This document shows positions 1 through 64,000 of a stretch of 64,000 bases of DNA, one piece after another. Below the pieces are notes generated by a model. That model ran no database searches. It was not told the origin of the DNA and saw nothing but the letters and a program-made list of their open reading frames with translations. The position numbers and the translations under genes are program-made. How positions within the stretch are numbered: position 1 is the stretch's first letter; the number at the start of each line of letters is the position of its first letter. The stretch is from NCBI RefSeq assembly GCF_056746865.1, contig NZ_CM163382.1; one strand, written 5' to 3'.

Positions 1-902
1 TTGGCTGTGTTTTGACTTTGTTACTGTTGGTTTTGCTTATATTTATGGCAGCAAAAGGACTGCGTTATCAGGCCTTGATGACCAGTCTCAACGGCGTAAG
101 ATTTAGTTTTAATTGCTCTATGAAAGGGTTCTGGTGGGTAACCTTTTTCTTGCCGATTTTAATGGCCATTGGGATGGGGACTGTTTTCTTTATCTCGACA
201 AAGATGCTACATGCCAATAGTTCAAGTAGTGTTATTATATCTGTGGTTCTGATGGCAATAGTTGGTATTGTTTCCATTGGTATTTTTAATGGTACTTTAT
301 ATAGCCTGGTAATGAGTTTTCTCTGGAGCAATACCAGTTTCGGTATACATCGTTTCAAGGTGAAATTAGATACTACGTATTGTATAAAATATGCCATTCT
401 CGCATTTTTAGCTTTATTACCTTTTCTCGCTGTTGCTGGTTATATTATCTTCGATCAAATATTAAATGCGTATGATAGTTCTGTGTATGCAAATGATGAT
501 ATTGAGAATTTACAGCAATTTATGGAAATGCAACGTAAAATGATAATCGCGCAGTTAATCTATTATTTTGGGATTGCTGTTAGCACCAGTTATTTAACGG
601 TGTCGTTGCGAAATCATTTTATGAGCAACCTGTCACTGAATGATGGGCGTATTCGTTTTCGCTCAACTTTAACGTACCACGGTATGCTTTATCGCATGTG
701 TGCGTTGGTGGTGATATCCGGGATTACGGGCGGTCTGGCTTATCCACTGCTGAAAATATGGATGATTGACTGGCAGGCAAAAAATACGTATTTGCTGGGC
801 GATTTGGATGACCTTCCTTTAATCAATAAAGAAGAACAACCAGATAAAGGCTTCTTAGCCAGGATTTCACGGGGAATTATGCCTTCTTTACCATTTCTGT
901 AA
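1..902 (+). CDS. yjgN: Inner membrane protein, C-terminal part (gene starts upstream of window); multi-TM hydrophobic protein
   Basis: ORF open to window start; hydrophobic TM-rich translation; position upstream of valS matches recalled E. coli gene order. Confidence 0.6.
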   Translation, partial: GCVLTLLLLVLLIFMAAKGLRYQALMTSLNGVRFSFNCSMKGFWWVTFFLPILMAIGMGTVFFISTKMLHANSSSSVIISVVLMAIVGIVSIGIFNGTLYSLVMSFLWSNTSFGIHRFKVKLDTTYCIKYAILAFLALLPFLAVAGYIIFDQILNAYDSSVYANDDIENLQQFMEMQRKMIIAQLIYYFGIAVSTSYLTVSLRNHFMSNLSLNDGRIRFRSTLTYHGMLYRMCALVVISGITGGLAYPLLKIWMIDWQAKNTYLLGDLDDLPLINKEEQPDKGFLARISRGIMPSLPFL

Positions 903-903
903 G

Positions 904-942
904 AGATAAAAAAGGCCGGAGCATGCTCCGGCCTTCGTTTTC
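904..942. terminator. Bidirectional intrinsic terminator between yjgN and valS
   Basis: Perfect 20-bp palindrome GGCCGGAGCATGCTCCGGCC flanked by A-run upstream and T-run downstream. Confidence 0.6.
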
Positions 943-957
943 ATTACTGTGTTTTGA

Positions 958-3813
958 TTACAGCGCGGCGATAACAGCCTGCTGTTCAATCAGCTTCGCT
1001 TTCGCTTCTGCATAGCCTTCCAGCTTTTCACGCTCTTTCGCGATGACCGCTTCCGGTGCGCGGGCGACAAAGCCTTCATTCGCCAGCTTGTTCTCGATAC
1101 GGCTGATTTCGCCTTCGATCTTCGCCACTTCTTTCGCCAGACGCGCCAGCTCATCTTCTTTGTTGATGAGGCCAGCCATCGGGATCAGCAGCTCTGCGCC
1201 GTCGATGATCTTAGTAACGGAAACCGGACCTTTGTCATCGGCAGGCAGCACGGTGATGCTTTCCAGACGCGCCAGCGTTTGCAGGAAGCCACGGTTTTCA
1301 TTTACGCGACGTTCTGCATCCGCGCTGCAACCACGCAGTAGCAGCTCCAGCGGTTTGCCCGGCGCGATGTTCATTTCTGCACGGATGTTACGTACCGCAA
1401 CGATCGCCTGCTTCAGCCACTCTGTGTCGGCCAGTGCGGCTTCATCAACCTGAGATGCATCGTACTGCGGGAACGGCTGCAGCATGATGGTGTCGGCAGT
1501 GATACCGCAAAGTACTTTCACACGCTGCCAGATGGTTTCGGTGATGAACGGAATGATCGGATGCGCGAGGCGCAGCAGACCTTCCAGCACGGTCACCAGC
1601 GTATGGCGAGTACCGCGCAGTTCGGCTTCGGTGCCACCGTTCATTACCGGCTTAGTCAGTTCCAGATACCAGTCACAGAACTGGTTCCAGGTGAACTCAT
1701 ACAGAATGCCTGCGGCGATATCGAAGCGGAAGCTGTCCAGCGCTTCGCGGTACGCTTTGATGGTCTGGTTGAACTCCGCCAGAATCCAGCGATCCGCCAG
1801 CGACAGCGTCATTTCGCCGCCGTTGAAGCCGCAATCCTGACCTTCTGTGTTCATCAGCACAAAGCGGCTGGCGTTCCACAGCTTGTTACAGAAGTTACGG
1901 TAACCTTCCAGGCGTTTCATATCCCAGTTGATATCGCGACCGGTAGAAGCCAGCGCCGCCAGGGTGAAGCGCAGCGCGTCAGTACCGTGCGGTTCAATAC
2001 CGTTCGGGAACTGCTTCTCGGTGCGCTTACGGATTTTGTCCGCCAGCTGTGGCTGCATCATATTGCCGGTGCGTTTTTCCAGCAGTTCTGGCAGCGAAAT
2101 ACCGTCAACCATATCCAGTGGGTCAATAACGTTACCCTTGGATTTGGACATCTTCTGGCCTTCGTCGTCACGAATCAGGCCGGTCATGTAAACAGTGTGG
2201 AACGGCACCTGCGGTTTGCCATTTTCATCTTTGATGAAGTGCATGGTCATCATGATCATGCGGGCAATCCAGAAGAAGATGATGTCGAAACCAGATACCA
2301 TCACGCTGGTTGGGTGGAACTGACGCAGGGCGTCGGTATTTTCCGGCCAGCCAAGGGTAGAGAAGGTCCACAGCGCAGAAGAGAACCAGGTGTCGAGAAC
2401 GTCTTCGTCCTGACGCAGGGCAACGTCGGCACCGAGGTTATTTTCTTTACGCACTTCGTCTTCGTTGCGGCCAACATAAACGTTACCCGCTTCGTCGTAC
2501 CATGCCGGGATTCGGTGACCCCACCACAGCTGACGAGAGATACACCAGTCCTGAATATCGCGCATCCAGGAGAAGTACATGTTTTCGTACTGCTTCGGTA
2601 CGAACTGAATGTCGCCATTCTCAACCGCTTCAACTGCCGGTTTCGCCAGGACATCGGCACGCACGTACCACTGGTCGGTCAGCATCGGTTCGATAACTAC
2701 GCCGCCACGGTCGCCGTAAGGAACGGTCAGGTCGTGCGGTTTAATTTCTTCCAGCAGGCCGAGTGCGTCAACCGCAGCAACGACTGCTTTACGTGCAGCA
2801 AAACGCTCGAGTTTCTGGAACTCTGCCGGGATTTCGCTGGAATAAACGTCAGATTCGTTACCTTTGGTATCGAACACCTGGGCGCTTTCACGGATATCGC
2901 CGTCAAAGGTCAGGATGTTGATCATCGGCAGCGCGTGACGTTTACCCACTTCATAGTCGTTAAAGTCGTGCGCCGGAGTGATTTTCACGCAGCCGGTGCC
3001 TTTTTCCATGTCGGCGTGTTCGTCGCCAACGATCGGAATACGACGGTTAACCAGCGGCAGAATGACATATTTGCCAATCAGATCTTTGTAACGCGGATCT
3101 TCCGGGTTAACGGCTACGCCAGTATCGCCCAGCAGGGTTTCCGGACGGGTAGTCGCAACCACCAGATAATCTTTACCGTCTGCGGTTTTCGCGCCGTCAG
3201 CCAGCGGATAGCGGATGTGCCACATCGAACCTTTTGATTCGCGGTTTTCCACTTCCAGGTCAGAGATAGCGGTGCGCAGTTTCGGGTCCCAGTTTACCAG
3301 GCGTTTGCCACGGTAAATCAGGTCTTCTTTATACAGACGAACGAAAACTTCTTTCACCGCATTGGACAGGCCTTCGTCCATGGTGAAGCGTTCACGCTCC
3401 CAGTCGACGGAGTTGCCGAGACGGCGCATCTGACGGGTAATGGTGCCGCCGGACTCCGCTTTCCATTCCCAGATTTTGTCGATGAAAGCTTCGCGGCCGT
3501 AGTCGTGACGGGTTTTACCTTCTTCTGCGGCAATCTTGCGCTCAACGACCATCTGGGTAGCGATCCCGGCGTGGTCAGTACCGACCTGCCACAGGGTGTT
3601 TTTGCCCTGCATGCGCTGATAGCGGATCATGGTATCCATGATGGTTTGCTGGAAGGCGTGACCCATATGCAAACTGCCGGTGACGTTCGGCGGCGGGATC
3701 ATGATGCAGAAACTTTCCTGGCTTTCATCGCCATTAGGCTTAAAGTAGCCCTGCTTTTCCCAGTGCTCGTAAAGCGGCTGTTCGATATCTTGTGGGTTAT
3801 ATGTCTTTTCCAT
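958..3813 (-). CDS. valS: Valyl-tRNA synthetase
   Basis: 951-aa ORF with class I aaRS HIGH-type motif ([12 protein letters not shown]) and KMSKS motif. Confidence 0.97.
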
Positions 3814-4256
3814 TATTTCCAGGTTGCCGTATTCAGGTTGAAACCAGCCACGCGGTAGGCTTTATAGCGTTCGCGCGCCAGTTGTTTCAGAGAATCTTCA
3901 TAAGGAACGAAGTCTACCACTTCTGTGAAAGCGGTGGCAAAATCTGCAAAGCTTGTTCGCAGACTAATCAATATATCGCGCGGGCTGCTGCTGCGTTTTT
4001 GCGGCCAGGCGATCTCCACCGGCGCACCGCCGCGCGGTCCTTCTCCCGCTAAATTATGCGGAACAAAGCTTTCTGCCGGACGCGCCCACAGGGCTTCATC
4101 CAGCCGGTAAGCCTGCTTTTCATCTTCACAGGCGATGAGCACGCGCTTACCGCTGCGCCAACGTTCTGCGGCAATTTCACACACCAGTTGCTCAACGGCG
4201 CTTAAGCCATCGACGGTGGTGTCATTGTCCAGAAGGTAGAACGTCGCGTTTTTCAT
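3813..4256 (-). CDS. holC: DNA polymerase III chi subunit
   Basis: 147-aa [15 protein letters not shown]...; stop overlaps valS start (ATGA), conserved holC-valS arrangement. Confidence 0.93.
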
Positions 4257-4308
4257 AAATGGGGCTTCTTGTGGTGGATTTAAATACGCATCAGGTATAC
4301 ACCGCAGC

Positions 4309-4510
<202 letters not shown>

Positions 4511-4511
4511 A

Positions 4512-6026
<1,515 letters not shown>

Positions 6027-6289
6027 CTACGCTCCTGAATCTTAAAGACAACGGCGGTGGCTACAGATAGAATTGCAAGCTTTCGTAACTCATGTCCGCT
6101 GTTGCGATGACTTCGTGTTAATCTTAACGTTATTACGGCATTGGCACGTCAGAACAAAATCTGAGAGGTGAATCCGTTGAGTATAATTATCTTAGCGACG
6201 ATTTCGACGACTCAAGAGAATAAATGACGTTTAAGCCATGAAACAAGCTAAAATCCTGCAAAAGACGAGTTTTTACGGGCGTATTTAAA

Positions 6290-7390
6290 GTGATAATCAT
6301 AAGATATCTGGTGCGGGAGACGCTCAAAAGCCAGCTGGCGATACTCTTCATCTTGCTTTTGATCTTCTTCTGTCAAAAGTTAGTGAGGATCCTCGGCGCA
6401 GCGGTTGACGGCGATATTCCGGCGAATCTGGTGCTCTCCCTTCTCGGGTTGGGCGTGCCGGAAATGGCGCAGCTTATCCTGCCATTAAGCCTGTTCCTCG
6501 GGCTGCTGATGACGCTGGGCAAACTGTATACCGAAAGTGAAATTACGGTAATGCATGCCTGCGGCCTGAGCAAAGCGGTTCTGGTGAAAGCGGCAATGAT
6601 CCTTGCGGTATTCACGGCAATCGTAGCGGCGGTTAACGTGATGTGGGCGGGACCGTGGTCATCGCGTCATCAGGATGAAGTGTTAGCAGAAGCGAAAGCG
6701 AACCCTGGCATGGCGGCGCTGGCGCAAGGGCAATTCCAGCAAGCGACTAATGGCAGCTCGGTGCTGTTCATCGAAAGCGTTGACGGCAGCGATTTCAAAG
6801 ATGTGTTCCTCGCGCAAATTCGACCAAAAGGTAATGCACGTCCTTCTGTGGTGGTGGCCGATTCCGGACATTTAACCCAGCTGCGCGACGGCTCCCAGGT
6901 CGTCACTCTCAACCAGGGAACGCGCTTCGAAGGCACTGCATTGTTACGTGATTTCCGCATTACGGACTTCCAGGATTATCAGGCGATCATTGGTCACCAG
7001 GCGGTGGCGCTCGACCCGAACGATACCGACCAGATGGACATGCGCACATTGTGGAACACTGACACCGATCGTGCTCGCGCAGAACTGAACTGGCGTATCA
7101 CGTTGGTATTCACCGTGTTTATGATGGCACTTATGGTCGTACCGCTGAGCGTGGTTAACCCACGTCAGGGACGCGTACTGTCGATGCTGCCAGCCATGCT
7201 GCTGTATCTACTTTTCTTCCTGATCCAGACCTCCCTGAAATCGAACGGCGGTAAAGGTAAGCTGGACCCGACGCTGTGGATGTGGACCGTTAACCTGATT
7301 TATCTGGCTTTAGCGATTGTTCTCAACCTTTGGGACACCGTGCCGGTCCGCCGCCTGCGCGCCAGTTTTTCGCGTAAAGGAGCGGTGTGA
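6290..7390 (+). CDS. lptF: LPS export ABC transporter permease LptF
   Basis: 366-aa membrane protein, GTG start, 1-bp overlap with downstream lptG. Confidence 0.9.
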   Translation: MIIIRYLVRETLKSQLAILFILLLIFFCQKLVRILGAAVDGDIPANLVLSLLGLGVPEMAQLILPLSLFLGLLMTLGKLYTESEITVMHACGLSKAVLVKAAMILAVFTAIVAAVNVMWAGPWSSRHQDEVLAEAKANPGMAALAQGQFQQATNGSSVLFIESVDGSDFKDVFLAQIRPKGNARPSVVVADSGHLTQLRDGSQVVTLNQGTRFEGTALLRDFRITDFQDYQAIIGHQAVALDPNDTDQMDMRTLWNTDTDRARAELNWRITLVFTVFMMALMVVPLSVVNPRQGRVLSMLPAMLLYLLFFLIQTSLKSNGGKGKLDPTLWMWTVNLIYLALAIVLNLWDTVPVRRLRASFSRKGAV

Positions 7391-8472
7391 TGCAACCTTT
7401 TGGCGTACTTGACCGCTATATCGGTAAAACTATTTTCACCACCATCATGATGACACTGTTCATGCTGGTGTCGCTGTCGGGCATTATCAAGTTTGTCGAT
7501 CAGCTGAAAAAAGCCGGGCAGGGGAGTTACGACGCGTTAGGCGCAGGAATGTATACCTTGCTGAGCGTGCCGAAAGATGTGCAGATCTTCTTCCCGATGG
7601 CGGCTCTGCTTGGGGCGTTGCTTGGTCTTGGGATGCTGGCGCAGCGCAGCGAACTGGTGGTGATGCAGGCTTCTGGTTTTACCCGTATGCAGGTGGCGCT
7701 GTCGGTGATGAAAACCGCCATTCCGCTGGTCTTGCTGACGATGGCGATTGGCGAATGGGTCGCGCCGCAGGGCGAGCAGATGGCGCGTAACTACCGTGCG
7801 CAGGCGATGTACGGCGGCTCGTTGCTCTCTACCCAGCAAGGCTTATGGGCGAAAGATGGCAACAACTTCGTCTACATTGAGCGGGTTAAAGGTGACGAAG
7901 AGTTAGGTGGCATCAGCATTTATGCCTTTAACGAGAATCGTCGTCTGCAATCCGTACGCTATGCCGCTACTGCGAAGTTTGACCCGGAACATAAAGTCTG
8001 GCGTCTGTCGCAGGTTGATGAATCTGATCTGACCAATCCGAAACAGATTACCGGTTCGCAGACGGTGAGCGGCACCTGGAAAACCAACCTCACGCCGGAC
8101 AAACTGGGCGTGGTGGCGCTGGACCCGGATGCACTCTCTATCAGCGGTTTGCACAACTATGTGAAGTATCTGAAGTCGAGCGGTCAGGATGCCGGACGTT
8201 ATCAGCTCAACATGTGGAGCAAAATCTTCCAGCCGCTATCTGTGGCGGTGATGATGCTGATGGCGCTGTCGTTCATCTTTGGCCCACTGCGTAGCGTACC
8301 GATGGGCGTGCGTGTGGTCACCGGTATCAGTTTCGGTTTTGTCTTCTACGTACTGGACCAGATCTTCGGCCCGCTGACGTTGGTTTATGGCATCCCGCCG
8401 ATCATCGGCGCACTGTTGCCAAGCGCCAGCTTCTTCTTAATCAGCCTGTGGCTGTTAATGAGAAAATCGTAA
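7390..8472 (+). CDS. lptG: LPS export ABC transporter permease LptG
   Basis: 360-aa membrane protein MQPFGVLDRYIGK...; ATG overlaps lptF stop (TGATG). Confidence 0.9.
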   Translation: MQPFGVLDRYIGKTIFTTIMMTLFMLVSLSGIIKFVDQLKKAGQGSYDALGAGMYTLLSVPKDVQIFFPMAALLGALLGLGMLAQRSELVVMQASGFTRMQVALSVMKTAIPLVLLTMAIGEWVAPQGEQMARNYRAQAMYGGSLLSTQQGLWAKDGNNFVYIERVKGDEELGGISIYAFNENRRLQSVRYAATAKFDPEHKVWRLSQVDESDLTNPKQITGSQTVSGTWKTNLTPDKLGVVALDPDALSISGLHNYVKYLKSSGQDAGRYQLNMWSKIFQPLSVAVMMLMALSFIFGPLRSVPMGVRVVTGISFGFVFYVLDQIFGPLTLVYGIPPIIGALLPSASFFLISLWLLMRKS

Positions 8473-8487
8473 CCGAATGAACGAATA

Positions 8488-8514
8488 AAGGGAGCGAAAG
8501 CTCCCTTTATTATT
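8488..8514 (+). terminator. Intrinsic terminator after lptG
   Basis: Hairpin AAAGGGAGC-GAA-GCTCCCTTT followed by T-rich tract. Confidence 0.6.
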
Positions 8515-8583
8515 GTTAGCAAAGTGTGCTTCGTTCATTCCTGAAAAATAATTAAAATTCAATATATTGCAGTGGGGTGGGCA

Positions 8584-8612
8584 TGATAAGACGCGCCAGC
8601 GTCGCATCAGGC
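8584..8612. repeat. Single REP element
   Basis: TGATAAGACGCGCCAGCGTCGCATCAGGC matches REP palindrome family seen at 4.3 kb. Confidence 0.6.
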
Positions 8613-8632
8613 AAAGACAAATCTCGCCTGAC

Positions 8633-10135
8633 TTACCTTCTTCTCCCCCCCAGCAAACTCCCCAACATCCCGCGTACAATCTGATTCGTCACTTGGCGAG
8701 CGGCGCTTTTGGCCATTGTTTGCACCACACCATCTTTCTTCCCGCCGCGTGGTCCGGTAGTGCCGAACAAAATATCCTTCAATCCACCAAGAATGCCGTC
8801 ATCCACCGCTACCTCTTTCCCTTTCGCGGGAGGATTATTTTGCTGCTCGGTACTGGCCTGAAAGCCTTTTTGCAACATCTCATAGGCGGATTCCCGGTCC
8901 ACCTCATCCTCATATTTGCCATACACCGGAGAGTGATTAATCAAGCCATTACGCTCATCTTCCGTCACCGGCCCCATCCGCGAACAAGGCGCGATCACCA
9001 TCGCACGCTCCACCACAGAAGGGCTTCCTTTCGCATCCAGAAAAGAGATCAACGCCTCGCCGGTGCCCAGTTCCTGAATCGCCTTTTCGGTATCAAACGC
9101 CGGATTGGCCCGCATGGTTTGCGCCGCTGCCTTCACTGCTTTCTGATCTTTTGGCGTAAAAGCCCGCAAAGCATGTTGAACGCGATTACCGAGCTGCCCG
9201 AGCACATTATCCGGAATATCAGACGGGTTTTGCGAAACGAACCAGACGCCCACGCCTTTTGAGCGAATAAGCCTTATCACCTGCTCAATCTTATCCAGCA
9301 GTACCTGCGGGGCATCGTTAAACAGCAGATGTGCCTCGTCGAAGAAAAACACCAGTTTTGGTTTCTCCAGATCGCCCGCTTCCGGCAATTGTTCATACAA
9401 CTCTGAAAGCATCCACAGCAGGCTGGCGGCGTACAGTTTCGGCATCTGATAAAGTTTCTCGGCGCTGAGGATATTGATAACGCCTTTACCGTTGGCATCG
9501 GTGCGCATCCAGTCTTTGATATCCAGCATCGGCTCACCAAAGAAGTGTGCTGCGCCTTGCTGTTCCAGCGACAACAGCCCGCGCTGGATGGCACCAACCG
9601 ATGCGCTACTGATATTACCGTACTGATTCTGGAAGGATTTGGCGTTATCGCCGATGTACTGGGTAATTGCCCGCAGATCTTTAAAGTCGAGCAGTAACAG
9701 CCCCTGATCGTCAGCAATGCGGAAGATGATATTCAGCACGCCAGATTGCACATCGTTGAGATTCAACAGTCGTGCCAGCAACAGCGGCCCCAGATCCGAA
9801 ACCGTCGCCCGCACCGGATGGCCTTTCTCGCCAAAGATATCCCACACCACCACCGGATTGGCATGCGGTTGCCAGTCATTGACGCCGATATTTTTAAGCC
9901 TTGCGAGCAGTTTTTCCGACACCGTTCCTGCCTGCGCGACGCCGGTCAGATCGCCTTTCACATCAGCCATAAACACCGGCACGCCGATTTCCGACAATGA
10001 CTCCGCCAGTTTTTGCAGCGTAACGGTTTTACCCGTCCCCGTTGCGCCGGTAATCAGCCCATGACGGTTAGCCATTCCCGGCAGTAAAAACAGTTCTGTG
10101 TCCGGCGTGCGGGCAATTAACAGGGGTTCACTCAT
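8633..10135 (-). CDS. yjgR: DUF853-type P-loop NTPase
   Basis: 500-aa ORF with Walker A GATGTGKT. Confidence 0.85.
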
Positions 10136-10212
10136 GAGATATCCTCCAGTTTCCTGCCTGGAGTATAGGCAACGTCCGGCAAAGAGAATACGTGTAATGA
10201 AGAGAAAATAAC

Positions 10213-11211
10213 CTAAAGCGTGTTGCCGTGATAAATCTGATACCCGAGGTCAACAGTGTTGTGGTTGTGATCGTTATTTTTAATTTTGCTCAGCAACATT
10301 TGGGCGGCCATCCGACCAATATCAAAACGGGGAGTAATTACGCTGGCGAGGCTTGGGATCATTTGCCTGCCAATCTCCAGCCCATGAAAACCCGCAATGG
10401 AAATTTGTTCTGGCACGGCGAGGTTTCGCTCGCGGCACAGCAGAAGCGCACCCATCGCAATATCGTCATTGGTGCAAAATACACCGTCTAAATCCGGGTT
10501 TGCGCTAAGGGCATCACGCATTAACTGCATTCCTAAATGAATGGATGAGATGGCGCGTGGATTCATGCGTAATGGGGAAAGATTATGCAGCATCATCGCA
10601 TCGCAATACCCCTGATAACGCTGTTCATCGCGGGTGTCATCTTTGGAACCGAGATACAGAATTTTGTGCCTGACTCGCTTCTCCAGCATGGTACACACCA
10701 TGTCAAAAGCGGCCTGCCGATTATCAAAACCGACCTCCATATCCAGCCGTTCTCCCTGTACATCCATCAATTCCACGACCGGAATGGTGGCTGAACGCAG
10801 AAATTTCACCGTCCTGATGGTGTGATATTTTTCCGAAAGTATAATCCCGTCAATGTTATAAGAGAGCAGGTTAATCACCGACTCTTCTTCGGAATCGCGA
10901 TCGTAATTGTAATTAGCAATAAGGGTCTGATAATTATGCTCAGAGGTGACGGATTCTATTCCCGCGAGAATGTCAGCGAAGAGTTGATTTTGAAATGACG
11001 GAATCAAGATACCGAGGGTATAACTTTGTGCATTCAACAACATGCCGGGAGCGCGATTAGGGATATAATTGATCTCTTCCATAATTTTGGCGATGCGCTC
11101 GCCTGTTTCCTTTGCCACCTTTTTCGGCGAGCGGATATAACGACTCACGGTCATTTTTGTTACGCCAGCCAGCGTAGCGATATCCTGTAAAGAAATTCTG
11201 TGATTGCGCAT
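10213..11211 (-). CDS. idnR: LacI-family transcriptional regulator of idonate catabolism
   Basis: N-terminal HTH ([21 protein letters not shown]) plus periplasmic-binding-fold body; start taken at MRNHRISLQ (ORF track start 11241 is an upstream in-frame codon). Confidence 0.88.
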
Positions 11212-11277
11212 AACTTCTCCCAACGTCGGGGGAATCTTCAATCTTCCCCCGAAACTACATCACAATATTTTATTCTT

Positions 11278-12597
11278 TCAGTGCAATACGGCGTTAATGG
11301 CTAACACGCCCAGCAAACCCATAATAGAAATAAGGGTTTCCATCACCGTCCAGGTACGCAACGTTTCACCAACCGTCAGATTAAAATACCCTTTAAATAG
11401 CCAGAAGCCAGGGTCGTTTACGTGTGACGCGATCACGCTGCCCGCACCGGTTGCCAGTACCATTAAAGCGGGATCGGCATGGGTAACGTTGATAATCGGC
11501 AACACCACACCCGCGGTGGTAATGGCCGCGACGGTGGCAGAGCCCAGAGCGATACGCAACAGCGCCGCAACAGTCCAGCACATCAATAACGGCGAAAGTG
11601 TAGTTCCGGTCATTAAGTGTGAAATATAGTGCCCGACACCGCTATCTACTAATACCTGCTTAAACGCGCCGCCGCCAGCGATAATAAACACAATCATCGC
11701 GATAGCGCCTATAGAATCCCCAATGATATCCATGATTTGCTCGATGGTGCGTCCATTACGTCGGCCCAGTGTGAAAATCGCAATAACAATGGCAATAAAC
11801 AGCGCAACGGCAGGGTTACCGACAAATTCAAAGAAGAGGCGCACGGTGTTAGTTTTCGGTAACGTAATTTCACAAACGGCGGCGATAGCCATCAGGATGA
11901 CCGGGATCACGGCAGCGAAAATACTGTTCCAGAAGGAGGGCATCTCCTCTTCGCTAAACAGATGAGGATTAAATAAGCCTTCCGGTGGTGCTTTCTCAAA
12001 GCGAGTTAGCAGTTTAGAAAACAGCGGTCCTGCGACAATAACTGTCGGAATGGTAATGATAAATCCATACAGTAAAGTCGTTCCGAGATTAGCCTCAAAG
12101 ATAGTCGCGATGGCAGTAGGCCCTGGATGTGGCGGCAGAAAACAGTGGGTTACAGAGAGCGCTGCTACCATTGGTACGCCAACATACAACAGGGGTAATC
12201 CTGATGATGCTACGATGGTAAATACCAACGGCAACAGCAGGACAAAACCCACTTCAAAAAACATGGCGAGGCCCACAACCAGACCGGTGATCACTAGCGC
12301 CCATTGCACGCGTTTTTTACCAAAAGTAGCAATCAGCGTAGTGGCGATACGTTGTGCCGCACCCGTATCAGAAATCAGCTTGCCTAACATGGCCCCGAAA
12401 CCGAGGATCATTGCCAGCCCGCCGAGCGTGCTGCCGATACCATTTTGTATAGAGTGCAGGACGGCCTGTGCATCCATCCCTTCGGCAAATCCGACGACGG
12501 CAGCTACCAGAACGAGGGCAATAAAGCCGTTAACTTTAAAGCCGATCATCAGGATAAGAAGCAGCGCGACGCCTGCCGCAATAATGATTAATGGCAT
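11278..12597 (-). CDS. idnT: GntP-family gluconate/idonate:H+ symporter
   Basis: 439-aa polytopic membrane protein MPLIIIAAGVALLL... Confidence 0.9.
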   Translation of the reverse strand: MPLIIIAAGVALLLILMIGFKVNGFIALVLVAAVVGFAEGMDAQAVLHSIQNGIGSTLGGLAMILGFGAMLGKLISDTGAAQRIATTLIATFGKKRVQWALVITGLVVGLAMFFEVGFVLLLPLVFTIVASSGLPLLYVGVPMVAALSVTHCFLPPHPGPTAIATIFEANLGTTLLYGFIITIPTVIVAGPLFSKLLTRFEKAPPEGLFNPHLFSEEEMPSFWNSIFAAVIPVILMAIAAVCEITLPKTNTVRLFFEFVGNPAVALFIAIVIAIFTLGRRNGRTIEQIMDIIGDSIGAIAMIVFIIAGGGAFKQVLVDSGVGHYISHLMTGTTLSPLLMCWTVAALLRIALGSATVAAITTAGVVLPIINVTHADPALMVLATGAGSVIASHVNDPGFWLFKGYFNLTVGETLRTWTVMETLISIMGLLGVLAINAVLH

Positions 12598-12658
12598 AGT
12601 CTTTATCTCTTATTAGTGCCAGAAAAGCAGCGCTTTCGCGCTGCACGTAGGGGGGCTG

Positions 12659-13423
12659 TTAAACAGCCACTAACATGCCGCCATCAACAAACAACAGGTG
12701 GCCGTTTACGAAATCAGAGGCTTTTGAAGAAAGGAACACCGCAGCACCAATCAGTTCCTGCGGATCTCCCCAGCGTGCGGCGGGGGTCCGTTTGCACAAC
12801 CAGGCGGTGAAGGCTTCGTCCTCAACCAGTGCTTTAGTCATTTCTGTTTTGAAATAGCCCGGCGCAATACCGTTGACCTGAATATTGTGGCGCGCCAGCT
12901 CGACGCACATGCCGCGGGTGAGCATTTTTACCGCCCCTTTCGATGCGGCATAAGGGGTGATGGTGTCACGTCCCAGTTCGCTTTGCATCGAGCAAATATT
13001 AATAACTTTACCTGCCTTGCGTTCAACCATGTGACGAGTTACCGCTTGCGATACCAGGAACACGGCGGTCTGGTTTACTGCGATCACATCATTCCACTCT
13101 TGTTCAGGGAACTCAGTAAAAGGATGACGGCGCTGGATACCGGCGTTATTCACCAGCACATCAATGGGGCCGATGTCCTTTTCGATATGTTCAACGGCGG
13201 CATCAATTTCATGTTTATGAGTAACATTAAAAGGTGCGGCAACGGCCTGAATACCCTCCTGGTGGAGTTTTTCTACAGCAAGTTCTGCGCGTTCGGCAGT
13301 AATATCATTAATAATTATTTGTGCGCCATATTTACCCAGGCCGGTTGCCAGTAAAAAGCCAATGCCCTGTGCTGAACCGGTAATCAAGATATTTTTTCCT
13401 GCCAGTGAAAATAGATCGTTCAT
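12659..13423 (-). CDS. idnO: 5-keto-D-gluconate 5-reductase (SDR family)
   Basis: 254-aa ORF with SDR glycine motif ILITGSAQGIG and catalytic YAASK. Confidence 0.9.
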   Translation of the reverse strand: MNDLFSLAGKNILITGSAQGIGFLLATGLGKYGAQIIINDITAERAELAVEKLHQEGIQAVAAPFNVTHKHEIDAAVEHIEKDIGPIDVLVNNAGIQRRHPFTEFPEQEWNDVIAVNQTAVFLVSQAVTRHMVERKAGKVINICSMQSELGRDTITPYAASKGAVKMLTRGMCVELARHNIQVNGIAPGYFKTEMTKALVEDEAFTAWLCKRTPAARWGDPQELIGAAVFLSSKASDFVNGHLLFVDGGMLVAV

Positions 13424-13446
13424 TGTATTATTCCTTTATTTATCTC

Positions 13447-14478
13447 TTAGAAAACAAGCTGGACTTTTGCTGCCTGGGTTTTATCACCGGCGAAACGTAG
13501 CGCCTCTTCCAGGTCAGTGAAGGGATATTCAGCACTCAGTAAAGGCAGTGGATTGATAACGCCATTCGCCAGCCATGACACTGCGGTATTAAATTCGCTG
13601 GTAAAACGGAAAGAGCCTCTGAGTGAAATCTCCTTACCAATCAACGTCATCATTGGGAATTCTGCCATCGCGCCTCCCATACCTACCTGCACCATTACGC
13701 CGCGTGCACGAGTGACCTCCAGACAGGTATTCACTGATGAAGGATGACCGGACACTTCAAAGCTGACATCGAAATAGCCTTTTTCCGCTTTCCAGTGATC
13801 CATGTCGTCGTTTTGTGGGTTTACGAGCACATCCGCCCCCATCTCTTTGCCCAGCGAAAGGGAACGGGGACTCACATCAGCACAGACAATTTCCGCGGCC
13901 CCCAGTGTTTTCACTGCACTGACAATCAGGCAGCCAATGGGTCCAACACCGGAAATAAATACTCGCTTGCCCTGTAACTCGCCGGCCTGATGTGCGGCAT
14001 GAATCGCGACGGCTAAAGGTTCGGCAAAAGCCATAACCTTTTCGTCAGCTTTGGCCGGATAAGGGACACATTGCGACGTTTCGACCATTTTATAACGGGT
14101 AAAACCACCATCAACATGAGGGAAATACATGGCACTGCCAAAAAAACGCATATCTGTACACTGATTCTCGTTATGTTCAATGCAGTATTTGCAGTGACCG
14201 CACGGTTTAGACGGATTAATGGCTACCGTTTGCCCTTCATGTAATTCTGATGAGTCGCTATGAATAACTTTACCGATAACTTCATGACCTAACACCATCG
14301 GTGCCTTTATCATGAAATTACCTACTTTTCCTTCCTGATAATAATGTAAATCGGAACCGCAAATTCCACCTCGGGTTATTTGTACTAATGTTCCATTATT
14401 ATTCCAATCTATCGTCTGCTCGGTAACGGCAACAGTTTTCTTGCCCGCAACAACGCAGGACTGTGTTTTCACTTGCAT
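13447..14478 (-). CDS. idnD: L-idonate 5-dehydrogenase (Zn-dependent MDR family)
   Basis: 343-aa ORF with GHE zinc-ADH motif and Cys-rich structural zinc site (CGHCKYCIEHNENQC). Confidence 0.9.
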   Translation of the reverse strand: MQVKTQSCVVAGKKTVAVTEQTIDWNNNGTLVQITRGGICGSDLHYYQEGKVGNFMIKAPMVLGHEVIGKVIHSDSSELHEGQTVAINPSKPCGHCKYCIEHNENQCTDMRFFGSAMYFPHVDGGFTRYKMVETSQCVPYPAKADEKVMAFAEPLAVAIHAAHQAGELQGKRVFISGVGPIGCLIVSAVKTLGAAEIVCADVSPRSLSLGKEMGADVLVNPQNDDMDHWKAEKGYFDVSFEVSGHPSSVNTCLEVTRARGVMVQVGMGGAMAEFPMMTLIGKEISLRGSFRFTSEFNTAVSWLANGVINPLPLLSAEYPFTDLEEALRFAGDKTQAAKVQLVF

Positions 14479-14577
14479 AAATTCCTCACTGGTCAGGTAG
14501 ACACCTCGGAAGCATTTAAGCGGTTTTAACTGTCATTATTTGTGATGAAGATCACGTCAGAAAATTGTTACATTACT

Positions 14578-14593
14578 ATGTTACGCATAACGT
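14578..14593. promoter_or_regulatory. Putative GntR/IdnR-type operator in divergent idnD/idnK control region
   Basis: Near-palindrome ATGTTACGCATAACGT resembling GntR operator half-sites ATGTTAC...GTAACAT. Confidence 0.4.
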
Positions 14594-14694
14594 GATGTGC
14601 CTTGTAATTCTTATCAGTAGAAATAAAAAAACGTGAAATTATTATGCCGCCAGGCGTAGTATCGCAGCAGGTAAGATGATTCAGGAGATTTTAA

Positions 14695-15258
14695 ATGGCG
14701 GGTGAAAGCTTTATTTTGATGGGCGTTTCAGGGAGTGGTAAAACATTAATTGGTAGCAAGGTTGCCGCGTTATTATCTGCTAAATTTATTGATGGTGACG
14801 ATCTTCATCCAGCCAAAAATATAGATAAAATGTCGCAGGGTATTCCATTATCTGATGAAGATCGACTTCCCTGGCTGGAACGCTTAAATGATGCTTCATA
14901 CAGTCTTTATAAAAAGAATGAAACAGGATTTATTGTCTGTTCATCATTAAAAAAACAGTATCGTGATATTTTACGCAAGGGTAGCCCCCATGTTCATTTC
15001 CTCTGGTTAGATGGCGACTATGAAACTATTCTCGCGCGAATGCAGCGTCGGGCTGGGCATTTTATGCCGGTAGCGTTACTAAAAAGTCAGTTTGAGGCAC
15101 TGGAGCGTCCACAAGCAGATGAACAGGATATTGTGCGCATTGATATCAACCATGATATTGCCAATGTCACCGAACAATGTCGGCAGGCTGTGCTGGCGAT
15201 ACGACAAAACAGAATATGTGCGAAAGAGGGCAGCGCCTCAGATCAGCGCTGCGAATGA
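14695..15258 (+). CDS. idnK: Gluconokinase (thermosensitive, idonate pathway)
   Basis: 187-aa ORF with P-loop GVSGSGKT. Confidence 0.9.
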   Translation: MAGESFILMGVSGSGKTLIGSKVAALLSAKFIDGDDLHPAKNIDKMSQGIPLSDEDRLPWLERLNDASYSLYKKNETGFIVCSSLKKQYRDILRKGSPHVHFLWLDGDYETILARMQRRAGHFMPVALLKSQFEALERPQADEQDIVRIDINHDIANVTEQCRQAVLAIRQNRICAKEGSASDQRCE

Positions 15259-15261
15259 TTT

Positions 15262-16281
15262 TCAAAAATCGGCTTTCAACACCACGCGGTAACGCGCCTT
15301 ACCGTCGCGCACATGCTGGATGGCGTCGTTAATTTTCGACATCGGGAACAGTTCGGTGGTCGGCGCAACCTTGCTGCGGGCGGCAAAACGCATCAGCTTA
15401 CGCAGCTCATAAGGCGTGCCGGTAGCAGAACCAGAGACGCTGCGATCGCCCGCAATTAACGTAAAGGCCGGAACAGACAGCGGCGTGAGAACCGCACCGA
15501 CCGTATGGAAATTACCGCCATAGGTCAGCGCCTCAAAATAGGGCTGCCAGTCGAGGCTGACGTTGACGGTGTTGATAATGAGATCAAACTGCCCCGCCAG
15601 TGCTTTCAGTGCCTGCGGATCGCGGCTATTCACCACTTTATCGGCACCCATCGCCAGCACTTCCTGCTCTTTCGCCGGATTAGAACTAAAGGCTGTCACC
15701 TCGCATCCCATTGCGTGCAGAAGTTTTATAGCGATATGCCCCAGCCCGCCAATACCAATTACCCCAACGCGGCTGGTAGCAGTGATATGGTGCATCAACA
15801 GTGGTTTAAAGACCGTGATACCGCCGCACAACAGCGGCCCGGCGGACTCGATATCAATATTTTCTGGCAGTGGAATCACCCATTGCCAGTCCGCACGCAA
15901 CTTCTCGGCAAAGCCACCGCGATTCATAATCGTCGGCACCGCACCTTGCTCGCAGTTGATCTGATTACCGCTAATACAGGCGTCGCAGTGACCACAGCTA
16001 CGCGCCGTCCAGCCAATCCCGACACGCTGACCGACCTGCAAACCTTTATCCTGCGCGGCGCTCCCGAGTGCCACCACGCGCCCAATCACCTCATGCCCGG
16101 CAACCAGCGGATATTGTGAAAATCCCCATTCGTTATCGATCATCGACAGATCGGAATGGCAGATCCCGCAGTAATCCACCTGCACTTCAACATCTTGTGG
16201 CCTCAGCTCACCGGGATCGTACTCATAAACTTCCAGTTCGCCGCCCGCTTCTTTTGCGGCATAGCTTTTTATCATCGACAT
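15262..16281 (-). CDS. ahr: NADPH-dependent aldehyde reductase (Zn-ADH family)
   Basis: 339-aa product from MSMIKSYAA; zinc-ADH motifs GHEVIG and CGICHSD; ORF track start 16323 is upstream in-frame. Confidence 0.85.
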
Positions 16282-16420
16282 TTTTTGGTCCTTCTCTGGT
16301 GTTGTTTGGGAAGTGTAGAGCATGGCAGGGCGGGGTGCCTGGAGTGTGACAAAGGTTACACATCGCTGTATGCAATGCTGAAAATTTCAGCACTTAGCGA
16401 GGTGCGAGCAAGCTGGCGCT

Positions 16421-16448
16421 TGCATGGTGGCGTGCGACAGGTATAATC
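16421..16448 (+). promoter_or_regulatory. leuX promoter (sigma70 -35 TTGCAT, -10 TATAAT)
   Basis: TTGCAT at 16421-16426 and TATAAT at 16443-16448, 16-bp spacer, about 28 bp upstream of tRNA 5' end. Confidence 0.55.
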
Positions 16449-16476
16449 CACAACGTTTTCCGCATACCTCTTCAGT

Positions 16477-16561
16477 GCCGAAGTGGCGAAATCGGTAGAC
16501 GCAGTTGATTCAAAATCAACCGTAGAAATACGTGCCGGTTCGAGTCCGGCCTTCGGCACCA
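16477..16561 (+). tRNA. leuX: tRNA-Leu (anticodon CAA), 85 nt with encoded CCA
   Basis: GCCGAAGTGGCGAAATCGGTAGACGC...CGGTTCGAGTCCGGCCTTCGGCACCA; anticodon loop TTCAAAA; long variable arm typical of tRNA-Leu. Confidence 0.95.
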
Positions 16562-16573
16562 AAAGTATGTAAA

Positions 16574-16598
16574 TAGACCTCAACTGAGGTCTTTTTTT
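16574..16598 (+). terminator. Intrinsic terminator of leuX
   Basis: Hairpin GACCTCA-ac-TGAGGTC followed by T7. Confidence 0.75.
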
Positions 16599-16821
16599 AT
16601 GCCTGAAATCCAGTGTTTATCTATCTTTCCCGCTATATTAACTCTCTCAAGGTCAACCGATATCAACGTACATCTACCAACATATGTTGGTACAGATGAT
16701 GGTATTTCCGGTTCGATAATGCTTGTACCAACAGGGAGGGAATACGATGGCATTAACAGATATCAAAGTCAGAGCAGCCAAGCCAACGGATAAGCAATAT
16801 TAGCTGACTGATGGTGGCGGT

Positions 16822-18012
16822 ATGCATCTGCTTGTCCATCCAAATGGTTCTAAGTACTGGCGTTTGCAGTACCGTTATGAGGGAAAGCAAAAAATGCTGG
16901 CACTTGGGGTTTATCCTGAAATCACACTAGCGGATGCCAGAGTACGTCGTGACGAGGCGCGTAAGCTGCTTGCGAATGGCGTCGATCCGGGAGACAAAAA
17001 GAAAAATGATAAGGTTGAACAGAGTAAAGCACGAACCTTTAAAGAAGTCGCGATTGAGTGGCATGGCACCAATAAAAAGTGGTCTGAAGATCACGCCCAT
17101 CGTGTGCTAAAAAGTCTTGAAGATAATCTTTTTGCAGCGCTTGGTGAACGTAATATCGCTGAGTTAAAAACTCGAGATTTATTAGCACCTATTAAGGCCG
17201 TAGAAATGTCTGGACGTCTTGAAGTGGCCGCTCGTCTTCAGCAGCGCACTACAGCCATCATGCGCTATGCAGTGCAAAGTGGGTTAATTGATTATAACCC
17301 GGCACAAGAGATGGCTGGGGCGGTTGCTTCCTGTAATCGACAACATCGTCCCGCGCTTGAATTAAAGCGCATCCCTGAGTTGCTTACAAAAATAGATAGC
17401 TATACTGGTAGGCCGCTAACCCGATGGGCGATAGAACTCACTTTGCTGATCTTTATTCGGTCCAGTGAGCTGCGTTTTGCTCGTTGGTCAGAGATCGATT
17501 TCGAAGCGTCTATATGGACTATCCCACCGGAGCGGGAGCCTATTCCTGGAGTGAAACATTCCCATAGAGGCTCAAAAATGCGTACAACGCATCTAGTGCC
17601 TCTTTCAACGCAAGCTCTTGCAATTTTAAAGCAGATAAAACAGTTTTATGGGGCCCATGACTTGATATTTATTGGTGATCACGATTCGCACAAACCCATG
17701 AGTGAGAATACGGTAAATAGTGCGTTACGGGTCATGGGGTATGATACAAAAGTAGAGGTTTGTGGTCATGGCTTTCGAACAATGGCCTGTAGTTCATTGG
17801 TCGAATCAGGTCTGTGGTCTCGTGATGCTGTTGAACGTCAGATGAGCCACATGGCGCGAAATTCAGTGAGGGCCGCGTATATCCATAAAGCAGAGCATCT
17901 GGAAGAACGGCGATTGATGCTACAGTGGTGGGCCGATTTTCTGGATGTAAACAGAGAAAGGTTTATCAGTCCATTTGAATATGCAAAGATTAATAATCCA
18001 TTAAAACAGTAA
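16822..18012 (+). CDS. intB: P4-type tyrosine integrase; annotated ORF lacks the conserved N-terminus, which lies in-frame upstream (16747-16800) behind a TAG
   Basis: 396-aa ORF with integrase C-terminal motifs (HGFRTMACSSLVE...VERQMSH...AAYIHKAE); immediately 3' of a tRNA gene. Confidence 0.85.
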   Translation: MHLLVHPNGSKYWRLQYRYEGKQKMLALGVYPEITLADARVRRDEARKLLANGVDPGDKKKNDKVEQSKARTFKEVAIEWHGTNKKWSEDHAHRVLKSLEDNLFAALGERNIAELKTRDLLAPIKAVEMSGRLEVAARLQQRTTAIMRYAVQSGLIDYNPAQEMAGAVASCNRQHRPALELKRIPELLTKIDSYTGRPLTRWAIELTLLIFIRSSELRFARWSEIDFEASIWTIPPEREPIPGVKHSHRGSKMRTTHLVPLSTQALAILKQIKQFYGAHDLIFIGDHDSHKPMSENTVNSALRVMGYDTKVEVCGHGFRTMACSSLVESGLWSRDAVERQMSHMARNSVRAAYIHKAEHLEERRLMLQWWADFLDVNRERFISPFEYAKINNPLKQ

Positions 18013-18016
18013 TCAT

Positions 18017-18034
18017 CCCGGGCAAATGCCCGGG
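18017..18034 (+). terminator. Hairpin after intB
   Basis: CCCGGGCAAATGCCCGGG palindrome 5 bp after stop. Confidence 0.45.
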
Positions 18035-18412
18035 AATTATTCTAGGATTATTTTCTTTGTTAAAAAAGACAAACGGTATTAACTGATGTATTTACTATTT
18101 ACCGCTCCCTGCAGGGGGGATTATCAGAATCCGCGGTTATTCATTATTTATATACATTCAATAAAAAAGTAACCTCATAAAAAATCCTGTACTCACAGGG
18201 TGATGCGGGATAACTGACGTAAGGAGTGCTGCAGGGATTTGATGGTCCCTTGTGCTGATATGAATACGGATATTTTATACAGAATACTTTTCAGTACAAG
18301 CGACTGTATTACAGTCTGCCATATATGATTACCTGTGATCAGGAAGAATAAGTGGCTGAGGTTTCAAACTGTCTGCCGGTATATTCCTCTCTCCCTTAAA
18401 AACCATAACAGG

Positions 18413-19500
18413 TTAGTTATCTTCGTCTGTCAGCGGATTGAATGGCGGTATATTTTCAGTACAAATACCGGTCATCCACTGAAAAATACCTGCGAAATGA
18501 CGGGCACTGATTTTTCTACTGACGGGCTGATGAGACGTTATGTCACTGGCGGTAATAATCAGTGGCACACTGTAGCCTCCCTGCACATGACCATAATGAT
18601 GAACAGGATTGGCACTGTCGCTGACCGACAGCCCAAGGCCAGAAAAGTAAAGCATGGCGAAATGACGTGAGTACCGGCGAAGGATACCATCAAGCTGGCC
18701 AAGAAAGTTATCCAGTTTACTGATGCTGGCGAGGTAACAGGCAATTTTTCGGGGATACTGCTCCAGGTAATTATTCGGCTAGGAGTTAAGGCTGTCACAC
18801 GGATTTGGATGAGAACCCATCATGTGCAGGAAAATTATCTTCGGAGAGGATGTATCCGCCAGCGCACGTTCTGTTTCCTGTAACAACAGTTTGTCATCTG
18901 TTTTACGGGAAGCGAAGCTGCCTTTCTTGAGGAAAGTGGCATGCTCCGCATCAGAAGCAATAACAGAGATGCGTGTGTCATGCTCCCCCAGTTTTCCTTG
19001 ATTGGATATCCACCATGTGCTGTATCCTGCTTTTGCTGCCAGCGCCACCACATTGTTGCCGGAATCAGGGTTCTGCTCATAGTCATAAATCAGTGTCCGG
19101 CTCAGGGAAGACACTGTACTGGAGGCTGTCGAGGTATAATCGTCAATAAATAAACCGGGTGCCGTATTCAGCCACGGTGTGGTTGGTACGGGATAGTCAT
19201 ACACTGACATATAATCCCTGCGCACACTCTCACCAGTGACAATAACAATCGTATCATATAACGGTGCTCCCGGCTGGATTTTCCAGTTGTCAGCCCCGTG
19301 CTACTCAGTTGTTCATAACGCTGCATTTCACGTAATGTGTCAGTTGTCCCCACAACTGTTCCTTTAACCATCCGCAATGGCCAACGGTTTACAGAGCATA
19401 ATACGAATAGCCGTAGAGCCAGCCAGTTACGGTGGTCGCGATGGTGTGTCCGCCAGAAAATCACCACGAATACCAGAATCGCGGCACTGACCAGAAAATG
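18413..19500 (-). pseudogene. yjgX: Decayed phosphoethanolamine-transferase/sulfatase-family gene (yjgX-like), split into several frames
   Basis: Minus-strand ORFs 18413-18655, 18779-19225 and 19168-19635 carry consecutive pieces of a sulfatase-like domain (e.g. KIIFLHMMGSHPNPCD) in different frames. Confidence 0.55.
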
Positions 19501-19995
19501 ATAAACAGGAAACACGGGGCGGTTCACTTTGCTTTCTCCTGTAGTGTTTTCTGTAGGTTCTGAACCGGTTCTAGCGGGGTTGTGAGGCTGATGGCAATCG
19601 CCGGGCTCTTCCTGCATGTTACACTGGTACTGCAAGAGGGGGCCTTCGCTCCTCTGACATTACTCAGTATTTTCACTACTACACCCCATCTGCCATCCAT
19701 AACAACCGATTCACCCCCTCGCGAGGCGTTGTTGCCCGTCACCCGGACAGACACCGTTATGGACTTCTCTTGTTGCACGATCGATCAATTGTTATGCATG
19801 CTGACACCACAACCCCGGTGGGTATGACCGATGCCTTTCTCACTCTCTTCCCGGTCATCGTCGGCCTTCCCCGTTATTGTGGCGTGTCAGCACCCTCGAC
19901 GGCATTTCGATGGCTGCTCAGTGTTCACTCACGTTACGGCCCGCATAACCCGTTGACTTCCTGAAGAAGTCGTTTCAGGGAGAGATTCAGCCCTT

Positions 19996-20325
19996 TTGTT
20001 ACCTCCTGGACCGCTTCTTGTCCTTCCAGTCGGAGCGAGAGTTAGCCGGGGCGGACTTTCACCGACGGAAAGATCGTGCATTTCAAGGCACACACAACAA
20101 TATCTGCGAGCGTGCTATCCGTCCGGTCGTTATGGGACGAAAGGCCTGGTTGTTCGCTGGTTCACTGGTGGCCGGGAACCGCGCGGCACAGATAATGAGC
20201 CTTCTGGGAACCGCAGTCTGGAGCCACATGCTTGGCTGACGGACGTCCTGACGCGTCTGCCGGAGTGGCCGGAGGAGAGGTTGGCTGAGTTACTGCCTCT
20301 TGAGGGCTTTACCTTCTTCGGGTAA
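19996..20325 (+). pseudogene. IS66-family transposase C-terminal remnant (frameshifted); coincides with a 109-aa yjgZ-like ORF
   Basis: Two overlapping frames encode ...ERAIRPVVMGRKAWLFAGS... and ...AWLTDVLTRLPEWPEERLAELLP..., both similar to the C-terminus of the IS66 TnpC at 45.7 kb. Confidence 0.6.
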
Positions 20326-20814
20326 GTGATACCTGCCGTCAGGTGTTTGTGCACCGGGCCATAACCTGCAGTTGGGAATTGAACGCCTGACAACAGGAAA
20401 TGAGCTAGAGCAGTAAACACGCGGGCTGACAATGGGTCAGAATATGAGTTAGCCCGGCGTTATTCCTGGGGTCAGTACTTCAGATCTAGCCTCCGGTACC
20501 AGACTAGCTAGCCCCTACGCAACCAAATAAATCAACCATCGTCAGAGTGCAATCGTTCATATACACTGTCGGTGATGCGCTAAAAAATGCGTTAATGTTG
20601 AGTTCCTCGAACCCTTACCAATTAAGGGACATAGCCAGATACGCAACTGGCTGATGCAAGCAGTCTAATGTCTTTAGATCCGCTGGCCTGCGGGCATGAC
20701 AATGTCAAACAGTCAAAGATTGTGGCGTTGACGGTCAGTCTTGGGGACAAAAAAGCTCAGTATTCTCGTTGGCAACCAGATAATTTAACAGTTGATGCTG
20801 AAACGAAATAGGCA

Positions 20815-20826
20815 TCTTGGTTCTGT
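20815..20826. repeat. Target-site duplication (left copy) of IS4: ATCTTGGTTCTG
   Basis: Identical 12-mer found again at 22252-22263. Confidence 0.85.
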
Positions 20827-22251
20827 AATGCCAGTCAGTTAAGCAACTGACTGGCTCTTTTTCGGGGCTGTGGGGTATTTCCAGGGCCTCTCCTTTACCA
20901 CTCTCGGGAAGGCCCTTTCCCTTCTTGTCGGTAATTTCACAAGTTGTCCCATACTTGCAAGATCGCGCATCAGCTCCGGTATACGTCCCGGTGAAGCGCC
21001 CTGCAATGTCATCAGCATTCTCATCACCATTCCGCATGATTCTGAGAAACTCAGTTGATTCGGCCAGTAACCTTTCAGATGTTCCGCCATTTTAATCATC
21101 TGATATCTCACCAGATTATAAGCCAGTAAGACACCCCACAGCTCTTGCTCCACAAGCTCCGGCTTTTTACTTCTCAGCGTCAGCCTGCTCCGTTGCATCG
21201 TCTGTTTTATCTCCCTGTATCCCAGTTCGATTTCCCAGCGATGACTGTACAGATCCCCCATTTCTCCTCCGGGGAAGCGCATGGCGTCCGTCATCGACGT
21301 CAGCAGATGGCAGACTTTTCCTTTGCGCGTCACGGTCAGCAGGCGGGCAGTCACTTCATTTCCCAGTCCCGGCCACTTTTTTCGTGCCTGCGGGCTGGTT
21401 TTCAGCTTCACCAGATGATCGCCTTTACCCAGTTTTCTGATCTCTTCATATTGCGCTCCCTTTCTGAGAGGTATCATCCAGTGGCGGTGTTCTCCCGCCA
21501 GGCTCCAGGCATTTAACAGTCCCAGTGAGTAATAACCTTTATCCATTAACGTCAGAGTGTTATCGCCGGTTTGTTCTATAAGTTGCTCAGCAAGCTCATT
21601 TTCGCTGTTCTTCATCGTGCCGAAGGCTGCAGCCGTCAGCAGATGGCTGGTCAGTTCCATCTGGCAGACCATTTTGACCTGCGGGTAGAGCGCCGGGTTC
21701 CCGGCATGTGTCTGGCGGGGGAAGGCTGCATCGTTCTCTGGTGTATCCGGTGTGCGCCAGAACACACCATCGATGGCCAGCAGGGTCAGGCCGCACCAGT
21801 GCGGATGCGGCGTGGCGTTATGCCAGAGCTGCGCTGTTTTCGTGAACACGCGGCGGACAGCCTCACTTCCCAGGCGCTGGCGGGCCTGAATAACGGCACT
21901 GGGGGCAACGAAGGGGCGATTGCCCGGCAGCATGATGTCCAGGCGATTCACAATCTGGTGAAGAGGTTCTTTACGCTCAAGCGCCATGCCAACAATACAC
22001 CAGACCATCATTTCGAGGGGAAGACGGCGCTTGCGTAGCGTTACAGTACCTGATTCGGCAAGGCAACGAGAGATGAGTTCGGGGTCGAGGTAATCCCCCA
22101 GAGAAGTCAGTGGGTTACGCAGAGAATCGTAACGGGATACCAGATCAAGAGCCTGTCCAATGTGCATAAAAAAATCCGGAAACAAGTGAGCGTTTCCGGA
22201 TTCTTACACAGCCACTGGATCGGTCAACTGATCCTTAACTGATCGGCATTA
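20827..22251 (-). mobile_element. IS4 insertion sequence (about 1.43 kb)
   Basis: Terminal inverted repeats TAATGCCAGTCAGTTAAG / TAATGCCGATCAGTTAAG; single transposase ORF; 12-bp direct repeats flank it. Confidence 0.9.
20839..22167 (-). CDS. insG: IS4 transposase
   Basis: 442-aa product from [16 protein letters not shown]... (DDE transposase); ORF track start 22185 is 6 codons upstream. Confidence 0.85.
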
Positions 22252-22263
22252 ATCTTGGTTCTG
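22252..22263. repeat. Target-site duplication (right copy) of IS4: ATCTTGGTTCTG
   Basis: Identical to 20815-20826. Confidence 0.85.
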
Positions 22264-22793
22264 GTGTTTGTAACAAACTATCAGCTACAAAAATATGCTC
22301 AATTTGTGACATCAGTAACAAAACGCGTTTTGTTATGTGGATTGCTTGTTTTTTGATCTGGTATAACAGGTATAAAGGTATACAGAAAAGCAAAGAAATA
22401 CTGCAAAGGAAAACAGCTATAACGTAAGCTAAAGTAATAACCTCTCAGTCTTTCCTCATTTGACGAAGGGAGTTTTATTCAACCTGAACGGACTACGAAA
22501 ATGAGCACAATGAATAAGTCAATTTTTGAAGCAGGGTTGAACTGTGCCAGTGGTGGAATATCTGGCGAACATTGTTTTTTGTTGGTGACCCAAAACTGTA
22601 GGTGGGTATCAGTTTTATCTTTCATAGAGTGAAATATGTTAAGAAGAAATGGAGGAAAAGATTGTACTGATTAGGTATTGATAACAATCAATAGTACTGG
22701 CGTATTTGAAGACAATATAATTATTTCTGGATATTGTTGAGGCTCCCTAATATTTACTTTAAGGGCTATATTAGAATAACACAGGAAACAAAT

Positions 22794-24011
22794 ATGGCAA
22801 CAGCATGGTATAAACAAGTTAATCCACCACAACGGAAAGCTCTTTTTTCCGCATGGCTTGGATATGTATTTGATGGCTTTGATTTTATGATGATATTTTA
22901 CATTCTTCATATTATAAAAGCAGATCTTGGCATTACGGATATTCAGGCTACTTTAATAGGGACAGTGGCCTTCATAGCCAGACCTATTGGAGGTGGTTTT
23001 TTTGGTGCCATGGCTGATAAATATGGTCGTAAGCCAATGATGATGTGGGCAATTTTCATTTACTCAGTCGGAACAGGCCTTAGCGGTATTGCTACAAACT
23101 TATATATGCTCGCAGTTTGCCGTTTTATTGTTGGCTTAGGGATGTCTGGTGAATATGCATGTGCTTCAACTTATGCGGTAGAAAGTTGGCCTAAAAATCT
23201 TCAATCTAAAGCTAGTGCTTTTTTGGTAAGTGGTTTTTCTGTTGGAAATATTATTGCGGCACAAATAATCCCTCAGTTTGCTGAAGTATATGGATGGAGA
23301 AACTCTTTTTTTATAGGCCTGTTACCAGTTTTACTAGTTCTTTGGATCAGAAAAAGTGCTCCAGAAAGTCAGGAGTGGATTGAAGATAAATATAAGGATA
23401 AATCAACATTTTTGTCTGTCTTCAGAAAACCACATCTTTCAATCTCTATGATCGTTTTCCTCGTCTGTTTTTGTCTATTTGGTGCAAACTGGCCGATAAA
23501 CGGACTACTTCCTTCCTACCTGGCAGATAATGGAGTTAATACAGTGGTCATTTCAACTCTGATGACAATAGCAGGTTTAGGAACACTGACAGGTACAATA
23601 TTTTTTGGTTTTGTTGGTGATAAGATTGGTGTAAAAAAAGCCTTTGTAGTCGGTCTAATAACTTCATTTATTTTCCTTTGTCCTCTTTTTTTTATTTCTG
23701 TGAAAAACTCTTCTCTTATAGGATTATGTCTCTTTGGATTAATGTTTACAAATTTAGGTATTGCAGGGTTGGTTCCAAAATTTATATATGATTACTTTCC
23801 AACAAAATTAAGAGGATTAGGGACCGGTCTTATTTATAACTTAGGGGCAACTGGAGGAATGGCCGCACCTGTATTAGCTACATACATTTCAGGATATTAT
23901 GGCTTAGGTGTTTCATTATTCATTGTTACGGTTGCATTCTCTGCCTTATTAATTTTGTTAGTTGGTTTTGATATTCCAGGTAAAATTTATAAACTATCCG
24001 TGGCTAAATGA
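22794..24011 (+). CDS. yjhB: MFS transporter (sialic acid/NanT-like subfamily)
   Basis: 405-aa 12-TM protein from MATAWYKQVNPPQRKALF...; AT-rich codon usage. Confidence 0.8.
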   Translation: MATAWYKQVNPPQRKALFSAWLGYVFDGFDFMMIFYILHIIKADLGITDIQATLIGTVAFIARPIGGGFFGAMADKYGRKPMMMWAIFIYSVGTGLSGIATNLYMLAVCRFIVGLGMSGEYACASTYAVESWPKNLQSKASAFLVSGFSVGNIIAAQIIPQFAEVYGWRNSFFIGLLPVLLVLWIRKSAPESQEWIEDKYKDKSTFLSVFRKPHLSISMIVFLVCFCLFGANWPINGLLPSYLADNGVNTVVISTLMTIAGLGTLTGTIFFGFVGDKIGVKKAFVVGLITSFIFLCPLFFISVKNSSLIGLCLFGLMFTNLGIAGLVPKFIYDYFPTKLRGLGTGLIYNLGATGGMAAPVLATYISGYYGLGVSLFIVTVAFSALLILLVGFDIPGKIYKLSVAK

Positions 24012-24022
24012 TTGGAGGCTTT

Positions 24023-36508: not shown

Positions 36509-37407
36509 TTCACAACGGTAAGCGGCTGATGGTGGAAGATTTTTACCGTGTCAGCGGCAATACGCTCTGCAGCAAAAATACCGCGCATCCGCGCCCAGGT
36601 GTTACTGTCGACCGAAGCAACCTGCTGCTTCTGCGCGGCGGTTAACATCTGCCAGAGCGGATCTTGTTGCCAGCGTTTAACAATGCTCTCTTCGCGATAG
36701 TGGGCAACCAGCAGCCAGGCAGGATTGACCGCCAGCAGTTGCTCCAGGCCGATGGACGGCATGGACGCACCCGCCATCGCAGCGGGAACGTTCAGCCCCA
36801 GAGAGGCCAGCACGCTGCCGGTCCAGGTCTCCTGAGTATGCAGGTTGAATTGCTGTTCGCGTGATGTGCCAAAGGCCACGCGTGTCCCTTTGGGAAGCTG
36901 GCTGGCCCACTGCGCCATCCTCTCTTTATGTTGTTCCAGACGTGCCTGCATCTCTCGCTTTTTACCCACCATTTCGCCGATGATAGCCGCAGATTGCAAA
37001 TTTTCAGCGTAGGTTTCGTTGCGGGACTTAAGCAGCAGTACCGGCGCGATTTGCTGCAAGGCGATGTAAACCCCCGCATGGCGACTGCTGTCGGCAATGA
37101 TCAGGTCTGGTTTCAGAGCGGCAATGGCTTCCAGGCTCGGCTGCGCGCGCGTTCCGACGGACTGCCACGGTTTCAGGTGCGCACGCACTTCGGGCAGGAT
37201 GCGTTTTGCATCGTTATCGTCGGCAATACCGATCGGGATGACGTCCACGGCGGCCAGCGCATCGGCGAACGAGAGTTCCAGCACCACAATCCGTTGTGGC
37301 GTTTTTTCGAGTGTAAACGTGCCGTGTTCGTCCTGAACCGTGGCGGCAAAGGCGTGGCTGATCACCAGCAGCAGGCCTGCAAAAAGAAAACGGATAAATG
37401 CCAACAT
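36505..37407 (-). CDS. fecB: Ferric citrate periplasmic binding protein
   Basis: 300-aa product from MLAFIRFLFAGLLLVISHAFA (signal peptide); start 37413 also possible. Confidence 0.9.
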   Translation of the reverse strand: MLAFIRFLFAGLLLVISHAFAATVQDEHGTFTLEKTPQRIVVLELSFADALAAVDVIPIGIADDNDAKRILPEVRAHLKPWQSVGTRAQPSLEAIAALKPDLIIADSSRHAGVYIALQQIAPVLLLKSRNETYAENLQSAAIIGEMVGKKREMQARLEQHKERMAQWASQLPKGTRVAFGTSREQQFNLHTQETWTGSVLASLGLNVPAAMAGASMPSIGLEQLLAVNPAWLLVAHYREESIVKRWQQDPLWQMLTAAQKQQVASVDSNTWARMRGIFAAERIAADTVKIFHHQPLTVVK

Positions 37408-37451
37408 AATCACATTCCAGCTAAAAGCCCGGCAAGCCGGGCGTTAACACA

Positions 37452-40812
<3,361 letters not shown>

Positions 40813-40816
<4 letters not shown>

Positions 40817-41334
40817 AACCCATACTCCAGACGGAACAGCAGGCAGTGCTCGACGGCTTTCGCCACGTATTTTTTCACGGAGCTGATGGAAACACCGAGT
40901 TTGTGCGCAATCTCGCTGTATGTCAGACCATCCAGTTGCGAAAGCAGAAACGCTTCACGTGTTTTGCCGTTTAGCCCGTCCAGCATGCTGTCGAGGAGTT
41001 GTAGGGTCTCGAGTTGGCTTTCGCGTTCCTCAGGTGAAGGCGCTCCCCCCTCCGGCATAAGCGCCAGCATCTCCAGATACGCTTTTTCCAGCGCGTTTCG
41101 GCGAAACAGGTCCACCATCACGCGTTTGGCGATAGTGCAGAGGAAGGAGCGAGGATCGCGGATCGTCGAGAGCGTTTCGCTGACCATTACCCGCAAAAAA
41201 GTGTCCTGGGCAATGTCATCTGCATCAAAAGCAGACTGGAGTTTGCGCGTCAGCCAGCTTTTCAACCAGCCGTGATGTGTGCCATAAAGCGACTCGAACG
41301 TTAAGGAAGCTGTGGTAGTGGCGCGGTCAGACAT
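40813..41334 (-). CDS. fecI: ECF sigma factor FecI
   Basis: 173-aa sigma-70 region 2/4 protein (…[10 protein letters not shown]…, C-terminal HTH …[22 protein letters not shown]…). Confidence 0.95.
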
Positions 41335-41369
41335 GCGGAGTGCATCAAAAGTTAATTATCACGTAGTCA

Positions 41370-41400
41370 TATTAATATGAGAATGGTTATCATTACAATT
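41370..41400. promoter_or_regulatory. Putative Fur box in fecI promoter
   Basis: On minus strand TGTAATGATAACCATTCTC resembles Fur consensus GATAATGATAATCATTATC (about 14/19). Confidence 0.5.
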
Positions 41401-41625
41401 GGAAATAAAATTGTTTCCAATAGACATTTTTAACATGTTGTTTTTCTAAGTGTTATAAGGTAGGTATAAAATGGGATGGAGCCTCTGCTTCTGGCATGTG
41501 TCGGTCAGAATGACTCATGATGTGGTCTGCTATTATTGACATCCTCACTGCCCTAAAGGATGGGGATTTCGGTAATGCTGCCAACTTACTGATTTAGTGT
41601 ATGATGGTGATTTTAAGGTGCTTGC

Positions 41626-41901
41626 GTGGCTTCCATTTCCATCAGATGTCCTTCCTGCTCCGCTACTGAAGGCGTGGTGCGTAACGGCAAAAGCACTGCC
41701 GGACATCAGCGCTATCTCTGCTCTCCTTGCCGTAAAACATGGCAACTACAGTTCACTTACACCGCCTCTCAGCCCGGTAAGCACCAGAAAATCATTGATA
41801 TGGCCATGAATGGCGTCGGATGTCGCGCCAGTGCACGCATTATGGGCGTTGGCCTCAACACGGTTTTACGTCACTTAAAAAACTCAGGCCGCAGTCGGTA
41901 A
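41626..41901 (+). CDS. insA: IS1 InsA (zinc-finger/HTH repressor)
   Basis: 91-aa [26 protein letters not shown]... Confidence 0.85.
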
Positions 41902-42323
41902 CCTCGCGCATACAACCGGGCAGTGATGTGATTGTCTGCGCTGAAATGGACGAACAGTGGGGCTACGTCGGTGCTAAATCACGTCAGCGCTGGCTGTTTT
42001 ACGCGTATGACAGGATACGGAGGACGGTTGTGGCGCACGTCTTCGGTGAACGCACTCTGGCCACACTGGAGCGTCTTCTGAGCCTGCTGTCGGCCTTTGA
42101 GGTCGTGGTATAGATGACGGATGGCTGGCCGCTGTATGAATCACGCCTGAAGGGAAAGCTGCACGTTATCAGCAAGCGTTACACTCAGCGCATTGAGCGA
42201 CATAATCTGAATCTGAGACAACATCTGGCAAGGCTGGGACGGAAGTTACTGTCGTTCTCAAAATCGGTGGAGTTGCATGACAAGGTCATCGGGCATTATC
42301 TGAACATAAAACACTATCAGTAA
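41820..42323 (+). pseudogene. insB: IS1 InsB frame interrupted by an in-frame TAG (42111-42113)
   Basis: Track splits InsB into 41820-42113 and 42114-42323; ...[20 protein letters not shown]... where canonical InsB has ...VVIWMTDGW. Confidence 0.75.
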
Positions 42324-42406
42324 GTTGGAGTCATTACCTCCTCCCGAACTCAAAGCTATCATACAGATAATTACTGGTTAACCCTATATAGGGCATTTTA
42401 AAGTGT

Positions 42407-42800
42407 TGTGATCTTACCCAGCAATAGTGGACACGCGGCTAAGTGAGTAAACTCTCAGTCAGAGGTGACTCACAAGACAAAACAGTTTCAACCAGTAAAA
42501 AAACGTAAACACCATTCGCATGAATTTCGTAGTTAAGATCTGAAGCTTGCAGAATGCATCGGTGTTACTGCCGGAGTCCGTGAACTTAGTCTGCATGAAT
42601 CACCACAGCTTTACATCTGTCGCAGTAAACAGCAAAATCAGCAAACTTACTTAATTATATCGAGTGCGATTACAATCGCTGGCGATGGTACAGTTGGTGT
42701 GGCGGTCTCAGTCCGGAACAATTTGAAAATCAGAATCTCACTTAAAACGGCATCCATTTTACAAAAGATGGCCGTCTGTGTATTTGTAATGAATACCTTC
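42407..42800 (+). pseudogene. Degenerate IS3 left end and orfA remnant
   Basis: TGATCTTACCCAGCAATAGTGGACACGCGGCTAAGTGAGTAAACTCTCAGTCAGAGGTGACTCAC matches IS3 terminus; start codon position reads AAG and frame has stops. Confidence 0.6.
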
Positions 42801-43084
42801 TACATGTTTAGAGTGCATAATCCACGACAAGGCGATATCCTAAAAATTAGCTAGCAGGCAACTTTGATGGCATAGATAATGTTTTTAGTAAAAAAGAGTT
42901 GACTGAATATAATACAGCCTCTTCCTACATAAGAAGGAATGTGCTCACAAAAAAAAACCATTAGTCTGCTTCCTGTTCTTACAATAATCAGTATTATGTA
43001 TTTTATTTATATAGCAAAATATGCTTGTTACACCTGTCATAATTAGGCATGGTAAAATTATTGACTGAACCCTGGGGGAGAAAG

Positions 43085-43342
43085 ATGCACAGTGATTATT
43101 ATAATATGATTTTTGGTGAAAAATTGGCCAATATTTTATATGAAGCTAACTCTCAATTTTTTTACGAGAGAAATGTCATAGAAGAGGCAGTCAACGCTTT
43201 ATTCTGTGAGCGTGAAATAATAAACAACAAGAACATAATAAAGAAGCTGATGTTCTTTTTGTCAGATGTTAATCACACCAAGAAAGATGTTGTTCAGAGC
43301 GCACTTAATATTATCATTGACATTACATCAGGTGATATTTGA
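43085..43342 (+). CDS. Small hypothetical protein (85 aa) in AT-rich DNA
   Basis: ATG 8 nt after GGGGGAGAAAG RBS; N/I/K-rich product; no recognisable domain. Confidence 0.35.
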   Translation: MHSDYYNMIFGEKLANILYEANSQFFYERNVIEEAVNALFCEREIINNKNIIKKLMFFLSDVNHTKKDVVQSALNIIIDITSGDI

Positions 43343-43499
43343 GATTTTACATAAAAGATAATCTCTCAAGGAGTCTTATCTGAAAACGAAATATATAGTC
43401 CCTCTCGTTTTGTAATATCGATTGGCTTTGTTGAATCGGTTACGTACCCCGGAGCCGGTCATATTTTCAGGTAATACACACGCTTTCAGACATTTCGGC

Positions 43500-43800
43500 T
43501 TTCGTCATTTTTGTATCATGGGCATAGCTTCTGCTACCTGACCATCATAATCACGCAGCTTCAGTGAAGCAGTGACCACCTGTTTAACCCGGTGTATCGT
43601 TATGATCTTATCCAGCAATTGAACCGCCCCGGGTTTCCTGGAGAGTGTTTTATCTGTGAACTCAGGCTGCCAGATCATCGTTTCCGATGGAAGCATAATA
43701 AGCTTTTTCTGCTTCTGCCGGTGGGATATGGCCCTGCCTTTCCAGCAATCGTCGATTGTTATACCAGTCCACCCACGTGAGTGTGGTCAGCTCATCATAC
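43500..43800 (-). pseudogene. 3' fragment of an IS3-family orfB transposase
   Basis: Minus-strand translation ...ELTTLTWVDWYNNRRLLERQGHIPPAEAEKAYYASIGNDDLAA-stop (stop at 43663). Confidence 0.5.
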
Positions 43801-44074
43801 TGACACGTGCATTACCCCTACCGCGATAATGCAACCGTACAATATAGGGCGTTTCCTAAACGCAGCCCTCATCACTCCAATCCAACAAGACACAGCATTT
43901 TTGATCACGAAGAAAGACAAATAATTTCCGTAAATGTTTCCGTTATTACAAATAACAACAGTGTTTTACATTTCTTTGGCCTCAGGCCCGCGCATGTTGC
44001 CATTCGATGTCATTTTCCTGACTCGTTTCTTCTTTATGGTGTAGTGTGATCTTCACTTTATGGATGCTAACAAT

Positions 44075-45433
44075 ATGAAAAGAAAAATTATTCCCGTGCT
44101 AATCGGTTGTACGCTCTCTTTCTCTGCCCTGGCGGCACAACCTACGGCTGAGCGCTATGTCGTCAGTTTTCCAGAAGGCACGCACGTGAACTACGCCGGC
44201 GCATTTGCCAGTGCATTCCCGAACGGCCTTCCGGTTGGGATAGGTTCTGGCCTGCTGTTCACCGGTAAACAGGGCGATGCCCTGACATTCGCAACCATTA
44301 CCGATCGCGGTCCGAACGCGGATTCACCGAAAGAGGGGAAAAACGAAACTAAAATTTTCGTTACGCCAGATTTCGCGCCGCTGCTGATGACGATTCGTGT
44401 ACAAAACGGCAAAGCGGAGGCCATCGATCCCCGTCCTCTGCATGACGATAAAGGCGCGATCAACGGTCTGCCGCTGGCAAGCGACGTGATTGGCTCCACC
44501 AATGAAGTGGCCTTCAGCGACACGTTACATAGACTGAAGGGGGATAATCGCGGGCTGGATACGGAAGGGATCACTCCGGATGGTAAAGGAGGTTACTGGC
44601 TGTGCGATGAGTATGGCCCGTTCCTGATTAACATCGACAGTAAAGGGAAAATCCTGGCAATCCACGGTCCGCAGGCGGCGGAAGGGGAAAAAGCGATTGC
44701 GGGCGGTTTGCCAAATATCCTCAAATGGCGTCAGGCGAACCGCGGCTTTGAAGGCCTCACCCGTATGCCGGACGGGCGTATTATTGTCGCCGTGCAAAGT
44801 ACGCTGGATATCGACGCTAAGAGCAAGAAAAAGGCGCTGTTTACGCGTCTGGTGAGCTTCGATCCGGCAAGCGGAAAAACCGCGATGTACGGTTATCCTA
44901 TCGACAGCGCGGCCTACAGCAAAAACAGCGACGCTAAAATCGGAGACATCGTGGCGCTCGATAACCAGCACATCCTGCTGATCGAACAGGGAAGAGATAA
45001 AAACAACAGAATGCGTAACCTGATTTACGAGGTCGATCTCAATAAGGCGAGCGACCTGTCAGGCTTCGACAAGCCGGGTGAGTATCCGGAGTTTGATGAT
45101 GAGAAAACCCTGTCACAGCGCGGCATTACCCTTGCGCAGAAAACGCAGGTTGTTGATCTGCGCTCCTTGGGCTGGCAGCAGGAGAAGGCTGAAGGGTTGG
45201 CGCTGATCGACAGCAAAACGCTGGCGGTGGCGAACGATAACGACTTTGGCGTGAAGGTGGCGATGCAACATCCGGTCGAGGGCAAGACATTCAAGGATTA
45301 TCGGGTGAACGCGGAAGGAAAGCTGACGCTTGACGACAAGCAGGTTGAAACGACCCTCAGAGTGAAGCCACTGGAGAAACCGGAGTCTGACAGTGAACTG
45401 TGGATTGTGACGCTGCCGGAAGCGTTGAAATAA
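44075..45433 (+). CDS. Secreted protein, phytase-like / esterase-like beta-propeller family (tentative)
   Basis: Signal peptide MKRKIIPVLIGCTLSFSALAAQP; 452-aa product; family call from overall pattern only. Confidence 0.45.
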   Translation: MKRKIIPVLIGCTLSFSALAAQPTAERYVVSFPEGTHVNYAGAFASAFPNGLPVGIGSGLLFTGKQGDALTFATITDRGPNADSPKEGKNETKIFVTPDFAPLLMTIRVQNGKAEAIDPRPLHDDKGAINGLPLASDVIGSTNEVAFSDTLHRLKGDNRGLDTEGITPDGKGGYWLCDEYGPFLINIDSKGKILAIHGPQAAEGEKAIAGGLPNILKWRQANRGFEGLTRMPDGRIIVAVQSTLDIDAKSKKKALFTRLVSFDPASGKTAMYGYPIDSAAYSKNSDAKIGDIVALDNQHILLIEQGRDKNNRMRNLIYEVDLNKASDLSGFDKPGEYPEFDDEKTLSQRGITLAQKTQVVDLRSLGWQQEKAEGLALIDSKTLAVANDNDFGVKVAMQHPVEGKTFKDYRVNAEGKLTLDDKQVETTLRVKPLEKPESDSELWIVTLPEALK

Positions 45434-45671
45434 GTTTATAAGGTACGGACAGCAGTATCGCTTAGTTTTTCAAATTCATGTATGTGAACAATATTGGGGT
45501 TCCGGCGTAGACCCCCAATGAAAGCGTCACCACGTGAAAACATGCCTGCACGGTTTACACGTCATCCCATGGTGGCAGCCGGTTAACTTTCCTGCGCCAC
45601 CAGTGGAAAAAGGCCATAAGCAGTCCGAACAAAAGTAAGCGTACAGCGAGGGCCGTATTGACGGGGATGTG

Positions 45672-47057
45672 TTATTCAGCTGGCAGTGCTATGCGCCACG
45701 GAAGCAGTTCGCTGACCCGGTTGACCGGCCAGTCTGCTATGACGCCAAGCACATGGCGAAGGTAGCTTTCTGGATCCACGTCATTCAGTTTGCACGTCCC
45801 GATCAGGCTGTACAGTAGCGCTCCCCGCTCACCACCATGGCCAGAGCCGAAGAACAGGGTCTTCATCTTTTCACGCAACCAGCTTTCCAGGGATTTCAAC
45901 AGCGGTTTCGTTTTTCGCTGACGTTCAGCAAGCCGCTGCTCTGCCGGCATTCCCCTTATATCCGCCTCTATGGCGTACAACTGACCGATCTGCTCTAGGG
46001 CTTCTTCCGTCAGTGCTGACGGGATGCGGACGTGCACATCGTGGATCTTTCGGCGGGCATGAGCCCAGCAGGCAGCTTCCGTTATCCCACCATTGCGATA
46101 CAGCTCGTTGAACCCGGCGTACGCATCCGCTTGCAGCACACCGCTGAAGCAAGCAAGATGAGTCTGCGGATGGATGCCTTTTCTGTCCGGGCTGTAAGCG
46201 AACCACACTGCAGGTGCCAACGCTGACCCGGCATTGCGGTCATCACGAACATACGCCCACAACCGCCCGGTCTTCGTCTTCTTATTACCCGGCAGCAGTA
46301 CCTGGACCGGGGTATCATCGGCATGGAGTTTGCCGTCAGTCATGACATAGCCATGAAGCGCCTCTTCCAGCGGAGACAGCAGCCGGCAGCATGCATCCAC
46401 CCAGCCCGACAGCAGTGAACGGCTCAGCTCCACACCTTGCCGGCCGTATATTTCTGACTGGCAATACAGCGGGGTGTGCTCTGCATACTTCGAGGTCAGC
46501 ACGCGGGCCAGCAGCCCCGGTCCGGCGATACCCCGCTCGATGGGCCGCGAAGGTGCAGGTGCCTGCACGATGGCATCGCACTGAGTACAGGCATGTTTTT
46601 CCCGTACCGTCCGGATAACCCGGAAGGCGCTACGCATCAACTCCAGCTGTTCGGCGGTATCCTCGCCCAGATAGCTCAGTGAACCGCCGCAGTTCGGGCA
46701 GCACGGCGCCGCAGGCAACAGTCGCTTTTCGTCACGGGGTAGTGATTCAGGGAACGGCTTACGGGTGCGGGTCTGACGCAACGGACGCTGTACTGCCGGG
46801 TCATACACCCTACCAGTCAGCGTATCGCTCTCTTTCTGAAGCCGGTTCAGATCGGCTTCCATTTGTGCGATACGGCGGGAGACTTTTTCGGAACGACTGC
46901 CGAAGTTCATCCGGCGGAGTTTATCCAGCTGCGCCTGCAGATGGTCTATTTCGCGCTCCCGGTTGCTCAGCTTTTCCTGCAGGGCGTGGATCAGCGCTTC
47001 CTGTTCGGCCAGGCGCTGTTTTAGCAGGAAGATGTCGTCAGAAGAGATGTCGTTCAT
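45672..47057 (-). CDS. IS66-family transposase TnpC (orf3)
   Basis: 461-aa ORF; N-terminal leucine zipper, zinc motif CPNCGG...CTQCD, C-terminal ...[19 protein letters not shown]... Confidence 0.85.
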
Positions 47058-47106
47058 AAGCCCGTATTTTACCGGGCTTATTCTGTGACAACCAGGATAA
47101 AGAGAT

Positions 47107-47454
47107 TTACAGCATGGTCAGGGAGGTCAGCAGCCGCTTGGGCTGTCGCCAGTCGATACCTTCCAGCAGCATCGCCAGCTGCGCCTGCGTAAGGAACACT
47201 TTGCCATCACGGGCTGACGGCCAGGCGAAGCGCCCACGCTCCAGCCGTTTGGTCAGGAGGCACAGTCCGTCACCGGTGGACCACAGCAGTTTAACCTGAC
47301 TGCCGCTGCGGCCCCGGAAAATGAAAACATGGCCGGACATGGGATCGTCTTTCAGCGCCGTTTGTACTTTCGCAGCCAGGCCGTTGAAGCCATTTCTCAT
47401 ATCGGTGATACCGGCAACCAGCCAAATTTTGGTCCCGGAAGGTAACGGGATCAT
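47107..47454 (-). CDS. IS66-family TnpB (orf2)
   Basis: 115-aa [30 protein letters not shown]...; 4-bp overlap with orf1. Confidence 0.85.
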
Positions 47455-47852
47455 CGCTTCAGTTCCTGTATCAGCAGAGTCAGGAGCTTTTCGCTGACAT
47501 TGCCATTGAAGCGGAGCGTCCCGTGCCGGAACGTTACCTCACAGCTGATACTGAGGGTTTCCGGGTCCTCTGCGAGCGATTCTGGCTGTTCGGCAGCTGC
47601 ATCGAGAGTCACAGGAAGTAGCTGGGGGCTCTCTGAAGAAGGTAATAGCAGCTTTCCCTCGCGCCATTGTTGTCGCCATTTGAACAACAGATTGGCGTTA
47701 ATGCCATTTTCAAGAGCAAGTTTTGAGATGGATATCCCGGGTTCACAGGAGGCAGCAACGAGCAGCTGTTTAAATTCGGGAGGATAATTAGGGCAGCCTT
47801 TTCGCCTGCCGGGAGTCACATTTTTCTGCATATCTGACACTTTGGTTCCCAC
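47451..47852 (-). CDS. IS66-family TnpA (orf1, HTH)
   Basis: 133-aa ORF ...YPPEFKQLLVAASCEPGISISKLALENGINANLLFKWRQQ... Confidence 0.8.
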   Translation of the reverse strand: MGTKVSDMQKNVTPGRRKGCPNYPPEFKQLLVAASCEPGISISKLALENGINANLLFKWRQQWREGKLLLPSSESPQLLPVTLDAAAEQPESLAEDPETLSISCEVTFRHGTLRFNGNVSEKLLTLLIQELKR

Positions 47853-48185
47853 TACTTATTTGGTGGACACCACTTTGTCTAATTCGTCAGATTCTGACCA
47901 GACGGTTCAGGCTGTACGCTTACCACTATTTTATCCCTGTTGAATTTGGTTAAGCCGGTGCAGACGCGCCGGGAAACGCACACCTGAACCGGTACAATAA
48001 AATACAATACAACCCCCTGTTACTGGAGATACGAATGGAATGACGAGGCAGCCTGTCAGTCACAGGGGGCTGTTGGCATAAAATCAATGGAAAGGCCACC
48101 AACACCGGAATTAAGCTCCACAGTCCCCGCACTGGCAATCCATTCCCGGGAAAGGCATCACCGCAAACTGCTCCGGAGGCAACCA

Positions 48186-48620
48186 TTACAGCCTCTGTAA
48201 CGGATTATCAGCCCTGGCATCTTCCGACGGCACCTCCTGCCGCCCCCACGCCCTGCTGTATACCCCGGTACCGCAGCGTGGGCAGCACTTTTCCCCCTCA
48301 TAATCTTCGTCACACATCACACAAAACCACTTTCTCACCTTCACCGTATAATCCGGAACCGTCATGCCCTGCAGATGCAAACGACGGGCCTCTTTCTCTG
48401 CCGGGTCAAGCCAGGTACATCGCAGCAGGATTTTTTCAGCGACAGTCATCTGGTCATGTTCAAACCACGGTGGTTGTCCGTCATTGCCCCGCTGAAGTGT
48501 TAACGGGCATCCACAGGACACACAGCACAAAACGTCCTGTCGGTTGTGCTTCGCAGCTTCTTTCGCCGTAACAAAATGGCCTTTGCTGTCATTCGCCATA
48601 TAACAGTTCAGAATTCGCAT
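48186..48620 (-). CDS. Hypothetical zinc-ribbon protein (paralog B, about 144 aa from MRILNCYMAND)
   Basis: Cys clusters CCVSCGC and CVMCDEDYEGEKCCPRCGTG; shared PWFEH motif with upstream paralog. Confidence 0.5.
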   Translation of the reverse strand: MRILNCYMANDSKGHFVTAKEAAKHNRQDVLCCVSCGCPLTLQRGNDGQPPWFEHDQMTVAEKILLRCTWLDPAEKEARRLHLQGMTVPDYTVKVRKWFCVMCDEDYEGEKCCPRCGTGVYSRAWGRQEVPSEDARADNPLQRL

Positions 48621-49015
48621 ATTTCCTCCTGAGTTGTCCGGGGAATACTGAATCCTCCGGTCTGGCAGTGTGTGCAGTACTGCTCCCCATAATAATCGTG
48701 GTGACATTGTCTGCAGTGCCAGCTGGCTTTACGCACCACGGGTAAGGCATCCGGTACGAATTGCTGCAGACGTTTAATCAACTGTATTTCTCTGCGCTCC
48801 GGCCTGACATAAGGGCACTGTTGACCGTGCTCTGTCAGCCTGTCGTCAGTGTGTTCAAACCAGGGAAGTTCAGTGTCGTATTGCGGATGGTATCTGAGTG
48901 CACTGCCACACAAGTGGCAGGTGTAGTGAGCATAAGGTGCGGCCTGTGCAGTACGGGCGCCCGTCAGACGTCCGTTGCCATCAAGAGCGATAAAGGATTT
49001 TGCGTACATAGTCAT
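48608..49015 (-). CDS. Hypothetical zinc-ribbon protein (paralog A, 135 aa)
   Basis: CHLCGS...PWFEH...CRQCHHDYYGEQYCTHCQTG; same motif order as paralog B. Confidence 0.5.
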   Translation of the reverse strand: MTMYAKSFIALDGNGRLTGARTAQAAPYAHYTCHLCGSALRYHPQYDTELPWFEHTDDRLTEHGQQCPYVRPERREIQLIKRLQQFVPDALPVVRKASWHCRQCHHDYYGEQYCTHCQTGGFSIPRTTQEEICEF

Positions 49016-49268
49016 ATTCCTTAGCCGCCAGACGACACGCAGGCAACAGCCGTCCCGGTACGGGCAGCGTGGTCAGGGTGTGAATGGCGGTTCAGTTAAA
49101 ATCTGGACTGGAGTTTGGGTAAAGCAGGCTGGTTGCTGTTACAGCACTGTGGTTGTCACACAATGGAACACTGACGTAAAAAACAGTCAGTGGGCGAGTG
49201 GATACATCGTTGCCGCCAGACAACAACCCATACTTTTGGTTTGCCGGATATTGGCGCGCCAGTCGTGC

Positions 49269-49838
49269 TCAACTCCGGCTACAGCCAAAATTGCGCTCAC
49301 CGGTGCAGTGAGCTTTGGTATACTCCTTCGCCAGATAGTCAGCACGTTCCAGCACTTGCTGAAAGCCGGTGTCATCATTACGCGCCAGCCACACCGCCGG
49401 CCAGGCCGGAAAATGCACCAGCGTGGCATGGCACCCGACATCCACTCCCAGGGCACTGCACCACGCCTGTTTAATCATCCCGGCCAGAGACTCCGGAGCG
49501 CGGTAATCACCGGCACGACACCAGGTATCCCGGTTGACCAGCAGCATCAGGTGATAGTGTTTTTTACCTTTGCACTCCCCAAACTCCCGGGCCCAGACGT
49601 AATGCAGGGTTGTGGGATGCACGCGTTTACCTTCCCGATGCTTACGTTTCTGGTAAGCGTCGATTCGGGCTTTCAGGGCATTGATGAAGCGGGATATCAC
49701 AGCTGCGTCCGTTGCTGCCGGTACATCCGGGAAACGCAGGTCAACCCGCAATGCCGTCAGGCGGGGATGAACATTCAGTGCGTGCCGCACCGTCTCACGA
49801 ATACGTTGCTGCCAGAAGGGGTTGTATTTGTAGGTCAT
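49269..49838 (-). CDS. Hypothetical protein, possibly YagK/YfjJ (inovirus Gp2-like) family
   Basis: 189-aa product from MTYKYNPFWQQRIRETV..., GGAG RBS 10 nt upstream; family assignment from memory; alternative start 49874. Confidence 0.45.
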   Translation of the reverse strand: MTYKYNPFWQQRIRETVRHALNVHPRLTALRVDLRFPDVPAATDAAVISRFINALKARIDAYQKRKHREGKRVHPTTLHYVWAREFGECKGKKHYHLMLLVNRDTWCRAGDYRAPESLAGMIKQAWCSALGVDVGCHATLVHFPAWPAVWLARNDDTGFQQVLERADYLAKEYTKAHCTGERNFGCSRS

Positions 49839-50034
49839 GGTTAAATCTCCGTATGGTTCATACGGAATAGCCACGTCGTAAAAAATGCGCAGAGTCCCTG
49901 AAGTGACCTCCGGCAGGACACTGTCTCAGGCACTCTGTGATAACCCGAACGGTCGTCTCCGGACTGACGGTTGAATTTTCAGCGTTGTTTTTTTAATGTA
50001 AAAAACCGGTTACGGGTAAGGCTGTGAGGAGGGA

Positions 50035-50238
50035 GTGATGGTGATACGCAAAAAGAAGTGCAGGGACTGTGGAAACGCGATTACTCATAATACAGTGTGT
50101 TGCCCGTATTGTGGTTCTGTCGACCCCTTCGGCTATTACCGGAATACAGACCGTATCGTTACCATACTGCTGGCACTGATTATTGTGGTCCTGCTGACTA
50201 CTGTCAGCGTCAGTGTGTATATACTGTGTAGCTGGTGA
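50035..50238 (+). CDS. Small zinc-ribbon protein with C-terminal transmembrane helix (67 aa)
   Basis: CRDCGN...CCPYCGS followed by hydrophobic IVTILLALIIVVLLTTVSVSVYIL. Confidence 0.4.
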   Translation: MMVIRKKKCRDCGNAITHNTVCCPYCGSVDPFGYYRNTDRIVTILLALIIVVLLTTVSVSVYILCSW

Positions 50239-50815
50239 GATAACGGTTCATGTATCCCCTGAGCTGACAGTGTACCGGGTATATTAAGCGTAACCGACAG
50301 GTTCTCCTTCATACCATATTAAATTTTTCCAGGTATTGCCGCTGCCTTATTTCGTCCCATACAGGAAAACTCGTCTGGGTTTCTGACAAATACGCGAAAC
50401 TCACAGCCCCTCAATATCAACCACACGCTGTAAGCCGGTAATACCTGAAAATCAGCCTATTACCGCCCGCGCCTCCGTTACCGAACGCTCAGGTGACCAG
50501 ACTGAAGCCCTGCACGCACTCGTAAAGTTTGCGGTCAGTTCCGTCAGTCGGTGGGCAACCGCAGAGTTACGGGCTTCCAGGTCCACAGGAGTGAGTCTAT
50601 AACGCGTGTGAAAAATCATTTTTTCTGGCGTTGACAGAACACATTACAGGCTGCCACTTACCCGGTGTCCCGCAATACAGCCTTAGTGTTCCGTTATCGG
50701 GGATCCGGACGCACCGCAACAACCGGGGAAGTATTTCTGGTTTAGAGCTGTGTCAAGAGGGATTTCTCAGCCCCTCACTCACCGGCTCAGTCTCAGAGCA
50801 GGAGTGGATTTGCCC

Positions 50816-51721
50816 CTATATTTCCAGACACCTGTTATCACTTAACCCATTACTGGCCCGCTGCCGTAGATATTCCCGTGGCGAGCGATAACCCAGTGCA
50901 CTATGCGGATGCCATTCGTTATAATGCTCGAACGCCTCTGCAAGGTTCTTTGCTGCCGTTAACCCGTCTGGTTTAGGCATGATACTGATGTAGTCACGCT
51001 TTATCGTTTTCACGAAGCTCTCTGCTATGCCGTTACTCTCCGGACTCCGCACCGCCGTGTTCTTCGGTTCAAGCCCCAACATCCGGGCAAACTGCCGTGT
51101 TTCATTAGCCCGGTAGCATGAACCATTATCCGTCAGCCACTCTACTGGAGACGCCGGAAGCTCGTTGCCGAAGCGGCGTTCCACCGCTCCCAGCATTACG
51201 TCCTGTACTGTTTCACTGTCGAAGCCGCCCGTAGTGACTGCCCAGTGCAGTGCCTCACGGTCACAGCAGTCCAGCGCGAACGTGACTCGCAGTTTTTCTC
51301 CGTTATCACAGCGGAACTCGAACCCGTCAGAGCACCATCGTTGATTGCTTTCTTTCACGGCCACTTTGCCAGTATGTGCCCGTTTCGATGGCGGTACAGC
51401 GGTTTTTCGCTCAAGCAACAGCGCATTCTGGCGCATGATCCGGTAAACACGTTTGGCATTGATCGCAGGCATACCATCAAGTTCGGCCTGTCTGCGAAGC
51501 AGCGCCCATACCCGACGATAACCATACGTGGGCAGCTCTCCGATAACATGGTGTATACGGAGAAGCACATCCGTATCATCTGAGTGACGGCTGCGGCGAC
51601 CATCTTTCCAGTCATCGGTTCGTCTGAGAATGACGTGCAACTGCGCACGCGACACCCGGAGACAACGGCTGACTAAGCTTACTCCCCATCCCCGGGCAAT
51701 AAGGGCGCGTGCGCTATCCAC
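50816..51721 (-). CDS. insD: IS2 transposase InsD (orfB)
   Basis: 301-aa [33 protein letters not shown]... Confidence 0.9.
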
Positions 51722-52044
51722 TTTTTTGCACGCCCGTATTCAACGGCTTCTTTAAGGAGTTCATTTTCCATCGTTTTTTTGCCGAGCAGGCGCTGGAGTT
51801 CTTTAATCTGCTTCATGGCAGCAGCAAGTTCAGAGGCAGGAACGACCTGCTCTCCTGCGGCCACAGCAGTAAGACTTCCCTCCTGGTATTGCTTGCGCCA
51901 GAGAAATAACTGGCTGGCTGCCACACCGTGTTGCCGGGCAACAAGGGAGACCGTCATTCCCGGTTCAAAACTCTGCTGAACAATAGCGATCTTTTCCTGT
52001 GTAGTACGCCGTCTGCGTTTCTCCGGTCCTAAGACATCAATCAT
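51679..52044 (-). CDS. insC: IS2 InsC (orfA)
   Basis: 121-aa product from [41 protein letters not shown]... Confidence 0.85.
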
Positions 52045-52696
52045 CTGCTCTCCAATGACTAGTCTAAAAACTAGTATTAAGACTATCACTTATTTAAGTG
52101 ATATTGGTTGTCTGGAGATTCAGGGGGCCAGTCTAGGAGCATTAATACGCTCAGTTCATGTCTTATACAGGAATGGGCACAGGGGGAGCTGGCGTGTCAC
52201 TGCTGATTTTACGCATCAGCGTTCATGTATTTGCACTCTGATACAGAATGCTTCACAGCGCTCTGTTACCGGAGAGATTTACTCTCTTAGCTTACTCTGG
52301 CAAATCCTTTACGTTACTCTCTGATGACTTCTTATATTTATAATACCAATCAGACAGCCTTATCCCATCGGTGATATCAGTCTCCTCCTCGCCAGGAACG
52401 GGCTGACTCACTGTAACCACCTCCGAAAACAACTCTGCAATTATCAGAACGCTAGTTTTCCCCTTGTCTCACGAAAGTCCTCCCTCCTTTATCGCGCGTG
52501 CGTGCGGAAGCATCTTTTCGCAACAACCCCCCGGGATTCCGCTACGGCTCTGCCATCGCAATCCCCCCGTTTATCTCCGGACAGCCACATTCCCGATTAT
52601 TTTTTACGTTTCTCCCCGGTTGTTATGCCAGTGAAGGTGGCGCGCTGTTTTCATGACCACACCGGCTGGTTTAACAACATCCGGAGGAACATTCTC

Positions 52697-52870
52697 ATGG
52701 CTACCCCTGTTTCGCTGATGGATGACCAGATGGTCGACATGGCGTTTATCACTCAACTTACCGGCTTAACCGATAAGTGGTTTTACAAACTCATCAAAGA
52801 TGGGGGCTTTCCTGCCCCCATCAAAATGGGGCGCAGCTCCCGCTGGCTGAAAAGTGAAGTGGAAGCCTGG
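52697..52870 (+). CDS. AlpA-family (P4 Vis-like) phage regulatory protein, 3' end interrupted by IS
   Basis: MATPVSLMDDQMVDMAFITQLTGLTDKWFYKLIKDGGFPAPIKMGRSSRWLKSEVEAW; reads into the IS terminus at 52871. Confidence 0.65.
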
Positions 52871-54168
<1,298 letters not shown>

Positions 54169-54243
54169 TGACCGTTATCCGTTCACCCGCAGCAGACGTA
54201 ATCTCCGGCCTGCCGGCGGCATTCTGCTGCCTGTTATATCCCC

Positions 54244-54861
54244 GTGAGGAATATGAAAATGAAACAACAGTATCAGACCCGCTACGAATGGCTCCACGAA
54301 AGCTACCAGAAATGGCTGACCGGCTTCACCCGGCACGCCGTATCCTGGGGCGTGTGTCATCCGAATATCTACTACTTCCATAATCTGACGCCCGGTTGGG
54401 TGTCATTCAATGGTGAAAAACCGGAGATTGCCATCGTACCCCAGAGCCTGCACCGGCTGATTTATGGCCCTGACAAACGGGCCACACCGCCCCTGGATGA
54501 TGATCTGATAGTGAATTTATGCACCAGTGAACATCTGCTGGTTCATCATCCGATGCTGGAAGGCATTCTCCTGTCTGAATGTGAACGTCTGAGGCAGCGT
54601 TCTCTGGCAAATAAACTGATCAGCCTCTTCCGTCAGTTTGGTGGCACGGAGTTGCGCCTCAAACTGGTCTGGCTTTGCTGGCTTGATTTAATGACCGGAA
54701 ACTGCCTTGACGACTGGACGGAGAATCTGAAACGGAAATCAGAAAAAGAGCTGGAGGAATGGATCATCAACCGTCAGAAGCAGAGCGCAGCACTGACGGA
54801 TCTGATGGATCAGTACGTGCTCCTGTCATACCGCACAACGGTTGACGATAAGCGCACCTGA
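54244..54861 (+). CDS. Hypothetical protein (205 aa)
   Basis: Intact ORF downstream of the alpA-like gene; no recognisable motif. Confidence 0.55.
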   Translation: MRNMKMKQQYQTRYEWLHESYQKWLTGFTRHAVSWGVCHPNIYYFHNLTPGWVSFNGEKPEIAIVPQSLHRLIYGPDKRATPPLDDDLIVNLCTSEHLLVHHPMLEGILLSECERLRQRSLANKLISLFRQFGGTELRLKLVWLCWLDLMTGNCLDDWTENLKRKSEKELEEWIINRQKQSAALTDLMDQYVLLSYRTTVDDKRT

Positions 54862-55083
54862 TGCCAGTTGTTTCAGGGAAGCTGGTATCCGGGCAGGGTG
54901 CCAGGGCTGACTGAACGGCCTGTCTGCCTGCCGTTTCGCTCTCCGTGCGTTCTGTCACACGCTGCACCTGAACGCCGGACTGCGGGCACGCAGACAGGAA
55001 AGTCGCAGGCTGGAACTTCTGACCGGCGGGTATCAGTTATATGCCTGTTGATTCATCACCACCACGCAGCTCCTGAGCTTTAG

Positions 55084-55123
55084 TTCATCACCGATATTCA
55101 TACATCTGAATATCGGTGATGAA
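55084..55123. repeat. Perfect inverted repeat, 17-bp arms with 6-bp spacer
   Basis: TTCATCACCGATATTCA tacatc TGAATATCGGTGATGAA in the convergent intergenic region. Confidence 0.9.
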
Positions 55124-55182
55124 ATCCCCATAATAATCAATCATCTAAGTCTGAAGCATAATGGAGAAAAACTGCTCACCGG

Positions 55183-56667
55183 TTACTTCGCTCTCAGCTT
55201 ATTGTAGTGATAACCCGAGGTAAAAATACCAGAGACATCAGACAACTTTAAACTGGCTATCTGGGGAAGCAGAACATACATGGTTTTTCCTTCCGGCACG
55301 ACAGAAAGCCTGAACTGAGATTCAAGAATGTTCAGCAATGCGTTCAGTTTTTTCCTGTTTCTGAACCGGCCCGGGCCACACTGGAGAATATAATTTTTCC
55401 TGACACGGGGCGGGCATTCTCCGCGGCACTCCTCAATGAGCCAGTCGAACAGCTCCTCGGCGTCCTTCTGCTGCAGTTCAGATTCATCAGGTAACGCAAA
55501 TAATTTTTTATATTCATCTGTGTACCACGAACTTATTACGACAGCAGACGTCATGATATCGGCAGAGATTTTCCCTTCACCATAGCTGAAATACTGAAAT
55601 AACGCTGCAATTCTTGCAATGTTTTCTGTTTTTTTTGAAACATGTCCCCGAAACGGGCTTAAGGGTCCGGAAGGGGATAAATCCTGCTCCAGAACATTAT
55701 AGTGCTCAATAAATATTTTTTGCGCTTCAGGCGAAAAATGCAGACAATACCGTTCATCCTCACTGGATTTTTCAATACTGCCTCTGGCCAGTTCCATTAA
55801 TCGTTCATGAAATGCCGTTAATGATCCTCCCGGAATCACAGCTCCGTTAATAAAGCGTTTCCCCTGCGTGGTTGCAGGTTTACTGATAAGACAACGGGCA
55901 AGAAAACCACTGTCCCTGGCAACAGAACCTTTTCGCTCCATATATCGGTCAAAAAGACCGGGTTGCACCATGAGGGATAACGTCATTCTGGCATTTTCAA
56001 TCATCTGTTCGGGTTCATTCTTTCTGTCCACAGACAATACAGAGCCATCCCACATTTTGTTAATAAAAGGCAACTCAGACAGGGTATATCCATCAAATAT
56101 AATACCGGCTTCATCTGACATAATACCAACTGAACGCCATTTACCACAAAGCTGATTCTTAATTGCCGCAGTCGTGGCATCATTAAAAATGAATTTATAC
56201 CTCACAGGTTCTTCCGCACTGTTTTTCTGAAGTACTTCCAGTTGTCTGAGGGTTTCTGACTCATCCGCGCCTTTGCGGAGTTCTTTATTCAGTTTTGACA
56301 ACAATGCTTTTTTCTGAGCCTTTAAAAGCTCTTCCTTGTTTTTCCAGACAGCCAGTTCACTTTTGTATCTGGAATATAACTGCATCTCCTGCTGGTACAG
56401 GGGCTTCATTAATAATTTGTCCACTGCGGTTTTTCGTTCTCCGGACTCGGCAAGCGTCAGGAAAAAAAGAGAGACCGGCCCCCGCAGTGTATTCAGTCTG
56501 CAGACATCAATCAGATTCTGGCAGACAAGTGAAACAGCGCCCAGGGCAGACGCTGCCACAAGCCCAAGGGGAGCCTGCGTAATTTGCTGAGCTTCAATAA
56601 CGGCATCACGAATGAGTGGAGGCAGCGAACTCAGGGGAAACTCATCACAAGGCTGACCGAATGACAT
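55183..56667 (-). CDS. Hypothetical protein (about 494 aa), possibly DUF3987/YfjI-like
   Basis: Long intact ORF; start taken at MSFGQPCDEFPLSSLPPLIRDA; family assignment is recollection only. Confidence 0.45.
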   Translation of the reverse strand: MSFGQPCDEFPLSSLPPLIRDAVIEAQQITQAPLGLVAASALGAVSLVCQNLIDVCRLNTLRGPVSLFFLTLAESGERKTAVDKLLMKPLYQQEMQLYSRYKSELAVWKNKEELLKAQKKALLSKLNKELRKGADESETLRQLEVLQKNSAEEPVRYKFIFNDATTAAIKNQLCGKWRSVGIMSDEAGIIFDGYTLSELPFINKMWDGSVLSVDRKNEPEQMIENARMTLSLMVQPGLFDRYMERKGSVARDSGFLARCLISKPATTQGKRFINGAVIPGGSLTAFHERLMELARGSIEKSSEDERYCLHFSPEAQKIFIEHYNVLEQDLSPSGPLSPFRGHVSKKTENIARIAALFQYFSYGEGKISADIMTSAVVISSWYTDEYKKLFALPDESELQQKDAEELFDWLIEECRGECPPRVRKNYILQCGPGRFRNRKKLNALLNILESQFRLSVVPEGKTMYVLLPQIASLKLSDVSGIFTSGYHYNKLRAK

Positions 56668-57897
56668 AGTAACCTCACTATACACAGATATAAAAGCACT
56701 GCAATTCTGGCTATTAATAGCAAAAATAGCAGTCAAATCAATATGAGGTAAAATTTTTTGTTGATTTAATGGTTAAATAATAACCACAGTGTATTTTGCT
56801 GCTGAAGAAAGACAAAATGAATCTGTGTGTCCCCTCCTTCCCTTCGGAGCACATCCACTATTCAAATTTTACACAACCACGTACGAACAAAAAGCATCAT
56901 CCCGGGTATTGCAGATACCGGTTTCCTGCCGGGAAGAATCATAAACAGAACACCGGGAATAACGCCTTCAGGAATCACCCCCCCTCCTGAAGAAGAATAA
57001 AATAAAGAAGACTACAGTTCCTGCACTGAATGCTGAGTACAATATTTTATGGACAGGATGACATTTTTATAAATAACAAAAACCATTTAATACTGATACA
57101 TCAATAAAATACTTCTTCCCTGCTGACACAGATAAAATGCACCATTTTTTCTTCAAATACTTCTGTATAATCGCCAGCCAATGATGAGAATGGATTAAAA
57201 TAACACTTCTTCGACAAACACAAAAACAGCCTTCATTTTACATCATCATCCAGTTTCAGTTAACCCCGGACGAGCGACAGTGTTTCAGTACAGGAATTAA
57301 AAGCCAGCTTTTGCTCAGTAAAACACACTCAACTAATAATATCTCAGCAGATATTATCCTGACCAGGACACCTCACATTACTGAATTCTCTTCCGACAGT
57401 ATCACTGCACAAATAAAAAAGAACGGGATAAATATTCAGACCGGAAGAATGGTGTCACAAAAGCATTTAATCATTACGCATGACCAGGAAGGGAAACACT
57501 TAACCACATGGTATCAACAGATATCATTACGTGTGCACTCTTATAAAAAACACACAGAAGAAGTAAGATAATTATAAACGTAAATTTAATATCTCCCACT
57601 GACATCTCCCCCACAATACACTAAAAAATACTCACAGCAGTAAACACAGATACACCTGATAATCATACAGCCGATAAATATTTTCCCCTTTACGGAGAAA
57701 TCAGCCTGCTGTTTAACAATAACGGCGTATTTTCATGGAAGGAGATCACCCAGTAACGGATAAGTCCTGATCTCCTTCATGTTAATACGCAACAATCCCA
57801 TCGATTCAAAACAATTTCAGACAGATATTATCTCCGTGAATCCCCCGCCACCTTTCCGGTGCGCGGGGTTTTGTCTTTTTTCACCGGGAATACATGT

Positions 57898-58770
57898 ATG
57901 AATCCGTCTGATGCCATTGAGGCAATTGAAAAACCGCTCTCCTCCCTGCCTTACTCACTTTCCCGTCACATCCTGGAACATCTGCGCAAACTCACCAGTC
58001 ACGAACCCGTGATTGGCATTATGGGTAAAAGCGGGGCCGGTAAATCCTCACTCTGTAATGCACTGTTTCAGGGGGAGGTCACCCCGGTCAGTGATGTTCA
58101 CGCCGGCACCCGGGAAGTGCGGCGCTTCCGTCTGAGTGGCCACGGTCACAGCATGGTTATCACTGACCTGCCCGGGGTGGGCGAGAGCCGGGACAGGGAT
58201 GCAGAGTATGAAGCCCTGTACCGTGACATTCTGCCCGAACTGGACCTGGTGCTGTGGCTGATTAAAGCCGATGACCGCGCCCTGTCTGTGGATGAGTATT
58301 TCTGGCGACACATCCTGCACCGGGGACATCAGCAGGTGCTGTTTGTGGTGACGCAGGCCGACAAAACGGAGCCCTGCCATGAATGGGATATGGCCGGCAT
58401 TCAGCCTTCTCCCGCACAGGCACAGAACATTCGGGAGAAAACGGAGGCGGTATTCCGTCTGTTCCGGCCCGTACATCCGGTTGTTGCCGTATCGGCCCGC
58501 ACCGGCTGGGAACTGGATACGCTGGTCAGTGCGCTAATGACAGCACTTCCCGACCATGCCGCCAGTCCCCTGATGACCCGCCTGCAGGACGAGCTGCGCA
58601 CGGAATCTGTCCGCGCTCAGGCCCGTGAACAGTTTACCGGTGCGGTGGACCGGATATTTGACACGGCGGAGAGCGTCTGTGTTGCCTCTGTTGCCCGTAC
58701 GGTTCTGCGTGCCGTCCGTGACACGGTGGTCTCTGTTGCCCGCGCTGTATGGAACTGGATTTTCTTCTGA
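57898..58770 (+). CDS. YeeP/YfjP/YkfA-family GTPase (50S ribosome-binding GTPase fold)
   Basis: G1 motif GKSGAGKSS, G3-like DLPG; start at MNPSDAIEAIEK. Confidence 0.8.
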   Translation: MNPSDAIEAIEKPLSSLPYSLSRHILEHLRKLTSHEPVIGIMGKSGAGKSSLCNALFQGEVTPVSDVHAGTREVRRFRLSGHGHSMVITDLPGVGESRDRDAEYEALYRDILPELDLVLWLIKADDRALSVDEYFWRHILHRGHQQVLFVVTQADKTEPCHEWDMAGIQPSPAQAQNIREKTEAVFRLFRPVHPVVAVSARTGWELDTLVSALMTALPDHAASPLMTRLQDELRTESVRAQAREQFTGAVDRIFDTAESVCVASVARTVLRAVRDTVVSVARAVWNWIFF

Positions 58771-58884
58771 ACAGTCTGCCAGGGAAATGCCTGATAACAT
58801 TACGTTAACCAACTGAAAACATGACACAAACCCCTCATACTCCTCCTGTTTCTCTTGCGTGACCGCCTTGTCGTTAATAGAATA

Positions 58885-58928
58885 AAACGATCGATAAAAC
58901 AGGTATCGATCGTTGCTATCGATCGTTT
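58885..58928. promoter_or_regulatory. agn43 phase-variation switch: three GATC (Dam) sites in the expected OxyR-binding region
   Basis: GATC at 58889, 58908 and 58921 within AACGATCGATAAAACAGGTATCGATCGTTGCTATCGATCG. Confidence 0.7.
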
Positions 58929-59083
58929 ATAGTGGTTAATGGTCTGCGAAAAGGCAGCTGAATCTCTTCATCATGCAGAACGGAATTGCACACAACGGAC
59001 TGATACTTCTCTGGCGGATGAGAGAGGGGAAGCATTTATGTCCGGGAAAAACCACTTTATCTGAGCATGCTGTTTTGTACCTG

Positions 59084-59116
59084 CCGGTATCCACATTTGT
59101 GGGTACCGGCTTTTTT
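59084..59116 (+). terminator. Terminator-like hairpin plus T6 in the flu leader
   Basis: CCGGTATCCACA-tt-TGTGGGTACCGG then CTTTTTT, ending 26 nt before the flu ATG. Confidence 0.6.
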
Positions 59117-59141
59117 ATTCACCCTCTGTAAGGAAAAGCTG

Positions 59142-62100
59142 ATGAAACGACATCTGAACACCAGCTACAGGCTGGTATGGAATCACATTACGGGCACCCT
59201 GGTGGTGGCCTCCGAACTGGCCCGCTCACGGGGAAAACGCGCTGGTGTGGCGGTTGCGCTGTCTCTTGCTGCTGTCACATCAGTCCCGGCACTGGCTGCT
59301 GACAAGGTTGTACAGGCGGGAGAAACCGTGAACGACGGAACACTGACAAATCATGACAACCAGATTGTCCTCGGTACGGCCAACGGAATGACCATCAGTA
59401 CCGGTCTGGAGTATGGGCCGGATAACGAGGCCAATACCGGCGGACAATGGATACAAAATGGCGGTATCGCCAACAACACTACTGTCACCGGTGGTGGTCT
59501 TCAGAGAGTGAATGCCGGAGGAAGCGTTTCAGACACGGTTATCAGTGCCGGAGGCGGACAGAGCCTTCAGGGGCAGGCAGTGAACACCACTCTGAACGGC
59601 GGTGAGCAGTGGGTACATGAAGGCGGGATTGCAACGGGTACCGTCATTAATGAGAAGGGCTGGCAGGCCATCAAATCCGGCGCAGTGGCAACCGACACGG
59701 TTGTGAATACCGGCGCGGAAGGGGGACCGGATGCGGAAAATGGTGATACCGGGCAGACCGTCTACGGAGATGCCGTACGCACCACCATCAATAAAAATGG
59801 TCGTCAGATTGTGGCTGCTGAAGGAACGGCAAATACCACTGTGGTTTATGCCGGCGGCGACCAGACTGTACATGGTCACGCACTGGATACCACGCTGAAT
59901 GGGGGGTACCAGTATGTGCACAACGGCGGTACGGCGTCTGGCACTGTTGTAAACAGTGACGGCTGGCAGATTGTCAAAAACGGGGGTGTGGCCGGGAATA
60001 CCACCGTTAATCAGAAGGGCAGACTGCAGGTGGACGCCGGTGGTACAGCCACGAATGTCACCCTGAAGCAGGGCGGCGCACTGGTTACCAGTACGGCTGC
60101 AACCGTTACCGGCATAAACCGCCTGGGAGCATTCTCTGTTGTGGAGGGTAAAGCTGATAATGTCGTACTGGAAAATGGCGGACGCCTGGATGTGCTGACC
60201 GGACACACAGCCACTAATACCCGCGTGGATGATGGCGGAACGCTGGATGTCCGCAACGGTGGCACCGCCACCACCGTATCCATGGGAAATGGCGGTGTAC
60301 TGCTGGCCGATTCCGGTGCCGCTGTCAGTGGTACCCGGAGCGACGGAAAGGCATTCAGTATCGGAGGCGGTCAGGCGGATGCCCTGATGCTGGAAAAAGG
60401 CAGTTCATTCACGCTGAACGCCGGTGATACGGCCACGGATACCACGGTAAATGGCGGACTGTTCACCGCCAGGGGCGGCACACTGGCGGGCACCACCACG
60501 CTGAATAACGGCGCCATACTTACCCTTTCCGGGAAGACGGTGAACAACGATACCCTGACCATCCGTGAAGGCGATGCACTCCTGCAGGGAGGCTCTCTCA
60601 CCGGTAACGGCAGCGTGGAAAAATCAGGAAGTGGCACACTCACTGTCAGCAACACCACACTCACCCAGAAAGCCGTCAACCTGAATGAAGGCACGCTGAC
60701 GCTGAACGACAGTACCGTCACCACGGATGTCATTGCTCAGCGCGGTACAGCCCTGAAGCTGACCGGCAGCACTGTGCTGAACGGTGCCATTGACCCCACG
60801 AATGTCACTCTCGCCTCTGGTGCCACCTGGAATATTCCCGATAACGCCACGGTGCAGTCGGTGGTGGATGACCTCAGCCATGCCGGACAGATTCATTTCA
60901 CCTCCACCCGCACAGGGAAGTTCGTACCGGCAACCCTGAAAGTGAAAAACCTGAACGGACAGAATGGCACCATCAGCCTGCGTGTACGCCCGGATATGGC
61001 ACAGAACAATGCTGACAGACTGGTCATTGACGGTGGCAGGGCAACCGGAAAAACCATCCTGAACCTGGTGAACGCCGGCAACAGTGCGTCGGGGCTGGCG
61101 ACCAGCGGTAAGGGTATTCAGGTGGTGGAAGCCATTAACGGTGCCACCACGGAGGAAGGGGCCTTTATCCAGGGGAATAAGCTGCAGGCCGGTGCCTTTA
61201 ACTACTCCCTCAACCGGGACAGTGATGAGAGCTGGTATCTGCGCAGTGAAAATGCTTATCGTGCTGAAGTCCCCCTGTATACATCCATGCTGACACAGGC
61301 AATGGACTATGACCGGATTCTGGCAGGCTCCCGCAGCCATCAGACCGGTGTAAACGGTGAAAATAACAGCGTCCGTCTCAGCATTCAGGGCGGTCATCTC
61401 GGTCACGATAACAACGGCGGTATTGCCCGTGGAGCCACGCCGGAAAGCAGCGGCAGCTATGGCTTCGTCCGTCTGGAGGGTGACCTGCTCAGAACAGAGG
61501 TTGCCGGTATGTCTCTGACGACAGGGGTGTATGGTGCCGCAGGCCATTCTTCCGTTGATGTTAAGGATGATGACGGTTCCCGCGCCGGCACGGTCCGGGA
61601 TGATGCCGGCAGCCTGGGCGGATACCTGAATCTGACACACACGTCCTCCGGCCTGTGGGCTGACATTGTGGCACAGGGAACCCGCCACAGCATGAAAGCG
61701 TCATCGGACAATAACGACTTCCGCGCCCGGGGCTGGGGCTGGCTGGGCTCACTGGAAACCGGTCTGCCCTTCAGTATCACTGACAACCTGATGCTGGAGC
61801 CACAACTGCAGTATACCTGGCAGGGACTTTCCCTGGATGACGGCCAGGATAACGCCGGTTATGTGAAGTTCGGGCATGGCAGTGCACAACATGTGCGTGC
61901 CGGTTTCCGTCTGGGCAGCCACAACGATATGAGCTTTGGTGAAGGCACCTCATCCCGTGACACCCTGCGCGACAGTGCAAAACACCGTGTGCGTGAACTG
62001 CCGGTGAACTGGTGGGTACAGCCTTCTGTTATCCGCACTTTCAGCTCCCGGGGTGACATGAGCATGGGTACAGCCGCAGCCGGCAGTAACATGACGTTCT

Positions 62101-62261
62101 CACCGTCCCGGAATGGCACGTCACTGGACCTGCAGGCCGGACTGGAAGCCCGTGTCCGGGAAAATATCACCCTGGGCGTTCAGGCCGGTTATGCCCACAG
62201 TGTCAGCGGCAGCAGCGCTGAAGGTTATAACGGTCAGGCCACGCTGAATGTGACTTTCTGA
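59142..62261 (+). CDS. flu: Antigen 43 self-associating autotransporter
   Basis: 1039-aa product from [25 protein letters not shown] (extended autotransporter signal), repetitive Gly/Thr/Asn-rich beta-helix passenger, C-terminal beta-barrel ending in F. Confidence 0.9.
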
Positions 62262-62283
62262 TAATCAGGTCACTCTCCTTCAG

Positions 62284-62311
62284 GCCCCGGTCATCATGAC
62301 CGGGGCTTTTT
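62284..62311 (+). terminator. Intrinsic terminator after flu
   Basis: CCCCGGTCAT-c-ATGACCGGGG followed by CTTTTT. Confidence 0.65.
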
Positions 62312-62331
62312 ACTTTCAGGGAGCAACAGAT

Positions 62332-62490
62332 ATGCCGGGTTGTACATCACGTTTATTGCCCGAAGGCCCTTTCTCACGCGAACAGGCTGTTGCCGTCAAA
62401 ACAGCTTACCGCAATGTGTTTACTGAAGATGACCAGGGAACATATTCCCGGCTGGTTATCCGTAATGCTGAAGGTCAGTTGCGCTGGTGA
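62332..62490 (+). CDS. Small hypothetical protein (52 aa)
   Basis: ATG 8 nt after [41 protein letters not shown]...; ORF track start 62296 lies inside the terminator. Confidence 0.4.
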
Positions 62491-62644
62491 TGCTGGAACA
62501 CAGCTTAATACTCAGCTCGCCAGTTAAGGGCTTCTCAGACAATAAACGTCATTCATTTCATCTGTCAGGCCGCGTCTTCTCCGGGAGACGTGGCTTTTTC
62601 ATTTATTACACCAGTAAATCGTAACCACCGATAAGGAGCAAATT

Positions 62645-63463
62645 ATGCGACTAGCCAGTCGTTTTGGTTATGCGAACCAGATACGCCGTGACCGTCCGCT
62701 GACACACGAAGAACTGATGCACTATGTTCCCAGTATTTTCGGTGAAGACCGGCATACTTCCCGCAGTAAACGATATGCGTACATTCCCACCATCACCGTA
62801 CTGGAAAGCCTGCAGCAGGAAGGTTTTCAGCCATTCTTCGCCTGCCAGACCCGCGTGCGCGACCCGGGCCGCCGGGGATACACAAAACACATGCTGCGTC
62901 TGCGGCGGGCCGGAGAGATAAACGGAGAACATGTCCCTGAAATTATTCTGCTCAACTCTCATGACGGTACCTCCAGCTACCAGATGCTGCCGGGTTACTT
63001 CAGATTCGTCTGCCAGAATGGCTGCGTCTGCGGTCAGTCTCTGGGGGAAGTGCGTGTTCCACACCGGGGAAATGTGGTGGAGAAAGTTATCGAAGGGGCT
63101 TACGAAGTGGTGGGGGTTTTTGACCGGATTGAGGAAAAGCGTGATGCCATGCAGTCGCTGGTCCTGCCGCCACCGGCACGCCAGGCGCTGGCACAGGCGG
63201 CACTGACTTACCGTTATGGTGACGAACATCAGCCGGTCACCACCGCTGACATTCTGACACCACGACGCAGGGAGGATTACGGTCAGGACCTGTGGAGCGC
63301 ATATCAGACCATCCAGGAGAATATGCTGAAAGGCGGAATTTCCGGCCGCAGTGCAAAAGGAAAACGTATCCACACCCGTGCCATTCACAACATCGACACC
63401 GATATTAAGCTCAACCGCGCATTGTGGGTAATGGCAGAAACGCTGCTGGAGAGCCTGCGCTGA
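62645..63463 (+). CDS. DUF932-family protein (YfjQ/YafZ-like)
   Basis: 272-aa ORF; typical neighbour of GTPase and antirestriction genes in CP4-type islands; family assignment from memory. Confidence 0.65.
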   Translation: MRLASRFGYANQIRRDRPLTHEELMHYVPSIFGEDRHTSRSKRYAYIPTITVLESLQQEGFQPFFACQTRVRDPGRRGYTKHMLRLRRAGEINGEHVPEIILLNSHDGTSSYQMLPGYFRFVCQNGCVCGQSLGEVRVPHRGNVVEKVIEGAYEVVGVFDRIEEKRDAMQSLVLPPPARQALAQAALTYRYGDEHQPVTTADILTPRRREDYGQDLWSAYQTIQENMLKGGISGRSAKGKRIHTRAIHNIDTDIKLNRALWVMAETLLESLR

Positions 63464-63804
63464 TGCAGCATGTCCCTGAAAGCGTGATTCAGGCACCAGA
63501 ATCACCCGACGCCCCGGAGGCGCTGCCGGGGTGTCGTTCCATTTCTGATGATGACCTGTGCGCCTGGTGTACCCGTCTGCTTTACCGTCCCGGAGAAATC
63601 AGTCTGTGCAGACTGAGTATACAGGCAATGGCATCTGGCCATCCGTCTGTGACCGGAACGGTTACGCGTACGGCTGTCCGGAATTTCAGCCGAATATCAT
63701 TCATCCCTGATATTACCGGGTCATCACGGTCAGTGATGAACGTGATGTTGCCAGCTCCCGACCTTTACTCCCTCTCATTTATTCACATTACAAGGATTTC
63801 ATAC

Positions 63805-64000
63805 ATGAAAACATTGTCTCAGAACACCACCTCTTCGGCCTGTGCACCGGAGACTGACCTGCAACAACTGGTAGCCACTCCCGTCCCTGATGAACGGCGC
63901 ATCAGCTTCTGGCCGCAGCACTTTGGCCTCATTCCACAGTGGGTGACCCTGGAGCCCCGTATCTTCGGCTGGATGGACCGTCTGTGTGAAGACTACTGCG
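63805..64000 (+). CDS. KlcA/ArdB-like antirestriction protein, partial (runs off window end)
   Basis: ...ISFWPQHFGLIPQWVTLEPRIFGWMDRLCEDYC resembles KlcA core motif; AGGA RBS 11 nt upstream; an in-frame upstream ATG at 63463 is also possible. Confidence 0.55.
   Translation, partial: MKTLSQNTTSSACAPETDLQQLVATPVPDERRISFWPQHFGLIPQWVTLEPRIFGWMDRLCEDYC

Follow-up and report, generated by a model that had tools for sequence, protein, structure and literature searches.

The intB gene beside leuX carries an amber codon at position 19 and is probably a nonsense pseudogene of a P4-type integrase

In this work we consider intB, an integrase gene that adjoins the tRNA gene leuX in a stretch of Escherichia coli DNA of 64,000 nucleotides (the window, by which we mean the whole stretch analysed). 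Its reading frame is broken by an amber codon. Since translation would stop after 18 residues, and since any product restarted downstream would have a broken arm domain, we take the gene to be a nonsense pseudogene with a probability of about 0.9: the remnant of an integrase that no longer moves a heavily decayed island. The first-pass annotation of the window had left two options, an N-terminally truncated integrase and a nonsense pseudogene, and the second of these is the same as the curated MG1655 entry (b4271).

Results

The reading frame of intB opens with an ATG at 16747-16749, which is followed by 17 codons and gives the peptide MALTDIKVRAAKPTDKQY. After the TAG at 16801-16803 the same frame continues with LTDGGG to a second ATG at 16822-16824 (Met26), and from Met26 it is open without interruption to the TAA at 18010-18012. 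This upstream frame, its TAG and Met 16822 had been pointed out in the first-pass annotation, with coordinates and peptide that prove exact. The product would be 396 aa long from Met26, and the frame comprises 421 codons if the TAG is read through. Downstream of Met26 the frame still encodes what remains of the arm-binding domain, followed by the central and catalytic domains. P4-type integrases have a frame that is uninterrupted from the conserved N-terminus, whereas that of intB is interrupted at codon 19. The features of the region are collected in Table 1.

Table 1. Features of the leuX-intB region and of the more distant parts of the island, in window coordinates
Feature	Position	Strand	Basis or context
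leuX, tRNA-Leu, wild-type anticodon CAA; integration target of P4-family elements	16477..16561	+	ARAGORN; Rfam RF00005, 59.4 bits
Attachment core GAGTCCGGCCTTCGGCACCA, left island junction	16542..16561	+	Identity to P4 attP core
leuX Rho-independent terminator (stem-loop and T run)	16575..16598	+	Terminator scan
Three copies of TACCAACA / TGTTGGTA (16675-16683; 16684-16694, inverted; 16724-16733)	16675..16733	.	Repeat search
Strong Shine-Dalgarno GGGAGGG for the original start	16735..16741	+	Duplex with 16S rRNA 3' end, -11.6 kcal/mol
intB original start and first 18 codons, MALTDIKVRAAKPTDKQY	16747..16800	+	Window translation
Amber TAG, from AAG (Lys19) by A-to-T transversion	16801..16803	+	DNA alignment with intact alleles; 30-mer counts
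Remaining intB frame from Met26, 396 aa	16822..18012	+	Pseudogene b4271 in NC_000913.3
GC-rich terminator-like hairpin right after the intB stop (8 pairs, 7 of them G-C)	18016..18035	+	Terminator scan
Second in-frame TAG, unrelated, in insB of IS1F (TGG in IS1A)	42112..42114	+	Alignment with MG1655 IS1A and IS1F
Phytase-like gene	44060-45433		Post-IS1F module
IS66	45672-47057		Post-IS1F module
IS2 copy	50804-52135		Post-IS1F module
DUF3987/YfjI-like gene	55183-56736		Post-IS1F module
AIDA/Ag43-type autotransporter	59067-62261		Post-IS1F module

With the TAG read as Lys, Pfam finds Arm-DNA-bind_3 (PF13356) at residues 3-87 with 100.1 bits (positions 1-82 of the 83 in the profile), Phage_int_M (PF22022) at residues 98-192 with 93.4 bits, and Phage_integrase (PF00589) at residues 207-383 with 67.6 bits. 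Read in this way, intB has by sequence the three-domain architecture of P4-type tyrosine integrases, and the catalytic Arg, His-x-x-Arg, His and Tyr of these enzymes are all present as well: R238, H341, R344, H368 and Y378 are kept, each opposite the identical residue in the alignment with P4 Int. When the frame is scored from Met26 onward, Arm-DNA-bind_3 has 73.2 bits and only profile positions 24-82 are left. A further change is seen near the active site, where codon 370 is GCG (Ala) at 17854-17856, two residues past the catalytic His368 and within the SH-x-E-RN motif. Glu370 is found in 119 of the 120 relatives described below, in P4 Int and in the intact E. coli alleles; the change to Ala (E370A) is specific to the lineage.

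We then compare the N-terminus with its homologues, taken as the 120 best matches (84-98% identity) from a search of 5.8 billion proteins. These come from many Enterobacterales, among them Pectobacterium, Dickeya, Klebsiella, Citrobacter, Enterobacter, Yersinia, Serratia, Pantoea and others, and are 415-422 aa long save two of 391 and 436 aa. Every one of the 120 aligns from residue 1 and has Lys at position 19. The peptide MALTDIKVRAAKPTDKQY is the same in 18 of 18 residues in the closest intact allele and agrees with the 120 relatives save at the variable positions 10 and 14. The N-terminal domains in the PDB (accession codes: 3JU0 and 3JTZ) also align to IntB from residue 1, and 3JU0 too has Lys19. 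By the Pfam scores and these alignments, the resemblance of the upstream peptide to integrase N-termini is not due to chance. The first-pass annotation had recognized in this peptide the N-terminus of P4-type integrases, a claim that gains from both the Pfam score and the 120 homologues aligned from residue 1; the alignment with P4-family integrases that it had advised, in search of relatives that start at Met 16822, yields none (0/120). Judged in this light, intB is a P4-type tyrosine integrase by descent and not an intact gene.

The next question is which state of codon 19 is the older one. Four intact E. coli alleles have AAG there, each with a PGAP CDS that begins at the upstream ATG: UMNF18 (98.4% DNA identity, 421 aa), Z0117EC0032 (96.1% DNA identity, 421 aa), isolate 127 (420 aa) and 99E2750 (414 aa). 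The change was therefore from AAG (Lys) to TAG, and TAG is the derived state. The nonsense mutation proposed in the first-pass annotation is borne out by these four alleles together with Lys19 in the 120 homologues, in P4 Int and in 3JU0. A nonsense pseudogene is recognized by a premature stop that is derived, and this is what is found here, with AAG in the four intact alleles and Lys in all outgroups.

To count the two alleles we use a 30-mer centred on the critical base, such that each 28-base megablast word is forced to span that base. The T version (TAG) is present in 922 of 5426 complete E. coli genomes, about one in six, and the A version (AAG), with flanks otherwise identical, in 1087 of the 5426. 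MG1655 and W3110 are among the TAG carriers. Of 15 carriers in a spread sample, about 4 are laboratory derivatives of K-12; humans, cattle, chickens, dogs, milk and wastewater are the sources of the others. The intB TAG is an old inherited polymorphism that is not peculiar to K-12. As to whether the TAG is conserved across strains, which the first-pass annotation had suggested to check, it is not: 922 genomes with TAG stand against 1087 with AAG, and it occurs in none of the 120 relatives. The split is a handy marker of a leuX island lineage that is common to K-12 and many clinical strains. The region just before the start codon differs as well. The TAG alleles (the window and B19429) have one C fewer between the Shine-Dalgarno and the ATG (ATACG-ATG), at 16746/16747, and the AAG alleles (UMNF18 and Z0117EC0032) read ATACGCATG at this place. 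Being linked to the TAG, the missing C provides a further marker of the lineage.

We turn to the remainder of the gene. When the differences between the window and UMNF18 are polarised with three further alleles, the derived changes on the TAG lineage are few, with 5 non-synonymous (K19*, T229I, C301Y, E370A and A401V) and 2-3 synonymous. The deeper comparison of the window with Z0117EC0032 gives 13 non-synonymous and 34 synonymous changes, which are again small numbers. This points to a relaxed constraint on the TAG lineage, on counts too small for proof. Past the TAG, the 1.19-kb frame has stayed open in each of the five TAG alleles that were examined (K-12, the window, B19429, MS6198 and TC_EC10), which counts against a dead gene.

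The consequences for translation and for the protein can be estimated from the same frame. The Shine-Dalgarno of the original start is placed about 5-7 nt before ATG 16747, depending on the bounds of the duplex. ATG 16822 lies 18 nt past the TAG and has a weak Shine-Dalgarno-like GGTGG (-5.4 kcal/mol); reinitiation there would be possible but not favoured, and the amount of protein restarted at Met26 is probably small or nil. In an AlphaFold model of residues 1-100 (pLDDT 77), helices are found at 5-10 and 61-76 and strands at 18-23, 26-30, 36-44 and 47-56. According to this model, the Met26 product would lose helix 5-10 and strand 1 (18-23) of the arm-type DNA-binding domain, and we infer that the recombination activity of IntB is lost.

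The surroundings of the gene are those of a P4-family element. The attP core of phage P4 (NC_001609 4078-4097, GAGTCCGGCCTTCGGCACCA) is the same as the last 20 nt of leuX at window 16542-16561, and in many E. coli genomes the homology to the window stops at about 16562, a position that marks the left junction of the island. A P4-type integrase gene stands next to the tRNA gene used as target, whose 3' end carries the att core, and intB and leuX have just this arrangement; intB adjoins leuX because P4-family elements integrate into the leuX 3' end. leuX is the sole tRNA gene in the 64-kb window, and an Rfam scan of 16000-18600 gives no family besides tRNA. An RNA element around the TAG was considered and rejected, as the fold there has z = -0.30 and Rfam reports the tRNA only.

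No leuX transcript has been detected beyond the leuX terminator (PMC2811032). As leuX transcription ends at its own terminator, intB needs a promoter of its own, and a simple scan of the + strand gives none. The terminator sits downstream of the att core, i.e., in island-derived DNA, so the trailer and terminator of this tRNA must be different ones in strains where leuX is followed by another element or by none. Between the core and the gene, the three TACCAACA-type repeats are candidate arm-type binding sites for the integrase, a reading that we adopt because the annotated arm repeats of P4 attP fall between the core and the start of int.

A second att core (at most 3 mismatches in 20 nt) is absent from the 64-kb window, where the island may extend past base 64000, and from the 49 kb between leuX and fimC in MG1655; likewise, no right-hand att repeat is seen in the 50 kb downstream of leuX in UMNF18, where the island may be longer. 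Matches to a 14-mer at 21615, 58346 and 61532 were considered as att sites and rejected, as they have 1-2 mismatches and lie on the other strand. The island contains a great many IS elements and pseudogenes. Beside intB, on the minus strand at 18300-19700, lies a yjgX phosphoethanolamine transferase remnant, which is frameshifted and has an internal stop (PGAP).

The gene has been annotated in two ways. In the MG1655 record (NC_000913.3), intB (b4271, 4496750-4497940) is curated as a pseudogene, and a "cryptic prophage PR-Y" feature at 4496675-4497940 has the upstream ATG exactly as its first base; the pseudogene state is already known from the K-12 reference annotation. In wild strains, PGAP calls a 402-aa CDS (WP_223293345.1) from CTG 16804, directly past the amber codon, with WP_223362169.1 as its counterpart in B19429. 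This CTG has no usable Shine-Dalgarno (-3.3 kcal/mol), and the start looks like an annotation artefact. Since the 402-aa call masks the defect, automated surveys of "intact island integrases" will miscount the TAG allele. A literature search for a description of the intB stop codon or for intB expression found nothing stated beyond annotation, and no expression or activity data on intB were found in the searchable literature.

The window has another in-frame TAG, in an IS1 at 41571-42338 that is identical to IS1F of MG1655, where its insB7 (b4576) is annotated as a pseudogene. The TGG-to-TAG change reported for this insB in the first-pass annotation is real, its position (near 42111) being within one or two bases. 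We considered, and rejected, an "amber theme" that ties the two TAGs to leuX and supP: the genes are unrelated, the changes are simple single-base ones, and leuX is wild type.

Discussion

The sequence of events that we propose would be the following. A P4-family island with the intB integrase would once have integrated into the 3' end of leuX, and a single A-to-T substitution within one lineage of E. coli made Lys19 (AAG) an amber codon (TAG). Ribosomes starting from the well-served ATG 16747 would make a peptide of 18 residues and then terminate, and in cells without an amber suppressor the full-length integrase would be absent. A Met26 restart product, if there is any, would be short of two elements of the arm domain, its N-terminal helix and beta-strand 1. 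In these terms intB is a textbook case of a genomic island that is fixed once its integrase gene dies, and matters little for biology.

Is the stop real, and could the gene function in spite of it? An error of sequencing or assembly in this record can be dismissed, as the T version of the 30-mer is found in 922 independent complete genomes. A more substantial alternative is that the remaining frame encodes an N-terminally truncated but working protein of 396-402 aa, reinitiated at ATG 16822 or at CTG 16804. Such a product would have kept core-binding and catalytic activity, or some domesticated role; we consider this unlikely. None of the 120 relatives starts there; 23 of the 83 positions of the arm-domain profile would be missing, strand 1 of the sheet among them; CTG 16804 comes directly past the stop and is without a usable Shine-Dalgarno; E370A is next to the catalytic His; and a partner att site was not found in K-12. 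Lambda Int fragments from which the arm-binding domain is missing can still cleave DNA, yet they do not recombine att sites. What speaks for a truncated protein is that the downstream frame is open with its five catalytic residues intact, that a 396-aa product could form by reinitiation at ATG 16822, 18 nt past the stop and with a weak Shine-Dalgarno, that the TAG allele persists in 922 genomes and many hosts, and that PGAP has the 402-aa CDS WP_223293345.1.

The stop might also be decoded. Laboratory strains with supE44 would insert Gln at the amber codon. leuX itself can mutate to the amber suppressor supP by a CAA-to-CUA change of its anticodon (PMC7969014), as the first-pass annotation had stated, and together with the second in-frame TAG, in insB of IS1F in the same island, this may suggest a conditional or programmed readthrough that gives full-length integrase at a low level or with a suppressor such as the leuX-derived supP. 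We find this highly improbable. A programmed readthrough stop is conserved, and this one is present in none of the 120 relatives and polymorphic against AAG within E. coli; a programmed stop also comes with a suppressor tRNA or a stimulatory RNA structure, and neither emerges from the tRNA scan of the 64-kb window, the fold or Rfam. The anticodon of leuX is CAA, as the first-pass annotation had it and ARAGORN confirms, the window has no other tRNA, and the RNA fold around the TAG is no better than that of shuffled sequences. Two TAGs among the disruptions examined are well within chance. Moreover, Lys19 is invariant, and the insertion of Leu or Gln is not obviously tolerated; a Gln- or Leu-substituted IntB (in supE44 or supP strains) may therefore be inactive. 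Decoding of codon 19 by supE44 or supP is a trait of those strains, not a design of the gene. Since the P4 att core fully accounts for the position of intB beside leuX, whose anticodon is CAA, the amber codon has nothing to do with the suppressor potential of leuX, and the supP link to the intB amber codon is a coincidence, which the first-pass annotation had not remarked.

There is also a slight chance that the amber allele is a retained state rather than neutral decay. If this were true, the stop might have been selected for locking a useful island, with the fec iron-citrate uptake genes, in place, or the Met26 restart product or a rare readthrough product might have kept a role, as a low-level or altered recombinase or in DNA binding; laboratory strains that suppress amber codons (supE44, supP) would then again make full-length IntB. 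The nonsense pseudogene remains the strongly favoured reading.

Comparison with known systems

Among the closest known systems is the KpLE2 or "PR-Y" element at leuX in MG1655, which is identical to the window over 16072-18253, with the TAG included, and the window stays colinear with MG1655 as far as position 42338, where IS1F ends. The window differs from MG1655 in being without IS2K (insertion point 18253), in an extra 4.4 kb between nanY and fec (26195-30557), and in a complete divergence past IS1F. The window is not K-12; its segment 16400-34000 is 100% identical to many clinical isolates, e.g., MS6198 and 118UI. The extra 26195-30557 segment holds an intact IS911, a DUF2254 remnant, a BCCT transporter and an IS600 remnant, and 42339-64000 is a different island module past IS1F (Table 1). 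Recombination between island variants seems to have had its breakpoint at IS1F. UMNF18, with its intact intB, has only the first ~3 kb (the integrase and the transferase remnant) in common with the window; past this it carries another mosaic, in which a type I restriction-modification system, a dGTPase-like gene and an H-NS-like gene are found among others.

Within the same island, insB7 of IS1F resembles intB in being a mobile-element gene that one in-frame TAG inactivates and that is annotated as a pseudogene; unlike intB, it belongs to the IS1 transposase family, and its mutation is independent.

The Int of phage P4 (NP_042035.1), which we use as the relative characterised by experiment, is 59% identical to IntB over 410 aa, from IntB residue 1. 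It has the same three-domain layout, and the Lys of intact IntB at the position equivalent to codon 19; its att core is the last 20 nt of leuX, and, like the window, the phage has possible arm-type repeats between the core and the int start. Unlike intB, P4 int is an open gene of 440 codons in a mobile replicon with an excisionase (Vis); in the window codon 19 is a stop, and an excisionase gene and a second att site were not identified. The leuX site also hosts a working counterpart of such an island. In uropathogenic E. coli 536, the integrase of PAI II536, which by its description is P4-like and encoded directly beside leuX as intB is, was shown by experiment to excise its island and to insert it again into leuX, also in a K-12 recipient (PMC3202238). 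In contrast to the intB island, PAI II536 has an active enzyme and flanking direct repeats.

Follow-up and report, generated by a model that had tools for sequence, protein, structure and literature searches.

Insertion sequences of the IS4 family encode a DDE transposase in a single ORF, with a D(60-110)D(100-150)E spacing and a Y(2)R(3)E(6)K motif, and their target stagger is about one helical turn (PMC2266710). IS4 is the founding member of the IS4 subgroup, the elements of which are 1400-1650 bp long, have ends of the form -AATR--------WTW, are flanked by direct repeats of 10-13 bp and show a marked specificity for the target arms (De Palmenaer, Siguier and Mahillon, 2008; PMC2266710). The IS4 of Escherichia coli K-12 lies in the KpLE2 region upstream of yjhB/nanX, with an IS66 fragment as its left neighbour and nanX and nanY as its right neighbours.

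We analysed a 64-kb stretch of DNA (hereafter, the window), in which an IS4 of the same 1426-bp sequence occupies the same site in the same orientation, between the same neighbours and within the same 12-bp duplication. This copy is the resident IS4 of the KpLE2-type island, that is, the insertion already known from K-12. We consider it very probable (about 0.96) that the locus arose by a simple, single transposition of IS4 into non-coding DNA of the leuX-associated (KpLE2-type) island and that it has been inherited unchanged since. The finding matters little beyond correct annotation; a call made from the letters alone was accurate except for one base at its start.

A complete IS4 with an intact transposase gene

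Positions 20826-22251 were 100% identical, over positions 1-1426, to the IS4/insG of E. coli K-12 MG1655, C600 and ER1709. The match to MG1655 over all 1426 bp confirmed the original prediction that the element is IS4. The transposase gene insG (20839-22167, minus strand, which is thus the transposase strand of the element) was intact and was the sole long ORF, encoding 442 aa from the ATG at 22167; RefSeq places its start at the TTG at 22185, giving a product of 448 aa (WP_000483767.1). The protein matched the Pfam families Nterm_IS4 (E 3e-33) and DDE_Tnp_1 (E 2.8e-31), both above the cut-offs. The DDE triad was assigned by motif to D133, D209 and E314, separated by spacers of 75 and 104 residues. 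The YREK (Y(2)R(3)E(6)K) motif was present at residues 307-321.

The element is bounded by terminal inverted repeats of 18 nt, of which 16 positions (89%) are complementary. On the plus strand, these read TAATGCCAGTCAGTTAAG at the transposase 3' end (20826-20843), which holds the transposase stop codon (20839-20841), and CTTAACTGATCGGCATTA at the paired transposase 5' end (22234-22251). Both the AATG at positions 2-5 and the TTA at positions 14-16 fit the end signature of the subgroup. ORF organization and DDE spacing, YREK motif, ends, size and duplication length of 20826-22251 all agreed with the description of the subgroup, from which we found no difference. IS4-related sequence was present in 2,686 of 5,426 complete E. 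coli genomes. Further, IS4 copies with 100% identical DNA and intact duplications were found in closely related genomes at degS/mdh, in a prophage, at treF/yhjB, at tdk/adhE and in yicI, which is indirect evidence that an element of this sequence may be active.

Hairpins and a candidate promoter inside the ends of IS4

A strong hairpin followed by U7 lies directly upstream of the insG ATG (22170-22205, minus strand). The predicted RNA fold has an energy of -23.5 kcal/mol (z = -4.9), and none of 200 shuffled sequences was as stable. The hairpin was missed by the terminator scan and confirmed by folding; we think that the scan missed it because the stem can extend into the T-run. A candidate transposase promoter (TTGACC, 16 nt, TG-AAGAAT; 22200-22227, minus strand) matches the consensus at only 9 of 12 positions, and the promoter scan returned two promoter-like sites versus 2.4 expected by chance, so that this match is weak. 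Its -10 hexamer and the 5' hairpin arm overlap. Transcripts from the candidate promoter would therefore lack this arm, whereas in transcripts reading in from outside IS4 the terminator-like structure would form. Judged from its sequence, the hairpin may block transcription or translation that comes in from beyond the element.

IS10 and IS50 are protected against outside activation, and the arrangement of candidate promoter and hairpin in IS4 resembles their protection. A second structure, a perfect 11-bp hairpin (11 pairs, 6 of them G-C) followed by TCTTTTT, reads inward from the left end of IS4 (20830-20855, plus strand). It is terminator-like, with a predicted RNA fold of -19.6 kcal/mol (z = -3.9). 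Any role of these end hairpins is putative.

The 12-bp target-site duplication is single in empty-site alleles

The 12-mer ATCTTGGTTCTG was found in exact copies at 20814-20825 and 22252-22263, each abutting the outer end of one inverted repeat of IS4, with 1426 bp between the copies. The left and right copies are preceded by C and A and followed by T and G, respectively, so that neither can be extended and the duplication is exactly 12 bp long. This length lies within the 10-13 bp of the IS4 subgroup and within the 11-14 bp that we found at eight other IS4 sites (see below). The exact 12-bp repeat on both sides of IS4 had been predicted with the span 20815-22263; its end was exact, and its start was one base late, the true start being 20814.

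A repeat of this kind could have arisen by chance or have pre-existed as a duplication that was not made by IS4. When both strands of the window were searched with up to one mismatch allowed, the 12-mer had two matches in total, and in a loose test of the whole window at least two matches anywhere at up to one mismatch were found in 5 of 100 shuffles, which speaks for this alternative. However, the copies are exact and abut the ends of IS4 to the base, and identity of the two 12-mers next to any given element has a chance probability of 4^-12, or about 6e-8.

The comparison with empty sites in related strains, proposed with the original prediction, was decisive on this point. We joined the left flank, one 12-mer and the right flank into an empty-site construct of 1012 bp and aligned it to 5,426 complete E. 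coli genomes. It aligned as a single piece, with 99.4-99.5% identity, in 168 genomes. We read six of these alleles base by base (ETEC H10407, IAI39, ATCC 8739, A3024, B1 and A33), and all six had the form GAAATAGGC-ATCTTGGTTCTG-GTGTTTGTAAC, with one 12-mer between collinear flanks; the divergent A33 allele carried one substitution within the 12-mer (ATCTTGGTTGTG). A 12-mer duplicated at this locus without IS4 was sought among the empty alleles, including these six, and was not found. Since the 12-mer is single in the empty alleles, we concluded that the duplication was created by the insertion of IS4, and a chance or pre-existing repeat is refuted.

Given its membership of the family, the DDE transposase would have joined the two 3'-OH ends of IS4 to target strands staggered by 12 bp. 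Repair of the gaps after such a strand transfer would leave the two copies of ATCTTGGTTCTG.

The flanks have not been exchanged by recombination

IS4 may also have arrived, or have been reshuffled, by homologous recombination between IS4 copies, in which case the matching flanks would be the coincidental outcome of a reciprocal event. Partners for such an exchange exist, as the closest genome, that of E. coli 118UI, has five IS4 places. However, after an exchange between two IS4 sites, the repeats on the two sides of an element would not match, and those found here are identical. Further, over 1 kb the flanks were collinear with the empty allele, and over 24 kb both were collinear with 814 genomes. 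The collinearity with the empty allele indicates that no recombination between IS4 copies exchanged the flanks, and this alternative, too, is effectively refuted. The identical, abutting repeats and the collinear flanks thus upheld the view that this is a simple insertion without later recombination. After the single transposition that we favour, IS4 would have undergone neither excision nor recombination with another IS4, and its duplication would have stayed undecayed.

The IS1 in the window differs in this respect, as had also been predicted. This element (41571-42338, 768 bp) has no matching 9-bp flanks, with GGGGATTTC on the left versus TCCTCCCGA on the right. The annotation of the identical 118UI sequence places an IS911-family transposase at 25933-27100; terminal inverted repeats of IS911 were not found in 25800-27300 at the search stringency that we used.

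The insertion lies in non-coding DNA between an IS66 remnant and nanXY

IS4 interrupts no annotated gene and has non-coding surroundings. The order of features is tRNA-Leu (16477-16561), an integrase gene, a phosphoethanolamine-transferase pseudogene, the IS66 fragment, IS4, nanX, nanY, IS911, IS30 and fec, which places the insertion point between the IS66 remnant and the regulatory region of nanXY. The remnant is a degenerate fragment of an IS66-family transposase (20096-20325, plus strand; Pfam DDE_Tnp_IS66_C, E 3.6e-10) and is annotated as a pseudogene. A 47-aa ORF at 20668-20811 ends 2 bp before the left copy of the duplication. Some genomes, occupied ones as well as empty ones, list its product as a hypothetical protein (WP_000050905.1), for which Pfam returned no match.

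On the right side, the NanR operator of nanXY (yjhBC), with the sequence GGTATAacaGGTATAaaGGTATA containing (GGTATA)3 (PMC8012715; PMC3658417), was found intact at 22360-22382 (plus strand), 108 bp from the right end of IS4. No second triple repeat of this kind occurs in the window (one match versus none expected). The MFS transporter gene nanX (yjhB; 22794-24011, plus strand), identified by annotation and as an ORF, starts 542 bp from the end of IS4. The promoter scan found no outward-reading promoter from IS4 toward nanX. To judge from the sequence, the insertion left the NanR operator and nanXY intact, and any effect of IS4 on nanXY would be presumptive.

Positions 1-39999 of the window were identical (0 mismatches) to the clinical isolate E. 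coli 118UI (NZ_CP032515.1, 4991777-5031775). The wider region differs from that of K-12. In K-12, an IS2 separates the integrase gene from the phosphoethanolamine-transferase pseudogene; the window lacks this IS2 and retains an intact IS911 together with a DUF2254 fragment, a BCCT transporter gene and an IS600 fragment. Despite 100% matches at the IS4 locus, the window was not collinear overall with the K-12-derived AML002_ev03. K-12 has one IS4 place, compared with the five of 118UI.

The occupied allele is widespread and linked to one haplotype

An 88-bp probe for the left junction was found in 968 of the 5,426 complete E. coli genomes (approximately 18%), and the whole occupied locus (2450 bp) in 966. 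The 33 left-junction matches sampled all shared one orientation and were 100% identical; among their sources were K-12, B/BL21 and isolates of clinical, avian and bovine origin. The eight matches to the whole locus that we sampled were all at least 99.9% identical. Three positions on both sides of IS4 (20450, 20487 and 22465) distinguished the occupied haplotype from each of the six empty alleles, and the best identity of an empty allele to the occupied flanks was 99.5%. We also considered the SNP at 20775 as a single marker of the occupied haplotype and rejected it, as the A at this position is shared by the empty alleles B1 and A33.

So many occupied genomes could instead reflect a hot spot that IS4 hit independently in several lineages. 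IS4 is site-selective: the site at raiA/bamD was occupied in four strains and that at gspK'/glcA in two, with the same duplication each time, and the target upstream of nanX fits the pattern AAA-N20-TTT (see below). In contrast, all the occupied junctions sampled here were 100% identical and had one orientation, the three flanking variants were absent from all six empty alleles, the occupied haplotype was found in no empty allele, and the target is weak and non-palindromic compared with other IS4 sites. We therefore regard recurrent insertion as improbable. The sampled matches and the six empty alleles point to one old insertion of IS4 that was inherited with the leuX (KpLE2-type) island, and there was no sign of precise excision of IS4 among the alleles sampled.

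The occupied or empty state of the site provides a validated marker for the leuX island upstream of nanXY (approximately 968 versus 168 among the 5,426 genomes). In strains E04, FDAARGOS_1291 and LR-58-1, the IS4 at this locus is itself interrupted by one or two copies of IS200C.

The target upstream of nanX is atypical among IS4 sites

The literature of the 1980s held a target consensus for IS4, AAA-N20-TTT, based on three sites. Our literature search found no description of this consensus for IS4, and the pattern was tested directly on the sequence. It occurred once in the reconstructed empty site, AAATAGGC-ATCTTGGTTCTG-GTGTTT. In the window, this target (AAA-TAGGC-ATCTTGGTTCTG-GTG-TTT, 20806-22269) is split by IS4, with AAA at 20806-20808 and TTT at 22267-22269.

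We compared it with eight other IS4 sites in E. coli genomes: raiA/bamD, gspK'/glcA, terD, degS/mdh, the FI/capsid junction of a prophage, treF/yhjB, tdk/adhE and a site inside yicI. The N20 spacing was also found at raiA/bamD; the rest had N17-N19 or imperfect A/T runs. The duplications at these eight sites were 11 bp (three sites), 12 bp (four sites) and 14 bp (one site) long and were centred on palindromes, and several of them began with CAG and ended with CTG. Six of the eight sites (raiA/bamD, gspK'/glcA, terD, degS/mdh, tdk/adhE and the prophage site) were strong palindromes that lie between convergent or adjacent genes, and their 30-mers folded better than approximately 99% of background 30-mers from the window. 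Most of these six had the form of an intrinsic terminator, with an A-run, a G+C stem and a T-run. Among these sites, the target upstream of nanX stood out as weak: 3 of its 13 positions were symmetric, and its fold of -8.1 kcal/mol ranked at about the 10th percentile of the background.

IS231A, another member of the IS4 family, prefers the target GGG(N)5CCC with A/T-rich arms. The other IS4 sites are alike in being G+C-rich palindromes with an A-run on one side, a T-run on the other and a duplication that is centred on the dyad, whereas the target upstream of nanX, with its three symmetric positions, is not palindromic. Tentatively, and with the balance somewhat against it, we suggest that the IS4 upstream of nanX is an old 'source' copy, inherited vertically and with the island, at an atypical target that is not a hairpin, and that IS4 otherwise homes to terminator-like palindromes with a duplication of 11-14 bp centred on the dyad. 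If this is true, a genome-wide logo built from the approximately 5,500 E. coli IS4 places would refine AAA-N20-TTT into a structural rule. The link between IS4 targets and terminator-like hairpins, as seen at these nine sites, is a modest refinement of the known selectivity and is mildly new.

Two of the other copies showed changes of their own. In strain LWY24, the 14-bp duplication of the IS4 at raiA/bamD has one mismatch (CAGCTCAAGGGCTG versus CAGCTCAAGGACTG), presumably as the result of a later point mutation. The CFT073-type IS4 at the gspK'/glcA site (strains CFT073 and AVS0362) is 1425 bp long and annotated as frameshifted, and is a decayed copy.

Follow-up and report, generated by a model that had tools for sequence, protein, structure and literature searches.

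IS1 integrates with a stagger of 8 or 9 bp (PMC12428005), and for copies that lack the duplication of their target, recombination between IS copies and adjacent deletion or fusion are the standard and well documented accounts (PMC11708052). Adjacent deletions and IS x IS recombination of the IS1/IS26 type leave a single IS copy with unrelated flanks and with breakpoints at the IS termini, and alternative or nested joins can be anchored on one IS end (PMC11708052). The IS1 copy beside the fec operon of Escherichia coli shares all of these features and differs from the described systems in that the anchor itself is transposase-defective, so that later events need IS1 transposase in trans or homologous recombination. 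Earlier work has already described the KpLE2/fec region as unstable and heavily loaded with IS elements (PMC4951805; PMC5885034; PMC3032704). Our data show that this conserved, defective IS1F copy at the border of the fec operon lies on a rearrangement seam that was inherited, and not at a simple insertion site.

The window, the whole stretch of 64,000 nucleotides that was analysed, is a segment of an E. coli chromosome spanning the leuX (KpLE2-type) island. From left to right, the island consists of the integration site tRNA-Leu(CAA) (16477-16561), a P4-type integrase, IS4, nanXY, a cluster of IS fragments, fecEDCBARI on the minus strand, ykiE and IS1. The tRNA-Leu(CAA) site, the adjacent P4-type integrase and the nanXY/fec/yjh/sgc cargo are those of a KpLE2-type leuX island; yjhU-sgc lies beyond the end of the window (as seen in the identical genome NZ_CP033850.1) and K-12 was used for comparison. 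The right end of the fec module is formed by fecI (40813..41334, minus strand; ORF list and RefSeq annotation), the first gene of fecIR-fecABCDE. The fecI upstream region carries the small-protein gene ykiE (41471..41539, plus strand; annotation transferred from NZ_CP033850.1 and K-12) and, at 41538..41570, a degenerate hairpin that is the edge of the module and the left flank of IS1F, ending with GGGGATTTC. On its far side, fec is bounded by fragments of ISEc52, IS30, IS600 and IS911. An IS1 composite transposon carrying fec was considered and rejected, as the 64-kb window has a single IS1 with two ends.

IS1F is located within the 3' arm of the hairpin upstream of fecI. A Klebsiella IncF fec locus that lacks IS1F shows the hairpin with a perfect stem of 16 bp (GACATCCTCCCCGCCC TTTA GGGCGGGGAGGATGTC, local positions ~5945-5985), whereas the hairpin of E. 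coli is degenerate; homology between the window and the Klebsiella locus ends at ~41566, about 4 bp short of IS1. The native sequence past the IS1F site was sought in the same locus, which continues for ~275 bp up to an IS21 relic. These ~275 bp are absent beside fec in E. coli genomes and the ancestral right flank was not recovered.

The element itself (41571..42338, plus strand) has 768 bp, with its left inverted repeat (IRL) at 41571-41593 and its right inverted repeat (IRR) at 42316-42338. The two repeats mismatch at three positions and are the sole IS1 ends in the 64-kb window (chance expectation 0 matches); the size of ~768 bp and the imperfect inverted repeats of ~23 bp, starting GGTRATG, are typical for the IS1 family. 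The same is true for the coding region, which has the Pfam domains Zn_ribbon_InsA, HTH_Tnp_IS1 and DDE_Tnp_IS1 and the insA/insB' organisation with a -1 frameshift at an A6C motif (AAAAAAC, 41877-41883). While insA (41626-41901) is intact, the transposase frame is broken in insB' by a TAG amber stop at 42111-42113, which divides the DDE_Tnp_IS1 match at profile position 61/63 and is annotated by PGAP as 'internal stop'. The element is 100% identical (768/768, amber stop included) to the annotated IS1F of K-12 MG1655, the insA7/insB7 pseudogene copy of the KpLE2 element that adjoins fecI; there are 71 differences to an IS1A copy. The IS1F of the window is thus a pseudogene copy that is unable to produce its own transposase, and its present role is confined to providing portable homology and two IS1 ends. 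For the K-12 copy, transposition was undetectable (PMC12428005).

The 9 bp adjacent to the element are GGGGATTTC on the left and TCCTCCCGA on the right. An earlier note on this DNA had stated that the flanks lack a target duplication and had proposed that two formerly separate island segments were deleted or fused by IS1; it had named, as evidence against itself, a 9-bp duplication at redefined IS1 ends or the same junction in strains lacking IS1. We scanned both ends with k = 7-14 and offsets of +/-3 bp and found no duplication, the best match being 5/10. Thus, the 8-9-bp direct duplication of IS1 is absent, which concerns the origin of the flanks and not the assignment of the element to IS1. 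Elsewhere in the window, the 9-mers recur at 47776-47784 and 55121-55129 (minus strand), which is no more than expected by chance, and no IS1 end is adjacent to these copies. The K-12 IS1F, which has the same left junction with ykiE-fecI and the same orientation as the window copy, is likewise without duplication (flanks GGGGATTTC / GACCATGTT).

The right flank could be assigned: the 70 bp between IS1F and the following IS3 relic (42339..42408, minus strand) derive from the interior of an omptin (ompT-like) gene, corresponding to about codons 193-215 of 317. The IS1F IRR truncates it on the C-terminal side and the IS3 IRL on the N-terminal side. The fragment translates to HFKMPYIGLTSNYLYDSFEFGR, has 95.8% nucleotide identity to plasmid omptin (ompT) genes, and its 23 amino acids match the Pfam Omptin profile with 24.0 bits (cut-off 22.6; profile positions 162-183 of 283). 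By coding homology it belongs to the omptin (OmpT/Pla) outer-membrane protease family, but it is a fragment only and no function is possible. This identity of the spacer had been overlooked by the earlier note. In RefSeq, a 63-bp 'hypothetical protein' (WP_113705808.1; 42334-42396, minus strand) reaches from the IS1F IRR into the omptin fragment; it is almost certainly a spurious ORF. With a hairpin from upstream of fec on the left and the middle of an omptin ORF on the right, IS1 therefore joins unrelated DNA.

The IS3 end, which had been placed 68 bp past IS1, is indeed present but starts at 42409, at a distance of 70 bp. It is part of an internally deleted IS3-like relic (42409..~42775, plus strand; terminal repeat TGATCTTACCC at 42409), identified by alignment and BLAST to K-12 IS3A: IS3 positions 1-235 align to 42412-42646 with 88.7% identity and positions 1131-1242 to 42651-42762 with 83.9% identity. 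Thus, both ends of the element are retained while ~895 bp of the interior are missing. The terminal repeat TGATCTTACCC, followed by orfA and IS3 homology, identifies it as a member of the IS3 family. Its description as degenerate, with a mutated start codon and in-frame stops, was accurate: orfA has AAG in place of its ATG start at 42474, and 20 codons further on the frame is interrupted by TAA.

Beyond this relic lie a gene of the ymgB/ariR family (43049..43342, plus strand; Pfam YmgB and plasmid synteny, the block adjoining IS1 also on IncF plasmids), a fragment of an IS5/IS1182 transposase (43467..43597, minus strand), at the position of which a Salmonella IncF plasmid has a full IS5, and a second IS3-family relic (43617..43793, minus strand). 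The latter is the true left boundary of the CP4-type module, which contains a phytase-like gene, IS66, alpA and Ag43 (flu); its first intact gene is the phytase-like esterase gene (44060..45433, plus strand; annotation and Pfam Phytase-like, 148.6 bits). Strain SCU-123 has the region corresponding to window 43617-48501 (IS3-type relic, phytase-like gene, IS66 onward) beside unrelated genes and without fec. There are therefore three segments: fec with IS1F, a small plasmid-like block (42339-43616) of omptin fragment, IS3 relic, ymgB/ariR-like gene and IS5 fragment, and the CP4-type module from 43617. The earlier note had seen only two segments, with a different, AT-rich module of phytase-like, alpA and flu genes to the right. 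The joining of separate segments by IS1 holds and the module is present, but it begins at 43617, and only ~42-44 kb of the window is AT-rich.

The block was further reduced in ST131-type genomes (EC958), which have lost ~42447-43616 (~1.17 kb) between two IS3-type inverted repeats. This deletion removes the ymgB/ariR-like gene and the IS5 fragment and ends at the 43617 boundary; the omptin fragment of the EC958 type is 3 bp shorter on the IS3 side. We considered this layout as a second IS1-anchored deletion and rejected it: the IS1-omptin junction is unchanged and the loss lies between IS3-type repeats.

A comparison with strains that carry the modules separately, as suggested in the earlier note, was possible not only for the CP4-type part (SCU-123) but also for the junction itself, as each half is found with different partners. 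In K-12, the IRR of IS1F next to fec meets not omptin but the end of a sugar-transporter gene: it abuts the last 58 bp of this GRP-family gene, just downstream of yjhU. The same gene is intact in window-type genomes, 25,685 bp right of IS1F, and the K-12 arrangement therefore arose from theirs by a deletion anchored exactly at the IS1F end; the 25.7 kb that were lost include the CP4-type module, Ag43 and an mtnK-mtnA-aldolase-transporter cluster. In strain 2015C-3163, the IRR of the fec-linked IS1F abuts a fragment of a phosphoethanolamine-transferase gene near an integrase at tRNA-Phe (pheU).

The other half, IS1 with the omptin fragment, the IS3 relic and the ymgB/ariR gene, is present in mosaic accessory regions, bounded by IS elements, of the IncF plasmids p89_MLI108-3, p89_MLI23-1 and pZ1323SSL0011-2, with 94.7-99.6% identity to the window. 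One of the three, p89_MLI108-3, has the whole fec operon on the left, like the window, and this fec-IS1F-omptin arrangement is 99.6% identical over 9.6 kb. Left partners on IncF plasmids can also be evgSA or, on a Salmonella plasmid, a fimbrial gene, and the block ends at IS1A or IS5, whereas it ends at the CP4-type module in the window. In contrast to the window copy, the IS1 copies of these plasmids have an intact insB (TGG in place of TAG). Two of the three plasmids also differ from the window by an extra C at the junction: in the plasmid lineage, where evgSA or the fimbrial gene is the left partner, the IRR is followed by CTCCTCCCG, the full 9-bp target, and in the fec lineage it is followed by TCCTCCCG, 8 of those 9 bp.

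Plasmid p89_MLI108-3 has in addition a unit of ~4.8 kb (local ~9590-14384; IS5075, a metallo-hydrolase, a regulator, an ester cyclase and a recombinase), which interrupts the omptin fragment after 50 bp, and ~20 bp of the fragment (window 42389-42408) are unaccounted for. On IncFIB plasmids, the two-component genes evgS-evgA have a full IS1F on one side and, on the other, an inverted IS1F truncated to positions 1-364 (in one plasmid at local 3046-8768); this segment looks like an IS1F-mobilised unit.

The IS1 copies at the site are not all of one allele. The amber codon TAG is present in all chromosomal copies that we inspected (window, K-12, O26, EC958, KL53, 2015C-3163) with the exception of 18AR0845, while plasmids have TGG; this difference between plasmids and most chromosomes is the sole polarity marker for the direction of transfer between the two. 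The IS1 of the Salmonella IncF plasmid (local 4401-5168) is a mosaic of IS1F and IS1A, with 45 differences from IS1F that are concentrated at positions 345-654. In strain 18AR0845 (local 4322-5089), the same two flanks, fec and omptin, enclose a third IS1 allele, which has an intact transposase and shows 55 differences from IS1F and 57 from IS1A (7% divergent from both). Such mosaic or replaced alleles imply gene conversion or recombination between IS1 isoforms, and it is therefore evident that homologous exchange between IS1 copies acts on the junction.

To search for the join without IS1, we used a chimera of left and right flank as an empty-site query. A contiguous IS1-free join of fec and omptin was not found with this query: 111 genomes matched at >=80% coverage, and the top match, the one inspected, still holds an internally deleted IS1 of 605 bp. 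This is strain 19KM1776 (local 3201-3805), in which the IS1F variant lacks positions 437-598 and the IS3-like element that comes next is nearly full-length, with the ATG to AAG change already present; the 111 genomes could belong to this type. A potential counterexample was strain fS54a, where IS1 is missing between fec and the IS3 relic. This strain has lost 831 bp (local ~3990-4005; window 41578-42410), comprising IS1F positions 8-768 and the omptin fragment, but the initial 7 bp of IS1F (GGTAATG) remain, joined to the IS3 end via a TG microhomology. Because of this IRL scar, the absence of IS1 is the result of a later, secondary deletion, and the same junction was thus found in no strain lacking IS1.

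An ancestor that carries the target duplication was equally not found in E. coli genomes and metagenome scans. With a chimera of the C-terminal omptin part, the target and the IS1F IRL as query, this junction was present at 0 places in E. coli genomes, meaning no simple insertion of IS1F into omptin, although the query did bring up the junction of truncated ompT with IS1A on ColV plasmids. Metagenome scans for the predicted ancestral junctions, IRR with GGGGATTTC and omptin target with IRL, gave 0 matches each. A scan of genome contigs for the left flank returned one chance match, in an archaeal MAG.

Among 5426 complete E. coli genomes, 2750 have the fecI upstream flank, 2596 the fec-IS1F junction, 2064 the IS1F-omptin junction and 357 the K-12 junction; the full 2-kb arrangement of the window is present in identical form in 1473. 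The fec operon is thus coupled to IS1F in 2596 of the 2750 fec-positive genomes. The seam is old and inherited, is shared by ~38% of complete E. coli genomes as well as by IncF plasmids, and was not formed in this genome.

The proposal of an IS1-mediated deletion or fusion of formerly separate segments is supported by the absent duplication, the unrelated flanks, the separate occurrence of the halves and the failure to find an IS1-free join. The class of mechanism can be kept while the event has to be moved to before this genome, and we are confident that the join depended on IS1 and is older than this genome. For the specific route, we favour homologous recombination between two IS1 copies, to which we assign about an even chance. 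The first step would have been the insertion of an IS1 into an omptin gene on a plasmid, with CTCCTCCCG as its 9-bp target. This copy would then have recombined homologously with an IS1F resident beside fecI, and the exchange of left arms would have set fec beside the omptin/IS3/ymgB block and parted the copies of each duplication. Later, the block would have become a neighbour of the CP4-type module within the leuX island, the amber stop in insB would have emerged in the chromosomal lineage, and the seam would have been inherited thereafter, with later events, such as the 25.7-kb deletion of K-12, beginning exactly at the right end of IS1F. One insertion with subsequent arm swaps accounts for the three left partners on a single right junction as well as for the mosaics, and IS1 x IS1 exchange is visible at the site in the Salmonella mosaic and the 18AR0845 allele. 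Less easily accommodated are the failure to find the ancestor with its duplication, in E. coli genomes or metagenomes, and the 1-bp difference between IRR followed by CTCCTCCCG and IRR followed by TCCTCCCG, which requires a later slip in the C run or an independent event.

The main competitor is one-ended replicative transposition, in which the IRR of the IS1F beside fecI attacks the omptin target, either within one molecule as an adjacent deletion or between molecules as a replicon fusion. In all variants the breakpoints lie exactly at the IS1 ends, the plasmid copies at the junction carry an intact transposase, and the IRR-anchored 25.7-kb deletion of K-12 resembles a classic adjacent deletion. 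Of the 9-bp target hit by an IS1A on ColV plasmids, 8 bp form the start of the right flank, which would make this a preferred IS1 target, and staggers of 8 or 9 bp (PMC12428005) could explain the 1-bp difference by independent events. However, three left partners on the same IRR-omptin junction demand separate events or extra rearrangements at the left end, and the mosaic and replaced IS1 alleles are left unexplained. Moreover, the chromosomal copy is transposase-dead, with no detectable transposition in K-12 (PMC12428005), and any event after the rise of TAG needs transposase in trans. We regard this route as possible but on the doubtful side. Recombination and one-ended transposition yield identical end products, and the choice of sub-mechanism therefore follows from parsimony.

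IS-independent illegitimate recombination, or capture of IS1 at a double-strand break with coincidental IS1 ends, is improbable. Placement of IS copies without target duplication at the centres of rearrangements has been proposed (PMC11708052) and microhomology deletion does occur at the locus (831 bp via TG in fS54a), but both breakpoints match complete IS1 inverted repeats to the base, and the same is true for the joins of K-12, the pheU island and the plasmids. A simple IS1 insertion with point mutations that have erased its 9-bp duplication would fit an old and defective element with an amber stop; it is effectively excluded, as IS1 joins two unrelated sequences (fec-upstream hairpin and mid-omptin ORF, best repeat 5/10) that are found apart in other replicons, and we consider it highly improbable. 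Misassembly or a chimeric contig across the repeated IS1, a common source of assembly error, has a negligible probability and was excluded by the identical 2-kb junction in 1473 complete genomes from independent projects and by junction halves in >2000.

On ColV/ColBM plasmids (local ~5170-5197), an opposite-facing IS1A truncates ompT at the same 9 bp (…GAAACTCCCCCCG followed by the IRR) as in window 42339-42347. As in the window, the IRR is joined to this omptin stretch (CTCCCCCCG vs CTCCTCCCG); unlike in the window, the element is IS1A and not IS1F, the C-terminal half of the gene is retained and the orientation of IS1 is reversed. The IRR end is used in both junctions, and they are therefore not reciprocal products of one event, a relation that we considered and rejected. 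The shared 9 bp are either an IS1 hot spot with an independent hit or a coincidence of ~1 in 1000. In a wider and rather unlikely reading, the transposase-dead IS1F is a recurrent anchor of rearrangements mobilised by the transposase of other IS1 isoforms, and the omptin CTCCNCCCG is a true hot spot hit independently by IS1A and IS1F. The 25.7-kb deletion of K-12 and the join of the pheU island both begin exactly at the IS1F IRR and both bear the amber allele; within this reading, the ends of IS1F were therefore mobilised by the transposase of other isoforms.

Whichever route was taken, the finding is a real IS1-mediated module seam of a known kind, with no new element type or mechanism. IS1F beside fec is already part of the K-12 reference annotation, and PGAP has marked it in thousands of genomes; a published dissection of the fec-IS1F-omptin junction was not found in the literature. 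The value is practical and concerns annotation and comparative genomics: the KpLE2 region of the K-12 reference derives from the window arrangement by loss of 25.7 kb, and the fec operon is nearly always accompanied by IS1F. The fec operon is a fitness factor in mastitis and urinary isolates, and the presence of the fec-IS1F-omptin seam on conjugative IncF plasmids provides a concrete route for the exchange of fec between plasmid and chromosome.

Follow-up and report, generated by a model that had tools for sequence, protein, structure and literature searches.

On balance, we read the gene at positions 44075–45433 (+ strand) of the analysed stretch of DNA (64,000 nucleotides, hereafter the window) as encoding a periplasmic phosphoesterase that would be induced by PhoB upon phosphate starvation. 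The gene would have been captured as a self-contained unit of promoter and open reading frame (about 43996–45437), with the chromosome of an Enterobacter-like bacterium as its source, and it now lies amid insertion sequence (IS) debris in the ferric-citrate (fec) island of Escherichia coli. The gene, its family assignment in the databases and its island are already known, and an exported hydrolase under phosphate control is of an ordinary kind, whereas the conserved Pho box described below appears to be new within the literature that we searched.

The program-made list of open reading frames counts 457 aa from the first ATG (44060–45433, +), a start that we rejected as it is absent from most orthologues. 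The ATG at 44075 is the RefSeq start (WP_000823243.1) and the only one kept across orthologues, which likewise retain the GGA/AGG motif about 10 nt in front of it, bearing out the 452-residue protein (452 aa plus stop, orf34 of the SRL island) of the original prediction. The clear Sec signal peptide claimed with it was equally upheld: residues 1–20 (44075–44134, +; MKRKIIPVLIGCTLSFSALA followed by AQP) exhibit by inspection the three-part layout of a signal peptidase I substrate, comprising a basic n-region (MKRK), a hydrophobic core (IIPVLIGCTLSFS) and a small-x-small motif with the predicted cleavage between ALA and AQP, and this n/h/c layout together with the motif is preserved in about 60 orthologues. 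The same residues form a lower-confidence helix in the predicted structure, and no twin-arginine motif was found in the N-terminus of the 452-aa protein. A lipobox-like LIGC (residues 9–12) was rejected as the mark of a lipoprotein because Cys12 is not conserved, being S, T, L, Y or A in many orthologues; in addition, Cys12 lies too near the N-terminus and the hydrophobic core runs on past it.

Two of the checks proposed with the original prediction, a domain search and a structure prediction, gave concrete outcomes. Pfam assigned residues 55–391 (44237–45247, +) not to an unrelated family but to PF13449 'Phytase-like', also named 'esterase-like activity of phytase' (E = 4.4e-43, profile positions 4–284 of 284; 148.6 bits versus a gathering cut-off of 27.6), the only family matched at E <= 0.1, and all 120 homologues listed have the same domain, while a search of NCBIfam yielded no match for the 452-aa protein. 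The predicted fold is a β-propeller modelled with high confidence, with YjiK, glutaminyl cyclases, NHL-repeat binding domains, lactonases of the SMP30/regucalcin group and many glycoside hydrolases as its best structural matches. The Bacillus β-propeller phytase is absent from the 60 best of these matches, with Foldseek concurring, and searches of the PDB by phmmer or with a 73-sequence profile returned no real relatives, only single-blade similarities to designed and NHL-type propellers. A true β-propeller phytase (PF02333, EC 3.1.3.8), finding no support from Pfam, from the PDB sequence and profile searches or from the fold search, was rejected. According to the model, the protein is thus a β-propeller from a family without a solved structure, and 'phytase' is a label, not a finding: the phytase-like interpretation is supported overall and stands as a family assignment, with its enzymatic name downgraded to that of the family. 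Across the orthologues, eleven acidic residues are near-invariant (D77, D162, E164, E179, E226, D291, E304, E339, E373, D388 and D390), several of them within the conserved motifs DRGPN (77–81), DxE (162–164), DEYGP (178–182), NRGFEG (222–227), KAEG (371–374) and NDNDFG (387–392), which suggests a Ca2+ site by analogy with other propeller hydrolases that depend on metal.

The Pho box consensus, derived from the phoA, pstS and phoB promoters, is CTGTCAT-AWAW-CTGTCAY. We scored the 14 core positions of CTGTCAT-N4-CTGTCAY in the upstream regions of orthologues at 74 genome loci of the Enterobacterales, which reduce to 70 distinct sequences. Side by side, these regions have a single conserved element in common, a direct repeat of the TGTCA type with its two copies 11 bp apart, as is characteristic of PhoB binding sites. 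At least 11 of the 14 core positions matched in all 70 regions, at −62 to −79 from the ATG, and at least 12 in 58 of them (83%), two being perfect, as in Franconibacter (CTGTCATTAATCTGTCAC). At the 11/14 level the controls gave 1.0% for 3335 random 160-nt windows and 1.7% for 483 upstream regions of other long open reading frames from the same loci, none of the latter reaching 13. The 70 regions are related by descent and do not count as independent; about 15–17 clearly distinct promoter versions can be told apart among them. In the box-anchored alignment the information content is close to 2 bits at TGTCAT and 1–1.6 bits at TGTCAY, with the flanking positions and most of the spacer staying under 0.5 bits. 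A −10 hexamer lies 10 nt downstream of the box; its positions were left out of the anchoring, yet its T, A and final T are kept in 91%, 97% and 70% of 67 anchored orthologue promoters.

In E. coli, the putative Pho box, i.e. the PhoB binding site, reads ATGTCAT-TTTC-CTGACTC (44007–44024, +; ATGTCATTTTCCTGACTC) and takes the place of the −35 element. The putative −10 hexamer TATGGT (44035–44040, +), identified by orthologue conservation, follows after 10 nt, so that the arrangement is that of a Pho-regulon promoter. No canonical −35/−10 sigma-70 promoter was found in 43800–45700, as expected for an activator-dependent promoter. With 11 of 14 core matches and a degraded second half-site, the E. 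coli box is the weakest of the set, and it is not significant in the window alone (9 sites versus 8.8 expected); the argument therefore rests on cross-species conservation. In some lineages the number of tandem TGTCAT half-sites rises from two to three or four, spaced by 11 bp or less (orthologue loci L031 and L071, −75 to −50; L062, about −90 to −45), which suggests extended PhoB binding arrays. Farther away, one homologue with 44% identity has a 12/14 box at −65, and two further distant homologues have no such box. Taking these promoter sequences together, we consider it very likely that the orthologue group is Pho-regulated, and probable that the E. coli copy still is. The literature search found no experimental report of PhoB-dependent induction or PhoB~P binding for this gene.

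From these elements the following course of events can be proposed. At phosphate scarcity, phosphorylated PhoB would occupy 44007–44024 and bring RNA polymerase to the −10 hexamer at 44035–44040, a step that we infer because of the conserved motif and the known architecture of pho promoters. Translation from the ATG at 44075, Sec export and cleavage after Ala20 would, as judged from the sequence, release a soluble periplasmic protein of about 432 aa. On the face of the mature propeller, the acidic residues may by analogy bind Ca2+ and a phosphate ester, and the enzyme would free phosphate from an organic mono- or di-ester for uptake by Pst, phytate being only one candidate. Phosphoester hydrolysis as the chemistry is, in our estimate, reasonably probable. 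The phosphate-scavenging role that the original prediction had put forward as an interpretation gains support from the conserved Pho box and from the phosphorus links of the family, with the enzyme function itself being what we infer.

These links come from distant homologues and from work on other organisms. In distant homologues, PF13449 is fused to 5'-nucleotidase C-terminal, calcineurin-like phosphoesterase and ParB-like nuclease domains; other fusion partners are cell-surface anchors (SLH, type IX secretion tails) and a 'choice-of-anchor I' domain. In Nodularia, genes of PF13449 proteins show some of the strongest induction upon phosphate limitation (PMC9846622, PMC3610870), and PtPhos2/HASP1 of Phaeodactylum tricornutum, also a PF13449 protein, is the most abundant secreted protein of this diatom, its gene being strongly induced without phosphate (PMC7283521, PMC6617621). 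In cyanobacteria, PF13449 is sometimes fused to the Psip1 phosphatase (PMC11098088); Psip1 itself, a new cyanobacterial phosphatase, is a domain distinct from PF13449. The naming of Nodularia nsp7010 hints indirectly that PF13449 also includes the 'atypical alkaline phosphatase' of Synechococcus PCC 7942; to the contrary, a diatom paper treats 'Aty-PhoA' and 'Phytase-like' as two distinct domains.

The alternative that survives best is an exported β-propeller of another function, such as a lactonase, a cyclase-like enzyme or a binding protein, whose starvation control would serve some other need. It draws on the best structural matches, which range from YjiK and the glutaminyl cyclases through NHL domains and SMP30/regucalcin lactonases to glycoside hydrolases, and on a family devoid of demonstrated chemistry: the literature yielded no measured activity for any PF13449 member, and searches by accession, Pfam and InterPro identifiers returned no study of the protein or of the enzymology of the family. 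We nevertheless regard this alternative as unlikely, given that a Pho box is conserved upstream of the orthologues, that phosphoesterase and nuclease domains occur as fusion partners in distant homologues, and that family members are repeatedly induced by phosphate starvation in cyanobacteria and diatoms; moreover, dense, near-invariant acidic residues are typical of metal-dependent hydrolases and not of binding domains.

A genuine phytase, that is a periplasmic Ca2+-dependent enzyme acting on inositol hexakisphosphate, would be a special case of the phosphoesterase reading, and we hold it to be rather improbable. The family name of PF13449 points to it, a Pho-regulated exported enzyme would fit phytate in gut or plant habitats, and the secreted PhyA of Xanthomonas oryzae, which is needed for growth on phytate, may belong to PF13449. 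In a genome note, the orthologue of Pantoea brenneri figures as a 'phytase-encoding sequence', by annotation only, and one strain without it is also recorded (PMC12697123).

The surroundings of the gene are those of an IS-bounded passenger in a fec or SRL-type genomic island, located between transposase genes and fragments by fecIRABCDE, with fecI/fecR at 39863–41334, scraps of IS1, IS3 and IS5, an IS66 element and CP4-like genes. The flanks named in the original prediction, an IS3-family orfB fragment on one side and an IS66-family element on the other, were both recovered. The upstream boundary is formed by the C-terminal 43 codons of an IS3-family OrfB transposase (43662–43793, −; translation ELTTLTWVDWYNNRRLLERQGHIPPAEAEKAYYASIGNDDLAA followed by the stop), annotated in RefSeq as 'IS3 family transposase, incomplete' and too short to give a Pfam match. 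The IS66-family element (45672–47852, −) comprises tnpC (45672–47057), tnpB (47107–47454) and tnpA (47451–47852) according to Pfam and RefSeq, where the tnpA given here is the mechanical open reading frame from GTG and that of RefSeq is 47451–47831. The claim that the gene lies in lower-GC DNA did not hold: its GC content is 54.2% (63% at third codon positions, GC3) versus 51.0% for the entire window, low values being limited to an upstream stretch (42330–43800, 39%) and the leader of the gene (43795–44074, 41%). Likewise, 'stranded' does not suit the gene, which appears to have been captured with its own promoter and maintained.

Several features of the debris add to the earlier description. 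Absent from it were an IS5/IS1182 scrap (43467–43597) and a further IS3 scrap (42641–42745), as well as the tail of a DUF6404 gene at the downstream boundary (45555–45632, −; RefSeq) and an internal deletion in the IS66 tnpC. The DUF6404 tail consists of the last 24 residues (positions 91–114 of 115 of the Pfam PF19942 profile) and has no counterpart beside the orthologues in other genera. In the 461-aa TnpC, DDE_Tnp_IS66 covers profile positions 1–222 of 284 and is directly followed by the C-terminal element, which points to the in-frame loss of about 60 residues from within the protein. Although RefSeq gives TnpC as a complete protein, the element is probably no longer mobile. A small gene of the YmgB/AriR family (biofilm/acid-resistance regulator; 43085–43342, +) stands alone between IS3 and IS5 scraps within the 39% GC stretch (33–42% in 500-bp windows) and differs in origin from the phytase-like gene with its 54% GC. 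Beside fecI, an IS1F copy (41626–42323, +) is annotated with an internal stop besides the programmed frameshift in identical genomes and is another decayed insertion sequence of the fec island. Beyond the IS66 element (48186–49015 and 49269–49874, both −), two adjoining zinc-ribbon proteins with repeated CxxC motifs and an 'inovirus Gp2 family' (YfjJ-like) gene represent typical cargo of CP4-57-like islands.

This arrangement is widespread. The 3-kb segment 43000–46000 is 100% identical to many complete genomes, where it likewise adjoins fecIRABCDE, IS1 and CP4-like genes, and the same arrangement is present in E. coli MS6198 and 042. Among 5426 complete E. coli genomes, 2262 contain promoter and open reading frame (43996–45437), in each case with an identity of at least 99%; the placements are mostly chromosomal, 2238 versus 66 on plasmids. 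The 3-kb island context accounts for 1525 genomes, and several hundred others (about 665) hold the gene in a different setting. On an IncHI1B plasmid from poultry (NZ_CP073989.1, locus 10675–15645), the gene lies without fec between two IS1 copies, resembling a composite transposon. Some E. coli have a second, divergent allele (450 aa, 71% identity, 28 contigs), which suggests an independent acquisition from another donor. Two database entries from remote taxa, a 2971-bp contig of an 'uncultured Ruminococcaceae' that is 99.6% identical to the E. coli island segment (CAJKJS010000287.1) and a contig labelled Chryseobacterium sp. 18061 with an enterobacterial orthologue very close to that of Citrobacter sp. 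18056 (CACSKA010000015.1), look like mis-binned or contaminated assemblies.

Orthologues of 60–91% identity are chromosomal in many genera, including Enterobacter, Lelliottia, Pantoea, Pluralibacter, Scandinavium and Buttiauxella, and further Serratia, Yersinia, Cronobacter/Franconibacter, Cedecea and Mangrovibacter. The gene is always solitary, its neighbours varying among Lelliottia/Enterobacter, Pantoea and four more distant lineages, and comparing the gene neighbourhoods of these lineages gave no information on function. The similarity to Enterobacter DNA (86% for the best match, in Enterobacter/Lelliottia) begins at 43996–44007 and ends at 45433–45439, and we take promoter plus open reading frame, on the basis of these alignment ends, to be the unit that was transferred and kept. 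Upstream of it, an ancestral intergenic block of 56 bp (43920–43975, +) can still be aligned in the same position to eight Enterobacter loci with 76–80% identity, while the DNA between this block and the Pho box is not conserved; the block may serve as a second regulatory site or be a relic. Synonymous divergence (dS) from the sampled species is 0.55–0.84, and the actual donor therefore lies outside the reference set. The dN/dS ratio of 0.08–0.11 versus ten Enterobacter-group orthologues indicates purifying selection.

These data also bear on the weakest alternative, a silent and useless passenger that hitch-hiked with the fec genes and persists in E. coli only through its recent acquisition, the promoter having decayed. 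In its favour, no E. coli copy falls below 99% identity, suggesting one recent acquisition, the surroundings are transposase debris, and relative to Enterobacter the box has lost one position (CTGACAC to CTGACTC) and the leader shows a 5-bp insertion and a 12-bp deletion. We nevertheless consider this alternative very unlikely, as the reading frame is full-length in nearly all carriers (at least 80% coverage in 2190 of the 2262 genomes), dN/dS amounts to about 0.09 for the lineage to which the E. coli copy belongs, the gene occurs outside the 3-kb context and was moved separately by IS1 onto plasmids without fec, and both the −10 hexamer and the first half-site have been preserved.

If the reading as a PhoB-induced phosphoesterase is true, two fifths of the sequenced E. 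coli, among them ST131 isolates, the enteroaggregative strain 042 and Shigella with the SRL island, would carry a starvation enzyme that is missing from K-12 and hence from every classical study of the Pho regulon. As a wider and more tentative proposal, to which we give somewhat less credence than to the reading itself, the gene may be the enterobacterial founder of a class of phosphate-starvation PF13449 β-propellers, secreted and phosphate-regulated in cyanobacteria, diatoms and Enterobacterales, and an accessory Pho-regulon member in about 40% of E. coli, often beside fec, that would open a phosphorus source K-12 cannot use. Phosphorus-limited oceans and soils are rich in PF13449 proteins, which genome surveys frequently tally as 'phytase' without a biochemical basis; E. 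coli, with one gene and a clear promoter, would be an easy genetic system for finding the substrate of the family. Should the prediction fail, the gene is an annotated passenger of a well-known island.

Among known propellers, the C-terminal domain of YjiK of E. coli (PDB 3qqz; SdiA-regulated family) has only half the size, can be aligned to roughly half of the model and provides no functional clue. The human soluble calcium-activated nucleotidase SCAN-1/CANT1 (PDB 2h2n) shares 13% identity with no detectable sequence homology. The Bacillus β-propeller phytase (PhyC/TS-Phy; PF02333) is a Ca2+-dependent phosphate-releasing enzyme under the control of phosphate starvation and, like the protein described here according to its prediction, a secreted β-propeller; in contrast, a sequence relationship is not detectable, and the shared word 'phytase' is nominal. 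A homology restricted to the domain level links the protein to PtPhos2/HASP1 and to nsp7010/nsp6490 of Nodularia spumigena, which likewise combine PF13449, a signal peptide and secretion with strong low-phosphate induction (PMC7283521, PMC6617621, PMC9846622), but are larger or multi-domain, belong to a diatom and a cyanobacterium and obey other regulators. The SRL pathogenicity island of Shigella flexneri harbours the same gene as orf34 (99.78% identity in a re-annotation table; PMC6980539) with the same neighbours, i.e. the fec operon, IS66 L0013–L0015 and CP4-like genes, without any difference; in the literature found it is catalogued, with no regulation or activity reported. Finally, compared with phoA, pstS and ugpB, the fold is unrelated and the gene is accessory (42% of genomes) instead of core, but it shares with them the predicted Sec export to the periplasm and a promoter in which the −35 element gives way to two 7-bp direct repeats of the TGTCA type at a distance of 11 bp, with the −10 hexamer 10 nt farther downstream.

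Follow-up and report, generated by a model that had tools for sequence, protein, structure and literature searches.

Do the small zinc-ribbon genes clustered at positions 48,186–50,238 of a 64,000-nucleotide stretch of DNA (contig NZ_CM163382.1, RefSeq assembly GCF_056746865.1; hereafter the window) form an undescribed system, perhaps for defence, as a sequence-only reading of the locus had proposed, or do they belong to the working parts of the island that carries them? An ORF listing confirmed the four genes on which that reading was built. A YagK/YfjJ-type ('inovirus Gp2 family') HUH endonuclease-like gene (49269..49838, minus strand; 189 aa), recognised by Pfam, PHROGs and RefSeq, is followed by two genes that we call ZnR-A (48608..49009, minus strand; 133 aa) and ZnR-B (48186..48620, minus strand; 144 aa), and a mini-protein ORF (50038..50238, plus strand; 66–67 aa) is transcribed divergently. 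The flanks were also as proposed, with an IS66-family element (tnpA, tnpB and tnpC; 45672..47852, minus strand; from ORFs and RefSeq annotation) downstream of ZnR-B, and IS2 (50805..52134, minus strand) between the mini-protein gene and an alpA-family HTH gene (52697..52909, plus strand). Homologs of the latter are annotated AlpA or carry the Pfam domain Phage_AlpA; the setting is an alpA-type island.

The description of the three minus-strand genes as joined by short spacers or overlap held for one junction only. ZnR-B begins at an ATG 13 nt ahead of the ZnR-A stop codon, so that the two reading frames overlap, an arrangement that implies probable translational coupling; the gap between the YagK-like gene and ZnR-A is 259 nt and cannot be called short. 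ZnR-A had been read as 135 aa from an ATG at 49015; the ORF stands, and the RefSeq start (MYAKSF), with AAGGA 9 nt upstream, gives 133 aa. For the YagK-like gene, the 189-aa product starts at an ATG with a GGAG Shine-Dalgarno sequence, the 201-aa ORF from GTG 49874 being a mechanical maximum.

ZnR-A and ZnR-B are true paralogs, as the view of them as a duplicated pair had it. They share 31% identity over 125 aa (BLASTP, E 2e-15), far beyond chance, and both match the same two Pfam families in the same N-to-C order: DUF7828 (E 2.5e-31 at residues 4–89 of ZnR-A; 9.3e-31 at residues 4–89 of ZnR-B) and Zn_ribbon_11 (8.6e-9 at residues 96–128; 1.7e-18 at residues 93–128). In ZnR-A, the predicted DUF7828 zinc module with its C-x2-C...WFEH...C motif is connected by a helix to the C-terminal Zn_ribbon_11, which has the motif W-x-C-x2-C...C-x2-C-x-TG. 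An alignment of 12 A- and B-type proteins from at least seven genera bore out the ordered motif set noted earlier, with invariant columns at C33, C36, W52-F53-E54-H55, C67, W99, C101, C104, G110, C114, C117, T119 and G120, among them all eight predicted zinc ligands. Both genes are under purifying selection, with dN/dS of 0.15–0.28 for ZnR-A and 0.10–0.28 for ZnR-B across pairs whose dS reaches about 1.5. ZnR-B is the more variable partner: within E. coli, ZnR-A stays about 90% identical, whereas ZnR-B alleles diverge sharply, one such allele being that of E. coli L040.

The earlier statement that these proteins fit no characterised family was sound, since both are full-length members, without any difference, of DUF7828 (PF25165) and Zn_ribbon_11 (PF11682, formerly DUF3279) and match those families only. 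The locus itself is not undescribed: the exact proteins are RefSeq entries, each on at least 1000 contigs, and identical sequences are present in UniProt. The family goes by the names 'Ybl85' in UniProt and 'putative zinc ribbon protein' or 'zinc-ribbon domain-containing protein' in RefSeq, and our literature search found no paper that mentions DUF7828, DUF3279, PF11682 or Ybl85 in this sense. Profile searches of the kind suggested alongside the sequence-only reading returned these Pfam DUFs and, for the ZnR proteins, no significant match in PADLOC, NCBIfam or PHROGs. The AlphaFold2 model of ZnR-A (pLDDT 82) had a best Foldseek hit in the PDB at E 1.2 and retrieved family members alone from AFDB50, and a PDB sequence search with the ZnR proteins found no relative. 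An apparent domain-fusion clue, P0274 (854 aa), was dropped as a motif-level false lead, the protein being a eukaryote-like RanBP2 zinc-finger repeat protein.

DUF7828 has a weak resemblance to the N-terminal zinc finger of CoiA (CoiA_N, PF25164), a competence D-loop nuclease with a small zinc finger at its N-terminus (bioRxiv 10.1101/2024.02.06.579203). Both show the order C-x2-C ... [H/W]-F-x-H after a short N-terminal beta-hairpin. ZnR-B matched CoiA_N (E 0.39) and the sister family DUF7830 (E 0.077) below significance, and ZnR-A gave no CoiA_N match in Pfam; the predicted similarity to this finger of a DNA-processing nuclease is a weak one. Unlike CoiA, the ZnR proteins lack the PD-(D/E)XK nuclease domain (PF06054) and have the helix and a C4 zinc ribbon instead. 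One member of the ZnR family is annotated 'competence protein' in AFDB.

The product of the 189-aa gene, by its profile matches and motifs, falls within the HUH endonuclease superfamily (YagK/YfjJ, inovirus Gp2 / Rep-like) and is predicted to be endonuclease-like. It matches the Pfam families YagK_YfjJ_C (E 8.2e-48) and REP_ORF2-G2P (3.1e-5) as well as phrog_25019 (1.8e-40), and RefSeq names it 'inovirus Gp2 family protein'; a PDB sequence search found no relative. The HUH motif HYH (in KKHYHLMLLV) and the tyrosine motif YLAK (YxxK, in ADYLAKEY) are both kept in a Klebsiella plasmid ortholog, against which dN/dS is 0.095. The protein resembles YagK and YfjJ of the K-12 islands CP4-6 and CP4-57 (phmmer 3e-37 and 2e-30, respectively), but the K-12 yagK and yfjJ genes are not followed by ZnR genes. 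Indeed, ZnR genes are absent from the K-12 islands CP4-6, CP4-44 and CP4-57, which have yagK/yfjJ; yoeG/yoeH, yagN and ykgV were checked as possible K-12 equivalents and none is a ZnR homolog. In other genera the gene downstream of ZnR-B, UCP030791, encodes a YagK homolog (BLASTP 9e-13) that lacks both HUH histidines, and is thus, in most genera, a predicted catalytically dead YagK paralog.

Co-occurrence of these genes elsewhere, on which the sequence-only reading had made itself dependent, proved very wide. The module was found in 3,819 of the 5,426 complete E. coli genomes (about 70%), usually in two or several copies, by a scan whose patterns were taken from A-type sequences only, the mixed A and B alignment being too divergent for patterns. 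Homologs of ZnR-A form 322 clusters, all from Enterobacterales, and among 1.84 billion representatives a profile search recovered 283 proteins, essentially all of them stand-alone and about 130 aa long, P0274 being the one long hit. At least 11 further Enterobacterales genera have the A-B pair. The 13-nt overlap is kept in Salmonella, Hafnia, Mixta, Siccibacter, Superficieibacter, Tenebrionibacter, Yokenella and a Klebsiella plasmid, and the tandem order also in Yersinia, Budvicia and Serratia; in one Citrobacter locus (L004) the two genes lie apart. The family was not found outside Enterobacterales, though AlpA/Gp2-like islands exist there. A phage origin was rejected: tblastn against 50,697 phage records returned no ZnR homolog, and the 33 plasmid matches proved to be further copies of this island module.

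Comparison of gene orders showed what is constant around the pair. A YagK/Rep-like gene lies within about 2 kb upstream in every locus with enough flank, and alpA adjoins the pair in all but Escherichia, which has it in divergent orientation about 3.5 kb away. Three gene orders retain the pair, namely YagK-alpA-A-B-UCP, alpA-hyp200-Rep-A-B-UCP and, in E. coli, YagK-A-B. Its place in the alpA/HUH module is fixed in about 20 loci, whereas different loci have unrelated genes past the module (Type I R-M, Dsr1, Dpd, T6SS, sugar or fec genes). The pair has therefore stayed beside alpA and HUH genes through several rearrangements while the cargo changed, and it has a conserved leader of its own.

The same survey separated the lasting partners of the pair from its neighbours in the window. 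The pair does not depend on the IS flanks. The adjacency of YagK and ZnR-A is specific to Escherichia islands. That adjacency is secondary, because elsewhere alpA or another Rep-like gene lies upstream and because the E. coli spacer holds a Rep relic. The relic, the 3' end of a Rep193/REP_ORF2-G2P-type gene (49092..49226, minus strand; GGNDVSTRPLT versus YGCNEVPDRPLTG), aligns in the upstream regions with the part of the Rep-like gene that encodes the C-terminus in the Citrobacter, Salmonella and Mixta loci. The mini-protein ORF exists as described, with a strong AGGAGG Shine-Dalgarno sequence, an N-terminal CxxC...CxxC zinc ribbon and one C-terminal TM helix, but its membership of the module did not hold up. 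Its homologs form 73 clusters, nearly all from E. coli/Shigella, in which the ribbon is invariant and the TM segment varies while remaining hydrophobic; it is absent from the ZnR loci of every non-Escherichia/Shigella genus compared, and in Pfam it gave generic zinc-ribbon matches alone (E at least 0.014). In Escherichia islands it neighbours the conserved ZnR module without being part of it. The IS66 and IS2 flanks are incidental insertions, since strain FDAARGOS_497, otherwise 100% identical here, lacks IS2 and strain 22KM0354 lacks IS66 at the same place. The last 10 codons of alpA have been swapped out by an IS3-family insertion, as judged against the intact gene in L001. The copy in the window is thus a stranded remnant, with its alpA clipped by one IS and two more flanking it.

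The conserved element that accompanies the pair is a non-coding leader of ~50 nt just upstream of ZnR-A (49018..49068, minus strand; GCTGCCCGTACCGGGACGGCTGTTGCCTGCGTGTCGTCTGGCGGCTAAGGA), the 3' end of which is the Shine-Dalgarno sequence. Eighteen loci, drawn from about 14 genera, retain it independently of the gene upstream, with a mean pairwise identity of 73% versus 55% in its flanks, and the Shine-Dalgarno sequence is mostly conserved. A structured cis-regulatory RNA was considered and rejected, as the leader gave no Rfam match at E ≤ 1 and RNAalifold returned −1.75 kcal/mol with 5 pairs and 0 compensatory changes (single-sequence z-score −0.89). Iterons or repeated binding sites were rejected as well, the leader motif being present in one copy per island and the short repeats (D7 and others) being due to paralogy or to the Rep relic. 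A candidate operon promoter, sigma-70-like TTTACA-16-GAAAAT (49975..50002, minus strand), lies upstream of the YagK-like gene with 9/12 consensus matches, such sites being no more frequent than in shuffled sequences. A candidate operon end, an intrinsic-terminator-like hairpin and T-run (48012..48030, minus strand), follows about 155 nt past the ZnR-B stop, again of a kind whose count is not above that in shuffles. An inverted repeat, I4, was noted near the candidate terminator.

How, then, should the pair be read? The proposal of a small system for defence or counter-defence, placed at the margin of a cargo hotspot, with ZnR-A as scaffold or effector and ZnR-B as sensor and, in its original version, YagK and the mini-protein as further members, was right about the kind of locus: known defence cargo directly adjoins the pair in Yersinia (Dsr1), Superficieibacter (Type I R-M) and Citrobacter (Dpd), the slot past yfjJ in K-12 CP4-57 holds AbpAB and RnlAB, and anti-restriction genes are known from this class of islands as well. 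The sharp divergence of ZnR-B beside a steady ZnR-A is moreover a pattern often seen in sensors. None of the four proteins has a significant model match in PADLOC-DB v2 (three gave no match, and the best for ZnR-B was PDC-S64 at E 0.063, 10 bits), and the two proteins offer zinc modules only, with no enzymatic or effector domain, and have no homolog in the phage records. Nor does the pair sit in a variable cargo slot; it keeps its position across genera while the true cargo changes, though the K-12 CP4 islands lack it. A defence role for the pair is accordingly unlikely, and the three- or four-gene system is unsupported, because the YagK adjacency is secondary and the mini-protein is confined to Escherichia/Shigella; the pair belongs to a conserved backbone on which cargo varies. 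At the other extreme, the genes might be mis-called ORFs, or relics without function, in an island that is decaying, as the window copy amid three IS insertions with its damaged alpA, and the frequent frameshifted or stop-containing copies elsewhere, could suggest. The low dN/dS even at dS of about 1.5, the eight invariant zinc ligands, the conserved overlap, the mostly conserved Shine-Dalgarno sequence and the presence of the exact protein on at least 1000 contigs make this highly improbable.

Another candidate role is that of a transcription-level zinc-finger regulator, which would contact RNA polymerase or AlpA, or bind an mRNA leader, and so switch island, cargo or helper genes. P2 Ogr and P4 delta are small zinc-finger activators of late genes in the P2/P4 systems; like them, the ZnR proteins are small, predicted to bind zinc and encoded by P4-type elements, and delta is a tandem duplication of an Ogr-like finger, which recalls the tandem ZnR pair; a role like theirs, or like that of TraR/DksA-like factors, would suit small near-neutral proteins with two predicted zinc sites, encoded directly downstream of alpA in most genera. 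The leader before ZnR-A is operator-like and could serve autoregulation, and the C-terminal ribbon has a weak resemblance to RanBP2-type RNA-binding fingers that is not significant (E 0.19). Neither Ogr_Delta (PF04606), TraR/DksA nor any other regulator family appeared in the Pfam results even at E ≤ 10, however, and neither ZnR protein contains an HTH or another domain known to read DNA. The two further differ from Ogr and delta in ligand spacing, in size and in the lack of homologs in phage records, and each island has a single copy of the leader motif. We regard such a regulator as improbable.

The explanation that we prefer, and hold tentatively, is that the pair serves the AlpA/HUH life-cycle module of the island as a nucleic-acid- or HUH-binding adaptor, a molecular role that we infer from position and fold class only. 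ZnR-A and ZnR-B, paralogs that are probably co-translated and have two predicted zinc sites each, belong to the conserved 'life-cycle' backbone of a P4-integrase/AlpA-type island family of Enterobacterales (CP4-44/CP4-57/SRL-PAI type). This backbone comprises alpA, HUH nuclease genes of the YagK/Gp2-like kind and, in most genera, the putatively dead YagK paralog. Jointly the two proteins may bind nucleic acid, one or more basic HUH proteins, or both. Once the island has been activated under AlpA control, they would thereby help it to process its DNA or to regulate it, for example in recognising an origin or nick site or in assembling a nucleoprotein complex with HUH proteins. ZnR-A would engage a partner that is itself conserved, and specificity would come from the more variable ZnR-B. 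AlpA, Gp2-like and RadC are listed as likely core functions of a related class of islands in Pseudomonas (bioRxiv 10.1101/2024.08.29.610337).

The predicted pI of about 5–7 for the ZnR proteins versus 9.7 for the YagK-like protein is compatible with protein–protein contact; the near-neutral values are atypical of DNA binders and count against the adaptor model. A defined heterodimer gained no support from an AlphaFold run on a fused A-(GGGGS)6-B construct (pTM 0.33; pLDDT 64, lower than for A alone), a weak test with a shallow alignment, 13 naturally paired sequences and no PAE or coordinates. Because it largely reflects the common descent of one island family, the co-occurrence with alpA and HUH genes is a weak sign of functional coupling, and the pair is not indispensable to such islands, since the K-12 CP4 islands lack ZnR genes and AlpA/Gp2-like islands outside Enterobacterales lack the family. 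In a bolder and rather doubtful form of the adaptor model, ZnR-A and ZnR-B would be a two-subunit zinc-finger specificity module that works with small HUH nucleases (an active YagK and the dead paralog) in nicking or priming one defined site of the island, for which the leader is a candidate, or ZnR-B would be a sensor coupling cues from a helper phage or an invader to that step. If this were true, an autonomous step of rolling-circle replication or mobilisation would be available to the 'cryptic P4-like' islands that abound in E. coli, Shigella and Salmonella.

The ZnR pair belongs to a catalogued but uncharacterised family and looks like island housekeeping rather than a new phage-defence system, and the value of the finding lies in a well-defined, testable question more than in a 'new system'. 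Islands of the CP4-44, CP4-57 and SRL PAI type are present in most E. coli genomes and carry virulence, iron-uptake, adhesin, toxin–antitoxin and defence cargo. A function for the pair would fill a gap in how one of the commonest enteric mobile-element families replicates, moves or is regulated after excision, and would show whether the HUH (YagK/YfjJ) genes of these islands encode enzymes active in replication or mobilisation.

All four open reading frames that the sequence-only reading had placed within 48186–50238 are present. On the minus strand, the YagK-like gene (49269–49838) encodes 189 aa from an ATG with a GGAG Shine-Dalgarno sequence and is followed, after a 259-nt spacer, by the genes for two zinc-ribbon proteins, ZnR-A (48608–49009, 133 aa from MYAKSF) and ZnR-B (48186–48620, 144 aa), which overlap so that the ZnR-B ATG lies 13 nt ahead of the ZnR-A stop. 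The divergent plus-strand ORF (50038–50238) encodes a 66-aa mini-protein with a CxxC...CxxC ribbon and one TM helix. An IS66 element (45672–47852) and IS2 (50805–52134) flank the genes. From 28000 to its end, the window is 100% identical to the chromosome of E. coli FDAARGOS_497 except for two insertions, IS2 and an IS3-family element (52871–54128). The latter lies in the 3′ end of alpA (52697–52909), which encodes the island HTH regulator, and replaces its last 10 codons, exchanging 10 original residues for 12 different ones. This insertion probably impairs the regulator in the strain, and the module copy in the window is stranded, with a damaged alpA.

The alignment of ZnR-A with ZnR-B (BLASTP E 2e-15) identifies the two as genuine paralogs with a common DUF7828 plus Zn_ribbon_11 (formerly DUF3279) architecture in Pfam. 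Eight putative zinc ligands and a WFEH motif are invariant in a cross-genera alignment. Searches of PADLOC, NCBIfam and PHROGs gave no significant match for the ZnR proteins, and we found no mention of the DUF7828 and Zn_ribbon_11/DUF3279 families in the literature, which bears out the earlier view that these proteins lie outside characterised families. The sole functional lead comes from the N-terminal module, which weakly resembles the front zinc finger of CoiA, a competence nuclease. RefSeq names the genes in place as ‘inovirus Gp2 family protein’, ‘putative zinc ribbon protein’ and ‘zinc-ribbon domain-containing protein’.

The 189-aa protein, with Pfam matches to YagK_YfjJ_C (8e-48) and REP_ORF2-G2P (3e-5), is assigned by homology to the YagK/YfjJ (‘inovirus Gp2 family’) HUH Rep-like proteins. 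Its HYH motif is intact, its tyrosine motif reads YLAK, and its dN/dS of 0.095 against the Klebsiella ortholog indicates strong constraint. A 289-aa antisense ORF (48975–49844, plus strand) spans the whole gene and the spacer, and comparable long antisense ORFs overlap ZnR-A at other loci; these are most likely composition artefacts, not genes.

To examine synteny beyond E. coli, one genome per species was scanned, yielding 23 loci; these were annotated by means of seed proteins, and all their neighbouring ORFs were clustered. The survey called for by the sequence-only reading found the pair in several Enterobacterales genera: ZnR-A followed by ZnR-B with the identical 13-nt overlap occurs in Salmonella, Hafnia, Mixta, Siccibacter, Superficieibacter, Tenebrionibacter and Yokenella and on a Klebsiella IncF/HI1B plasmid, while Yersinia, Budvicia and Serratia carry the tandem without that exact overlap. 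The usual order is a YagK-type HUH gene, alpA, ZnR-A, ZnR-B, UCP030791 and DUF2913; the alternative arrangement runs alpA, hyp200, a Rep193-type HUH gene, ZnR-A, ZnR-B and UCP030791. Outside Escherichia, most islands have UCP030791 next after ZnR-B and then a DUF2913 protein (L008 8810–9391; L015 10839–11474; L038 9903–10469 and 10546–11151). UCP030791 is homologous to YagK (E 9e-13) but no longer has either the HUH histidines or the YxxK tyrosine; on the two sides of the ZnR pair, these islands therefore appear to have one active HUH paralog and one ‘dead’ one. The YagK–ZnR-A spacer in the window retains a relic (49092–49226, minus strand) of the part of a Rep193/REP_ORF2-G2P-type gene that encodes the C terminus; this gene is intact ahead of ZnR-A in Citrobacter, Salmonella and Mixta. 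This relic is evidence that the E. coli order arose by replacement and marks the YagK gene directly upstream of ZnR-A as a secondary juxtaposition.

Immediately upstream of ZnR-A, a non-coding leader of ~50 nt (49018–49068, minus strand) ends in the Shine-Dalgarno sequence. It is single-copy per island and conserved in 18 loci (about 14 genera) irrespective of the preceding gene, with a mean pairwise identity of 73% versus 55% in the flanks, indels that are not multiples of three, and an invariant GGGACGG about 35 nt from an AAGGA Shine-Dalgarno. The leader had no Rfam match, conserved RNA structure or covariation, which argues for a sequence-level element, putatively an operator or protein-binding UTR. 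A promoter-like site ahead of the YagK gene and a terminator-like hairpin after ZnR-B are candidates of kinds no commoner than in shuffled sequence.

Of the 5,426 complete E. coli genomes, 3,819 contain the 2.4-kb module; the median copy number is two and the maximum six or seven. Each of the exact window proteins is found on at least 1000 contigs. ZnR-A forms 322 clusters at 90% identity and ZnR-B 71, and a set of 1.84 billion proteins contains 283 family representatives at 50% identity; by these homology searches it is small and restricted to Enterobacterales. Thirty-three plasmids carry it, in copies of this island module, and no homolog was found among 50,697 phage records. ZnR genes 84–99% identical to those of E. 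coli were also seen in records assigned to unrelated phyla, namely MAGs labelled Collinsella, Bacillota and Clostridiales (L012, L013 and L033) and entries under Veillonella (P0035) and Pseudomonas aeruginosa (P0152); these are almost certainly mis-binned or contaminating enterobacterial contigs, not real occurrences.

The surrounding island is of the CP4-44/CP4-57/SRL-PAI type, with alpA, YfjI, a YeeP-like GTPase, Ag43, DUF932, anti-restriction, RadC-like and CbtA/CbeA genes. The matching stretch of the published SRL PAI table lists IS66, orf38 (‘no similarity’), orf39 (YfjJ), Hha and AlpA (PMC6980539). The K-12 islands CP4-6, CP4-44 and CP4-57 have yagK/yfjJ and lack the ZnR genes; the position behind yfjJ in CP4-57 is taken by AbpAB and RnlAB. 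Beyond the ZnR block, gene content is unrelated between loci: Dsr1 directly after ZnR-B in Yersinia proxima (L023 10953–14756), a complete Type I R-M system in Superficieibacter (L018 12902–18682), a Dpd (7-deazaguanine DNA modification) cluster in Citrobacter (L004 8651–16302), and T6SS, sugar-utilisation or fec genes in E. coli. The Yersinia, Superficieibacter and Citrobacter examples are known defence systems. The slot after the module is a cargo hotspot of this island family, and the pair, kept in place while the downstream genes differ, is conserved backbone at the cargo border rather than cargo.

The mini-protein was found only in Escherichia/Shigella islands, shows generic zinc-ribbon similarity only, and is not part of the conserved module. 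With an invariant ribbon and a TM segment that changes in sequence but remains hydrophobic, it is probably a real small protein. Elsewhere in the island, a ~200-aa protein directly after alpA (54244–54861, plus strand; 23664–24266 in the FDAARGOS_497 locus) has no Pfam match, is kept beside alpA in nine clustered loci and has paralogs (p177, p195) at other places in the same islands; it represents another uncharacterised backbone family. A 55-aa ORF (50452–50619, minus strand) sits where L003, L040 and L041 have a Hha/YmoA-family gene and resembles the L003 copy (E 8e-11); it could be an hha-like gene that has diverged or been truncated.

Purifying selection acts on both ZnR genes (dN/dS 0.10–0.28 for pairs with dS of 0.15 to about 1.5), and that they are relic ORFs is highly improbable. 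Of the two, ZnR-A is the conserved one, with almost no variation in its first 55 residues. ZnR-B varies more: its alleles differ sharply among E. coli strains and fall into at least two very distinct classes; in E. coli 2012EL-2448 (L040 8570–8983), ZnR-A is about 90% identical and ZnR-B has a pN of 0.47. Many genomes match the module at the DNA level over the A half only, and chimeric B proteins exist (P0149, P0172). The boundary between A and B behaves like a breakpoint of recombination.

Gene order and sequence conservation establish ZnR-A and ZnR-B as a real, conserved, apparently co-translated paralog pair within the alpA/HUH module of a highly abundant family of islands, adjoining a variable cargo/defence slot. 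The earlier interpretation was partly supported: what had been proposed as a novel four-gene or defence system is better read as island backbone, of a catalogued and extremely common family. We tentatively prefer a role in the life cycle of the island itself, in which the two proteins would jointly serve as a zinc-finger adaptor that binds nucleic acid, the basic HUH proteins or both; the YagK-like protein has a pI of 9.7. Against this adaptor role, the ZnR proteins are themselves not basic (pI about 5–7, near-neutral), some islands of this kind lack the pair, as those of K-12 illustrate, co-occurrence mostly reflects shared ancestry, and AlphaFold of the fused chains (pTM 0.33), a weak test, gave no support for a defined A–B heterodimer. 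The allelic variation of ZnR-B and the neighbouring slot leave some room for a pair that serves in defence or counter-defence and has a variable subunit as sensor, which we consider unlikely; the search of defence models in PADLOC, advised by the sequence-only reading, returned nothing significant. Similarly doubtful is a regulator that, like Ogr/delta or TraR, would act at the level of transcription. Whichever role applies, the ZnR pair is a well-delimited ‘known unknown’ whose function is within reach of straightforward genetics.

Follow-up and report, generated by a model that had tools for sequence, protein, structure and literature searches.

Two probably independent backbone genes, a predicted DUF3987 helicase gene and an AlpA-linked orphan gene, lie tail to tail in an Escherichia coli island

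Two convergent genes lie at positions 54244 to 56667 of the stretch of DNA analysed here (64,000 nucleotides of contig NZ_CM163382.1, RefSeq assembly GCF_056746865.1; hereafter the window). A sequence-only reading of the window had described both ORFs as intact amid IS damage; ORF calls and annotation confirmed this. The small ORF (54244-54861, + strand) is 205 aa long when counted from GTG. In an alignment of 24 homologues and in the RefSeq model WP_000813451.1 the start is ATG 54259; this ATG, rather than GTG 54244, is probably the start of the gene, which hence encodes 200 aa. The large ORF (55183-56667, - strand) is 494 aa long from its ATG and corresponds to RefSeq WP_001297234.1. A mechanical ORF list lengthened it to 517 aa, with a TTG start at 56736. 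The spacer between the convergent 3′ ends measured 321 bp (54862-55182), close to the 320 bp given earlier. The combined pair is present in ~1165 of 5426 complete E. coli genomes. The features of the locus are as follows.

52697-52870, + strand: 5′ part of alpA, encoding an AlpA-family (P4 Vis-like) regulator (tblastn, junction alignment, RefSeq name)
52871-54128, - strand: insertion of ISEc31, IS3 family (junction alignment, TGG target duplication)
54132-54164, + strand: last 33 nt of alpA, displaced (alignment with uninterrupted locus L001)
54189-54230, + strand: conserved stem-loop in the intergenic region of alpA and the 200-aa gene (multi-locus alignment, terminator scan)
54259-54861, + strand: 200-aa gene (Aec62 family), conserved second gene of the putative alpA unit (homologue alignment, dN/dS)
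54955-55064, + strand: degenerate relic of the 3′ end of a paralogue (73-75% nucleotide match)
55084-55123, no strand: perfect palindrome at the junction of two modules (17-nt arms, 6-nt loop)
55183-56667, - strand: YfjI-family DUF3987 gene, 494 aa (PF13148, phrog_2373)

ISEc31 cut alpA 33 nt short of its natural end, and the annotated ORF continues into the insertion sequence to 52909. Residues 1-63 of uninterrupted AlpA matched window positions 52697-52885 in tblastn. The RefSeq name of the cut gene is 'AlpA family / helix-turn-helix transcriptional regulator', and PF05930 was found in homologues of this AlpA-family gene. The target duplication of ISEc31 is TGG (3 bp; 52868-52870 and 54129-54131). 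Only 3 genomes among the matches listed have ISEc31 at the same site; the uninterrupted strains among them align with the window from 54129 onward. The gene pair had been read as adjoining the alpA-like gene. This holds for uninterrupted strains, in which the gap between alpA and the 200-aa gene is 94 bp, but only loosely for the window, in which ISEc31 displaces the 200-aa gene 1.26 kb from alpA.

The intergenic stem-loop consists of an outer stem (54189-54196 and 54223-54230) and an inner CCGG stem (54205-54208 and 54213-54216), and its 3′ end is ~30 nt upstream of the ATG of the 200-aa gene. It was present in 30 of 33 aligned loci. RNAalifold analysis of the intergenic region gave no consensus structure because indels shift the outer stem; covariation was therefore counted for the inner helix alone, on a structure that we defined ourselves. 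The inner helix was 92% paired across 29 loci, and its apical pair covaried (GC in 19 loci, CG in 7, AU in 2, UG in 1). A consensus scan revealed terminator-like hairpins at 54214-54231, overlapping the 3′ half of the stem-loop. The stem-loop may act as a terminator or attenuator.

The suggestion that the large protein is DUF3987/YfjI-like was borne out. The protein matched PF13148 (DUF3987) with an i-Evalue of 1.6e-95, the match covering model positions 1-363 of 364 and residues 31-391; ~100 residues (392-494) lie outside it. The protein also matched phrog_2373 ('DNA helicase', 5.5e-82) and was 53% identical to K-12 YfjI over its full length. The last ~27 codons of yfjI differ by variant. No Walker A had been seen in the sequence-only reading; the protein has a deviant Walker A-like motif (A73-E-S-G-E-R-K79-T80, encoded at 56428-56451) and a Walker B motif (M183-S-D185-E186-A-G, encoded at 56104-56121), separated by a coiled-coil-like insert of ~55 residues. 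Both motifs were invariant across 10 sequences from 8 genera. The motif definition was taken from a study of AgaPH (PMC11724360). AgaPH is a PriCT-DUF3987 helicase from a Seonamhaeicola mobile element; it unwinds DNA 5′-3′, and its activity is abolished by K213A in Walker A or E297Q in Walker B (PMC11724360). The earlier statement that DUF3987 lacks a defined function is therefore out of date. The family has been placed among SF6/MCM-like helicases with a C-terminal wHTH (PMC4889955). Because of this family membership, we infer that the 494-aa protein is a predicted AAA+ (MCM-related) DNA helicase, oligomeric and ATP-driven. It shares with AgaPH the DUF3987 ATPase core with Walker A and Walker B; unlike AgaPH it has no N-terminal PriCT domain and carries the ~55-residue insert between the Walker motifs, and its helicase activity is a prediction. 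The homology to replication proteins seen in the phrog_2373 match and the DUF3987 literature speaks against the accessory role that had been proposed for the pair.

DUF3987 proteins are often associated with an AEP or DnaG primase, either fused or encoded just upstream (PMC4889955). The association is not obligatory, and it was not found here. Pfam revealed no primase domain in the 494-aa protein, its match to a PHROG primase was weak (E 0.0067), and no AEP or DnaG primase gene is annotated near the locus in two near-identical genomes. The usual partner of yfjI in related cassettes is a gene for YfjJ or a gpII-like Rep-domain protein, not a primase. YfjI of K-12 CP4-57 (b2625) resembles the window protein in having the same Walker motifs and in covering the Pfam model end to end, and each lies in an AlpA-containing integrative island. 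However, yfjI of CP4-57 is on the same strand as alpA, directly after it, and is followed by yfjJ, as it is in Dickeya, Enterobacter and Yersinia; in the window it runs the opposite way, tail to tail with the 200-aa gene, and is apart from the yfjJ-like gene. YfjI had a chance-level match in PADLOC-DB 2.0 (E 0.028) and no relative among solved structures by sequence or profile, and our literature search found no functional study of it.

Aec62 (UniProt Q5K5T0) and the 200-aa protein share 98% identity, and models of the two superpose with a TM of 0.96. The 200-aa protein contains both core motifs of the family (P..L.G.L.SEC.RL and L.LLCW..L) and falls within the family length of 175-200 aa. Aec62 and its homologues belong to the same family; the name conveys no function. 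Residues P61, G102, L104, E107, R110, L111, L139, C140, W141 and Y186 were invariant in 24 family sequences (down to 23% identity); the conserved residues are few and mostly hydrophobic. The dN/dS of the gene was 0.06-0.26, and the AlphaFold model was confident (pLDDT 87.6, pTM 0.86). These findings indicate that the 200-aa gene is real and under constraint.

The small protein had been described as having no assignable motif, and the profile and structure searches that had been proposed for it led to the same result, finding no family or fold. It had no match in Pfam (alone or across all 24 family members), NCBIfam, PHROGs or PADLOC, and none in the PDB by sequence or profile. A fold search of the PDB with the AlphaFold model revealed no relative, and Foldseek against AFDB50 returned nothing beyond Aec62-type family members. 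A profile search run exhaustively over 1.84 billion representatives gave 123 matches, mostly fragments, all of the Aec62-type family. No curated Pfam or NCBIfam family was found for these proteins, and the literature search on Aec62 gave one relevant item, a gene-content table, and no functional study. The family is confined to Enterobacterales, and phage records are essentially devoid of the 200-aa gene. Two other identities were considered. Comparison with YfjJ of K-12 CP4-57 ruled out that the protein is YfjJ, and an hhalign probability of 0.35% led us to reject a relationship to YfjI.

The surroundings of the 200-aa gene were compared in 30 Enterobacterales species. An AlpA-family gene was directly upstream on the same strand in all 28 informative loci; the 200-aa gene always follows a PF05930 gene, PF05930 being the family of AlpA and P4 Vis excisionase-regulators. 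YfjI was within 6 kb of it in none of the 30 species loci, a sample that came from an alignment of closer relatives and is biased toward 36-64% identity. Individual loci have Dnd, BREX or VgrG cargo after the 200-aa gene in place of yfjI. Loci of Dickeya, Enterobacter and Yersinia have the order alpA-yfjI-yfjJ-cargo and lack the 200-aa gene, K-12 CP4-57 has alpA-yfjI-yfjJ without it, and some E. coli loci have the 200-aa gene and no yfjI. The two genes are thus unlinked in other genomes, an outcome that the sequence-only reading had named as counting against its proposal.

The order AlpA gene, 200-aa gene, Gp2/YfjJ-like gene was found at loci L026, L030, L038, L040, L041 and L049; many of the 30 species loci have no yfjJ-like gene nearby. 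In many species the 200-aa gene thus fills the very slot, between alpA and the yfjJ-like gene, that is taken by yfjI in CP4-57-type elements, and the two genes were mutually exclusive in the sampled loci outside E. coli. Among the loci sampled, the two appear side by side in E. coli only. The tail-to-tail arrangement with yfjI recurs in E. coli with two small-gene alleles that are 35% identical (window type and EcN/CFT073 type), and some E. coli-specific functional coupling of the two genes is possible because of this recurrence.

The palindrome in the spacer proved to be as perfect as first described: its arms (55084-55100 and 55107-55123) are 17 nt each and 100% complementary, with a 6-nt loop. 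It is unique within the window, and no match was obtained in 100 shuffles. Folded as RNA, it reached -27.7 kcal/mol (z = -7.0), far past chance. Intrinsic (Rho-independent) terminators have a G+C-rich stem followed by a T-run. Like bidirectional terminators of this kind, the palindrome is a stable hairpin centred between two 3′ ends; unlike them, it has an AT-rich stem (35% GC), is followed by ATCCCCAT on the + strand and CTAAAGCT on the - strand, with no T-run on either, and was missed by the terminator consensus scan. Because the T-run is missing on both strands, the palindrome, judged by its sequence, is not a canonical bidirectional terminator. Most likely it works at the RNA level, as a hairpin by which both convergent transcripts are ended or stabilised. 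A terminator would not need perfect arms of as much as 17 bp. Strain STEC1575 has one compensatory change in the palindrome (C>T / G>A), with which a dyad protein-binding site would be equally compatible.

The palindrome was found in 1178 E. coli genomes, approximately the number that hold the full pair with its spacer, and is confined to a single near-clonal variant of E. coli; 87 E. coli genomes fell below 99% identity. At the same place, the EcN and MS14384 variants have an alternative hairpin (CCGTCACCC/GGGTGACGG). The palindrome was not found 3′ of the 200-aa gene in Yersinia, Klebsiella or Pantoea, and Rfam gave no family match. We rejected the possibility of a dispersed repeat, since the palindrome is unique in the window and confined to one E. 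coli variant.

GC content is 51-55% on the side of the 200-aa gene versus 41-45% in yfjI, and breaks at the palindrome. Partial matches break at window positions ~54884 and ~55260. The region 54955-55064 is a relic of the last ~105 nt, stop included, of a paralogous 190-aa family member. Its nucleotides match the 3′ end of WP_001170560.1-type genes at 73-75%; 818 genomes fall in the band of 60-80% identity, and all of those listed as examples show the match. Identity between the WP_001170560.1-type paralogue and the 200-aa protein is 35%.

The genomes that match most closely have this module inside the fec / antigen-43 island. Annotation was inspected over the 27-43 kb that surround the locus in two near-identical genomes; this region contains genes for a GTPase, Ag43, DUF932, antirestriction, RadC/JAB and CbtA/CbeA proteins, a set that is the backbone of a CP4-like island. 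The island also has a Rep-domain ('inovirus Gp2 family') gene, at 49272-49838. Elsewhere a 305-339-aa gene stands before the GTPase gene; we considered whether the 1.19 kb that separate yfjI from the GTPase gene are a remnant of it, and rejected this. P4-like satellites carry a P4-type primase-helicase gene and capsid-redirecting or helper-exploiting genes by int and vis. Neither P4-type primase nor capsid-hijack genes were found in the annotated 27-43 kb of the two near-identical genomes; by this gene content, the locus is not a P4 satellite.

We consider it likely that the locus is part of a CP4-like island backbone in which two independent genes have been joined tail to tail, and that the pair is not a two-gene system. 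yfjI would be what remains of a replication module that belonged to the element itself; in related elements this module forms the cassette alpA-yfjI-yfjJ, in which YfjJ is a gpII-like Rep-domain protein. The 200-aa gene would take a fixed second place in the alpA transcription unit, ~90-130 bp after alpA and behind the stem-loop, and would be expressed via read-through from alpA. Its product may be a helical, non-enzymatic adaptor or regulator that acts together with AlpA to control island excision or replication. Recombination would have brought the two modules tail to tail, and the palindrome would lie at their junction, where the break in GC content and the break in homology fall beside the relic of an older family member.

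The proposal of a satellite-encoded accessory function, with the convergent genes as a module of a P4-like satellite (for example for anti-phage defence or interference) and the palindrome as a shared bidirectional terminator, appears highly improbable. The intactness of both ORFs amid IS damage, the recurrence of their arrangement (~1165 of 5426 complete E. coli genomes, and a second time with a divergent allele of the small gene), and the defence cargo in the slot after alpA in other genera are consistent with it. However, neither protein had a significant PADLOC match, phage records have essentially no copy of the 200-aa gene, and in none of the 30 other species do the two genes lie next to each other (no YfjI within 6 kb at any of the 30 loci). 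YfjI is a backbone helicase by family and lies ahead of the cargo in other elements, the two genes differ by ~10 points in GC and are joined at an apparent recombination scar, and the palindrome has no U-tract. It is also quite unlikely that the palindrome is a DNA site, either a dyad operator (for AlpA, the wHTH of YfjI or the 200-aa protein) or a cruciform or nick origin for a gpII-like Rep. The perfect, AT-rich 17-bp arms without a U-tract, the dyad symmetry kept by paired C>T / G>A changes in one divergent allele, and the Rep-domain Gp2-family gene at 49272-49838 would fit such a site, but no second copy of the half-site was found across the 64 kb, with up to 3 mismatches allowed, other variants and genera have a different hairpin or none, and template switching can yield symmetric palindrome mutations without selection.

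Two further readings concern the 200-aa protein. That it replaces YfjI as a replication accessory, recruiting a host helicase or assisting the gpII-like Rep at the island origin and being redundant or cooperating with the inverted yfjI in E. coli, seems rather doubtful to us. Like yfjI in CP4-57-type cassettes, its gene stands between alpA and a Rep-domain gene of the yfjJ/Gp2-like type, the two genes exclude each other in the sampled loci outside E. coli, and few, mainly hydrophobic conserved residues would be expected of an adaptor. This argument is one from position, however; many loci have no yfjJ-like gene nearby, E. coli has kept both genes, and the hhalign comparison with YfjI (0.35%) and the search for loader or initiator matches in the PDB were negative. 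A bolder reading is possible, though we think it unlikely: the Aec62-type protein would be an Enterobacterales-specific switch or adaptor of new fold that couples AlpA induction to island replication or excision, takes the place of YfjI in an alpA-X-yfjJ order, and is made only when AlpA drives transcription through the stem-loop. If true, it would be an unrecognised core gene of widespread defence-carrying integrative islands and a handle on Dnd/BREX/T6SS hotspots.

On the preferred reading of two independent backbone genes, both would be ordinary components of a very common E. coli island (the module is present in about a fifth of complete genomes), with no bearing on any long-standing question of the field. 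The AlpA-tied orphan family is the one modestly interesting part. With a confident predicted fold, no PDB relative and no curated family, it is a reasonable target for characterisation. In other genera, variable defence cargo (Dnd/Dpt, BREX, T6SS effectors) lies directly 3′ of the putative alpA unit; the 200-aa family is a reliable marker of that unit and could help to delimit cargo hotspots. As to annotation, the name 'YfjI family protein' can be taken to mean a predicted DUF3987 helicase with intact ATPase motifs, and some homologues of Aec62 are mislabelled as 'Malate transporter' or 'Secretoglobin family protein'.

Two intact ORFs facing each other across a spacer that holds a perfect palindrome were confirmed, as the sequence-only reading had described them:

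54244-54861, + strand: ORF of the smaller gene (Aec62 family), 205 aa from GTG, uninterrupted
55183-56667, - strand: ORF of yfjI, 494 aa from ATG, uninterrupted
55084-55100 / 55107-55123: perfect palindrome in the spacer, 17-nt arms, 6-nt loop

The spacer between the ORFs is 321 bp. In an alignment of 24 homologues the smaller family starts MK..., five codons inside the 205-aa ORF, and RefSeq WP_000813451.1 is the same gene at 200 aa, so ATG 54259 is likely the real start. On the best-supported reading the finding is an ordinary one: a YfjI helicase and an AlpA-coupled orphan gene of the island backbone.

The suggestion that the larger protein is DUF3987/YfjI-like held up. The 494-aa protein matched Pfam DUF3987 end to end (1.6e-95) and PHROG 2373 'DNA helicase' (5.5e-82), is 53% identical to K-12 YfjI, and is named 'YfjI family protein' in RefSeq. 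The accompanying claim that it has no Walker A was incorrect: it has a Walker A of deviant form, A73-E-S-G-E-R-K79-T, along with the Walker B M183-S-D-E186-A-G, and neither motif varies among ten sequences representing eight genera. Published work groups DUF3987 with the SF6 / MCM-related helicases, describes a C-terminal wHTH and predicts a replicative role (PMC4889955; PMC5862659). For one DUF3987 member, AgaPH, an oligomeric state and 5'-3' helicase activity have been demonstrated, and mutations in Walker A and Walker B abolish the activity (PMC11724360). No solved structure related to YfjI was detectable by sequence. YfjI is thus best regarded as the DUF3987 helicase of the island, with helicase activity of the window protein predicted from these matches.

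Searches of the 200-aa protein against Pfam, NCBIfam, PHROGs, PADLOC and PDB sequences gave no match. A word-indexed search gave 189 clusters, Enterobacterales throughout, and a profile searched exhaustively against 1.84 billion representatives gave 123 matches, for the most part fragments. The gene is real and under purifying selection, with dN/dS of 0.06-0.26 where dS was estimable (dS was saturated otherwise). The few invariant residues of the family (P61, G102, L104, E107, R110, L111, L120, L139, C140, W141 and Y186) do not point to a catalytic site. The gene is essentially missing from phage records and true plasmids, and in the literature searched the sole relevant mention of Aec62 was an entry in a gene-content table.

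Linkage was analyzed in neighbourhoods from other genera and of distant homologues, and then in one genome per species, with tblastn on the 30 recovered loci. AlpA lay directly upstream of the 200-aa gene, on the same strand and about 90-130 bp away, in all 28 loci with enough upstream DNA; in one of these a zinc-ribbon gene stood between them. A YeeP-like GTPase gene was found upstream on the opposite strand in 22/30 loci. Downstream, the content varied: a YfjJ/Gp2-like Rep-domain gene, zinc-ribbon genes, or defence/competition cargo (DndBCDE, BREX, VgrG). YfjI was within 6 kb of the 200-aa gene in none of the 30 loci. YfjI homologues in Dickeya, Enterobacter and Yersinia occur in the order int...alpA-yfjI-yfjJ-cargo (BREX, Hachiman, R-M) without the 200-aa gene, and K-12 CP4-57 likewise has alpA-yfjI-yfjJ without it. 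E. coli loci are of three kinds: the arrangement found in the window; a 93%-identical yfjI paired with a 190-aa paralogue of 35% identity (EcN); and the small gene with yfjI absent. The 200-aa gene and yfjI are therefore separable, and comparing the profiles of their products gave no sign of a relationship. The unit that holds robustly is alpA with the 200-aa gene behind it; adjacency to yfjI is best explained by an E. coli-specific rearrangement. The interpretation given with the sequence-only reading was partly supported: the arrangement stands, the idea of a linked accessory pair is not supported, and the two observations that its proposer had named as counting against it, helicase homology and genes unlinked elsewhere, were both made.

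The order alpA, 200-aa gene, yfjJ-like gene was present in 6 of the 30 species loci and mirrors the alpA-yfjI-yfjJ order of CP4-57-type cassettes; the 200-aa protein thus sits in the slot of the helicase. This shared slot underlies a more speculative idea that the protein might act as a replication or excision adaptor. The best-supported description is an AlpA-coupled orphan backbone gene. What interest remains lies in the family itself, an uncurated orphan with a predicted new fold, strictly tied to AlpA and marking cargo hotspots in other genera. Such a hotspot begins right after alpA and the 200-aa gene, or right after alpA-yfjI-yfjJ, in those genera (comparison loci L004-L010 and L019-L025); its cargo is DndBCDE-type genes, BREX, Hachiman (HamA + DEAD helicase), R-M genes or else a VgrG/T6SS cluster.

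Several complete E. coli chromosomes contain the 2.7-kb region at 100% identity, and at least 80% of it is held by ~1165 of 5426 complete E. coli genomes; in matching genomes the module is located in the fec / antigen-43 island. The order of genes there is a zinc-ribbon gene pair and an 'inovirus Gp2 family' gene (opposite strand), followed by alpA, the 200-aa gene and convergent yfjI, and then a YeeP/YfjP-like GTPase gene, Ag43, DUF905, DUF932, an antirestriction gene, RadC/JAB, DUF987 and CbeA/CbtA. This gene set is the familiar CP4-6 / CP4-44 / CP4-57-type backbone. Features around alpA in the window are:

49272-49838, - strand: 'inovirus Gp2 family' / YfjJ-like Rep-domain gene, intact
about 50800-52100: IS2 copy upstream of alpA, not present there in CFSAN061770, the genome that matches best
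52871-54128: ISEc31 (IS3-family) copy inside the 3' end of alpA, target duplication TGG
54189-54230: two-tier stem-loop, outer stem 54189-54196 / 54223-54230, inner CCGG stem 54205-54208 / 54213-54216

YfjI of related alpA-yfjI-yfjJ cassettes likely has the YfjJ-like protein as its functional partner. ISEc31 truncates alpA 33 nt short of its stop and displaces the 200-aa gene 1.26 kb from it (the gap is 94 bp in uninterrupted strains); with IS2 upstream, both sides of the alpA unit are therefore disrupted in the window strain.

The stem-loop is conserved; it lies in the intergenic region separating alpA from the 200-aa gene and ends about 30 nt ahead of the ATG of the latter. Its motif was recognisable in 30 of 33 aligned loci, and a U-rich stretch follows it in most genera. 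Statistics refer to the inner helix; the outer stem, its register shifted by indels, was left out of the count. In the 29 loci counted, which span many genera, the inner helix of 5 bp was 92% paired, with an apical pair of GC in 19, CG in 7, AU in 2 and UG in 1, and none of 500 shuffles reached its pairing percentage or covariation score. The structure looks like a terminator or attenuator and may gate the 200-aa gene behind alpA.

The palindrome is unique in the window, never arose in shuffles, and folds at -27.7 kcal/mol (z = -7). At ≥80% coverage, the spacer was found in 1176 genomes, the palindrome in 1178 and the full pair in 1165, most matches being ≥99% identical. By these numbers the palindrome is not a dispersed element; because the flanks are equally conserved, conservation of the palindrome itself carries little information. 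Spacer positions 94-201 (window 54955-55064) hold what is left, in degenerate form, of the 190-aa paralogue's final ~105 nt with its stop codon. This relic matches intact paralogue genes of other E. coli at 73-75% and shows that the present allele arrived by recombination beside an older member of the family. Genomes that match only in part have their breakpoints at ~54884 and ~55260, and GC steps down sharply at the palindrome (55000-55200), from 51-55% over the 200-aa gene to 41-45% over yfjI (36-39% in the 1.2 kb beyond). The breakpoints and GC drop thus place the palindrome within a ~370-bp variant-specific segment at a module junction.

No T-run flanks the palindrome on either side and the terminator scan made no call there; it had no Rfam match, no half-site repeat within the window, and was not found downstream of the 200-aa gene in other genera. 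At the equivalent convergent junction of other E. coli variants the hairpin is a different one, of 9-12 bp (CCGTCACCC / GGGTGACGG), which speaks for a generic hairpin where transcripts end. The sole divergent palindrome allele examined, from STEC1575 (L056 401-472 = window 55070-55140; 94% identity), differs by C>T on the left and by G>A at the pairing position on the right; this paired change keeps the dyad, and the outermost pairs are lost. A single such change fits selection, whether on an RNA hairpin or on a dyad DNA site, and it fits template-switch mutation as well. As a junction hairpin, the palindrome probably ends the two convergent transcripts or stabilises them.

Between the yfjI start and the GTPase gene lies a 1.19-kb AT-rich stretch (56668-57858) whose largest ORF is ≤86 aa. 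Other loci have a gene of 305-339 aa ahead of the GTPase gene; the stretch is not a relic of it, as no more than its final 55 nt match the loci concerned. Many loci have, right beside the YeeP/YfjP-like GTPase gene, a conserved gene of 304-339 aa that lacks a Pfam match and is absent from the window; copies are at L004 5526-6539, L007 6284-7198, L008 990-1907, L015 7591-8610 and L017 9710-10627. Rfam hits elsewhere in the window, taken at gathering score, were:

4362-4437: naRNA4
5271-5465: Ysr276
16477-16558: tRNA
19929-20068: group II intron domains D1-D4
53938-54060: isrC, inside the IS3-family element
58887-59123: 'IS102 RNA', just upstream of the Ag43 gene

Follow-up and report, generated by a model that had tools for sequence, protein, structure and literature searches.

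A perfect 40-bp palindrome between converging genes of an Escherichia coli genomic island, a candidate stem-loop at transcript 3' ends

The locus

The palindrome reported here lies in horizontally acquired DNA, a genomic island of E. coli, within a stretch of 64 kb that was analysed as a whole (hereafter the window). It is found between the stop codons of two converging genes, 222 nt past the stop of an uncharacterised gene, called X here, and 59 nt from the stop of a yfjI-family gene on the opposite strand. An alpA-family HTH gene (Pfam Phage_AlpA) is located nearby, a GTPase gene and then the Ag43 gene follow beyond yfjI, as in strain 7/2, and a transcript of X would run into the palindrome. 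The window also contains, at position 16477, a tRNA-Leu(CAA) gene, which we take by its anticodon to be leuX of E. coli K-12. The features of the locus are:

54259..54861, plus strand: gene X, uncharacterised, 200 aa, downstream of alpA (RefSeq CDS in strain 7/2)
54862..55083, plus strand: non-coding, GC-rich, structured stretch of 222 nt from the stop of X to the palindrome
55084..55100: left arm, TTCATCACCGATATTCA, 17/17 complementary to the right arm
55101..55106: loop of 6 nt, TACATC on the plus and GAUGUA on the minus strand, identical across the aligned E. coli variants
55107..55123: right arm, TGAATATCGGTGATGAA; in variants G10'->A, G15'->A and one additional A
55124..55203, plus strand: C-rich, G-poor, AU-rich tract, candidate rut region (C/G = 1.82 over 80 nt)
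55183..56667, minus strand: yfjI-family gene, DUF3987 helicase-like (Pfam DUF3987, E=1.5e-95; phrog_2373, DNA helicase; RefSeq annotation)

No family could be assigned to the X protein in Pfam, NCBIfam, PHROGs or PDB sequences, and its AF2 model, which is confident (pTM 0.77), gave no significant fold match and contains no recognisable DNA-binding fold. X is conserved at about 197-200 aa and always comes after alpA. Homologs with ~62% identity occur in Klebsiella, Salmonella and Yersinia, where alpA and X are followed by an intergenic region of ~200 nt and then, in the same direction, by a Gp2-like gene or by cargo, which is BREX in Klebsiella and Dnd in Yersinia. Because alpA-X is located directly upstream of this BREX or Dnd cargo, X may belong to the backbone of a defence-carrying island family.

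The non-coding stretch between X and the palindrome includes an inverted repeat (54919-54932/54985-54998). Most of it, a segment of ~190 nt (54862-55050) with a G+C content of up to 66%, is non-coding and specific to this type of island; when folded jointly with the palindrome it reaches z = -5.6, and part of it recurs in a hybrid island of strain MS14384, joined there to another type of hairpin. At ~55031-55057 we found a remnant similar to the end of the coding sequence, on the 3' side, of the X gene of the sister island type represented by strain E302 (YQLYAC*, GTTATAYGCCTGTTGATTCAT), and the intergenic region is therefore a mosaic that points to recombination. A 71-aa ORF that ends right before the palindrome (54868-55083) is not a gene, since it is frameshifted in variant strains; it also has no Pfam match.

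Upstream of X the window differs from strain 7/2 by an insertion of 1258 bp (52871-54128, with a 3-bp overlap at the junction), which carries two overlapping minus-strand ORFs of 115 aa (53745-54092) and 348 aa (52879-53925), a layout that we take to be that of an IS3-family transposase, and which includes an Rfam match to the Hfq-binding RNA isrC (53938-54060, minus strand, 150 bits). The insertion interrupts the alpA-like gene 33 nt short of its stop codon and thereby cuts X off from the alpA promoter; because an IS element divides alpA upstream of X, plus-strand transcription may be altered in this window. Another insertion relative to strain 7/2 (50805-52134; 1330 bp, 5-bp junction overlap, overlapping minus-strand ORFs of 301 and 136 aa) seems to resemble IS2 in size and layout. 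On the far side of yfjI, an 11-bp palindrome (AACGATCGATA..TATCGATCGTT) at 58886-58930 is followed by a third GATC; the three GATC sites are located ~140-180 nt upstream of the Ag43 ORF (59067), an arrangement that looks to us like the Dam/OxyR phase-variation switch of agn43.

Structure of the palindrome

An earlier note, made from the letters of the sequence, had described a perfect 40-bp palindrome without a U-tract at 55084-55123. Inspection of the sequence and a repeat finder confirmed this structure: TTCATCACCGATATTCA-TACATC-TGAATATCGGTGATGAA, with arms of 17 nt that are 100% complementary (17/17) and a spacer of 6 nt. It is the longest perfect hairpin of the window, the runner-up having 12 bp, and 12 bp is also the maximum found in 30 block-shuffles of the window, so that its length greatly exceeds what chance would give. 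As RNA, the palindrome is predicted to fold at -25.4 kcal/mol on the plus and -26.2 kcal/mol on the minus strand, with z-scores of -8.3 and -7.3, respectively, against dinucleotide shuffles. The stem is AT-rich, with 6 of the 17 positions per arm being G or C (35% G+C).

There is no U-tract 3' of the palindrome on either strand (flanks AUCCCCAUAA on plus and CUAAAGCUCA on minus; immediate 3' flanks AUCCCCAU and CUAAAGCU, respectively), and a terminator scan of the intergenic region between X and yfjI, 54862-55183, returned no terminator; the palindrome is therefore not a canonical intrinsic terminator. No sigma-70-like promoter was found in this intergenic region either. Rfam covariance models gave no match at the palindrome at E<=1, and the isrC match mentioned above, within the IS element, is the sole one in 52000-58000. 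The REP-consensus sequences of the window (at ~4309-4488 and 8600) are unrelated to the palindrome, as the earlier note had also stated.

Copy number and distribution

Of 5426 complete E. coli genomes, 1178 carry the palindrome site, with one site per island copy and always in the same slot, and in 1161 of these 1178 carriers it is at least 99% identical. The two places per genome that the search reported most likely arise because a palindrome also matches itself on the reverse strand. No second copy of a palindrome arm exists within the window, and phage records contained no match to the palindrome. The only plasmid matches were three records of megabase size (1.4-4.9 Mb), which we take to be mislabelled chromosomes; the viral matches comprise one contig with the same island and two with chance matches inside coding sequence, and the palindrome core matched 67 metagenome contigs, 65 of them through the same locus and 2 by chance. 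Because it is single-copy and locus-specific, the palindrome is not a repeat family: the search for membership in a widespread intergenic family, which the earlier note had named as the result that would speak against a local role, was negative. A dispersed repeat or a REP family was likewise rejected, given one locus per island, no other copy in the window and no phage match.

Sequence variation and base pairing

Variants of the site come from a small clade with ~6% divergence from the window type. The common type has C-G at stem pair 8, strains A24, A41 and H10407 have U.G, and STEC1575 and UMNF18 have U-A, in which G10'->A in the right arm compensates for C8->T. This clade also shows a change of the outer pair 3 to C.A (G15'->A), which is a G.U pair only in minus-strand RNA, and the insertion of one A. 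The window and STEC1575 differ at 4 of 41 hairpin columns versus 17 of 320 flanking columns; the hairpin sequence is thus not conserved and diverges at least as fast as its flanks. Nevertheless, the predicted folding energy stays between -17 and -22 kcal/mol for all variants and for both strands, with the plus-strand stem being shortened to 14 bp.

The covariation concerns one stem pair in an alignment of 8 sequences (7 distinct), and a shuffle control was not significant (227/500); the chance of obtaining one compensating pair among three substitutions is roughly estimated at 0.03-0.06. Hairpin-templated mutation (quasipalindrome mutagenesis) can also yield compensatory changes without selection. 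As evidence for selection on pairing, the covariation read from these alignments is suggestive, not decisive. The clues to the strand conflict with each other, as U.G at pair 8 favours the plus strand and the C.A at pair 3 can pair, as G.U, only on the minus strand.

A 9-mer, TTCATCACC, forms the outer end of each palindrome arm and occurs a third time at 55052..55060 on the plus strand, 32 bp upstream of the left arm, so that the three copies follow each other at spacings of 32 bp and 31 bp. In the variant strains a change in copy 2 is accompanied by one in copy 3, so that both become different from copy 1, and it is therefore the pairing that is kept and not a shared binding motif. A reading of the three copies as iterons was rejected, as they are not co-conserved in the variants.

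The same slot in related islands

The sister island type (found in E302, 20KM2228 and several database contigs) encodes a YfjI that aligns with that of the window over 483 residues at 91% identity; the mismatches are mostly in the last ~30 of these residues, and the final ~11 residues of the protein do not align. The X protein of this type is only 36% identical to the X of the window. The intergenic region of this type measures 120 nt and contains, ~49 nt from the yfjI stop, a hairpin (CCGTCACCC..GGGTGACGG) that is unrelated in sequence to the palindrome, is also without a U-tract and is predicted to fold at -24 kcal/mol versus a shuffle mean of -13.6. The MS14384 hybrid combines a window-type X gene with the hairpin and the yfjI of the E302 type. 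Because of this combination we conclude that the hairpin type travels with the 3' flank of yfjI and not with X.

In Yersinia ruckeri, which has no converging yfjI at this place, a 13-bp perfect hairpin without a U-tract is located 58 nt past the stop of the X homolog (-25 kcal/mol versus a shuffle mean of -12). After this hairpin and upstream of the DndB gene (locus L103, 3594-3794) there are also several ACGTAA/TTACGT motifs (TCACGTAAAA, TCACGTATTACGTAAAATATGACGTAAC), which may be an operator or an iteron array.

A conserved hairpin was not found 3' of distant YfjI homologs (~50% identity; 16 loci in other genera), which showed only sporadic AT-rich palindromes, and none of these 16 loci has an X homolog nearby. 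YfjI relatives of intermediate similarity are all either of the E302 type or IS-interrupted. Some yfjI-family genes of E. coli are hit by IS elements: at one locus (L029, 3985-4047) an IS-like ORF (MTKNTRFSPEVRQRAV...) begins directly past the stop, and one protein-database entry (P0036) is an IS30-transposase/DUF3987 fusion product.

Composition downstream of the hairpins

Over the 80 nt that follow the palindrome, C/G amounts to 1.82 on the plus strand, which is the 96th percentile of all 80-nt windows, and to 0.87 on the minus strand; after the E302-type hairpin the corresponding values are 1.57 and 0.70. The first 59 nt of the tract at 55124..55203 are non-coding and the remainder is antisense to the 3' end of yfjI. 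Because an excess of C over G is expected anyway where the tract is antisense to coding sequence, the composition is supportive but confounded.

Discussion

The earlier note had offered three readings of the palindrome, namely a bidirectional RNA stem, a protein operator and a recombination site, of which we favour the first. Specifically, the palindrome is most likely an RNA stem-loop at the 3' ends of the converging alpA-X (plus) and yfjI (minus) transcription units that belongs to the class of 3' stem-loops without U-tract known from Rho-terminated transcripts, a reading to which we give an even chance. It has been described that the transcripts which Rho terminates in E. coli have precise ends at stable stem-loops without U-tracts, that C is mildly enriched over G downstream of such stem-loops, and that they shield RNA from PNPase and RNase II (Dar & Sorek 2018, PMC6061677). 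At the locus studied here, the position between converging 3' ends, the pairing that is kept despite sequence drift, the unrelated hairpin in the same slot of the sister island and the tract of C over G that follows all agree with an RNA stem.

By analogy with that class, RNA polymerase would read through the hairpin, Rho would load on the C-rich, G-poor RNA just downstream and terminate transcription, and the 3'-5' exonucleases PNPase and RNase II would then shorten the transcript as far as the stem base, and the stem would from then on protect the mRNA. From the features of the DNA we infer transcription of the site, the action of Rho, the position of the 3' end and its definition and protection by the stem. 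That the stem chiefly serves the alpA-X transcript is suggested by the U.G intermediate on the plus strand, the tract of C over G and the Yersinia hairpin after X, clues which are weak; as the palindrome is perfect, the yfjI mRNA would fold the same stem 59 nt past its own stop. Weighing against a stem-loop at RNA 3' ends are the AT-rich stem, its length of 17 bp, which exceeds that of most terminator-like stems, and the lack of a conserved hairpin at the distant YfjI loci.

The palindrome shares with the published stem-loops (PMC6061677) a stable stem-loop after the stop, the absence of a U-tract after and of an A-tract before it, and the excess of C over G downstream on the plus strand. It differs from them in being a perfect 17-bp, AT-rich palindrome that folds on both strands, and its 3' end and Rho dependence are putative. 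Like intrinsic or bidirectional terminators, it is a hairpin placed between converging genes and could face the transcript of either one. Unlike intrinsic terminators, it has no U-tract on either strand, and its stem has 35% G+C although the fold reaches about -25 kcal/mol; its outer arms run 5'-TT...AA-3', opposite to the order of A-tract and U-tract in bidirectional terminators, and its flanks are neither A- nor T-rich. As an intergenic palindrome able to block 3' exonucleases it also recalls the REP/BIME elements that stabilise 3' ends, from which it is set apart by being single-copy and locus-specific, without a REP consensus and without relatives elsewhere in E. coli genomes. It is also like sib/tI of phage lambda in being a stem-loop 3' of a mobile-element gene, where it could control the stability of the mRNA from a downstream site, a likeness of position only.

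A rather unlikely alternative is that the palindrome is a neutral by-product, i.e. that a fairly recent one-step inverted duplication, caused by template switching or a snap-back replication error, produced a 17-bp arm with a 6-nt spacer that is tolerated and has no function. The near-invariance of the site would then simply result from the young age of the island (at least 99% identity in 1161 of 1178 carriers), the hairpin is indeed no more conserved than its flanks, the additional copy of TTCATCACC 32 bp upstream suggests local copying, and the covariation is statistically weak and could, from general knowledge, be mimicked by hairpin-templated correction. A functionless duplication does not, however, lead one to expect that pairing survives in a clade of ~6% divergence through a two-step series from C-G via U.G to U-A, that unrelated hairpins are found in the slot of the sister island and after X in Yersinia, or that both E. 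coli hairpins are followed by a tract of C over G on the same strand.

As a special case of the RNA reading, the stem might act in retroregulation by RNase III: the duplex would be cleaved, the protection of the 3' end would be lost, and the yfjI or alpA-X mRNA would be destabilised, in the way that lambda sib acts on int. We consider this improbable. Such a role would suit a long and perfect stem without U-tract that lies 59 nt past the yfjI stop in a mobile-element module with an AlpA-family regulator, but the plus-strand stem of the variants has only 14 bp, and even 17 bp is short for an efficient RNase III substrate, which counts against cleavage by this enzyme.

A similarly low probability is assigned to a cis-acting site at the DNA level, where a hairpin or cruciform would serve as a replication origin or as a single-strand initiation, helicase-loading or oriT-like site for YfjI or for the inovirus-Gp2-like protein that the island encodes. 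The DUF3987 proteins of mobile elements are helicases with 5'-3' polarity (PMC11724360), and YfjI, besides being of this kind, matches a phage DNA-helicase PHROG; the palindrome is located directly 3' of yfjI, its centre is AT-rich, and the three 9-mers TTCATCACC follow each other in 32- and 31-bp steps. Yet YfjI is 91% identical between the island types while their hairpins are wholly unrelated, and copies 2 and 3 of TTCATCACC diverge jointly from copy 1. The repeat finder detected no iteron array or other direct repeats; the sequence does not qualify as a replication origin with an iteron array, as there are just three 9-mers, two of them in the palindrome arms, without co-conservation in the variants. 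A BLAST search of 72,556 plasmids with E up to 10 found nothing real that would indicate an oriT, in a search that covered nick motifs of about 12 nt or longer, and there was no plasmid or phage similarity even at E=10. In addition, positive supercoiling, which the twin-domain model would place between converging genes, disfavours cruciform extrusion. The flank of the E302-type hairpin, GTAAGTGTGCGG, may resemble a nick region of the RSF1010 type. The narrower proposal that the hairpin is a helicase-loading, single-strand initiation or origin-like site used by the adjacent YfjI upon activation of the alpA-X-yfjI island is less probable still. If it were true, the cryptic backbone present in about one fifth of complete E. 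coli genomes would be a replicating satellite-like element, and its origin hairpin would have been swapped together with the C-terminus of YfjI.

The perfect dyad symmetry and the AlpA-family HTH gene nearby could also suggest an operator to which a dimeric DNA-binding protein, for instance AlpA or X, would bind, but this is highly improbable: the palindrome lies between two 3' ends in an intergenic region without a promoter, its 40 bp are far above the typical operator size, the half-site is not conserved, the hairpin type is independent of X, as MS14384 pairs a window-type X with the other hairpin type, and X has neither a known family nor a recognisable DNA-binding fold. The operator consensus sequences of Fur, LexA, CRP, ArgR and Cra do not seem to fit the layout of the arms. 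A recombination site, finally, finds no support, as the palindrome is not located at an island boundary and has no further copies.

Conclusions

The palindrome is a real but ordinary kind of element and opens no new question. If it is indeed a stem-loop at RNA 3' ends, it would represent a clean, island-specific case of a stem-loop without U-tract that defines and protects transcript ends between converging genes in horizontally acquired DNA, and it would aid the annotation of 3' ends in the alpA-X-yfjI backbone that is carried by 1178 of 5426 complete E. coli genomes. Its practical value is that of a natural test case for Rho-dependent 3'-end formation, with three pairing states (C-G, U.G and U-A) at a single position.

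Follow-up and report, generated by a model that had tools for sequence, protein, structure and literature searches.

The 1230-bp gap between yfjI and the YeeP-family GTPase gene in this 64-kb stretch of E. coli DNA (the window) is best read as a lineage-specific, AT-rich spacer (about 1.1 kb), probably silenced by H-NS, followed at the 3' end of the gap by a conserved promoter and leader-terminator module. From the sequence we put the probability of this reading at about 55%. The gap would then be a divergent intergenic region of three layers, with yfjI control at one end, AT-rich filler in the middle and the leader of the GTPase gene at the other end. Its parts are as follows.

56668 to 57897, no strand assigned: whole intergenic tract, with yfjI (DUF3987, minus strand) on one side and the YeeP-family GTPase gene (plus strand) on the other.
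56668 to 56790, minus strand: yfjI-proximal control region, with a GAGG Shine-Dalgarno sequence, a palindrome, an inverted repeat and weak promoter candidates.
56791 to 57720, no strand assigned: lineage-specific AT-rich core, with no conserved open reading frame and no known RNA family; it co-occurs with the minus-strand yfjI allele.
57725 to 57790, no strand assigned: palindromic hairpin element of 66 bp (inverted repeats I9 and I10), each arm of which contains GATC.
57804 to 57897, plus strand: leader module of the GTPase gene (box, GTGAA, GC-rich hairpin, U-run, Shine-Dalgarno sequence and ATG), from a covariance model and locus comparison.

The window contains a leuX tRNA-Leu(CAA) gene (16477-16561) and, downstream of it, an integrative island of the CP4-57/CP4-44 type. 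In RefSeq the gene order is an AlpA-family HTH protein, a 200-aa hypothetical protein, the YfjI-family protein (minus strand), the gap and a 290-aa GTPase. Pfam places the YfjI-family protein in DUF3987 (E 1e-95), the GTPase in MMR_HSR1 and the AlpA-family gene of the same island type in PF05930; the alpA-like gene of the window is split by an IS. In the RefSeq copies, the genes downstream of the GTPase gene are agn43, DUF905, DUF932, antirestriction, JAB/RadC, DUF987 and YeeU/CbtA. RefSeq/PGAP starts the minus-strand yfjI gene at ATG 56667, preceded by the GAGG Shine-Dalgarno sequence, and the GTPase gene runs from ATG 57898 to a stop at 58770. The long gap that the sequence-only reading had described upstream of the GTPase gene was thus borne out and is slightly larger with the PGAP start. 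That reading had drawn its left border from an extended TTG start of yfjI at 56736.

The base composition of the tract is A.36, C.23, G.15 and T.26. It is AT-rich, as had been claimed from the letters: its GC content is 0.38 (62% AT over 1.2 kb) versus 0.51 for the whole window, and among the 1.2-kb stretches of the window it is one of the most AT-rich. The A+C fraction of the plus strand, about 0.59-0.60, is the extreme of the window (1.2-kb stretches, mean 0.50, sd 0.027).

Of 5426 complete E. coli genomes, 1906 (about 35%) carry the core of the tract (56740-57720), at 2356 places, and among the matches listed no annotated feature (PGAP/RefSeq) lies beneath it. The 5' end of the window's yfjI allele has nearly the same distribution, occurring in 1908 genomes at 2342 places. 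The minus-strand yfjI gene and the tract are therefore linked as a single unit. The tract falls into three lineages: the window type, that of loci L002, L003 and L042, and that of loci L004 and L041. Copies of the tract from different lineages share 78-88% identity and are separated by many indels of lengths not divisible by 3; for the flanks the identity is 91-93% (yfjI) and 96-97% (GTPase gene). The tract has a similar length in all three lineages and contains no long open reading frame in any of them. None of its 19 open reading frames of at least 20 aa was intact in all four other copies, which come from the two other lineages, and the earlier statement that the gap holds only short open reading frames is confirmed across the three lineages. 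On these comparisons, the tract is non-coding DNA and is less constrained than the neighbouring genes.

Within the central kilobase, three blocks (56867-56950, 57048-57103 and 57506-57601) are conserved at 90% or more between lineages. Moreover, the motif CAGATA occurs seven times on the plus strand and not once on the minus strand, against 0.45 expected. The label 'passive spacer' leaves both the conserved central blocks and this excess without explanation. As a functional signal the excess was set aside because its conservation between lineages is only partial (two of the seven sites are kept in all lineages). Diagonal identity within the tract was not above that of shuffled sequences, so neither internal duplication nor tandem repeats were detected by this measure. 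When plasmid and phage DNA was compared with the tract by blastn, the only similarities were to the leader module and to the 66-bp palindrome.

At the yfjI end, two blocks, 56701-56744 and 56759-56799, keep a conservation of 90% or more when all three lineages are compared. The elements in this region are listed below.

56698 to 56733: palindrome.
56771 to 56785: inverted repeat GGTTAAATAATAACC.
Within the yfjI-proximal region: weak −35/−10 candidates TTGATT-17-ATTAAT, picked by eye.

The first 120 bp or so next to yfjI probably hold its ribosome-binding site, its promoter (assigned by eye) and palindromic operators. Towards the other end of the tract, the 66-bp palindrome is precisely missing from the L004/L041 lineage, and other copies are found downstream of cdtC on pVir68 and beside eaaC in P-EibA/C, where it is annotated as a stem_loop. 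It is a dispensable and dispersed element.

The last 94 bp of the tract are conserved far beyond E. coli. Across 31 GTPase loci from other Enterobacterales, homology to the tract starts sharply at about 57804, and the sequence farther upstream differs from locus to locus. In order, the leader consists of a near-invariant box (A)AATAATTTCAGAYAGATATYATC, GTGAA, a GC-rich hairpin, a U-run, and a purine-rich ribosome-binding site with the ATG. Its elements in the window are listed below.

57805 to 57831, plus strand: sigma-70 promoter candidate TTCAAA-15-TATTAT (−35 at 57805-57810, −10 at 57826-57831).
57813 to 57832, plus strand: near-invariant box AATTTCAGACAGATATTATC, which covers the spacer and the −10.
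57843 to 57868, plus strand: leader hairpin CCCCGCCACC/GGTGCGCGGGG, dG −18.5 kcal/mol.
57869 to 57881, plus strand: U-run TTTTGTCTTTTTT, which abuts the stem; hairpin and run together (57843 to 57881) were flagged as terminator-like.

A covariance model of the leader was built from six sequences, and the model-based alignment was used for the pairing statistics. With this model the module was found in 26 loci, once per locus, and all 26 hits abut the start codon of the GTPase gene; the loci range from Escherichia to Pectobacterium, Yersinia and Photorhabdus. It is single-copy within the 64-kb window. The model had three matches in IMG/VR, and both of the two that were inspected are GTPase leaders. 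In K-12, a relic leader precedes the ypjI pseudogene, whose start resembles the GTPase. The leader is better conserved than the GTPase protein that it precedes. It belongs to a known kind of element, a promoter followed by an intrinsic-terminator leader, and this particular promoter and hairpin module appears to be undescribed in the searchable literature.

The box is likely to be part of a promoter. Five positions of the −10 (T-A-T-n-A-T) are invariant in 24 sequences; the spacer AAATAATTTCAGAYAGA hardly changes from genus to genus, and the −35 varies. Compared with the consensus, the −10 TATTAT matches at five of six positions and the −35 TTCAAA at four of six, with a spacer of 15 bp. The usual sigma-70 spacer is 16-18 bp. 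A consensus scan did not call the GTPase promoter because the 15-bp spacer and the weak −35 lie outside the usual range. Transcription is predicted to start at about 57838. The candidate is homologous to sites upstream of K-12 ykfA and yfjP that were bound by RpoD holoenzyme in vitro in a SELEX study and assigned TTGAAA-15-TATCAT (Shimada et al. 2014, PMC3946193); a SELEX site of RpoS holoenzyme is also listed upstream of yfjP (PMC5493296). The SELEX peaks of the first study are of low resolution and its authors chose the hexamers by inspection (PMC3946193). The 'constitutive' K-12 promoters of ykfA and yfjPQ have the same position and geometry as the window's candidate and are likewise followed by a hairpin, a U-run, a Shine-Dalgarno sequence and an ATG, but their hairpin sequences are unrelated and the 1.1-kb tract is absent, as rnlB lies before yfjP and perR before ykfA. 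Neither the leader hairpin nor its conservation across genera is mentioned in Shimada et al. 2014 (PMC3946193). The sequence-only reading had suggested a promoter in the gap, and this is supported at the extreme 3' end of the gap only. Conservation of the spacer is far stronger than that of the −35, which is unusual for an ordinary promoter and suggests a protein-binding element inside the promoter spacer.

The pairing of the hairpin is conserved while its sequence is not. In the model-based alignment, 95.2% of the cells are paired and six of ten pairs change on both sides; none of 500 shuffles reached the observed level, and slid controls gave at most 65%. There are 23 distinct hairpins in 24 leaders, with at least six unrelated stem sequences and a dG of −10 to −22 kcal/mol. 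At the position of this hairpin, stems of unrelated sequence are found in K-12 (yfjP, ykfA and ypjI), Cedecea, Serratia grimesii, Photorhabdus tasmaniensis, Hafnia and Pectobacterium. A U-rich tail comes right after the stem in 22 of the 24 leaders; the exception is the Pectobacterium leaders, whose hairpin has no clear U-tract and may serve another role. The hairpin and U-tract therefore look like an intrinsic terminator, and we regard them as a putative terminator or attenuator. No Term-seq 3' ends were found at K-12 yfjP, ykfA or yeeP in the supplement of Adams 2021, a result that is uninformative for genes of such low expression.

It is possible, though a good deal less probable than termination or attenuation, that the hairpin is instead a 5' stabilising stem-loop joined to a U-rich translation enhancer, or an insulator against upstream cargo behind a box that is not a promoter. 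With the predicted start, the hairpin would begin only some 5 nt into the RNA, and Pectobacterium has kept it without the U-run. The sequence that follows the −10 is able to pair, around the hairpin, with the ribosome-binding region in most but not in all lineages (mean z −1.15, which is weak), and this pairing is relevant only to RNA that has read through. At many loci an upstream plus-strand gene ends within the box, so that the hairpin would also be the terminator of that gene; however, the module is kept where there is no such gene, as in the window. Furthermore, the U-run that abuts the stem in 22 of 24 leaders is needed by a terminator and not by a stabiliser, the box holds the invariant −10, and holoenzyme binding in vitro is published for the paralogous sites of K-12 (PMC3946193, PMC5493296). 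A more elaborate proposal accepts the terminator and takes the box, together with this covarying terminator, as the loading site of a processive antiterminator encoded by the island, with an AlpA-like protein or the unannotated protein with an RHH-like tail that is usually encoded just before the leader as candidates. The whole operon of GTPase, Ag43, antirestriction and toxin-antitoxin genes would then be switched on, the IsrC terminator (see below) would also be read through, and H-NS would silence the region via the tract. Promoter-proximal terminators that are read through by loaded antiterminators are known from P. aeruginosa PalpB-tB with AlpA (PMC7969949, PMC9371919) and from lambda PR'-tR' with Q. 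Both resemble the window in having a promoter, a conserved element between −35 and −10 and an intrinsic terminator before the first open reading frame, and an AlpA-family gene (PF05930) belongs to the window's island type and is present in sister islands. The P. aeruginosa AlpA motif GGGACGN5GGTA is absent from the box, and its counts across the window are those expected by chance. The box is also absent from the region upstream of K-12 intA, which we take to be the target of E. coli AlpA. Because of these two results and the IS-split alpA-like gene of the window, antitermination is kept as a minority reading only, and an improbable one. For the leader we prefer the reading as a promoter with a putative terminator or attenuator behind it.

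For the rest of the tract, the sequence-only reading had raised the possibility of an sRNA and had pointed to an sRNA reported in the yeeP-flu region of K-12. An Rfam 15 covariance-model scan of 54000-64000 (E ≤ 1) gave no match inside the tract, and the only matches, IS102 and isrC (RF01387), both lie outside it. The relevant feature is given here.

58887 to 59123, plus strand: homolog of the IsrC/IS102 sRNA (agn43 leader), matched by Rfam RF00124 at 73.4 bits (gathering score 46).

This homolog lies beyond the stop of the GTPase gene (58770) and before the start of agn43 (59142). The sRNA suggested for the tract is not supported. The sRNA of K-12 is real and is IsrC, whose annotated coordinates are 2071317-2071511, with the 5'-truncated yeeP pseudogene on one side and flu on the other, but its place is on the other side of the GTPase gene, downstream and not upstream, and the analogy has to be corrected in this respect. 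IsrC (RF00124, K-12 CP4-44) and the GTPase leader share the island family and operon neighbourhood, and IsrC is a short leader-type RNA with an intrinsic terminator just before an open reading frame (agn43), as the GTPase leader would be; they differ in that IsrC is downstream of the GTPase gene, and the tract has no match to it. Because yeeP is 5'-truncated in CP4-44 of K-12, that island lacks an equivalent of both the tract and the leader module.

Three other explanations of the tract were weighed against the spacer reading. One is that it encodes a small or long regulatory RNA on the plus strand that ends at the hairpin and U-run (57843-57881). Besides this terminator-like end, shuffled sequences fold less well than the right half of the tract (z −3.3 on the plus strand and −2.6 on the minus strand), and a promoter-like TTAACC-16-TATCAT (57500-57527) lies within a conserved block. 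However, the excess folding energy comes from two local hairpins, the dispensable palindromic element and the leader hairpin, and the left half has no significant structure. The five promoter-like sites compare with 3.9 ± 2.0 expected from shuffles, and upstream of 57804 there is no conservation outside E. coli and there are large indels between lineages. With the empty Rfam scan of the tract and IsrC lying elsewhere, such an RNA is very unlikely. Equally doubtful is a cis site for the DUF3987/YfjI protein, which would make the tract a replication or transfer origin of the island. The strict linkage to the yfjI allele (1908 versus 1906 genomes), the AT richness, the seven CAGATA copies in one orientation and the DnaA-like boxes (one exact and seven within one mismatch, against 3.2 expected) would fit an origin. 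Nevertheless, there are no clustered iterons, and no tandem repeats or internal duplication above shuffle level, the CAGATA motif is kept in all lineages at only two of the seven sites, and there is no IHF site and no convincing DnaA, IHF or Fis pattern. The tract does not resemble plasmid oriT or ori sequences, as its plasmid matches are confined to the leader module and the 66-bp palindrome, and we found no experimental evidence for YfjI as a replication or transfer protein.

The tract might also be a pseudogene, the eroded remains of one or more cargo genes that once filled the slot between yfjI and the GTPase gene. This slot is variable and is usually coding in related islands. In K-12 CP4-57 the yfjI-yfjP slot holds six genes (yfjJ, abpB, abpA, yfjM, rnlA and rnlB), and at other loci it holds a methyltransferase-like or helicase-like open reading frame (judged by eye) or, very often, an unannotated protein of 300-400 aa. 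Pfam, NCBIfam and PHROGs gave no name to this upstream family or to a 205-aa open reading frame. The usual slot gene is on the plus strand and its TAA stop falls within the conserved leader box. The length of about 1.2 kb and the A-rich plus strand of the tract fit the orientation of this usual occupant. A relic of the usual slot gene was searched for in six frames over five tract variants, by tblastn with 11 members and by a family HMM, and was rejected, as the best E was about 0.4. Moreover, no annotated gene lies under any distant blastn homolog in E. coli genomes, plasmids or phages, and the three lineages hold a similar length without a long open reading frame. An origin from former cargo is thus unlikely, though less so than an RNA gene or a replication origin. 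The slot resembles the cargo hotspots of P4-like satellites and integrative elements, where a fixed slot between conserved genes varies in content from copy to copy and, according to the portions of the hotspot papers covered here (Rousset 2022, PMC9122126; Hochhauser 2023, PMC10121019), often encodes defence systems. The K-12 slot has abpAB and rnlAB, whereas the slot of the window holds non-coding DNA. In the same portions of these two papers, no description of the yfjI-GTPase slot was found (PMC9122126, PMC10121019).

The spacer reading agrees best with these results. About 1 kb of AT-rich DNA would fill the cargo slot and travel with the yfjI allele, and it is most likely a passive spacer and a silencing platform. 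From its AT content the tract is a plausible H-NS target. It resembles H-NS-silenced AT-rich intergenic regions of islands in its 38% GC within a 51% background, its tRNA-associated island and the divergent promoters at its ends. A Lang-type H-NS motif TCGATAAATT with up to two mismatches was matched three times, against about 1.1 expected from its density in the window, and is only mildly over-represented. To our knowledge, a strong A+C skew on one strand, such as that of the tract, is not a recognised feature of H-NS targets. By composition, the AT richness could bring H-NS over both divergent promoters, and the excess of C over G on the plus strand could favour the loading of Rho on untranslated plus-strand RNA.

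In the preferred reading, the last 94 bp would be what actually controls the GTPase-Ag43 operon. An RNA started at about 57838 would form the hairpin from about +5 and reach the U-tract by about +44. Unless termination is leaky or overridden, a large share of the transcripts would end short of the GTPase gene. With a terminator so close to the promoter, expression of the operon would therefore depend on read-through, either leaky or assisted by a factor.

The tract itself is of little consequence, being unannotated AT-rich filler in Ag43 islands of about a third of E. coli genomes. The leader, by comparison of the loci, forms the fixed boundary of a cargo slot in which K-12 has defence genes. 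If the leader is an attenuator, then a common accessory operon, comprising the GTPase, the Ag43 adhesin, antirestriction and toxin-antitoxin genes, would be gated after the initiation of transcription.

Directly 5' of the GTPase leader module, proteins of 300-400 aa were found in many genera. They belong to a highly divergent, unannotated family that had no match in Pfam, NCBIfam or PHROG, and genes for them lie at the following positions in the comparison loci:

L005, 2085-3002
L006, 1864-3015
L014, L016, L019, L020, L022, L025, L026, L028 and L029, just 5' of position 3001

Tryptophan motifs are conserved within the family, and the C-terminus looks ribbon-helix-helix-like by eye. The conserved box of the candidate promoter contains the TAA stop codon of the upstream gene. 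The upstream protein is a candidate regulator of the leader module.

In the window, the tract upstream of the GTPase gene (56668-57897) carries CAGATA seven times on the plus strand and never on the minus strand, against 0.45 expected. These sites are spaced 129-227 bp apart, and only two of them are conserved in all lineages of the tract. The sequence CAGATAT[TC]AT is common to the -10 box of the candidate GTPase promoter and three of the CAGATA copies. Other elements in or near the tract are:

55084-55123, perfect inverted repeat (17 nt, 6-nt loop) between the convergent 205-aa ORF and yfjI
57725-57790, 66-bp palindromic element, a GATC in each of its 24-nt arms
58887-59123 (+), IsrC/IS102 sRNA homolog

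The inverted repeat is likely to be a bidirectional terminator. The palindromic element is precisely absent from the lineage L004/L041. Copies of it are found 3' of cdtC on pVir68 (L008, 2501-2564) and adjoining eaaC in phages P-EibA/C, where it is annotated as a stem_loop, and an 86-bp stretch containing it has matches in about 2250 E. coli genomes. It seems to be a small hairpin module with dispersed copies.

The IsrC/IS102 homolog begins at the agn43 Dam/OxyR switch, at its three GATC sites, and is closed by a strong terminator (approximately 59083-59117); the agn43 ATG (59142) is only about 25 nt further. Since the homolog ends in a terminator just 5' of this ATG, the agn43 leader has the same layout as that proposed for the GTPase leader, a promoter followed by a terminator.

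Compared with locus L001, which is otherwise identical, the window has two IS insertions. It also has three other gathering-level Rfam matches:

50805-52134, IS2 (1330 bp, 5-bp duplication)
52871-54128, IS3-family element (1258 bp, 3-bp target duplication)
4362-4437 (-), naRNA4
5271-5465 (-), Ysr276
19929-20068 (-), group II intron D1-D4 domain

The IS3-family element interrupts an AlpA-family gene (52697-52870 and 54132-54164) near codon 58 of 68. Its 5' end (53938-54060, minus strand) matches the Rfam family 'isrC Hfq binding RNA' (RF01387, 150 bits), overlapping the start of orfA, and therefore this family appears to describe an IS leader, not an island-specific sRNA.

K-12 CP4-57 carries the GTPase leader module a second time, as a relic with box, hairpin, U-run, SD and ATG, 5' of the pseudogene ypjI (L009, 22455-22548). 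The start of ypjI is GTPase-like, and the sequence after it is, by eye, DUF905-like. This arrangement suggests a deletion and gives a hint that K-12 CP4-57 is a tandem composite of two elements.

Follow-up and report, generated by a model that had tools for sequence, protein, structure and literature searches.

The control region of agn43 (flu) in a leuX-inserted island of Escherichia coli reads as an intact, common allele with a probable OxyR/Dam switch and leader attenuator

The stretch of DNA analyzed here (64,000 nucleotides, hereafter the window) carries an intact agn43 (flu) gene on its plus strand, preceded on the same strand by a GTPase gene of the island backbone:

57898-58770, plus strand: YeeP/YfjP-like GTPase gene, island backbone, upstream of agn43
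59142-62261, plus strand: agn43 (flu) coding sequence

The 1039-aa agn43 product starts MKRHLN and contains the Pfam domains ESPR, AIDA repeats, AC_1 (autochaperone) and Autotransporter beta-domain; DNA identical to 59142-62261 is annotated as autotransporter adhesin Ag43 (WP_000820498.1). The GTPase gene is a listed open reading frame with the Pfam domain MMR_HSR1, and the identical region of FDAARGOS_497 is annotated as a GTPase family protein. Over the control region between the two genes FDAARGOS_497 is 100% identical to the window across a 421-nt query; colinearity of the two throughout was considered and fails for the first 50 kb.

Island annotation was taken from CFSAN061770 together with a tRNA scan. 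The sole tRNA that the scan finds in the window, tRNA-Leu(CAA) at 16477-16561, is leuX; it is the insertion point of an island (16600-64000) that has the agn43 copy at its far end. Downstream of leuX this island carries nan genes, the fec operon and numerous IS copies. Close to its far end it has a CP4-type module with YfjI, the GTPase gene, agn43, a DUF905 gene behind agn43 that is annotated as frameshifted in identical genomes, DUF932, antirestriction, JAB and DUF987 genes, and a YeeU/CbtA remnant; yeeR-irmA is absent behind the window copy of agn43. Megablast finds the control region in 4137/5426 complete E. coli genomes (full length in 3426), always immediately before an Ag43/Cah gene. Matches also occur on records filed as plasmids of other genera, at 98% identity in H35 (Salmonella enterica, 12.9 kb) and 89% in H40 (Klebsiella pneumoniae, 229 kb), and most other "plasmid" matches are to megabase-size records that are presumably chromosomes. 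A phage collection searched with the control region gave no match.

The operator contains three Dam sites, which on reading the sequence lie precisely where a preliminary description of this DNA had placed them, with spacings of 19 and 13 nt as in E. coli K-12:

58889-58892, unstranded: GATC-I (Dam site)
58908-58911, unstranded: GATC-II (Dam site)
58921-58924, unstranded: GATC-III (Dam site)

GATC occurs 188 times in the 64-kb window, and triplets within 40 nt are observed three times versus about 0.8 expected, so that a GATC triplet alone is unremarkable and weak evidence. To sample alleles, metagenome contigs were scanned with the sequence of the leader terminator only, with no selection for GATC, which yielded 116 loci with enough flank (94 unique). 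The 19/13 triplet is kept in 110 of these 116 loci (89 unique sequences), and for this exact spacing, common to K-12 and to the independently sampled copies, chance is excluded. The remaining six loci (five unique sequences) have lost one GATC by point mutation, for example to AATC, GATG or TATC (L019/L034, L028, L054, L082 and L119, all on metagenome contigs), and these natural alleles are candidates for altered or locked phase switching. Two other triplets occur in the window. One (22218, 22230 and 22241) is situated 33-56 nt ahead of an IS4 transposase open reading frame (20839-22185, minus strand; Pfam Nterm_IS4 and DDE_Tnp_1), with a 13/20 match to the OxyR consensus nearby at 22267, and may reflect Dam control of the transposase promoter or the IS end. 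The other (16138, 16149 and 16162) falls within a zinc-dependent alcohol dehydrogenase open reading frame just before leuX (15262-16323, minus strand; Pfam ADH_N and ADH_zinc_N) and is probably due to chance.

The contiguous 37-nt OxyR consensus, said to be that of Toledano 1994 (ATAGnTnnnAnCTATn7ATAGnTnnnAnCTAT), matches the operator at only 13/20 positions, level with a few unrelated sites in the window. In the register that fits K-12 best (14/20 there) the window has 10/20 by hand count, because the K-12 CTAT between GATC-I and GATC-II is AACA here. We therefore replaced the uninformative contiguous consensus with a scan for single half-sites (a form of the consensus given in PMC2909390), followed by a scan for pairs at start-to-start spacings of 18-39 nt. 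Only 14 half-sites in the 64 kb score at least 8/10, and three of them are in the operator, at 58877, 58905 and 58909. The best pair in the whole window scores 16/20 and is found only from 58877, at a spacing of 28 or 32 nt; the register at 58905 is an alternative for the second half-site, also at 8/10. The pair that starts at 58877 and 58909, 32 nt apart, spans the -10 hexamer and all three GATC sites:

58877-58891, unstranded: predicted OxyR half-site 1, ATAGAATAAAACGAT, 8/10, overlapping the -10 hexamer and GATC-I; identical in K-12 and ~100% conserved
58909-58923, unstranded: predicted OxyR half-site 2, ATCGTTGCTATCGAT, 8/10, with each of its two recognition tetramers overlapping one GATC

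Within half-site 2, ATC of GATC-II falls in the first tetramer and GAT of GATC-III in the last. The preliminary description had placed the GATC sites in the region expected to bind OxyR, and the two predicted half-sites agree with this, one covering -10/GATC-I and the other GATC-II/III. Alignment with the characterized K-12 allele, set beforehand as the test that could overturn that assignment, is gapless from -12 to +36 of GATC-I and speaks in its favor.

Conservation follows the same layout. Across the 94 unique alleles, identity to the window is ~100% at 58851-58857, 58876-58896, 58904-58914 and 58917-58925, and falls to ~75% at 58897-58903 and to 22-68% at 58915-58916. Two OxyR half-sites would be expected to leave just such peaks, with a variable spacer and a variable center of half-site 2: the changes occur between the half-sites and at the center of the second, where the consensus specifies no base, and the spacer between GATC-I and GATC-II would be free to differ between allele types. 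From its sequence, the agn43 operator thus reads best as two OxyR half-sites 32 nt apart, a modest addition to textbook knowledge. A spacing of 32 nt, three helical turns, would fit the extended arrangement attributed to reduced OxyR, which is consistent with reports that agn43 switching is independent of OxyR oxidation (PMC2909390, PMC4856963). In agn43 the three GATC sites are described as overlapping the OxyR site, with methylation and OxyR binding mutually exclusive (PMC13337833, PMC4872104, PMC2909390). UPEC strains show strong OxyR repression of agn43 (PMC4807369), in operators that may not be of the window type, and the 121-fold rise of agn43 in an EC958 oxyR mutant (PMC4807369) indicates that OxyR repression is valid beyond K-12.

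A putative promoter overlaps this operator:

58855-58860, plus strand: putative -35 hexamer TTGCGT, 3/6 consensus, 17 nt upstream of -10, its TTG conserved
58878-58883, plus strand: putative -10 hexamer TAGAAT, 5/6 consensus, invariant in nearly all alleles, ending 5 nt before GATC-I
58889, plus strand: putative transcription start, the G of GATC-I, by homology with K-12

The -10 hexamer falls inside OxyR half-site 1. A sigma-70 consensus scan returned no promoter at the operator, which we attribute to the weak -35 (3/6), and the assignment of TTGCGT and TAGAAT stays putative. The K-12 start was reportedly mapped to the G of the first GATC by Wallecha 2002; the Rfam IS102 model begins 2 nt upstream of the corresponding base, at 58887. 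For the agn43-yeeR-irmA transcript of UPEC EC958, 5' RACE gave a 5' end 228 nt before the ATG (PMC4807369); transferred to the window this is 58914, between GATC-II and GATC-III, whereas 58889 is 253 nt upstream of the ATG. This discrepancy could reflect a processed end or an allele difference.

The leader that follows ends in a hairpin and a ribosome-binding site just before agn43, and nearly all of it belongs to a described RNA family:

58887-59123, plus strand: Rfam RF00124 IS102 (IsrC) RNA match, 73.4 bits (gathering score 46), E = 2.7e-12, full model 1-206
58926-59075, plus strand: central part of the leader, variable and here of the window type; megablast does not align it to the K-12 leader
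59083-59116, plus strand: predicted intrinsic terminator (12-bp hairpin, loop AUUU, then U6), from sequence, terminator scan and folding
59130-59134, plus strand: Shine-Dalgarno sequence AAGGA, 7 nt before the ATG

The hairpin consists of the 5' arm GCCGGTATCCAC (59083-59094), the loop ATTT (59095-59098) and the 3' arm GTGGGTACCGGC (59099-59110), with 12 pairs of which eight are G-C and one is a T.G wobble; this G.U pair (59090/59103) is A-U in 13% of alleles. Six T residues follow at 59111-59116, then AUU in the transcript, and the last T of the six lies 26 nt before the A of the agn43 ATG (59142). An 11-12-bp stem with T6 at this distance from the ATG had been described before, and we find it with 12 pairs at 59083-59110. 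Its interpretation as an intrinsic-terminator-like structure also holds up: the hairpin folds at -23.5 kcal/mol versus a shuffle mean of -7.5 (z = -6.8; 0/200 shuffles as stable), is the top-ranked site of the terminator scan and coincides with the 3' end of the RF00124 match. It combines a stable GC-rich hairpin and a U-tract on the transcribed strand, as an intrinsic terminator does; two of the other three terminator-like matches in the scan are merely the palindromic GATC repeats of the operator. The RF00124 match exceeds the gathering score, which makes the interval from GATC-I to the terminator a member of a curated small-RNA family, one that the preliminary description does not name. Window-type alleles other than this one score 72-77 bits in RF00124 and K-12 scores highest, at 252.6 bits. 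Apart from RF00124, the Rfam search of the leader matched no riboswitch or leader family.

The sampled alleles reveal that the middle of this leader is exchangeable. The region 58926-59075 exists in at least two forms: the window form makes up ~75% of sampled alleles, with 191 nt from GATC-I to the terminator search pattern, and the K-12 form ~25%, with 158-160 nt. In K-12 itself the only megablast match in this region is 59078-59195. When the consensus sequences of the two types are compared, identity jumps from 37% just upstream of 59080 to 93% from that position onward, holds at close to 90% as far as ~59260, third codon positions included, and then drops to ~70%. The block 59117-59141, which lies outside the search pattern, is ~100% conserved. 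With the operator and the terminator/Shine-Dalgarno/signal-peptide block conserved and the middle replaced, the leader is a mosaic, and the identity jump at the terminator could mark either the edge of a recombined segment or a constraint that acts at the nucleotide level on the terminator-to-start-codon unit. The mosaic is likewise a modest addition to textbook knowledge. Since the central ~150 nt differs from K-12, results on the K-12 leader may not transfer to the majority allele. An intermediate leader type, 78.5% identical to the window, occurs in E. coli GIMC1409 (L003), with a GATC spacing of 20/13 and an agn43 annotated as frameshifted. Two contigs, L014 (labeled as a Collinsella MAG) and L144 (IMG/VR), keep the operator and part of the leader with agn43 deleted, the junctions falling within the terminator or shortly before it; the 1.5-kb "Collinsella" contig consists of E. 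coli-like sequence and is probably a binning error. E. coli PK-F-10132 (L008) has lost all but the initial 59 nt of the intergenic region and a beta-barrel remnant of agn43.

The best-characterized relative is K-12 agn43/flu, whose Dam-OxyR switch was reportedly studied by Henderson & Owen 1999, Haagmans & van der Woude 2000, Waldron 2002 and Wallecha 2002. The window shares with K-12 the three GATC sites at 19/13, an identical -10/GATC-I block (ATAGAATAAAACGATC), identical cores (ATCGATCGTT and TATCGATCG), the position relative to the Ag43 gene and the upstream GTPase gene. It differs at 10 of 49 operator positions (alignment, our own reading), seven of them in the spacer between GATC-I and GATC-II; the -10/GATC-I and GATC-II/III blocks are unchanged, and the differences fall in that spacer and in two central bases between GATC-II and GATC-III. 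Its -35 is TTGCGT where K-12 has TTGTCC, its leader measures 253 nt against 222 nt, and its locus is in the leuX island rather than in CP4-44. Relative to IsrC/IS102 (RF00124), the full model is covered, the 5' end is at GATC-I and the terminator is nearly identical. However, the window scores only 73 bits where K-12 has 253, its middle 150 nt is another sequence, and insertions of 41 and 63 nt stand where the model has 35 and 35.

GATC sites inside OxyR half-sites are shared with the other promoters under Dam/OxyR control, Salmonella gtr and opvAB and phage Mu mom, and so is a half-site spacing that fits reduced OxyR (PMC2909390, PMC4856963). Salmonella gtr has GATC pairs 13 bp apart inside single OxyR half-sites, like GATC-II/III (PMC2909390). 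In agn43 a single repressor site covers promoter and start, whereas gtr and opvAB contain three or four half-sites, OxyR can occupy alternative positions on them, and it can act as an activator (PMC2909390). The hairpin resembles enterobacterial leader attenuators in its GC-rich stem and U-tract between promoter and Shine-Dalgarno sequence; it differs in that we found no leader peptide with regulatory codons, riboswitch family or conserved antiterminator in the window leader.

Related operators also occur in front of other genes, as seen when species-representative genomes were scanned with the GATC-II/III core. Citrobacter braakii ATCC 51113 (L012, minus strand, ~5190-3977) and C. amalonaticus (L015, 920-1337) have an agn43-type promoter-operator, TTAATAGAATgTAACGATCGATAaCTATTTTATCGATCGTTatTATCGATCG, with three GATC sites at 19/13. 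It follows a homologous GTPase gene and, through a leader of ~105 nt with no terminator, drives signal-peptide proteins of 154 and 157 aa instead of agn43. A PDB search gave nothing significant for the 154-aa protein (best E = 0.3) and no match for the 157-aa protein, and Pfam matched neither; with no match in either database, an identification of these small secreted proteins as IrmA was rejected. The 157-aa protein resembles E. coli genes annotated YfjT/YkfB, which in one E. coli island examined lack the GATC module. C. werkmanii (L009, minus strand, 7250-4705) has a 19/13 triplet with OxyR-like half-sites ATAGTTTTTATCGAT and ATCGTTTTTATCGAT 32 nt apart (our own reading), ~70 nt before a 187-aa predicted membrane protein. 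Next come a 131-aa protein, a weak match to SLATT_4 (20.8 bits, short of the 27 that Pfam requires) and a SMODS nucleotidyltransferase, and the whole may be a phase-variable defense-type cluster. Viral contig L142 has a homolog of the membrane-protein gene, likewise with a similar module of GATC sites (spacing 18/13).

The IMG/VR contig L143 (~8339-8800) has a GATC-II/III-type pair upstream of a homolog of the Mu Com zinc finger. Judged by its sequence, the gene after this com homolog is probably a DNA methyltransferase, and the arrangement resembles the known Dam/OxyR-controlled mom operon of phage Mu (PMC2909390). Edwardsiella piscicida (L010, 2147-2200) has a 13-nt unit, CTATCGATCGTTT, in four to five tandem copies directly after a terminator-like hairpin, which gives a GATC every 13 nt and a chain of OxyR-half-site-like units. 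Found in front of such varied genes, the operator looks like a portable module, which in Citrobacter braakii and C. amalonaticus would belong to the cargo slot of the island.

Sequence anatomy, conservation, half-site statistics, Rfam membership and hairpin stability are direct observations on the window region, which is very probably an intact, common allele of the agn43 (flu) control region, combining an OxyR/Dam on/off switch with a leader attenuator. Its operation can be sketched by analogy with work on K-12 and UPEC, which is the source of what follows on OxyR binding, sensitivity to methylation, the start site, termination and readthrough. A sigma-70 promoter (-35 TTGCGT, -10 TAGAAT) would start transcripts at the G of GATC-I or close to it. 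Bound as a tetramer to the half-sites at 58877-58891 and 58909-58923, in the extended arrangement of its reduced form, OxyR would cover the -10, the start and the three GATC sites, thereby repressing the gene and shielding the GATC sites from Dam (OFF). Where Dam methylates these sites first after replication, OxyR binding would be blocked and the gene would stay ON, and both states would be inherited. In ON cells the transcript would run ~228 nt to the strong intrinsic terminator 26 nt before the ATG; terminated transcripts would be the IsrC/IS102-type small RNA, and the fraction that reads through would carry the Shine-Dalgarno sequence and agn43.

The role of the hairpin can be read in other ways. 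Expression of flu has been described as controlled by antitermination of IsrC (PMC5389530, citing Wallecha 2014). Leaders of four allele types (window, O145, GIMC1409 and K-12) were folded as far as the hairpin loop in search of an antiterminator; no pairing is common to the four, and no conserved RNA antiterminator was found. The window and O145 types have a weak predicted pairing of 58932-58944 with the terminator 5' arm (59083-59094) that K-12 and GIMC1409 lack, and forcing the terminator 3' arm open costs 17-20 kcal/mol in every type folded. The hairpin might then be mainly an ordinary terminator or insulator that stops read-through from the GTPase gene and constitutively dampens agn43, with readthrough a fixed leak instead of controlled antitermination. 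This would agree with the lack of a shared antiterminator pairing, with the energy by which the terminator is favored, and with the terminator scan, which shows no terminator-like site between the GTPase stop (58770) and the agn43 promoter. We nevertheless consider it possible but on balance unlikely. The hairpin sits within a sharply bounded, ~90-93% conserved block that runs through the Shine-Dalgarno sequence and the signal-peptide codons while the leader just upstream is replaced, and the published description of agn43 control is one of antitermination (PMC5389530). Furthermore, the Citrobacter operators that drive other genes lack the hairpin, which suggests that it travels with agn43 and not with the GTPase gene.

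A quite improbable alternative is that the terminated leader is a trans-acting small RNA (IsrC) with a separate function and confined to ON-phase cells, so that the terminator serves the small RNA and not the limitation of agn43. The interval is indeed a curated Rfam small-RNA family; IsrC has been seen as a discrete RNA in K-12, and repressing it altered a production phenotype by a mechanism stated to be unknown (PMC10783499). On the other hand, ~150 nt of the ~228-nt RNA is replaced between allele types, the conserved ends are accounted for by the DNA operator and the terminator, and no conserved unpaired seed region is visible. Doubt could also be directed at the switch itself, which might be degenerate in this copy, locked or biased, given that the left part of the OxyR site differs from K-12 (AACA for CTAT between GATC-I and GATC-II, and 10/20 by hand count versus 14/20 in the K-12 register). 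We regard this as highly improbable: this operator type is the majority one, with its full-length match in 3426/5426 complete E. coli genomes, K-12 has identical or equivalent counterparts of both 8/10 half-sites, UPEC agn43 is strongly OxyR-repressed (PMC4807369), and natural GATC-loss variants are rare (6/116).

The leader also contains an upstream open reading frame (58973-59131, 52 codons, ATG start) that crosses the hairpin and whose stop, TAA, overlaps the agn43 Shine-Dalgarno sequence. The frame crossing the hairpin (...LYLPVSTFVGTGFFIHP) is open for at least 17 codons upstream in 94/94 alleles (median 47) and has an ATG in 76 of them and none in 18; in K-12 this frame continues into agn43. 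Of the 17 sites of the open reading frame that vary among window-type alleles, 10 are at third codon positions, and the changes in it comprise 7 synonymous versus 11 nonsynonymous. On reading the sequence, the ATGs of this frame have no Shine-Dalgarno sequence, and the peptide shows no conservation between allele types. Coupling of terminator readthrough to translation of this unannotated frame is very unlikely; if true, ribosomes translating through the hairpin would keep the terminator from acting and would be passed on to the agn43 start.

The OxyR/Dam switch with its leader attenuator, our preferred reading, is already known biology, and the allele is an ordinary one, the majority form in E. 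coli. To this the present analysis makes small additions: an operator that reads as two half-sites, a leader that is a mosaic, and natural variants that have lost a GATC. That this flu copy would retain its regulatory apparatus, as originally proposed, is borne out as far as sequence anatomy, conservation, RF00124 membership and the intact Ag43 gene can tell. The agn43 copy in the leuX island thus appears to keep everything needed for phase-variable expression, which is relevant to work on aggregation and biofilm phenotypes in strains that carry this allele, because their populations would be mixtures of ON and OFF cells.
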